Below, one piece after another: positions 1-8,693 of a stretch of DNA of 8,693 bases. Position 1 is the first letter of the stretch, and the number at the start of each line of letters is the position of its first letter. The notes below the pieces were generated by a model. It made no database searches, was not told the DNA's origin, and worked only from the letters and a program-made list of their open reading frames with translations. A program made the position numbers and the translations under genes. The stretch is from a virus (taxonomy: Duplodnaviria > Heunggongvirae > Uroviricota > Caudoviricetes): positions 1 to 8,693 of IMG/VR virus record IMGVR_UViG_2684622582_000003. One strand, given 5' to 3'.

Positions 1-9
1 GGTTATATG

Positions 10-1038
10 TTATTTCACCTGTACCACCACGAACTCATCCGGATCAGGGAGTACCATCAGCGGCGCGGACTGCGTCATGGTGAATTCACGGGCGGGATCA
101 CCCACTGTCATCCAGTGTTTCGGGTAACGGGAAGAGGCCACCACACCTTCCGACAACGCCTGCGCATCCTGAATGGCACCGTAACAACGGATCCCATCTG
201 CAGCAGTATTCCCCAGGACCAGCGTGCCATCTGGCAGATAACGTTTTTCGGTACCATCCTCTGATACATAAGACGTTTTCGCCACCACAATGGCCAGATC
301 GCCGTAATACCCCTTGAAGGACACCACTGCGCCCAGATCTTTCACTGCCGTTTCGAGTTGTGAATTTGAACCGCGACGGGTATCCAGTTTTTCGCGAAAC
401 AGCTTAAAACCATTCAGCAGACGCCAGACGGTACCGTCCATGATGGCAATATTCACAAGACCGCTGGCCTGGTCGCAGTAGAGGTCAATATCATGTGTAG
501 GATCGAACGTGTCACGATCCTGTTTTGACCATTCCTTACCGCTACCCTGTGTGATGTTATTCTTCGTCGACCTGCCAAAATCGACCTCAATTTTCTCGAA
601 CTGGTCTCCTTCCATGGTGTATTTGCCATACAACACAGCATTTACCGCCTGCATTTCTTCCACCTGGACAATCGCGTGCTCTTCCTGTTTGAGGTTATCG
701 GTAATGATACGCAGACGGCGGTAAGCCGGATCGTTCAGTTGAGATGGATCTTCACCAGGAAGGCGCTCAACCGCCTGCTGGTAATTAAATTCGTGTTTCG
801 GCTTGACGTAGCCCGGACGCAACACGCGGGTTTCACCCCCACGATGACGCAGCACTTTTCCTTCAACAACCGGGGAGACATAGGCCGCCACCGGCGTTTT
901 TCCGGTAATTTTGTCCAGCATCACCTCTTCGGTCTGGAAATTCACCGTACGGCGGAAAAACAGCTCCAGAAACAGCGCACGAAATTTAACTTTTTGTTCG
1001 GTATAACCGAGCAACTGGCGGGTCGTAAACAATCCCAT
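10..1038 (-). CDS. E: Major capsid protein, lambda gpE-like
   Basis: 342-aa ORF with ATG start (lambda E is 341 aa). Long collinear similarity to lambda gpE as recalled (e.g. PGYVKPKHE, AYRRxRII, EEMQAV, KYTMxGExF, RGSNSxLETAVKDLG, GDPAREFTMxQSAPLM). Lies directly downstream of the D homolog as in lambda; AAGGA-like SD about 9 nt upstream. Confidence 0.95.
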   Translation of the reverse strand: MGLFTTRQLLGYTEQKVKFRALFLELFFRRTVNFQTEEVMLDKITGKTPVAAYVSPVVEGKVLRHRGGETRVLRPGYVKPKHEFNYQQAVERLPGEDPSQLNDPAYRRLRIITDNLKQEEHAIVQVEEMQAVNAVLYGKYTMEGDQFEKIEVDFGRSTKNNITQGSGKEWSKQDRDTFDPTHDIDLYCDQASGLVNIAIMDGTVWRLLNGFKLFREKLDTRRGSNSQLETAVKDLGAVVSFKGYYGDLAIVVAKTSYVSEDGTEKRYLPDGTLVLGNTAADGIRCYGAIQDAQALSEGVVASSRYPKHWMTVGDPAREFTMTQSAPLMVLPDPDEFVVVQVK

Positions 1039-1065
1039 AAATCAGTTCCTTCATTCAGAAATAAG

Positions 1066-1087
1066 TCAGGCCACCGCAGTGGCCTGA
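1066..1087 (-). promoter_or_regulatory. Perfect 9-bp stem / 4-nt loop hairpin in the D-E intergenic region
   Basis: tcaggccac-cgca-gtggcctga read directly. Sits 8 nt after the D stop and 28 nt before the E start; on the mRNA strand it is followed by CUUAUUUCU. Function not determinable from sequence. Confidence 0.45.
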
Positions 1088-1094
1088 TAATGTG

Positions 1095-1442
1095 TTACGG
1101 CAGCGCCGCATGACTCAGGGCACTACCGGAAAAGGCGTTGGCCTTTTTGTGTTCATCCACACTCTCAGGCCAGTGAATTGCCTCCGTCGCAAAAGTCCCC
1201 GACTTGTAATACGTCAGTACCGTCTCTGTGCCTTCAAGCGGCAGTACCAGTATGCCAACCGCACCACCGGCTTTCTGTCCGTCCCAGACCACCAGTTTCC
1301 CGGTGGCCTCATCCAGCATCAGAGGCGTCAGAGCCGGTGTCGCCGAGGAAATCCCGCTGCTACCTGTGGCTGTATGAGCCGGATCATTACCGGAAAAAAT
1401 ACGTACTTCCGCACGCTGTTCAGTGATGGTTTTCGTTACCAT
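1095..1442 (-). CDS. D: Head decoration protein, lambda gpD-like
   Basis: 115-aa ORF with ATG start (lambda D is 110 aa). Matches recalled gpD motifs (DPAHTAT, TPLMLD, KLVxWDG, GAAVGIL, YKSGTF). Position between C and E as in lambda; GAGG SD upstream. Confidence 0.93.
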   Translation of the reverse strand: MVTKTITEQRAEVRIFSGNDPAHTATGSSGISSATPALTPLMLDEATGKLVVWDGQKAGGAVGILVLPLEGTETVLTYYKSGTFATEAIHWPESVDEHKKANAFSGSALSHAALP

Positions 1443-1478
1443 ATTATTAAAACCTCATATTGATGATCAGCAGTGGCT

Positions 1479-2264
1479 TTATGGCATGGCCATGAGCATT
1501 TTTACGTCCGCATCACCGTCTGCTGACGTTTGTGACATGCCGCCCTGTACCGCTGCCGGTGAATGGTTCGCCATGAAACGTTCAAACATGGATGTCGTGG
1601 AGGCAGAGACTGGTTCAGCTTTACCTGATGCAGCAGCCAGTACAGCCCGGGCATTCTCCACGGACATCCCCGGGCAGGCCGCCAGTTTTTCAGCCTGCGC
1701 CTCAGCCCCTTTCGCCTCATCCAGGGCCATGATTTGATCACGGAGTGATAGTCCGGCATCCGCCCGTGGTGAAGCAGCCAGGATCGGGCGGGCTTTTTCC
1801 ACTGTCATATCCGGCATCGCCGCCAGCGTTGCAGCCAGTTGTTCACGACCTTTCGCTTCTTCACACGCCATAATGCGATCGGCTTCACTCAGCGGGGATG
1901 CCTCCGGCTGCTGCGGTGCCGCCGCTGCCAGAATCGCCCGGGCCTGCTCAACGCTCATGCCCTGTTGTCCTGCCAGCATCGAGGCAAGCTGTTCACGTCC
2001 TTTCGCTTCCTGGCATGTCAGGATCCCCATCACTCGCTGGTTCTCCTGCGCGACGGCTTCCGTTGCAGTTAATTGCGGCATAGTGCCTCCTGTATCATGT
2101 GTGTTCAGCGTCGCGGCCATCACGCTGATGGCATCCGACGCATTGATTAATTCATCCGCCAGCCCGGCCTCAATACCTGACTGCCCTTCAAAAACTGCGG
2201 CCTCTGTCCCCATAACCGTATCCACAGATAAACCGGTATACATCGCCACTTTTTCAGCAAACAT
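1479..2264 (-). CDS. Nu3: Candidate nested scaffolding protein, Nu3-like (in-frame internal start within C)
   Basis: Inference from lambda, where Nu3 is made from an internal in-frame start at about codon 239 of C and shares its stop. Here in-frame ATGs exist at codon 241 (2262-2264) and codon 231 (2292-2294). The exact start cannot be fixed from sequence. Confidence 0.35.
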   Translation of the reverse strand: MFAEKVAMYTGLSVDTVMGTEAAVFEGQSGIEAGLADELINASDAISVMAATLNTHDTGGTMPQLTATEAVAQENQRVMGILTCQEAKGREQLASMLAGQQGMSVEQARAILAAAAPQQPEASPLSEADRIMACEEAKGREQLAATLAAMPDMTVEKARPILAASPRADAGLSLRDQIMALDEAKGAEAQAEKLAACPGMSVENARAVLAAASGKAEPVSASTTSMFERFMANHSPAAVQGGMSQTSADGDADVKMLMAMP

Positions 2265-2984
2265 CCGGCGCGCCGCATCAATGCGCTGCTGCATGTCCTG
2301 GCGAACCTCTGACGGCAGGGATTCAAACTGATTGCCATCCACCTTGTGCGATCCGGCGTAAATAAGCGTGATATCAACACCGGCCTGCGCCAGATGACCG
2401 GCATAGCTGACATGGCTCATCATCACACCAATGGAGCCGATACGTGATGTCTGGGTAATCAGCCGTCGGGAACAGGCCGATGCCAGCAGCATTGCCGCAG
2501 AGCAGGCCGTGTCATTGCACAGCGCCCAGACAGGCTTCTGCTGCCGGAGGCGGTAAATCATGTCAGCGCAGTCAAACGCGCCGGCGGCCTGTCCACCAGG
2601 GCTGTCAATATCCAGCAGTACACCCCGCACCTGGGTATCCGACATTGCCTGCTGAAGACAGGCGACAATGCCGTCATAACCTGTCATTCCGGAAAAAGGC
2701 CGCATGCCACCCAGCCGGTGCACCAGCGTGCCTGTCACCGGCAGTACAGCAATACCATTCACCACCCTGTAAACACGGGCCGGTCGTTTTCCTCCGGCCA
2801 TGTACTCGTCCGTTTCAGCCAGCATCCCGGGAGCATCAAGCTGTACCTGCTGTTGCGGTACCGAAAGACTTGTCGCACCCATCTCACGCCCCAGCGCGCA
2901 AAAGAAAACCCGCGCATAGGCGGGCTCCAGAAGCAGCGGTTCATTGAATGCTGCTGCAATAATGTGTGAAAGATTACGTCTCAC
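1479..2984 (-). CDS. C: Head maturation protease / scaffold fusion, lambda gpC-like (S49/ClpP-like fold), with expanded C-terminal repeat region
   Basis: 501-aa ORF (lambda C is 439 aa). N-terminal two-thirds collinear with recalled gpC (AFNEPLxLEPAYARVFFCAL, NGIAVLPVxGTL, YSGMTGYxGI, GGxxAGAFDCAD, KPVWAL, GSIGVMMxH, ITLIYxGSHKVDGN). Start is GTG at 2984 with GAGGAG SD about 10 nt upstream; overlaps the B stop by 11 nt. Confidence 0.9.
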   Translation of the reverse strand: MRRNLSHIIAAAFNEPLLLEPAYARVFFCALGREMGATSLSVPQQQVQLDAPGMLAETDEYMAGGKRPARVYRVVNGIAVLPVTGTLVHRLGGMRPFSGMTGYDGIVACLQQAMSDTQVRGVLLDIDSPGGQAAGAFDCADMIYRLRQQKPVWALCNDTACSAAMLLASACSRRLITQTSRIGSIGVMMSHVSYAGHLAQAGVDITLIYAGSHKVDGNQFESLPSEVRQDMQQRIDAARRMFAEKVAMYTGLSVDTVMGTEAAVFEGQSGIEAGLADELINASDAISVMAATLNTHDTGGTMPQLTATEAVAQENQRVMGILTCQEAKGREQLASMLAGQQGMSVEQARAILAAAAPQQPEASPLSEADRIMACEEAKGREQLAATLAAMPDMTVEKARPILAASPRADAGLSLRDQIMALDEAKGAEAQAEKLAACPGMSVENARAVLAAASGKAEPVSASTTSMFERFMANHSPAAVQGGMSQTSADGDADVKMLMAMP

Positions 2985-4566
2985 GTGGTGTTGTCTCCTC
3001 TTCCGGCCTGCGACTCTCCGCTATCTGCTGCTGATACGCCTGCGCTATCCACACCGGGCGTGAGAGCCCGGCTTTTTCCCGCTCTGCGGATTCCCTGACC
3101 TGCTGGCGGAAAATGTCCTGATAATCCTCGCCCATCAGTGCCAGTTCTTTCTCATACGTGCTCAGTCCGGCCTCAATGCGCATCACCGACTCCTGAACCT
3201 CCTTGAGTCCATCGATGGCCATTCTTCCGGAGCCAATCCACTCTGCCCGTGACCAGGCTGAACGCGCCTGATAAAAATCAAAACGCGCCCGTGGCGGACG
3301 AATAATCCCCCGAAGAAGCGCCTCTTCCAGCCAGCAGGAAAACATCTGCGTGGCCAGCCGGGACGCAATAAATTTTCGTCGCCCCATAAAATAACGCCAC
3401 GACTCATTGGCTGAGGCACGGGCACTTGAGTAACTGACCTTCGAGTAATCACGGGACAACTGTTCGTAGGAAACGCCAAGACCGGCGGCGATATACCGCA
3501 GCAGCGCCTGTTCAAGCGCAGAAAATCCATTATCTGAATCCTGCGCAGTCTGCAATTTCAAATCATCCCCGGGGAAAAGGTGCGGAATTTTGACACCGCC
3601 CAGCGTCACGTTATTCGTGTCATACCAGCGGGTGAACTTCTCCAGAATATTAATGAGCGGATTATCCTGCTGACTCTGCGGTGCACCCGCGATATATTCA
3701 AAGGCCTTTTCGGTATCGAGTTCACTTTCAATCGTCGCTGCATACATCGCCTTCACTATGGCCGACTGAAGCTGCGTGGTCTGCAGGGAATCGAGCATTT
3801 TCAGCCGTTCCATGACGCTGTAAAACTGATTAGCCCCACGGGTCTGCCCGTCCTCAACCGGCTCGAAAATATGCAGCATGGCCGGACGCCCGGTGGGAAG
3901 TTCACGCGGGATCCGTTCCCATCGTCCACTACCAGAGAACGGAAAATCATCCTCACAGATATGGTACGCAACGGCCCGTCCATACCGATCGACTTCCACC
4001 CCGGCCCGCAGGAAACGGTTACCCATACCGTGTCCCGGCGTGTCCACCCGTTTAGGGCTCACGGCTTTAAAACGCGTGCGGAATAACCGCGTGGTTTCCG
4101 TATCCCAGACCGGCTGCACAAAGATTTCACCGTTAAATGCATGAACGCCCACACCTTCACGGATAAATTCCGTAAAGGTGCGTTTCCCTTCCACATCGAT
4201 CTCGCCAAACATTCCTTCCGCGTATTCCGACCAGGCCGCCTCCACCTCATCGACAAAGATTTTTGCCGCGGACTCCCGCATCCCAAGCCAGCGCCAGTTC
4301 GGACGGTAACTAATAAGAAACATGTGCCCGACAATGTGATCCTTATGCAGGGCCACCGCATTGGCCGCTATACCGTTATTGCGTACCAGATCATCTGCAC
4401 GGGCATTCCCCAGACGCAACGCAGGCAGCAGGGCAGCATCAACACCCTGCGCCGGTGGTAACCACTCGGCCATTTGCCCGCCAAATCCTGCGCCGCCCCC
4501 GTTGTAGCTGAGACTCTCACGAAGCGGAACGCCGTTCACATCAATCAGGACTGGCGTTCGTTTCAT
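2974..4566 (-). CDS. B: Portal protein, lambda gpB-like
   Basis: 530-aa ORF (lambda B is 533 aa). N-terminus matches recalled gpB (GGGxGFGGQ, VDAALLPxxxxGNARADDLVRNNGxAANAxxLHxDHIVG). The ATG start overlaps the W stop as ATGA. Confidence 0.95.
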   Translation of the reverse strand: MKRTPVLIDVNGVPLRESLSYNGGGAGFGGQMAEWLPPAQGVDAALLPALRLGNARADDLVRNNGIAANAVALHKDHIVGHMFLISYRPNWRWLGMRESAAKIFVDEVEAAWSEYAEGMFGEIDVEGKRTFTEFIREGVGVHAFNGEIFVQPVWDTETTRLFRTRFKAVSPKRVDTPGHGMGNRFLRAGVEVDRYGRAVAYHICEDDFPFSGSGRWERIPRELPTGRPAMLHIFEPVEDGQTRGANQFYSVMERLKMLDSLQTTQLQSAIVKAMYAATIESELDTEKAFEYIAGAPQSQQDNPLINILEKFTRWYDTNNVTLGGVKIPHLFPGDDLKLQTAQDSDNGFSALEQALLRYIAAGLGVSYEQLSRDYSKVSYSSARASANESWRYFMGRRKFIASRLATQMFSCWLEEALLRGIIRPPRARFDFYQARSAWSRAEWIGSGRMAIDGLKEVQESVMRIEAGLSTYEKELALMGEDYQDIFRQQVRESAEREKAGLSRPVWIAQAYQQQIAESRRPEEETTPRET

Positions 4567-4766
4567 AACCTCACTCCCAGCGGGCGACGGCGGCGGGTTG
4601 TCCCCAGTACCGACTCCGCATCATTGATAGCACGATTAAGCTCATCCAGAGAGGCTGCCGTATATTCAATTCTGCGACCATCTTTCTGGACCGACACCAC
4701 CCGTTTACCGGTTAATAAATCAAGACGCGCCTGACGCAGCGCCTGCAGTTCAGCGACTGTTACCAT
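4563..4766 (-). CDS. W: Head-tail joining / DNA-stabilisation protein, lambda gpW-like
   Basis: 67-aa ORF (lambda W is 68 aa) with motifs LxTGKRVxxVQKDGRRxEYTAxS and TxRRR. ATG start at 4766 overlaps the end of A by 17 nt. Confidence 0.9.
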   Translation of the reverse strand: MVTVAELQALRQARLDLLTGKRVVSVQKDGRRIEYTAASLDELNRAINDAESVLGTTRRRRPLGVRL

Positions 4767-6678
4767 TCACTCCTCCGGACAGCTTCGCTGCCAGTTCTTC
4801 AAGGGTTGGCCGGGTCGTCTCTTCTTCCCGGGATTTTGCCAGTACAGCCAAATCAAGCTGCCAGCGTTGCATGGACACACGTAATGCTGCGTAGGCATAC
4901 ACCAGGCAGTCCAGCGCTTCGTTACGCCGCTTTTTGTTATCCCACAGCAGGCGCATCTTTCCTTTTTCCCACTTCTCCACAAGCTCTTCCGCGACCAGTT
5001 GCTGCGCCTCTGTCTGCGAAAAAATCTCCGGATTATCAGGAAAACGGATGGCATACGATGTGGCTTCATCCGCAGGTGTGGGACTGGCTTTCATACGGGC
5101 ATAGAGAATTTCTTTTGCGGTGTCCGTCCCCACTTCACACAGATACACGCCCCGCTGATTGCGGGTTTTCGGCATGGTGATCACCGGCTTGCCATAGACA
5201 GACGCGCCTTTTACCGGCAGCACACGGAAAACACCGTGTTTTTTTGACCTCTGATAGACGATTTCGCCATCGATCCCCCCGGTGTCCCAGCAGACACGGG
5301 AAATGGTCATTTCGGTGCCATCCGCATGGCGGTATTTTTTGTTAATCACCGCGTCCACACGTAACAGCGTCTCTTCCTCATCAGGACGCCCCATAATGAT
5401 GATTTTATCCACCAGAAAAGCTTCCTCTCCCGGTGCCCATCCCCAGACATACATCTCAAAACGGTTTCGCTGCGAGTCAATGCCCGCCGTCAGATAAACC
5501 ACCCTGTCAGGTACCGCCGCCGTGTAGTGCACGACCTTATCCATCAGAACCTGGTGATCGAGTTTTTCGCCTACGGCCTCTTCGTAGGTCTCGCCCAGCG
5601 TGGTGTTCACAAAGGTTTTCAGGCCGTTAGGATCTTTCAGCGCATCCAGCCAGTCATAGACTATCTGTACCCAGGTGGTAAACGGGCTATAGACCGTCCA
5701 GATGTGGAAAGTGATGGATCGCGGTGGCGGCATCTCCTCATCACCCGCGCTGTAAAATGTCAGGCCGTCACGTGTCCACATTCCTGTATTGTCACAAATC
5801 CAGCGCCCGTCAGTCTGGTCAAGTTCCGACTGACGGATCACACAGCCATTATGCTCACACAGGTAATACACCGTTTCCGGTTTACCCTTCTCCCATTTCA
5901 GGCCAAACGGCGTGGATTCATCACCAAACTTCAGATACTGCATCTCCCCACAATGAGGACAAGGAACATAAAACCGCATGAAATGCGCCGACTCGTTAGC
6001 GGCTTTTTCGATCTGGCAGGTGCCTTTGGTTTTGGGCGTCGAGCCGCGTATGGATTTAGGCCATACCGAACCTTCAATACGTTTATCGCCAAGCAGTGTT
6101 GGCGAACCTTCTTTTTCCACATCCGGTTCAAACGAGGAGAGTTCGTCATAACAGACCACATCCACAGATTTTTCACGGTAATTTTTTGCTGCCGCGCCAC
6201 CCAGACACCAGAAACCCACGCCGGAGGAAAAACGCTTCAGGGTGAGCGTATTATCGCGGTGTTTTCTTCCGAACCATGGAGCCAGATCCAGCAATGCAGG
6301 AACATCCCTTATTGTTGGCTCGACATGAGATTTCATGAAATCCTCGGCGGCAGAATCTGTTGGCTGAAAAAGCAGACTGTTACGGGATTTATGCTCAATG
6401 AAATAGGCTTCCACCCCTAACAGCATTTTGGTATAACCGACGCGCGCCGATTTAATCAGATTAATGGTGCGGATCCGGTCATTTCCCATGCTGTTCATAA
6501 TGGCAACCTGAAACGGCAGTGTTTCCCATTTCCCGGGAGTATATGAAGATTCTTTCGGCAGATAATAATGTTGATCAGCCCACTGAACTGTTGTCAGTGG
6601 AACCGGAATATTGAGAGATAAAAGCCCTGTAGCTATCGCACCGGCTGCATTAGCTGCCTTCTGTGCGTCTGAAATCAT
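4750..6678 (-). CDS. A: Terminase large subunit, lambda gpA-like
   Basis: Near full-length collinear similarity to lambda gpA as recalled (WADxxYYLPKES, WETLPFQ, SARVGYxKMLLGV, HVEPTIRD, KRFxxGxGFWCLGG, YDELxxF, [26 protein letters not shown], [39 protein letters not shown]). The ORF track begins at a non-ATG codon at 6720; I place the start at the ATG at 6676-6678 (MISDAQ...), which gives a lambda-like N-terminal length and a lambda-like overlap with Nu1. Confidence 0.93.
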
Positions 6679-7198
6679 CGATCCACCCGCCCACGTTTTT
6701 ACCGACTTTAGCTGCAACATTGGAGGCTTTCGCGATTTCAGTTTTCACCACATCAAGATGTGATGGTGAAATGTCTGGATATTTACGCTGTAACGTCAAC
6801 GGCACACGCACAAGTATCCCCGAAATTTCCTGTGCTACACGTTGCAGAATGAAGGTAAACAATTCAGTTTCCAGAACCATTCCTTCTTCTCGGGCATTTT
6901 TCAGTTCCTGCGCATCTGCCTGTGCTTTTGTGAGTCGGTAGCGCTCATAGTCAATGGTGCCGGGTTGTAAATCTGACTCCGCAGCCGCACGCAAATCGTC
7001 CAGTTCTTTGCGGAGCTTTTCGTTTTCGATATCTTTTTCCCGCTGCGCATACCACTCAATGGCTTCTGCAGAATTGAACATGACCTCAATGCCTTTGCCA
7101 CCCCCCGACAAAACTCTCAGCCCCTGGCTTTGCCAACCAGTAATTGTTCTGACATCGCACTCAAAAATCTCTGCCAATTTCTTTTTATTAACCTTCAC
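6650..7198 (-). CDS. Nu1: Terminase small subunit, lambda gpNu1-like (N-terminal winged-HTH cosB-binding domain)
   Basis: Strong similarity to recalled lambda Nu1 (VNKKxLAxIF, RTIxxWQxQG, VLxGGGKGxEV, ENEKLRxExxxLR, [28 protein letters not shown]). No in-frame ATG aligns with the lambda start; the best fit is GTG at 7196-7198 (GTG-AAG-GTT-AAT against lambda ATG-GAA-GTC-AAC). An alternative GTG lies at 7205-7207. The start is about 176 nt from cosN, as in lambda. Confidence 0.88.
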
Positions 7199-7206
7199 AA
7201 AACACA

Positions 7207-7373
7207 CCTGTCACAAAAAGAAGAAAGGATCTAAAAACGATTTTTTCAGCGAAAAATCACTGCTGCCAGATCCTTTCTTTTTTTAAAAAAGAATCTAGTA
7301 AACAACAAGTTACTCAGAAGAAGAACGGATCTGCTTTTTCCGGGAAAATTTTCATAAATAGCGAAAACCCGCG
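7207..7373. promoter_or_regulatory. cosB: terminase small-subunit binding region with three R-like repeats (R1 about 7215-7231, R2 about 7266-7280 inverted, R3 about 7316-7331) and an AT-rich spacer
   Basis: In lambda orientation the repeats read GATCCGTTCTTCTTCT (R3), AAAGAAAGGATCTGG (R2, inverted) and GATCCTTTCTTCTTTT (R1), in the same order, spacing and orientation as lambda R3/R2/R1 between cosN and Nu1. The AT-rich stretch between R3 and R2 (7281-7310) is where lambda carries its IHF site I1. The core differs from lambda (CGTTTCC). Confidence 0.8.
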
Positions 7374-7385
7374 AGGTCGCCGCCC
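7374..7385. other. cosN cohesive-end segment (12-nt 5' overhang; terminase nick sites flank this interval)
   Basis: The + strand aggtcgccgccc is the reverse complement of lambda's cohesive end GGGCGGCGACCT. Flanks cccgcg (7368-7373) and cgtaac (7386-7391) also match the lambda cosN flanks as recalled. Confidence 0.9.
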
Positions 7386-7634
7386 CGTAACCTGTCGGAT
7401 CGCTGGAAAGGACCCAGTAAATGAGAATAATTATCACTTGCGTTAATATCCTGTTTCTTCCACCCTCGCACAGGACTGGCGAGCATGAGGGACAAACCCG
7501 CGAATCATTAGCGCGGTAAAAACCCGGTGTGCATCGTTTTTGATTATTCCCGCACACTCGCGCAGAAGGAGTTCCCCGTCGGGCTGCGGTCATGGTTAAT
7601 GCGGGAATACGGCGACGATACAGCGCATGATGTG
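7386..7634. other. Noncoding genome right-end segment (expected to contain cosQ near cosN)
   Basis: Lies between the stop of the Rha-like gene and cosN. No convincing ORF; the only ORF here (7246-7593, minus) runs across cosN. cosQ is placed by position only (lambda has it a few tens of bp from cosN on the right-end side); I do not recognise a motif. Confidence 0.4.
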
Positions 7635-8183
7635 TCAGGCTTGAATACCCTTATCGAATCCCGGTAATAAAAACTGTCCCTGCCTTTCCAGGCGTTTCAG
7701 CTTTGCAAGCAATTGAGTTTTTTTCGTTCTTCCCCAGCGATTGAGCAGGCGGCCAGACATACTGGCGACATCCTTCTCTTTCATATACTCCAACATTATG
7801 GCGTTGCGTTCTGCTTCATAACTTTCGCTGTACTTACGGAGTTCTGCTGACATCCAGTTAAAGGCATTTATATAGGCCTCTTTAACGGCGTCGGCTTTTG
7901 CGCCATTAAATCCCATGACCAGCATAACGAAGCCACTAAAGTCCATGCGGTAGTAAATCTGTTTCTTGTCGAAAATCCCTAAATCATTGATTTTTTCGGC
8001 AACGCAAAAGTGCGCTCTCCGGAAATCTTCAGAGCAATGACAATTTTTCAGCGCCCTCAATACGTCCGCATGACGCTTACCAAATGCCTTTGCGATCTGG
8101 AAAGTGTCAGTTACCGGCTCACCCTCTGCTGCGGTAACTAACTGGCGAAAGTCAAAATCAGGAGTCTCAATTAATTCACTCAT
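7635..8183 (-). CDS. Phage regulatory protein, Rha family (N-terminal Rha-like DNA-binding domain), accessory gene between the lysis cassette and cos
   Basis: 182-aa ORF with ATG start and a GAGTAGG SD-like sequence about 12 nt upstream. Motifs FGKRHADVLRAL and MGFNGAKAxxxKEAYINAFNWM fit the Rha / Phage_pRha family signature as I recall it. The C-terminal 70 aa are basic, probably helical, and unassigned. Occupies the Rz-to-cos slot where lambda carries bor. Confidence 0.6.
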   Translation of the reverse strand: MSELIETPDFDFRQLVTAAEGEPVTDTFQIAKAFGKRHADVLRALKNCHCSEDFRRAHFCVAEKINDLGIFDKKQIYYRMDFSGFVMLVMGFNGAKADAVKEAYINAFNWMSAELRKYSESYEAERNAIMLEYMKEKDVASMSGRLLNRWGRTKKTQLLAKLKRLERQGQFLLPGFDKGIQA

Positions 8184-8335
8184 GTCGTATGCCTACTCTT
8201 TGAAATGAACCTTTGCCGCACAGGAAACCAGCCCACCGAGGCTCGCCAGCACTAACTGGTATCCTCAAAGGCCCATTCCAAAGGGTCAGGTTCGGTGGTT
8301 ATTGTGCGCTGCGGTGCGCGGTGAAATACCTATAC

Positions 8336-8359
8336 AAAAACGCCCCGCATCTGCGAGGC
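8336..8359 (-). terminator. Intrinsic-terminator-like hairpin plus U-run downstream of Rz
   Basis: On the minus-strand RNA: GCCUCGCA-GA-UGCGGGGC (8-bp stem with one G-U pair) followed by G-UUUUU. Lies 43 nt after the Rz stop codon. Confidence 0.5.
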
Positions 8360-8401
8360 ATTTTCCTGAAAGTCACTTGTTAAATTTCAGTGAGATTAAA
8401 A

Positions 8402-8693
8402 TTATTTTAAGCATTGCGTCCTGATGTACTCCTGCAGGTAGTTAACCTGCGCGGTTATCTTGTCGATTCCACTTCGGAGACGGTAATAATTGAGTTCAGC
8501 ATCTGCTGTAAGTCTTGGGCTTTCTCCATCGCCCATGCTGCTGGCTCCGGTCGTTGACTTTGCACAGGTGGCGGCGACTTGCAGGCGCTTACGACCAGCA
8601 GAAACATCAGCACGGAGACTTTCGATAGTCGCGTTAGCATCAGCAAGCTCCTTTGTGTATCTGGCGTCGAGTTCTGCTACATCACGTTGACGC
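8402..8693 (-). CDS. Rz: i-spanin Rz, 3' portion (5' end lies beyond the window)
   Basis: Minus-strand frame translates to RQRDVAELDARYTKELADANATIESLRADVSAGRKRLQVAATCAKSTTGASSMGDGESPRLTADAELNYYRLRSGIDKITAQVNYLQEYIRTQCLK-stop, matching recalled lambda Rz (RQRDVAALDAKYTKELADAK...AAGRRRL...SPRL...QCR). Stop codon TAA at 8402-8404. Confidence 0.9.
   Translation of the reverse strand, partial: RQRDVAELDARYTKELADANATIESLRADVSAGRKRLQVAATCAKSTTGASSMGDGESPRLTADAELNYYRLRSGIDKITAQVNYLQEYIRTQCLK
8455..8640 (-). CDS. Rz1: o-spanin Rz1, outer-membrane lipoprotein, embedded in the +1 frame of Rz
   Basis: ATG at 8638-8640 gives a 61-aa product MLTRLSKVSVLMFLLVVSAC-KSPPPVQSQRPEPAAWAMEK... with signal peptide, lipobox (VSAC) and Pro-rich mature region, like lambda Rz1. 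Entirely inside Rz in a different frame. The ORF track starts two codons upstream at TTG. Confidence 0.85.
   Translation of the reverse strand: MLTRLSKVSVLMFLLVVSACKSPPPVQSQRPEPAAWAMEKAQDLQQMLNSIITVSEVESTR

Follow-up and report, generated by a model that had tools for sequence, protein, structure and literature searches.

The C-terminal third of the S49 peptidase encoded in the window, an 8,693-nt stretch of viral DNA (IMG/VR record IMGVR_UViG_2684622582_000003, positions 1–8,693), contains three tandem repeat units that are very probably the known Tri boxes of phage 21-type gp5/gp6, acting as a protein-level scaffold module. Taken on their own, the identity of the units with the Tri boxes and the architecture of the gene around them are close to certain. 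Since the GenBank feature table of M81255.1 already lists the repeats, the feature was known beforehand; the allele itself is ordinary and very common, ranking among the commonest E. coli prophage head genes, and the finding as such is therefore of little weight. To the existing annotation our analysis adds the age of the triplication, its conservation at the protein level, the spread of the module, a predicted fold and variation in copy number.

A megablast search of phage records returned gene 5 of phage 21 (M81255.1 and OL657228.1) with 92.6% nucleotide identity over 1504 nt. The alignment is ungapped, and a locus coordinate of M81255.1 minus 20 gives the window coordinate. In M81255.1 (“Bacteriophage 21 head gene operon”), gene 6 carries three repeat_regions labelled “Tri1 box”, “Tri box” and “Tri3 box”, all of them annotated “function unknown; putative”; their positions projected onto the window are listed in Table 1. 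The phage 21 gp5/gp6 pair is alike in its 501-aa length, its 200-aa nested product and the co-located start, ribosome-binding site (RBS) and three repeats, and its gp6 shares 91% protein identity with the scaffold encoded in the window. The two differ only by allelic substitutions, for example in unit 3 and the tail, whereas the architecture is equal. Accordingly, the expansion proposed in the original prediction holds relative to lambda but is not peculiar to the window, which carries a standard phage 21-type allele.

Gene context, nested scaffold gene and repeat units

Every large ORF of the window lies on the minus strand, in the layout of a lambda-type late operon (Table 1). The synteny of the neighbouring genes and their Pfam families all fit a lambda-like head operon, and the window carries the head operon of a phage 21-like prophage, in the order Nu1, A, W, portal, gp5/C, shp/D, E. 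According to ORF order and Pfam matches, the 501-aa C-like gene sits between the portal gene and the decoration and major capsid genes.

Table 1 Features of the window (all positions are window coordinates).
Feature	Position	Strand	Remarks
Rz1 lipoprotein	8646-8455	minus	
Rha-family regulator	8183-7635	minus	
Nu1	7207-6650	minus	
Terminase large subunit A	6720-4750	minus	
W	4766-4563	minus	
Lambda-family portal	4566-2974	minus	PF05136
S49 peptidase (C); head maturation protease/scaffold fusion gene (lambda C / phage 21 gp5 homolog)	2984-1479	minus	501 aa, GTG start
S49 (SppA-like) serine protease domain	2549-2109	minus	residues 146-292; Pfam PF01343 Peptidase_S49
Shine-Dalgarno GGAGG of nested scaffold gene	2094-2090	minus	caGGAGGcactATG
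Nested in-frame scaffold gene (phage 21 gene 6 / lambda Nu3 analogue), putative	2081-1479	minus	200 aa from Met302
Unit 1 (U1, = Tri1 box)	2045-1917	minus	residues 314-356; ENQRVMGILTCQEAKGREQLASMLAGQQGMSVEQARAILAAAA
Unit 2 (U2, = “Tri box”)	1892-1770	minus	residues 365-405; LSEADRIMACEEAKGREQLAATLAAMPDMTVEKARPILAAS
Unit 3 (U3, = Tri3 box)	1748-1626	minus	residues 413-453; SLRDQIMALDEAKGAEAQAEKLAACPGMSVENARAVLAAAS
C-terminal tail	1625-1482	minus	residues 454-501; homologous to lambda/phi80 tail
gpD/SHP-like decoration protein	1442-1095	minus	HDPD
Major capsid protein E	1038-10	minus	Phage_cap_E
Phage 21 Tri1 box, projected	1911-2014		overlaps unit 1
Phage 21 “Tri box”, projected	1764-1874		overlaps unit 2
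Phage 21 Tri3 box, projected	1620-1733		overlaps unit 3

The 501-aa protein matches PHROG 53, head maturation protease (E = 7e-224), and its protease domain is recognised by both Pfam (PF01343 on residues 146–292; 120 bits, E = 1e-34) and NCBIfam (TIGR00706 SppA_dom, E = 3.5e-31). Ser162 and Lys214 are invariant in its alignment with lambda C. The start of the nested scaffold gene is an ATG at 2081–2079 with GGAGG 7 nt upstream, and both M81255.1 and OL657228.1 annotate the equivalent start and a (putative) RBS for gene 6. The scaffold, gp6, is putatively made separately from this internal in-frame start and corresponds to the C-terminal 200 residues of gp5. It consists of a 12-aa leader, unit 1, a linker, unit 2, a second linker, unit 3 and a 48-aa tail, so that all three units and the tail lie within the segment shared by gp5 and gp6. 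By homology, the two products would provide protease and scaffold activity in prohead assembly.

Unit boundaries were placed with a small HMM. When the 501-aa protein is plotted against itself with BLOSUM62, the top three diagonals lie at offsets of 50, 97 and 47 aa, with 20-residue window scores of 68, 61 and 55, and every other diagonal scores at most 33; this is exactly the pattern that three tandem units produce. Local protein alignments of the units with one another score 107, 90 and 104, against 24–27 ± 5 for composition-preserving shuffles (z = 12.6–18.8 for the unit pairs; 0 of 2000 shuffles reach the observed values), and protein identity between units amounts to 22/35, 21/36 and 24/41 (58–63%). 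These results confirm that the three in-register units are real in this protein, as had been claimed from the sequence, where three diverged, tandem, in-frame copies were noticed.

Lambda C (from lambda imm434) has 439 aa and aligns with the 501-aa protein across the entire protease domain; its one unit occupies residues 357–399. The phi80 C protein (447 aa) follows the same plan, with one unit and then the tail. Lambda and phi80 share with the window the S49 protease, the nested in-frame scaffold and the locus between portal and decoration genes, and unit 1 is the positional ortholog of their single unit, to which it is 60–63% identical. They differ in having one unit instead of three and a linker between protease and unit that is about 36–40 aa longer (about 36 aa in lambda C). 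The statement in the original prediction that lambda C has one such unit and is about 60 aa shorter was accurate, the measured difference being 62 aa; alignment to lambda and phi80 found a single unit in each, not three.

The C-terminal tail is made up of a short predicted helix, MFERFMAN, a part rich in Gly and acidic residues, and a hydrophobic terminus, VKMLMAMP. Common to both types is the motif [FL]-[DE]-x-[FL]-M, followed by a Gly-rich and acidic part and then a hydrophobic end, which reads MLMAMP in the window and LLNTPV in lambda. In shuffle tests, the tail of the window scored z = 4.0 against that of phi80, and the tail of the database protein P0133 scored z = 6.3 against that of lambda. 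On these alignments, the plan reads as unit–tail in lambda and unit–unit–unit–tail here. Because lambda and phi80 share both unit and tail, the two additional copies of the phage 21/Gifsy lineage lie after unit 1 and before the tail.

Lambda Nu3 (NC_001416), a protein of 201 aa, begins at codon 239 of C, about 60 residues earlier than gp6 and within the protease domain. It contains the end of the protease domain, the long linker and one unit only; lambda Nu3 and the 200-aa gp6 are thus equal in length but different in composition.

Predicted fold and possible role of the unit

From 153 unit instances we derived the consensus E-R-x-R-[IV]-x-[GA]-I-[LM]-x-[CL]-[ED]-E-A-K-G-R-E-x-[LQ]-A-x-x-L-A-x-x-[PT]-[GD]-M-[TS]-V-[ED]-x-A-[KR]-x-[ILV]-L-A-A-A-P, in which I8, E13, A14, G16, R17, A21, L24, A25, M30, A35 and L39 are 88–99% conserved. 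Neither Pfam (best DUF7178, E = 0.04) nor NCBIfam returned a family above threshold for the 202-aa scaffold part; the weak matches to HHH_5, HTH_15 and DUF7178, all below threshold, were dismissed. Only PHROG clusters matched, among them phrog_8399 (“head scaffolding protein”) and phrog_8940 (lambda Nu3), with three matched stretches apiece. A phmmer search of PDB sequences returned nothing relevant (best E = 6.3, unrelated). Foldseek against the PDB, using single-sequence and MSA-based AlphaFold2 (AF2) models of modest confidence, gave no match at E ≤ 0.001, and low-probability matches to RecR and gyrase were dismissed as helical noise.

For gp6 alone, AF2 predicted a long helix, a turn at (P)GM(S/T) and a short helix in each unit, with pLDDT values of 81–91 in unit 1, 65–75 in units 2 and 3, and below 50 in the linkers and most of the tail. 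With a 12-row alignment, AF2 instead gave three short helices per unit, interrupted at the invariant Gly of EAKGRE, with a pLDDT of 74–84 in the units, low-confidence linkers and a pTM of 0.28. In the tail, a helix was predicted at scaffold residues 164–173 and the remainder was disordered. The single-sequence and MSA-based models disagree on the number of helices per unit, two or three. Over both models, linker pLDDT stays below 50–65 and pTM is about 0.3. The units are predicted to fold individually, each as a small helical domain of about 40 residues, and to be joined by flexible linkers rich in Pro, Gln, Ala and Ser; the models depict small helical beads on a flexible string, in which the arrangement between beads is not confident.

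To our knowledge, scaffold interaction surfaces have never been mapped in lambda or phage 21 head assembly, and a defined role for the unit, be it self-association, coat binding or portal binding, would fill this gap. The title of a 2011 paper by Medina et al. calls lambda gpNu3 intrinsically disordered. Lambda Nu3 has been described as interacting with itself and with C, E and the portal protein B (PMC3224144). We tentatively propose that the unit serves as an association handle between scaffold and protease and that the tail makes the capsid contact. Through this protein–protein handle, scaffold molecules would bind one another and the protease during assembly, gp5 would be co-packaged with gp6 by unit association, and the conserved tail would contact the capsid protein. 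Three units would make gp6 multivalent, and the extra units may offset the fact that gp6 is without the protease-derived segment and long linker of lambda Nu3.

The main alternative, which we hold to be almost as likely, is that the capsid protein is bound by the units, by analogy with the P22 and phi29 scaffolds, in which a helix-turn-helix binds coat protein (PMC11922011). Three copies would then let one gp6 hold up to three molecules of gp7 (E), and some other function, for instance contact with the portal or exit and cleavage, would fall to the tail. The predicted helix-turn-helix-like units, with conserved K15, R17 and K/R36 (in the 43-column profile), are consistent with coat binding, as are the precedent of those other scaffolds and the two-hybrid interaction between Nu3 and E in lambda (PMC3224144). 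However, the coat-binding element of known scaffolds lies at or near the extreme C-terminus, where gp6 has a separately conserved tail, and the EAxGRE surface motif of the unit is nearly invariant across distantly related phages. P22 gp8 and phi29 gp7 resemble gp6 by functional analogy only, being helical and largely flexible with short helix-turn-helix elements; they differ in having no detectable sequence or fold similarity to it, no protease fusion and no tandem array. Given that the helix-turn-helix is the coat-binding element in P22 and phi29, the unit could be the coat-binding rather than the self-association part of the scaffold.

Seen more broadly, the Tri unit may be an uncharacterised, widespread domain of about 40 residues that forms the core interaction element of S49-linked scaffolds, with copy number setting valency, a view that we regard as rather unlikely in this full form. 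The residual lead lies in the module itself, which is conserved in distant S49-protease phages and has neither a curated family nor a solved structure; GenBank lists the function of the Tri boxes as unknown, and natural alleles vary in copy number.

Copy-number alleles, distribution and direction of change

The allele set comprised the 120 closest database homologs, all of them S49 peptidases of E. coli or Shigella, with lengths of 435–721 aa. E. coli prophage alleles have 2, about 2.5, 3 or 4 units, with junctions in register. In a 451-aa allele (P0092), a U1/U2 hybrid is joined within the shared EAKGREQLA stretch, and in a 452-aa allele from O157:H7 (P0116) unit 2 is cleanly excised at its AAxPQ ends. 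Unit 2 is without its second half in a 482-aa allele present in >1000 contigs (P0030) and without its first half in a 472-aa allele (P0068). Larger alleles arise in the opposite sense: at 551 aa (P0002), the second half of unit 2 and the first half of unit 3 are duplicated, which gives four units, and at 657 aa (P0001) a larger block is duplicated. Several further alleles have lost 3–4 residues in the turn of unit 2, and among E. coli prophage alleles this is the unit that is most frequently shortened or missing. Judged by their sequences, the junctions look like the expected products of unequal recombination between units. The EAKGREQLA junction of P0092 coincides with the best-conserved DNA stretch between U1 and U2.

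As far as we checked, this copy-number polymorphism has apparently not been described before. The shortened alleles were absent from the 19 isolated phages of the 21 type, all of which have exactly three units. All alleles with 2 and 2.5 units derive from bacterial genomes, in which a prophage may be defective; the case for tolerance of copy-number change is therefore tentative. If the valency reading is true, the alleles with 1, 2, about 2.5, 3 and 4 units, together with P0127, P0131 and P0133, would form an allelic series for valency in the T=7 prohead. The latter three proteins belong to one lineage with nearly identical, evidently recent unit copies.

The scaffold region (622 nt) is present at ≥80% coverage in 1864 of 5426 complete E. 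coli genomes, about a third. Among 30 evenly spaced rows of the ranking from this search, 29 contain a single ungapped full three-unit match, and the closest match, at 99.8%, lies in a prophage from E. coli M8. The full 600-nt, three-unit scaffold is present in all 19 isolated phages that carry the phage 21-type gene; the other matching phage records are mostly of lambda or phi80 type and cover only about half of the query. The gpC homolog of the Salmonella phage Gifsy-1 is alike in its length (498 aa), in its three units in the same order and in its homologous tail, and unlike in that its scaffold part is only 54% identical. With three units in Gifsy-1 as well, the triplication is older than the divergence of the E. 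coli phages from those of Salmonella.

We then compared units by position across phage 21, Gifsy-1 and the more distantly related P0122 and P0124, which also have three units. Identity was 67–98% for U1–U1, 54–93% for U2–U2 and 50–90% for U3–U3, and paralogous units inside one protein are 50–60% identical. Positional counterparts are thus closer than neighbours in the same protein, indicating that the triplication predates these lineages and that the units have not undergone concerted evolution. This positional orthology, together with the few codons that the copies share, bears out the original suggestion of an older in-frame duplication.

A three-unit profile searched against 1.84 billion cluster representatives matched 474 proteins at E ≤ 1e-3. 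When the profile had been widened once, the best 150 comprised 131 proteins with one unit, 13 with two and 5 with three. Single units occur at residues ~330–400 of S49 proteases of 415–550 aa, or in small proteins of 110–180 aa; residues ~330–400 are also the place of the unit in lambda-type S49 proteases. A single unit was detected in Rhodobacter phage RcIroh (E = 5.6e-11). The unit profile found no unit in the FelixO1-like Citrobacter phage Mordin; tblastn alignments to FelixO1-like proteases, which extend to residue ~336–346, were accordingly set aside as helical or low-complexity similarity only. From this distribution, the unit is a widespread, general module of phages with S49 head proteases, usually in single copy. 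Multiple copies probably arose independently elsewhere, in P0165 and P0225.

Parsimony favours a one-unit ancestor with expansion in the 21/Gifsy lineage. That three units were ancestral and that lambda and phi80 lost two of them, a contraction rather than an expansion, is unlikely, although in-register losses of whole and partial units are clearly seen among the E. coli alleles and MAFFT set part of the lambda tail opposite unit 2. The apparent vestige of unit 2 lacks statistical significance (z = 0.6, p = 0.25), and the idea has been superseded, the lambda tail aligning instead with the phage 21-type tail. Moreover, distant outgroups overwhelmingly have one unit, as in 131 of the 150 best representatives and in Rhodobacter phage RcIroh.

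Similarity at the DNA and protein levels

In register, DNA identity between units is 60–66%, and the best local DNA alignments are 68–74% identical; the U1/U2 match comes near 88% only in the first ~26 nt (GAAGCGAAAGGNCGTGAACA...). The original prediction was right to call the DNA copies diverged, but its figure of about 80% over the best stretch was somewhat generous. Spacings of 141 and 150 nt were recovered by a seed-based DNA repeat finder. Tandem Repeats Finder reported no array on positions 1400–3000, since the copies are too diverged. Between unit pairs, identical residues use the same codon in 8/21, 8/20 and 11/19 cases (about 40–58%). Synonymous sites are thus scrambled, which indicates that similarity has been kept at the protein level and that the duplication is old. 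The copies are the outcome of an old in-frame tandem duplication and were maintained by selection on the protein.

These values make it very improbable that the repeats work as DNA or RNA elements, for example as sites for binding or signals for recombination, with protein similarity as a by-product. Such a role could be read from the annotation of the Tri boxes as DNA repeat_regions, from the CII-consensus pattern matches that OL657228.1 marks inside gene 6 and from the use of the units as substrates of unequal recombination. However, DNA identity between units is not above protein identity, codon sharing among identical residues is limited to the fraction given above, and a protein profile detects the unit in very distant phages; the CII matches are to a short degenerate pattern. 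Chance similarity of Ala/Glu-rich low-complexity sequence and assembly artefact are excluded, for although the region is Ala-rich and Tandem Repeats Finder finds no array in it, shuffles never approach the observed scores (z = 13–19), while 19 phage isolates share the three units and 1864 complete E. coli genomes contain the region.

Copy number and register of the Tri units

Among E. coli prophage alleles of the protease/scaffold gene (window 1479–2984), the number of Tri units, the tandem repeats of about 45 residues, varies between 2, about 2.5, 3 and 4, and one further allele carries a larger duplication. In the alleles read for unit number (homologs P0092, P0116, P0030, P0068, P0002 and P0001), the junctions are in register, a pattern that unequal recombination between Tri units would give. 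The 482-aa allele, in which unit 2 is half-deleted, occurs in more than 1000 contigs. In a separate lineage, represented by four metagenome or genome fragments (P0127, P0131, P0133 and P0135), the unit is repeated in tandem and the copies are almost identical to one another (GDQIMALPEAKGREQLAQALAEQPGMTVEQAKMLLAAAP...). This near-identity indicates that the Tri module expanded recently and independently in this lineage.

Smaller changes were observed at the turn of unit 2, where the homologs P0006, P0007, P0008 and P0009 have lost 3–4 residues in frame, replacing AATLAAMPDMTV with AAMPEMTV, AATLAAMTV or AATLAAMPV. The constraint on unit 2 may be weaker than that on units 1 and 3; alternatively, the prophages concerned may be decaying.

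Scaffold length and altered reading frames

The phage 21-type scaffold (200 aa, window 1479–2081) is almost equal in length to lambda Nu3 (201 aa, NC_001416). The two scaffolds start at different points within the protease gene, and the phage 21-type protein contains three Tri units versus one in lambda Nu3. Their near-equal lengths may be a coincidence, or scaffold length may be constrained.

In the homologs P0083 (721 aa) and P0087 (577 aa), unrelated sequence follows directly after unit 3 and the protease-scaffold frame is kept open; in P0087, this extension consists of Gly/His-rich repeats (AHTHS...). Both probably represent gene 5 fused to a distant gene by prophage deletion or rearrangement.

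In the phage 21 genome record OL657228.1, gene 6, the nested scaffold gene, carries two annotated matches to the 'CII binding site' pattern ttgynnnnnnttgy, one of which falls within unit 2. Both are probably chance occurrences of a pattern that is short and degenerate.

Other genes and intervals of the window

No convincing gene was found in the ~430 nt of window 7208–7634, which separate the Rha-like gene from Nu1. Judged by its position, this interval should contain the cos site. The Rha-family regulator lies between the lysis genes and Nu1, a position at which lambda has no gene. The Rz1 gene is presumably embedded in an Rz gene that extends beyond the end of the window.

Coordinates of additional features in the window and in the phage 21 locus (L005)
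Feature	Window	Strand	L005	Details
CII pattern match	about 1829–1842		1849–1862	OL657228.1 annotation
CII pattern match	about 2063–2076		2083–2096	OL657228.1 annotation
115-aa ORF	7246–7593	minus		sole long ORF in 7208–7634
Rha-family regulator	7635–8183	minus		182-aa ORF; Phage_pRha and ORF11CD3 domains
Rz1 o-spanin lipoprotein	8455–8646	minus		PF06085, E = 2.4e-20

Follow-up and report, generated by a model that had tools for sequence, protein, structure and literature searches.

The window, by which we mean the whole stretch of 8,693 nt that was analysed, is the entire contig CXYT01000023.1 of a bacterial draft assembly (GCA_001268365.1; listed among our loci as L115, whose sequence is the reverse complement of window 3650-8693). 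It resembles the lambda left arm read backwards, with all genes on the minus strand, and the order along that strand is Rz/Rz1, a Rha-family gene, cos, Nu1, A, W, B, C, D and E. The genes and the one protein domain needed below are as follows:

10-1038, minus strand: E, major capsid protein (Pfam)
1095-1442, minus strand: D (Pfam)
1479-2984, minus strand: C, protease/scaffold (Pfam)
2974-4566, minus strand: B, portal (Pfam)
4563-4766, minus strand: W (Pfam)
4750-6720, minus strand: gpA/TerL, ATPase and cos-nicking endonuclease (Pfam PF05876, PF20454)
6650-7198, minus strand: Nu1/TerS small subunit, 182 aa, GTG start (Pfam PF07471, E=3e-85)
7057-7198, minus strand: N-terminal winged-HTH DNA-binding domain of Nu1, codons 1 to about 47, recognition helix at residues 15-24
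7635-8183, minus strand: Rha-family regulator with C-terminal ORF11CD3 domain, 182 aa, accessory (moron-slot) gene (Pfam PF09669, PF10549)
8402-8693, minus strand: C-terminal part of Rz, 96 codons, running off the contig end (by translation; called as Phage_lysis in the related scaffold L110)
8455-8646, minus strand: Rz1, embedded in Rz (Pfam PF06085)

Nu1, gpA, W, the portal, C, D and E are all full-length and have strong Pfam matches. The head genes are 93% identical to those of phage 21, and gpA likewise has 93% nucleotide identity with phage 21 gene 2; translation from its probable homologous start, the ATG at 6678, gives the 642 aa that are called in most related contigs. A gap of 437 bp separates Nu1 from the Rha-family gene, for whose homologue RefSeq uses the name 'Rha family transcriptional regulator'. 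Two further open reading frames cross or flank cos, one of 115 aa (7246-7593, minus) and one of 46 aa (7527-7667, plus); both have no Pfam match and are not called in related contigs, and we regard them as spurious. An Rfam scan of the whole window returned no family, a promoter and terminator scan of 7100-8693 found no more candidates than in shuffled sequence, and Tandem Repeats Finder reported nothing at the cos junction.

The original prediction had placed Rz/Rz1 and an accessory gene on the far side of a cos site and had concluded that the window crosses the junction of the virion ends. The gene map agrees on both counts: the Rha/ORF11CD3 gene, Rz1 and the end of Rz at 8402 lie beyond cos, and a lambda-family cos stands where the lysis end meets the terminase and head genes. 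In addition, the same element (8692/8693 identical) was found inside a 247,762-bp metagenome scaffold (L110), where it is followed by all the head-completion and tail genes of a lambda-like phage. Because the window is a bacterial draft contig and a scaffold of this length carries the same element, the earlier view that this is prophage DNA with cos joined, and not linear virion DNA, is supported. The presence of a lambda-family cos also supports the cohesive-end type of packaging that had been proposed.

Positions within cos are given as bp n, which corresponds to window position 7386 - n, and the coordinates of the subsites were transferred from the curated phage 21 record OL657228, in which cosQ, cosN, R3, I1, R2 and R1 are annotated. 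The following elements were located:

7409-7415, minus strand: cosQ (GGGTCCT), packaging-termination subsite, bp -30 to -24 from the left cohesive end
7374-7385, minus strand: cosN 12-mer GGGCGGCGACCT, 12/12 identical to lambda and phage 21
7337-7368, minus strand: I2, AT-rich, between cosN and cosB, bp 18-49, equal to lambda through bp 43
7321-7336, minus strand: R3 of cosB, AAGCAGATCCGTTCTT, bp 50-65, predicted main TerS binding site
7300-7312, plus strand: I1 of cosB, predicted IHF site AAACAACAAGTTA, bp 74-86, one mismatch to WATCAANNNNTTR
7264-7279, plus strand: R2 of cosB, TGCCAGATCCTTTCTT in the plus-strand reading, bp 107-122, inverted relative to R3 and R1
7221-7236, minus strand: R1 of cosB, TTTTAGATCCTTTCTT, bp 150-165

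The lambda 12-mer has a single exact match in the 8,693 nt, running from 7385 to 7374, for which the chance expectation is 0.00, and none of 200 dinucleotide-preserving shuffles matched; a search that allows two mismatches is expected to give about one match per window and is therefore uninformative. The claim that the 12-nt end is identical to that of lambda is thus borne out, and its strand is now fixed as minus. The window was also aligned to both ends of NC_001416 joined, the comparison named in the original prediction. It agreed with lambda at 28/30 positions from -30 to -1, at 12/12 in the cohesive end and at 31/31 from bp 13 to bp 43, that is, at 71/73 over a 73-bp block from cosQ to bp 43, and past bp 43 the identity drops to 60%. 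The sequence and offset of cosQ are those of lambda and of the annotated cosQ of phage 21 (OL657228 42902-42908 of 42931), and of 98 related cos sites that we inspected, nearly all retain this subsite. I2, defined as about bp 18-50 (PMC4856287), follows on the other side of cosN.

The context of cosN reads TTACG-GGGCGGCGACCT-CGCGG, so that conserved CG dinucleotides flank the predicted nick positions. The nicks would fall at 7386/7385 on the minus strand and at 7374/7373 on the plus strand and would leave 12-nt 5' overhangs; the ends forecast earlier at 7385/7386 and 7373/7374 follow correctly from the alignment. The left end of the virion (bp 1) is accordingly placed, as a prediction, at 7385, with packaging toward lower coordinates. 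The distance of about 176 nt that had been given between the cohesive end and the Nu1 start equals the difference between 7374 and 7198. The interval 7207-7391, which had been described as a complete cos, comprises cosN and cosB; cosQ at 7409-7415 lies outside it, and the extent had to be revised. One related contig (L121) begins at bp 14, a single base beyond the nick predicted for the bottom strand, and was considered as a natural trace of cos cleavage. This reading was rejected because the block common to co-resident lambdoid cos sites ends at bp 43, from which a k=31 unitig reaches back 30 nt to bp 14.

The cosB segment contains three R boxes. The motif AGATCCKTTCTT was found exactly three times in the window, all within 7221-7332 (chance expectation 0.00), as R3 on the minus strand (7321-7332), R2 on the plus strand (7268-7279) and R1 on the minus strand (7221-7232). 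The coordinates of R2 are those of phage 21 R2 (107-122), and R1 of phage 21 is annotated at 150-166. The distance from R3 to R1 is exactly 100 bp, and the arms of each pair are separated by 35 nt. The R cores start at bp 55, 117 and 155 in the window as in phage 21, at 55, 118 and 157 in lambda, and at 55, 118 and 156 in Gifsy-1, so that the geometry of cosB is kept within 2 bp across the four; this agrees with earlier knowledge that the spacing of cosN and R3 has to be constant (PMC9026076, PMC4669245). For I1, the IHF consensus with one mismatch is expected 6.3 times per window and is not significant by itself; the call rests on position, since 7300-7312 coincides exactly with the annotated I1 of phage 21 (bp 74-86). 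In the spacer between R2 and R1, single-sequence folds gave small stems, and the invariant features are a T-run, about 6 nt and an A-run in a spacer of constant 36 bp. A conserved hairpin formed by the inverted repeat in this spacer was considered and was not demonstrated (RNAalifold covariation term 0.22, only one compensatory pair).

The sequence of the R boxes sets the site apart from both lambda and phage 21. All three read AGATCC(G/T)TTCTT, which is the Gifsy-1 type. At bp 53-59 the window has CAGATCC where lambda has CGTTTCC, and phage 21 has C(G/A)TGTCGG. Relative to lambda the boxes differ at bp 54-56 only, and bp 57-65 (TCCGTTCTT) are common. The recognition core of R3 is bp 54-59, with bp 56 and bp 59 critical (PMC4669245); at bp 56 all three boxes carry A:T, a third allele, and at bp 59 they carry the allele of lambda. 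None of them has the form that marks lambda specificity (CGTTTCC(T/G)TTCT, T:A at bp 56), nor does the locus have the features of phage 21 specificity (CATGTCGG.CCT boxes, G:C at bp 56, G at bp 59 and the helix DPRTIERWQS). A cosB between cosN and Nu1 had been predicted and is present with its three R boxes, but their sequence is not that of lambda. Likewise, the term 'lambda-type' holds for cosQ, cosN, I2 and the architecture of cosB but not for the R boxes and the Nu1 helix, which are Gifsy-1-like.

The protein expected to read these boxes varies with them. The GTG start of Nu1 at 7198 (bp 188) aligns with the ATG of lambda (191), of phage 21 (189) and of Gifsy-1, and the PGAP annotation of a relative uses the same start; the longest Nu1 reading frame begins at an upstream in-frame GTG at 7207, the left coordinate of the interval originally described. 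The N-terminus matches PDB 6hn7_B (E=3e-39) and 1j9i_A, the solved DNA-binding domain of lambda TerS. The recognition helix is SIRTIQNWQE in lambda and DPRTIERWQS in phage 21. Residues 17-24 are RTITGWQS in the window and RTIQNWQE, with Glu24, in lambda; residues 20, 21 and 24 therefore differ (TG..S vs QN..E), and the window has Ser at 24. TerS residue 24 is reported to contact bp 56, and Glu24 of lambda to favour T:A and to clash with the G:C of phage 21 (PMC4669245).

The core AGATCC(G/T)TTC at lambda-like positions, present in all three boxes of the window and identical in sequence to that of the Salmonella phage Gifsy-1, defines a wider class. When IMG/VR was scanned for a lambda-family cosN with AGATCCGTTCTT after it at the right distance, 96 viral contigs with an AGATCC R3 at the spacing of the window were obtained. 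The Gifsy end GGGCGGCAGCGT was found in 51 of them and the lambda end in the other 45, and since the class is split in this way the cohesive end does not define the class of cosB. The contigs represent at least five cosB lineages, in which the spacers have strongly diverged and the R boxes, the position of I1 and the spacings are kept, a pattern that we take as the phylogenetic footprint of function. Residues 15-24 of Nu1 were DVRT[IV]T[AG]WQ[SN] in every N-terminus recovered from AGATCC loci (68 loci, with four distinct N-terminal sequences besides that of the window), and over about 70 loci the co-variation of R-box class and helix class is perfect. A similar scan of a genome-contig collection for cosN and an AGATCC R3 gave no enterobacterial match, not even Gifsy-1 in Salmonella, and that collection is uninformative here; its three matches (Kitasatospora, Streptomyces and an Oscillospiraceae MAG) look like chance. 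Gifsy-1 is counted among the lambda-like phages with an R3-I1-R2-R1 cosB (PMC9026076), and the list of the Feiss laboratory gives its cohesive end as differing from lambda at bp 8, 9 and 11 (PMC9026076, PMC4669245). Our literature search for experiments on the packaging specificity of the AGATCC class returned none, Gifsy-1 being mentioned only in passing.

Comparison with close relatives indicates how such a cosB came to stand before these head genes. From window 7063 down to 10 the sequence is 93% identical to phage 21, starting at bp 324 of the latter and extending through the major capsid gene. Within Nu1, nucleotides 1-135 have 56% and nucleotides 136-549 have 94% identity with phage 21. 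An exact look-up of the portal protein led to three prophages (L107, L108 and L112) that share 99.0% identity with the window across 7,063 bp (window 1-7063) and lose similarity at the same point; beyond the break, these 99%-identical relatives have CATGTCGG R boxes and the 21-type helix, and both specificity features of phage 21 were found in L107-L109. Compared with L107, Nu1 is 61% identical over nucleotides 1-135, 95% over 136-549 and more than 99% thereafter, and the last clustered mismatch is at nucleotide 142 (window 7057). At the other edge, the window and L107 reconverge in the common I2 block at about bp 43. Judged from these alignments, Nu1 is a chimera, with codons 1 to about 45-47 of the AGATCC class and codons 46-182, like the head genes, from the phage 21 family (93-94%). 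Since prophages that are 99% identical over these 7 kb have a 21-type cosB and helix, we conclude that a cassette of about 290-330 bp, consisting of cosB and the winged-HTH domain of TerS, has been exchanged and that the swap is recent. The C-terminal, TerL-binding domain of TerS and TerL remain matched to each other, which is the arrangement that lambda-21 hybrid genetics would require. Swaps of specificity have been speculated to generate diversity (PMC4669245).

The chimeric form recurs in other samples. Exactly this Nu1 is present in 24 blocks of public assemblies; among the ten of these 24 loci that were listed, five extend through cosQ with a canonical R3, and all five have cosQ, the lambda cosN and an AGATCC R3. 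In curated collections the closest cosB/Nu1 belongs to SerU-LTIIb (91%), followed by 10 of 5,426 complete E. coli genomes (89-90%). These relatives combine the same cassette with a third family of cohesive ends, and this third family is in turn paired with at least three types of cosB. Because the AGATCC cosB is seen with lambda, Gifsy and third-family ends, and third-family ends with at least three cosB types, cosQ-cosN-I2 on the one hand and cosB with the DNA-binding domain of TerS on the other are to be viewed as independent modules that reassort separately.

Together, the locus has what characterizes a lambda-like cos in the sense of Feiss, namely a 12-nt end, cosQ, a complex cosB, and an adjoining Nu1-family TerS and gpA-family TerL. 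We are highly confident that the region 7198-7415 (minus strand) is the intact lambda-family cos of an integrated lambdoid prophage, in which the lambda/21 allele of cosQ-cosN-I2 is combined with a Gifsy-1-like cosB cassette; its cleavage and its binding by IHF and TerS are predicted from homology. Following the paradigm of lambda and phage 21, winged-HTH dimers of Nu1/TerS would bind R3 and the inverted R2 across a hairpin bend induced by IHF at I1, with R1 as a third TerS site. Bound TerS would anchor gpA/TerL on cosN, which has the canonical spacing from cosB (R core at bp 55), and TerL would nick the two strands 12 bp apart at the predicted positions. Terminase would then remain on the end bearing cosB, and DNA would be translocated toward lower coordinates, that is, Nu1, A and the head genes onward, until termination at the next cos through cosQ, cosN and I2. 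Termination is independent of the class of cosB (PMC4669245).

Several other readings of the site were weighed against this one. The two-mismatch expectation of about one match per window is what a 12-mer arising by chance, with no cos function, could appeal to, and we discard that reading altogether: the exact expectation of 0.00, the position of the 12-mer inside the block of 71/73 identity with lambda and the right gene context rule it out. E. coli harbours many defective lambdoid prophages, the draft contig that forms the window is short and covers 8.7 kb of the element, and the relative SerU-LTIIb is clearly degraded: its Nu1 is split, and terS is immediately followed by tail-fibre genes. 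The site might thus be a relic in a defective or cryptic prophage, one that is no longer cut or packaged. Yet every subsite is intact and in register, the seven packaging and head reading frames are all full length, the near-identical element of L110 runs into complete head-completion and tail genes, and the same cos and Nu1 recur almost unchanged in independent samples; we consider a relic quite improbable. Far more remote, and effectively refuted by the gene content, is the idea that the site belongs to a phage-inducible chromosomal island or other satellite that hijacks the terminase of a helper. The cosQ and cosN of such islands are nearly identical to those of lambda-like phages (PMC9026076), but their cos is without repeated R sequences and is followed by an rpp gene (PMC9026076), whereas the window has three R boxes and I1 and then a full Nu1, gpA and head genes.

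The alternative that deserves most discussion is that cosB is functionally that of lambda, so that the site would have true lambda packaging specificity and would be a normal substrate for lambda terminase or packaging extracts. The lambda-identical cosQ, cosN and I2 speak for it, as do the identical architecture and spacing and the sharing of bp 57-65 of the R boxes, including the important bp 58 and 59 (PMC4669245). However, all R boxes carry three consecutive differences at bp 54-56 (CGTTTCC to CAGATCC), and bp 56 is a genetically defined discriminator between lambda and phage 21 (PMC4669245). Residue 24, one of the three helix residues that differ, is the partner of bp 56 (PMC4669245), and the perfect co-variation of R boxes and helix also stands against lambda specificity, which we judge unlikely. 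On the preferred reading of a Gifsy-1-like cassette, the specificity of initiation is very likely distinct from that of phage 21. For lambda we put distinctness at only somewhat better than even, because the R boxes differ at bp 54-56 alone; that N15 terminase packages lambda DNA is a precedent for cross-recognition (PMC4669245). The prophage would therefore make cohesive ends identical to those of lambda, with an initiation specificity that is probably neither that of phage 21 nor that of lambda.

Beyond this, we tentatively propose, as a possibility that we rate somewhat below an even chance, that the AGATCC cosB and the DNA-binding domain of its TerS constitute a fourth lambdoid initiation specificity, after those of lambda, 21 and N15/Monarch, carried on a mobile, self-contained cassette of about 290-330 bp that is bounded by I2 and about codon 47 of Nu1 and is independent of the cohesive-end allele. 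If so, the window and its 21-type siblings would be a natural isogenic pair differing in the cassette only, and selection may favour swaps of this kind as a way to escape cross-packaging by lambdoid prophages and satellites resident in the same host, or competition with them. Breaks between the draft contigs suggest that the host strain has several lambdoid prophages, and such co-residents, if present, would favour selection for a private specificity.

The cos site itself is an ordinary textbook feature, and it fixes the virion ends, the direction of packaging and the module annotation for this prophage. What is notable is a Gifsy-1-like cassette in a 21-like head module: a known kind of site in a new mosaic combination, which is incremental rather than surprising. 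Conceptually, it shows that a site with the exact cohesive end of lambda need not have the packaging specificity of lambda, which should not be assumed here since the R boxes and the Nu1 helix are of the AGATCC class. Furthermore, the window and its 99%-identical 21-type relatives provide a natural pair for studying how TerS residues 20, 21 and 24 read bp 54-56, and would extend the contact-and-clash genetics of lambda and 21 to a third allele, A:T at bp 56.

Among the named systems, lambda (NC_001416) shares with the window the complete cohesive end, cosQ with its offset and bp 13-43, as well as the arrangement of cosB (R3, I1, inverted R2, R1), in which the R3 core starts at bp 55. It differs in cosB, where bp 44-187 are 60% identical, in the DNA-binding domain of Nu1 (60% protein identity), in the Nu1 start (bp 191, against bp 188 here) and in the accessory slot, which holds bor and the lambdap78/79 genes in lambda and Rha in the window. 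Phage 21 (OL657228/M81255) has the identical cosN, 67/73 identity from cosQ to bp 43 and the same annotated subsite coordinates, and nucleotide identity is 93-94% over Nu1 codons 46-182, gp2 and the whole set of head genes, whereas its R boxes (CATGTCGG against CAGATCC here), nucleotides 1-135 of Nu1 (56%) and helix (DPRTIERWQS) belong to another class. Gifsy-1 (NC_010392) presents the reverse: the AGATCC(G/T)TTC core is in all its boxes at the same positions, in the same R3-I1-R2-R1 layout and with the same helix class (DVRTVTAWQS), but its cohesive end GGGCGGCAGCGT differs from the window at bp 8, 9 and 11. Its spacers are diverged (66% identity in cosB), and identity is 71% in the DNA-binding domain of Nu1 and about 72-74% over the remainder of Nu1 and the head genes. 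The closest cosB/Nu1, in SerU-LTIIb (KU052038) and E. coli 08-00022 (NZ_CP013662), has 87-91% identity in cosB and the same chimeric Nu1 structure and GTG start (93%), with the end segment …CACCG GGGG(A/T)C(G/T)G(C/G)(A/G)GA CGCGC… instead of the lambda 12-mer. The lambda-21 hybrids of the Feiss laboratory, made by crossovers inside Nu1/gene 1, follow the same domain logic, in which DNA specificity comes from cosB together with the N-terminal domain of TerS, and the choice of TerL partner from the C-terminal one (PMC4669245); in the window, too, the crossover falls between these two TerS domains. In contrast to those hybrids, the window is natural and carries a third, Gifsy-like module, and public assemblies contain the recombinant form as well as the parental, 21-type form, at 99% identity to each other.

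The segment between Rz and cosQ (window 7386-8401) was compared with the corresponding segments of L107-L112, L003, L006 and L002, and on the basis of this sequence comparison it is a hypervariable cargo site. The genes carried are listed below.

Cargo in the slot between Rz and cosQ
Window: Rha+ORF11CD3
L107 (prophage 99.0% identical to the window over 7,063 bp): KilA-N/ORF11CD3 and SDH-family protease
L108 (likewise 99.0% identical): IS21 insertion
L109 (prophage with 21-type cosB): DUF3950
SerU-LTIIb (E. coli prophage): LT-IIb enterotoxin
Phage 21: TonB-C protein
Lambda: bor

The window (1-8693) is the entire draft-assembly contig CXYT01000023.1 (GCA_001268365.1), with one of its ends falling within Rz and the other just beyond gene E, and the contigs encoding its chimeric Nu1 are mostly 5-10 kb long. 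Together, these features suggest that the assemblies break at sequence common to other lambdoid prophages of the same genomes.

One open reading frame within this contig carries internal repeats.

1479-2984, minus strand: C/Nu3 ORF, 501-aa protease/scaffold protein

Its product exceeds lambda gpC by 62 aa. Its scaffold part (residues about 300-470) contains three protein-level repeats of ~40 aa each, following the pattern …EAKGREQLA…M(S/T)VE(Q/K/N)AR(A/P)(I/V)LAA…; Tandem Repeats Finder found no DNA-level repeats in the ORF. For TerL, there are two candidate ATG starts, between which public gene calls are divided, and the phage 21 homologue matches the one at 6678.

6720: candidate TerL start, 656 aa
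6678: candidate TerL start, 642 aa

Natural variants were observed in related loci. Contigs L116 and L120 share a T->A change at R3 bp 57 (AGAACCGTTC), equivalent to window 7329, and encode the identical chimeric Nu1 despite this substitution, which by position is a natural variant inside the predicted recognition core. Another variant, at about 7181-7192 in L109 and L111, lies in a half that the literature places under selection; these prophages may be defective, or the variant may be tolerated.

A second putative cohesive-end family, with the pattern …ACACCG GGGG[T/A/G]C[G/T]G[G/C/T][G/A]GA CGCGC…, was observed in L010:2400-2480, L003:2930-2990 and L123-L132. Its cosQ, flanking CG dinucleotides and I2 are all retained, the central 12-mer differs between phages, and it occurs with at least three distinct types of cosB, one of which is the AGATCC type of the window.

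Within cosB, the R2-R1 spacer of every AGATCC lineage contains a central T-run followed, after ~6 nt, by an A-run.

7237-7263 (bp 123-149): R2-R1 spacer of the window, T-run/A-run element GATTTTTCGCTGAAAAAATC

Because a hairpin in this spacer received no covariation support, the T-run/A-run may instead be a bend or spacing element. The spacer length is fixed at 36 bp across all AGATCC lineages; lambda and phage 21 have spacers of 36-37 bp.

Follow-up and report, generated by a model that had tools for sequence, protein, structure and literature searches.

A Gifsy-1-class cosB and TerS recognition module on a phage-21-like head-gene block: a probable third packaging specificity among lambda-type cos sites

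The window, by which we mean the whole stretch of 8,693 nucleotides analysed here, is identical to NCBI WGS contig CXYT01000023.1 and, read as its reverse complement, is the late region of a lambda-like prophage, with all of the genes listed below on the minus strand. The open reading frame list together with Pfam matches gave the major capsid gene (10-1038) and the decoration protein gene (1095-1442), followed in window coordinates by genes for an S49 protease/scaffold protein homologous to gpC/Nu3 (1479-2984), the portal (2974-4566), and gpW (4563-4766). The large terminase subunit TerL, the homolog of gpA/gp2, is encoded at 4750-6720 and carries the Pfam domains GpA_ATPase and GpA_nuclease; public gene calls give it a length of either 642 or 656 aa. 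The small subunit TerS, the homolog of Nu1/gp1, is a protein of 182 aa encoded at 6650-7198. Beyond TerS come the cos region, a Rha-family gene (7635-8183) that has ORF11CD3 as its C-terminal domain, and finally the end of the lysis cassette, so that the Rha-family gene lies between the lysis cassette and cos. An Rz1-type lipoprotein reading frame (8455-8646) is embedded in the Rz reading frame at the window edge (8402-8693 region), and in L221, a locus identical to the window, its counterpart was called with Pfam Rz1. The Rha-family regulator gene is missing from L224, which is otherwise near-identical to the window. In the translated S49 protease/scaffold protein, a repeat of about 33 aa occurs three times in a row, with the form (Q/E/D)EAKG(R/A)E..A..LA....M(S/T)VE.AR.(I/V)LAA.

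Positions in the cos region are numbered from bp 1 of the mature left end, which is window position 7385, so that bp n is position 7386 - n. On the minus strand, a cosQ-like GGGTCCT is followed by ...GTTACG, the 12-nt GGGCGGCGACCT, CGCGGG..., and the AT-rich I2 spacer. The heptamer GGGTCCT (7409-7415, minus strand) is located upstream of the nick site, and the right end of lambda has the same heptamer at an equal distance from its cohesive end; we take the 7-bp cosQ element to be this heptamer. The 7-bp cosQ is highly conserved (PMC4669245). The cohesive end of cosN, GGGCGGCGACCT (bp 1-12; 7374-7385, minus strand), is identical to those of lambda and phage 21. The I2-equivalent spacer (7336-7368, minus strand), which includes TATGAAAATTTT, occupies bp 18-50, the definition of I2 (PMC4856287), and can be matched base for base with lambda and phage 21 with few substitutions. 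A probable equivalent of I1, the IHF-like site AAACAACAAGTTA (7300-7312, plus strand), lies between R3 and R2. It has one mismatch to WATCAANNNNTTR, and since four such matches occur in the window against 6.3 expected, the match is not significant alone; its position is, however, that of AAACATTAAGTTA in lambda, on the same strand, and the two sequences are nearly identical.

The R elements are given here as 15-mers in the lambda orientation. R3 (CAGATCCGTTCTTCT; 7319-7333, minus strand) covers bp 53-67, starting at bp 53 as in lambda and phage 21, and has GATC at bp 55-58. R2 (CAGATCCTTTCTTTT; 7267-7281, plus strand) covers bp 105-119 and is inverted relative to R3 and R1, and R1 (TAGATCCTTTCTTCT; 7219-7233, minus strand) covers bp 153-167. 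The starts at bp 53, 105 (inverted), and 153 coincide with those in phage 21 (53/105/153), and lambda has R3 at bp 53 and R2 at bp 106. A repeat search gave matching inverted and direct pairs for R1, R2, and R3. When all 8,693 bp were scanned for AGATCCKTTCTT with at most one mismatch, only three matches were found, all of them exact and all within cosB (7221-7232, minus strand; 7268-7279, plus strand; 7321-7332, minus strand). Shuffled sequences gave a mean of 0.05 matches, and three matches were reached in none of 200 shuffles. The core AGATCC(G/T)TTCTT is present in three copies in the window, exclusively in cosB. Each R element contains a single GATC (at 7228, 7269, and 7328), and the full window, with 37 GATCs where 34.4 would be expected, is unremarkable in this respect.

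In lambda (J02459), CGTTTCCGTTCTTCT is located at bp 53 and the inverted CGTTTCCTTTCTTTT at bp 106, which in the R register read CGTTTCC(G/T)TTCT. A preliminary description of this DNA had proposed that the cosB repeats carry a GATCC core, and with it a Dam site in every repeat, where lambda has CGTTTCC. All three points agree with the sequences: the core is present in three exact copies at the R positions, each R-like repeat has its GATC, and lambda does read CGTTTCC and not GATCC there. The longer motif that the description gave as shared, GATCC(G/T)TTCTTCT, is exact in R3 and R1, but R2 departs from it by one base (TTTT vs TTCT), and the range that it assigned to the repeats, 7215-7331, drops 2 nt of R3 at its end. 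Judged by its sequence motifs, the region is a complete lambda-type cos (cosQ, cosN, I2, R3, a putative I1, R2, and R1), after which the small terminase gene begins.

TerS belongs to the Phage_Nu1 family (PF07471, E = 3e-85), and the winged helix-turn-helix at its N-terminus was matched to PDB entries 1J9I (E = 1e-22) and 6HN7 (E = 3e-39). The GTG start at 7198 was fixed by homology to MKVNKK of phage 21 gp1, in agreement with the public gene calls. The sequence of the DNA-binding domain (DBD) matches the structures of lambda (1J9I and 7LW0), phage 21 (7LWR), and Gifsy-1 (7LXS), where the assignment of 7LW0, 7LWR, and 7LXS to the three DBDs was made by sequence matching. Alignment to lambda gpNu1 (1J9I and 7LW0) places the recognition helix of the winged helix-turn-helix, RTITGWQS, at codons 17-24 (7127-7150, minus strand). 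The helix extends over residues 17-24 (PMC9026076). TerS residues 15-26 differ from the lambda sequence SIRTIQNWQEQG in this alignment, and the helix of the window (VRTITGWQS) has Thr20, Gly21, and Ser24 where that of lambda has Q20, N21, and E24. The helix thus differs from lambda in step with the R core, as the preliminary description had it. The same description regarded the protein as otherwise highly lambda-like, and this view did not hold: over the full length, TerS shares 97 of 181 residues (54%) with lambda Nu1 but 159 of 182 with phage 21 gp1.

Relative to phage 21, the differences cluster in TerS residues 1-54, of which 37 are identical in gp1. In residues 55-182, the identity to gp1 rises to 122 of 128 (95%), and we therefore regard the TerL-binding domain as 21-type; residues 111-182, the 21-type TerL-binding C-terminal domain, share 69 of 72 residues with gp1. 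The C-terminal TerL-binding part of lambda is unrelated in detail to that of the window (26 of 71 residues identical). The same boundary is seen in the DNA. Megablast against phage 21 (OL657228) gave 93% identity from position 10 to about 7063, where the alignment ends, and this position corresponds to TerS codon ~45. The stretch that megablast cannot align to phage 21 (7064-7345, minus strand) comprises cosB and the first ~45 codons of TerS. Because the phage 21 alignment stops at codon ~45, cosB and the DBD constitute a separate, swapped module set in a phage-21 head-gene block.

The system that most resembles this module is that of Salmonella phage Gifsy-1 (TerS STM2609; DBD structure 7LXS). 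The Gifsy-1 R elements, CAGATCCGTTCTTCT, the inverted CAGATCCTTTCTTTT, and CAGATCCTTTCCTGT, have CAGATCC(G/T)TTC in R3, inverted R2, and R1 at the spacing seen in the window. Its helix, DVRTVTAWQSQG, is of the same type with Thr20 and Ser24, and its wing is likewise GGGKG. AGATCC(G/T)TTC in R3, R2, and R1 of the window and a helix of the form RT(I/V)T(G/A)WQS led us to assign the cosB and the recognition helix to the Gifsy-1 recognition class. The pairing of R core and helix is not unprecedented, as Gifsy-1 already has this R core and this helix type. The two modules nevertheless differ in sequence: their DNA is only ~72% identical, 38 of 54 DBD residues are shared, and the helices differ at residues 19 (I/V) and 21 (G/A). 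In addition, the Gifsy-1 cohesive end, GGGCGGCAGCGT, differs at bp 8, 9, and 11 from that of the window, which is lambda's, and Gifsy-1 TerS has a shorter C-terminus (164 aa as annotated). In the literature, we found no test of the specificity of Gifsy-1 TerS and no mention of its GATC.

Phage 21 resembles the window in its architecture, the R positions 53/105/153, the head genes (93% DNA identity), and Ser24. Its R elements (CGTGTCGGTACTTCT, CATGTCGGACCTTTA, and CATGTCGGGCCTTGT), however, have the core (C)(G/A)TGTCGG(T/A/G)(A/C)CTT, in which bp 56 and bp 59 are both G, its helix region reads DPRTIERWQSQ (PRTIERWQS against VRTITGWQS), and its wing is KGSKG. A phage-21-type cosB, which the C-terminus of TerS suggested, was considered and ruled out because the R elements and the helix of phage 21 differ from those of the window. 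Lambda resembles the window in other respects. The cosN, the cosQ heptamer, and the I2 layout are identical, the I1-like site is nearly so, bp 57-67 of R3 are the same, and the GGGKG wing including Lys35 is shared. On the other hand, lambda reads GTT at bp 54-56, where the window reads AGA, and the TerS proteins are only 54% identical.

The discrimination between lambda and phage 21 depends critically on bp 56 and bp 59 of R3 and on helix residues 20 and 24 of TerS; lambda Glu24 prefers T·A at bp 56, where the G·C found in phage 21 clashes with it (PMC4669245). We took these assignments from that work and checked the bases on the lambda and phage 21 sequences. At bp 56 and bp 59, lambda has T and C, phage 21 has G and G, and the window has A and C. 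The window thus shares one of the two critical base pairs with lambda and neither with phage 21. Of residues 20 and 24, it has neither in common with lambda and only residue 24 in common with phage 21. In addition, bp 54-55 are A and G in the window and G and T in both lambda and phage 21. Compared with lambda, the window has AGA at bp 54-56, Thr20, and Ser24, and C at bp 59 is the only match; compared with phage 21, it has A56, C59, and the helix VRTITGWQS, and only Ser24 is common to both. Since both the critical base pairs and the critical residues set the window apart from lambda and phage 21, the complete lambda-type cos, with its Gifsy-1-class module on a phage-21-like block, most likely represents a third packaging specificity.

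We considered whether the specificity might not be truly distinct, that is, whether TerS of the window recognizes the cosB of lambda, TerS of lambda that of the window, or both. The CC(G/T)TTCTTCT half and bp 58-59 are common to the R elements of the two, bp 57-67 of R3 are identical, and lambda DNA is packaged by the N15 terminase although the helix of the latter is different (PMC4669245). The identity of the 3′ half of the R elements (CCGTTCTTCT) would allow one-way recognition of the kind shown by N15 on lambda. The two R3 sequences nevertheless differ at three consecutive positions, bp 54-56 (AGA in the window, GTT in lambda), which include the critical contact of lambda Glu24 at bp 56, and residue 24 of the window is Ser. 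Moreover, in the survey described below, a lambda-type helix occurs together with an AGATCC core, or vice versa, in none of ~130 loci. We consider such cross-recognition unlikely, and a distinct specificity remains the preferred reading.

The survey compared helix residues 16-25 with R3 bp 53-62, anchored on the conserved I2 motif, in two independently collected sets of IMG/VR loci, to which reference phages were added. The first set consisted of 80 loci collected by TerS similarity, and the second of 120 loci collected by the exact R3 14-mer AGATCCGTTCTTCT, 38 of which had a TerS gene in the right place. The correspondence between helix class and R3 core class had no exception across ~130 loci, which are related to each other and so do not count as independent events. 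The helix RT[IV][TS][GAST]WQ[SN]Q accompanies the core AGATCC (50 loci), RTIE[RG]WQ[SMT]Q preceded by Pro16 accompanies (G/A)(T/A)GTCGG (72 loci), RTIQNWQ[ED]Q accompanies CGTTTC[CT] (8 loci), and RTIDRWQTQ accompanies CATGTCAG (one locus, PhiR5_1). Residue 20 is fully class-specific: T or S with AGATCC, E with GTCGG, Q with CGTTTC, and D in PhiR5_1. The survey yields a simple code, in which the class of the helix predicts the R core in ~130 loci. The PhiR5_1 locus (Escherichia phage PhiR5_1, PV340545.1) is a fourth helix/R pairing, IRTIDRWQTQ with the R3 CATGTCAGTTCTTCT. The 5′ half of this R3 resembles phage 21 and the 3′ half resembles lambda, and the pairing may represent a further packaging specificity.

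A natural chimera narrows down the part of TerS concerned. The IMG/VR loci L029 and L030 have the TerS backbone and wing of the window but 21-type residues 13-26, and their R3, R2, and R1 are all 21-type. The type of the R elements therefore follows the turn-plus-recognition-helix segment (TerS residues 13-26) and travels with it. The recombination joints lie inside the 54-residue DNA-binding domain. The matched change of core and helix, the covariation of helix and R3, and this chimera all point to a distinct packaging specificity as the best reading of the sequences, in line with the suggestion made in the preliminary description.

We presume the following course of events. Recombination would have grafted a Gifsy-1-class site together with its reader onto a phage-21-like terminase and head-gene block. 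By analogy with lambda and phage 21, IHF probably bends the stretch separating R3 from R2, and the complex on the bent DNA would anchor TerL, which would nick cosN at a distance of 47 bp. The GATC of every R element would simply belong to the recognition sequence. The locus is a clean natural example of a specificity module that moved as a unit between head-gene blocks otherwise 93% identical. Packaging specificity sets which DNA the terminase puts into capsids, and with it the phages, satellites (PICIs), and hybrid prophages that can mobilize each other. The practical value of the present locus is modest, because Gifsy-1 already represents the class and the structure of its DBD has been solved.

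A functional site is assumed in this scheme, and we also weighed the possibility that it is a non-functional relic in a decaying prophage. In most of the close E. coli relatives, the sequence found where cosN should lie is not that of lambda, and TerS is truncated in the SerU-LTIIb relative. In the window itself, however, cosQ and cosN are canonical, R1, R2, and R3 are intact, and the reading frames of TerS, TerL, the portal, the protease, the decoration protein, and the capsid protein are all full length. Furthermore, the TerS allele and cos of the window recur on 24 contigs from different samples, comprising other isolates and metagenomes. A relic is thus very improbable, and we continue to regard the site as a probably working cos of the Gifsy-1 class.

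The conserved GATC raises a further question, namely whether Dam methylation controls TerS binding or cos cleavage at Gifsy-1-class cosB, as it does at P1 pac, with N6-methyladenine at bp 56/57 being either required for, or inhibitory to, recognition by the Ser24/Thr20 helix; packaging would then depend on how far the replicating DNA is methylated. With GATC at bp 55-58, the methylatable adenines are at bp 56 in the top strand and opposite T57 in the bottom strand. NMR located TerS contacts at bp 55-63 (PMC9026076), and genetics implicates bp 56, 58, and 59 (PMC9026076; PMC4669245). The idea is mechanistically concrete because both adenines fall inside the contacted bp 55-63 and one of them is at a specificity position; the methyl groups would protrude into the major groove, where the recognition helix reads. 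GATC is present in three of three R elements, and all 32 distinct cosB sequences in the class retain AGATCC in R3 and R1, among them those with a divergent TerS (L111 and L118). P1 pac provides a precedent: its IHF site is flanked by seven TGATC(A/G) repeats, and adenine methylation regulates cleavage there (PMC10028697; PMC12707154). It resembles the window in having repeated elements for the packaging protein, each with a GATC, around an IHF site, or an IHF-like one in the window, by the cleavage site (PMC10028697). In contrast to the window, P1 packages by the headful mechanism with the unrelated PacA/PacB and seven hexamers, and methylation dependence has been demonstrated for P1 pac and is hypothetical for the window.

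Several observations weaken the case for methylation. A few percent of cores of 9-12 bp are expected to include a GATC by chance, several specificity classes exist, and the three GATCs count as one event because they are copies of one binding motif. Direct TerS contacts explain the conservation of GATC equally well. GATC is absent from R2 in L025 (CAGTTCC) and in L160 and L168 (CACTTCC), where R3 and R1 keep AGATCC, and from R3 in L222 (CAGAACC). The loss in R2 of L025, L160, and L168 would fit a view of R2 as the repeat under the weakest constraint. L222 (GCA_017764445.1, DADSVK010000123.1) has a TerS identical to that of the window with CAGAACC in place of CAGATCC in R3, so that the R element considered most critical has no GATC in this natural isolate, and the change may be a sequencing error or belong to a defective prophage. 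No annotated methyltransferase was found in the window or in Gifsy-1, and our literature search turned up nothing that connects Dam with cos sites and terminase. On balance, control of TerS binding or cos cleavage by Dam seems doubtful to us, and the more specific proposal, that TerS of the Gifsy-1 class reads the GATC with methylated adenines at bp 56/57 so that the Dam state tunes cos recognition, is put forward as a tentative one. Lambda DNA from lytic growth is only partly Dam-methylated, and a TerS of this class would therefore meet mixed methylation states. If the proposal is true, it would be the first epigenetic control of packaging resembling that of P1 pac in a lambda-type cos phage; the Dam state could time packaging relative to replication or tell new concatemers from the fully methylated cos sites of resident prophages.

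The distribution of the class differs among the collections searched. Cos sites with a Gifsy-1-class cosB and DBD were found in 10 of 5426 complete E. coli genomes, including that with the SerU-LTIIb prophage, each with at most 91% identity in a long-query megablast, and the class is rare in E. coli. In IMG/VR, a Gifsy-1-like subgroup and a third subgroup (GVDVRTITAWQSQG) are frequent. A scan of genome contigs with TerS as the query gave seven loci, which were distant and of the lambda/phi80 type, with none of the Gifsy-1 class among them.

The cohesive-end region shows a variation of its own. The 12 nt at the position of cosN (loci L017-L027 and L004) are not lambda-like in 11 of the 12 closest IMG/VR relatives or in SerU-LTIIb, where sequences such as GGGGTCTGGGGA and GGGTACGCGTA are found instead. 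These relatives keep the I2, cosB, and TerS DBD typical of the class, and they are either decayed prophages or phages with other cohesive ends.

Follow-up and report, generated by a model that had tools for sequence, protein, structure and literature searches.

The open reading frame (ORF) found in the slot that separates the lysis cassette from the packaging site of the phage DNA analyzed here is, judged by its sequence, P22-type rha, an ordinary and already named phage late gene. The gene itself is thus known, both under its P22-type name and as a labeled gene in public genomes. What is new lies just outside the ORF: a conserved RNA leader that belongs to an unclassified family and stands directly before rha. 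The window, by which we mean the whole stretch of DNA analyzed, comprises 8,693 nt (positions 1 to 8,693 of the IMG/VR record IMGVR_UViG_2684622582_000003, Caudoviricetes). Overall, we consider it probable that rha forms an insulated cassette of the late operon that is transcribed by Q-dependent read-through and limited in its translation by the leader.

All genes in the window are on the minus strand, and together they form a lambdoid late region read backwards (Table 1). The order is Rz (with Rz1 inside), a spacer, the 182-amino-acid (aa) ORF, ∼250 nt, cosN, and Nu1, followed by terminase A, W, portal, protease/scaffold, D, and E. The ORF call of the sequence-only reading that preceded this analysis is real; its strand had been left unmentioned. 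Between the Rz stop at 8402 and rha lies a spacer of 218 nt, and cosN forms the downstream border of the slot. We take the 12 nt read there as AGGTCGCCGCCC to be the reverse complement of the lambda cohesive end. A longer rha ORF is impossible here because of an in-frame TAG (8195..8193) upstream of the ATG. A 115-aa ORF on the minus strand (7246-7593) spans cosN and would therefore be cut in virion DNA. It gives short local PHROG matches only, and a shorter form is labeled hypothetical in phage IdasGreatGrand (2961-3239). This ORF is probably not a gene, and conservation across it is more likely due to cos subsites.

Table 1. Features of the rha slot and its surroundings, in window coordinates.
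Feature	Position	Strand	Evidence
Rz spanin gene, 3' part, runs off window	8402..8693	minus	Pfam Phage_lysis 3.9e-10
Rz1, embedded in Rz	8646..8455	minus	Pfam Rz1 2.4e-20
Intrinsic-terminator-like hairpin	8336..8359	minus	GCCUCGC-AGAU-GCGGGGC, then G + U5
Structured leader RNA of rha	8184..8337	minus	Covariation, arm test, RNAalifold, CM matches
H1	8319-8316 / 8309-8306	minus	Covariation
H2 (pseudoknot arm pair)	8298-8292 / 8239-8233	minus	Covariation, arm test
H3, 20 bp, ends 13 nt before ATG	8285-8266 / 8215-8196	minus	Covariation, arm test
H5	8265-8256 / 8231-8222	minus	Covariation, arm test
Conserved bulge GUGCGG	8221-8216	minus	Alignment
P22F equivalent, 89 nt	8189..8277	minus	83/89 nt identical to published P22F, first 81 identical
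rha CDS, 182 aa	7635..8183	minus	Pfam, NCBIfam, PHROG matches; P22 Rha 89% aa identity
Mosaic joints	7627..7730		Phage-21-like match ends 7627; P22 match begins ∼7730
cosN, 12-nt cohesive end, AGGTCGCCGCCC (minus strand GGGCGGCGACCT)	7374-7385	minus	Sequence read
Nu1	7207..6650	minus	Pfam Phage_Nu1 1.3e-84

The Rha-like N-terminal domain that had been proposed for the protein is confirmed by two curated cutoffs and a PHROG match. Residues 25 to 112 (8111..7848) match Pfam Phage_pRha (PF09669; E 5.8e-22, 78.5 bits versus a cutoff of 29.9), NCBIfam TIGR02681 is matched at 6.5e-19 (68 bits versus a cutoff of 45.95), and PHROG 518, “Rha-like transcriptional regulator,” at 2e-82. The remainder had been described as an unassigned basic tail. 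It is basic, with 13 K/R versus 7 D/E in aa 121-182, but not unassigned, as aa 121-174 (7823..7662) constitute a Pfam ORF11CD3 domain (PF10549; E 2.9e-22, 79.1 bits versus a cutoff of 25). In an alignment of 35 homologs reaching down to 50% identity, the ORF11CD3 half is near-invariant and the N-terminal half variable. ORF11CD3 is the best conserved part of Rha, retains 29 invariant positions among proteins that are just ∼50% identical overall, and on this alignment is under strong purifying selection. A motif within it, ERNAVMLEYMKEKDVASMSGRLLNRWG, is nearly invariant. Some relatives carry KilA-N in place of the N-terminal Rha half, and ORF11CD3 looks like a constant effector module behind exchangeable DNA-binding heads. 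In one relative locus (8836-9330), KilA-N is fused to ORF11CD3.

Pfam assigns only Phage_pRha and ORF11CD3 to the protein, with no KilAC/ANT or AntA domain and no nuclease domain; “anti-repressor,” where it is applied to Rha, is an annotation label only. PADLOC defense-protein models gave 0 families at an E value of ≤0.01. A PDB sequence search returned no match, and a fold search with an AF2 model (pLDDT 74) returned no informative one. The N-terminal domain of that model is confident, and its order of elements (beta-beta-alpha-alpha-alpha-beta-beta) fits a winged helix-turn-helix as described in a passage quoted in PMC8951638; the C-terminal domain is predicted to form a helical hairpin.

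The earlier statement that the role of the gene is not predictable from sequence was half right, since the gene proves to be the named P22 rha, for which IHF-linked harm to growth is on record. In a secondary source, rha (orf201) of P22 is described as a late-operon gene that is detrimental to lytic growth without IHF, with Henthorn and Friedman 1995 cited for the phenotype, and a block of phage growth in IHF-defective (himA/hip) hosts is said to be known just for P22 and phi80 (PMC4936722). The leader contains no IHF site that matches the core consensus WATCAANNNNTTR. A single exact match to that core lies inside the ORF (7980-7992) and is uninformative, because 58 of 200 shuffles hold at least one match.

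The relationship to P22 extends well beyond the protein. P22 Rha (ORF201) is 89% identical to the window protein over 176 residues and has both Pfam domains in common with it. In P22 and in prophage BTP1, rha likewise lies directly after Rz/Rz1, and the 218-nt spacer is nearly identical. At the DNA level, Rz, the spacer, and most of rha are 95.6% identical to P22 from ∼7730 on (Rz/Rz1 against P22 gene 15/Rz1, also 95.6%), and BTP1 DNA is 95.8% identical over window positions 7730-8693. In RefSeq E. coli sequences the gene bears the label “Rha family transcriptional regulator,” as does a DNA copy in E. coli E7-1N7 that is 98.7% identical. The gene occurs in 378 of 5,426 complete E. coli genomes (best match, 98.7%), and at the protein level Rha is found in 548 phage records.

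While rha stays linked to Rz, the packaging module behind it is swapped: it is of the lambda/21 cos type in the window, of the gp3 type in P22, of the CUS-3 type in that phage, and a further terminase in E. coli E7-1N7. P22 continues downstream of rha with orf25, orf80, and gene 3, whereas in the window a cos of the phage-21/lambda type comes next, followed by Nu1. Phage 21 and its relatives match the head and cos module of the window at 93% identity. This similarity ends just before the rha stop codon (7627-7635), and the P22-like DNA sets in ∼95 nt from the 3' end of rha. Given the two joints, at 7627 and ∼7730, the last ∼30 rha codons come from a third lineage; they match the type found in phage IdasGreatGrand. 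In PhiR57_1, the head module of which matches the window at 93% up to 7627, the slot holds bor and a tonB-like fragment instead of rha. This bears out the notion that the slot is variable.

The spacer between Rz and rha is better conserved than the flanking coding sequence, and the leader is still recognizable before homologs whose proteins are just 40 to 58% identical. To evaluate its structure, 53 nonredundant leaders were aligned. In a plain MAFFT alignment, which was not fitted to structure, 76.2% of cells are paired (65.5% in shuffles) and 249 double changes are present (113 in shuffles); 0 of 500 shuffles, all of which leave in the relatedness among the sequences, reach either value, and a slide control gives a sharp peak at 0. 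When aligned to a covariance model (CM) comprising H1, H3, and H5, the leaders are 84.9% paired versus 70.1%, and in 34 of the 41 pairs both partners have changed. RNAalifold, run without the model, recovers the same three helices. MAFFT puts H2 out of register between leader types; for this reason, we employed a second CM (H1/H2/H4) and a register-free arm test. In the second CM, H2 is 83.6% paired, and six of its seven pairs covary. H4 (8259-8256/8249-8246), an alternative to H5, was dropped with just 66% paired.

The arm test compares the duplex energy of a leader's own 5' and 3' arms with that of arms taken from different leaders (2,000 permutations). Own arms pair better than foreign arms in H2 (−10.8 versus −6.4 kcal/mol), H3 (−23.0 versus −14.2 kcal/mol), and H5 (−11.3 versus −6.1 kcal/mol), with 0 of 2,000 permutations as good in each case. 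H2 exists in at least 10 distinct variants, all of them complementary. One G.U pair of H3 is nearly invariant; read from the opposite strand, it would become an A.C mismatch, which places the structure on the rha mRNA strand. Two unpaired motifs, the GUGCGR bulge and a GGGC segment, are also conserved. Taken together, the leader is a conserved structured RNA with covariation beyond the controls, none of which fully corrects for common descent, and a cis-regulatory role is predicted for it. H2 crosses H3 and H5, and the two sets may form either a true pseudoknot or two alternative folds. Rfam 15 offers no family match for the leader, C4 and isrK included, even at permissive thresholds; the sole match within the leader is DUF805b (15.7 bits versus a gathering cutoff of 35.6, E 0.3), and seven other leader loci gave 0 Rfam matches at an E value of ≤0.1.

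A gap of 3 nt separates the end of H3 from the AGG of the likely Shine-Dalgarno sequence in both the window and P22, so that occlusion of the ribosome site by H3 would be partial. The computed unpaired probability of positions −20 to +3 is 0.27 in the full leader versus 0.63 in an RNA that begins at the 5' end of P22F. P22F is a small RNA from a June 2026 study of P22 infection, in which it appears as a read cluster validated by RT-PCR; its counts were 2,054 RPM for infected cells, 0 RPM for uninfected ones, and 926 RPM for vesicles (PMC13397905). Its abundance in infected cells is comparable to that of oop and sar, 6 nt separate its 3' end from the rha start, and the authors give it “no known function” and draw an analogy with IsrK (PMC13397905). 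The rha start codon used in that text is the window ATG rather than that of the longer ORF201 model.

P22F covers the inner part of H3, H5, the apical loop, and the Shine-Dalgarno region and ends between the Shine-Dalgarno sequence and the AUG. In P22 infection, then, the folded core of this leader builds up as an RNA species of its own. Because no promoter or terminator brackets the 89 nt, P22F is probably a processing product. The position of its 3' end could point to a cleavage that inactivates the mRNA, or to a trans-acting RNA, rather than to a simple cis switch. P22F shares its strand with the leader and, like it, immediately precedes the rha start, but the leader is longer, with H1, the 5' arm of H2, and the outer part of H3 upstream. 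The accessible text on P22F presents no secondary structure, family, or covariation (PMC13397905), whereas the leader is shown here to covary and to precede many other genes.

Exactly one CM match lies directly upstream of every enterobacterial homolog. Independently of any protein, a DNA pattern search of IMG/VR yielded >120 loci, 80 of which were examined; the leader is present in 78 of these, several times in two copies. In 81 of 85 independent matches, an ATG stands at the position predicted by the model. This fixed distance also bears on the annotation of P22, where the RefSeq rha model comprises 201 aa and is 23 codons longer at the N terminus. The extension corresponds to window positions 8184-8252 and P22 NC_002371.2 positions 2082-2150, and the window, with its TAG, is unable to encode it. 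As the extension falls within the leader, the window has a TAG there, and the ATG is fixed, the P22 start has probably been called too early. Similar rha models of 199 to 235 aa in public genomes probably also start too early, inside the leader.

The genes behind the leader were classified from 36 nonredundant proteins, which include Phage_pRha (11), KilA-N (11), HNH_3 (4), KilAC (3), P22_AR_N (2), and T5orf172/MUG113 (2) proteins; ORF11CD3, P63C, AntA, and TerB proteins are found behind it as well. By these domain assignments, the leader-borne genes are essentially the domain-swapping “Bro network” described previously (PMC10111431) plus HNH endonucleases. Bro-type genes in other prophages are also preceded by the leader. 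Up to five copies occur per E. coli genome, and leader-like DNA of the window type is present in 965 of 5,426 complete E. coli genomes (∼18%), mostly without annotation. Many E. coli genomes (e.g., O157:H7) hold only leader positions 46-157, at 95 to 97% identity, with no annotated feature, which suggests that in Stx and related prophages copies of the leader precede other genes that are annotated differently.

Individual loci illustrate the arrangement. Stx phage Lys8385Vzw has a second leader (759-911) before a KilAC (ANT) antirepressor gene (906-1601), between the endolysin gene R and Rz, and Rosenbergiella nectarea (positions 496-638 and 633-1307) has two leader-gene cassettes in tandem. 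Pseudomonas phage F10 encodes a Rha+ORF11CD3 homolog (2501-3031; 41% identity) that lies directly before the holin gene, not after Rz, and the leader model gives no match at this homolog. The leader is thus not universal for Rha+ORF11CD3 proteins, and the link between rha and the lysis cassette is older than the leader.

The terminator-like hairpin that the sequence-only reading had placed before the gene is present, directly 5' of the leader, as a 7-bp stem with six G-C pairs and a 4-nt loop. Folding of the 61 nt around it gives −23.9 kcal/mol (z = −4.6), a value equaled by 1 of 200 shuffles. By the criteria for intrinsic (Rho-independent) termination, the hairpin is a predicted terminator. 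A consensus terminator scan missed it, and folding and conservation were used instead. Over 110 nt scanned upstream, a hairpin with a T run is found in 46 of the 53 nonredundant leaders, and in 43 of the 53 it ends 130 to 174 nt before the ATG. The stems differ widely in sequence among relatives while their position is kept, and phage ES18 has a terminator annotated at the equivalent position. What the consensus scan does report is a small, weak terminator-like hairpin inside the leader, AGCCUCGGUGGGCU, with a U-rich tail (8243..8230, minus strand); it overlaps the 3' arm of H2 and may represent an alternative local fold.

A consensus scan restricted to sigma-70 sites found no promoter on the gene strand within 7200-8693, nor did it find one on that strand in the corresponding region of CUS-3 or a Stx phage. 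In published RNA-seq data for the BTP1 lysogen, rha is expressed at a TPM of 1.7 to 36 (median, 10) over 17 conditions and is classed as “lytic,” and pid, the gene next to it, is expressed in the lysogen at 41 to 1,110 TPM; according to the authors, spontaneous induction in 0.2% of cells accounts for such low signals of late genes. The TPM of rha correlates with that of the small terminase gene terS (r = 0.90). In these ortholog data, rha behaves as a late gene, at background level in the lysogen. With no promoter found and with BTP1 rha tracking the late genes, the suggestion that the gene is transcribed separately from the late operon is unsupported, as is expression in the lysogen. On the plus strand, antisense to the 3' end of rha, a weak Rfam suhB/mmgR match (7675-7732; 26 bits versus a gathering cutoff of 41, E 0.008) covers a short GCTT/AAGC hairpin with a T run behind it. 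This match is probably due to chance, and the site could be a small antisense terminator.

The mechanism that we propose builds on the identity of the gene, its position after Rz, the conservation of the terminator, the covarying leader, and the fixed leader-ATG distance, all observed here, and on late-level rha transcription (BTP1 lysogen) and a discrete 89-nt RNA (P22), reported elsewhere for near-identical phages. The cassette inside the late operon would consist of an intrinsic terminator, a structured leader of ∼150 nt, and the gene, in that order. Having no promoter of its own, rha would be reached just by Q-modified, terminator-resistant RNA polymerase from pR'; gene order is the basis for naming pR', as both pR' and Q lie outside the window. 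H3 (20 bp), together with H5, would hold the ribosome-binding region in or next to a helix and so keep translation low. The pseudoknot helix H2, as a folded-back pseudoknot or as an alternative fold, or else processing at the 5' end of P22F, could open the ribosome site, and translation of rha would be allowed transiently or after processing. Such tight limitation would fit the reported harm to phage growth in IHF-defective hosts. In the weakest step of the proposal, Rha may act late as a DNA-bound regulator or antirepressor-like factor via its conserved C-terminal domain.

Other accounts of the gene and its leader have to be weighed against this mechanism. That rha is an autonomous moron, expressed from its own promoter in the lysogen and serving lysogenic conversion, superinfection exclusion, or defense, is very improbable. 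Such a role would suit the variability of the slot, where lambda-like relatives have bor, and an upstream terminator would insulate the gene from transcription that is not antiterminated. However, the sigma-70 scan gave no promoter-like site on the rha strand, BTP1 rha is a lytic-class gene that follows terS whereas its neighbor pid is the one expressed in the lysogen, PADLOC gave no match, and the terminator lies upstream of rha, whereas the classical moron layout has it downstream. The same expression and PADLOC results leave the earlier suggestion of lysogenic-conversion or exclusion cargo unsupported. A second account, which overlaps with the best explanation, treats the terminator, leader, and gene as a selfish mobile cassette of the homing-endonuclease kind, with Rha functionless for the phage and the leader serving mainly to make carriage less costly for the phage and to act as a common recombination joint. 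One leader before nonhomologous genes (Phage_pRha, KilA-N, HNH_3, KilAC, etc.), the multiple copies in E. coli genomes, the tandems in R. nectarea and Lys8385Vzw, mosaic joints flush with the cassette, and the resemblance of Bro-network proteins to homing endonucleases (PMC10111431) all speak for it. We nevertheless consider this account unlikely, if worth serious attention: the invariant positions of ORF11CD3 indicate strong purifying selection, Pfam detects no nuclease domain in Rha, and the homing site and the mobility event are putative.

For the leader itself, the reported abundance of P22F, at the level of oop and sar, and the IsrK analogy drawn in the same text (PMC13397905) would also suit an element that is mainly a trans-acting small RNA gene, like IsrK of Gifsy-1 or c4/CI of P1/P4. 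Its placement before rha would then be secondary, or would allow the long transcript to be activated or repressed in trans; RNAs of the C4/CI/IsrK type do control Bro-network genes (PMC10111431). The leader, however, matches neither C4 nor isrK in Rfam at permissive thresholds, its strict spacing to the ATG and the covarying helix at the ribosome site favor action in cis, and the 89-nt species, unbracketed by promoter or terminator, is probably a processing product, which makes a trans-acting gene rather improbable. Doubtful to a greater degree is a sensor, riboswitch-like or protein binding, in which a ligand, temperature, or a host or phage protein switches between H2 and H3/H5; IHF or Rha itself might be the protein. 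Two crossing sets of helices that each covary, conserved unpaired motifs, and a size and complexity beyond those of a plain hairpin would be expected of a sensor, but the downstream genes have no common metabolic theme, no ligand pocket can be inferred, H3 and H5 are much more stable than H2, and, by a geometric estimate, the helix lengths allow all three to coexist in a folded-back pseudoknot. A bolder reading of the leader, which we put forward tentatively as a real possibility, is that it represents an unclassified family of pseudoknotted cis-regulatory RNA, the front end of mobile Bro-network/HNH cassettes in enterobacterial late operons, and gates translation either by a fold switch (H2 versus H3/H5) or by P22F processing. 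If true, this reading would explain the old IHF-dependent Rha phenotype.

In practical terms, the gene in this slot should not be taken for lysogenic-conversion cargo, and the hairpin upstream of it is to be seen as one part of a conserved regulatory cassette. The leader offers a handle on how a harmful rha product is restrained, including the role of IHF. It likewise offers a handle on the exchange of domain-swapping Bro-network genes and on how phage late operons tolerate them.

Several known systems share parts of this arrangement. The c4 (P1/P7), CI/seqA (P4), and IsrK (Gifsy-1) RNAs base-pair with the ribosome-binding region. They resemble the rha leader in that a structured RNA precedes an antirepressor-like gene in one transcript (PMC10111431). 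Unlike these RNAs, the rha leader pairs the two arms of one long cis hairpin and adds a pseudoknot; the rha cassette, moreover, sits in the late operon behind a terminator and has no Rfam C4 or isrK match. Free-standing homing-endonuclease genes of T-even phages (I-TevI and mobE) have an upstream terminator and a hairpin that sequesters the ribosome site. The likeness to the rha cassette consists of the terminator, the helix close to the ribosome-binding site, and a potentially harmful gene, and HNH_3 genes do carry the rha-type leader. In contrast to the T-even case, the sigma-70 scan here revealed no internal late promoter whose transcripts would leave the ribosome site free, and most genes behind the rha-type leader encode DNA-binding proteins, not nucleases. 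Finally, lambda bor, which is expressed in lysogens, occupies the same slot between Rz and cos but lies on the opposite strand, whereas rha is co-oriented with the late operon.
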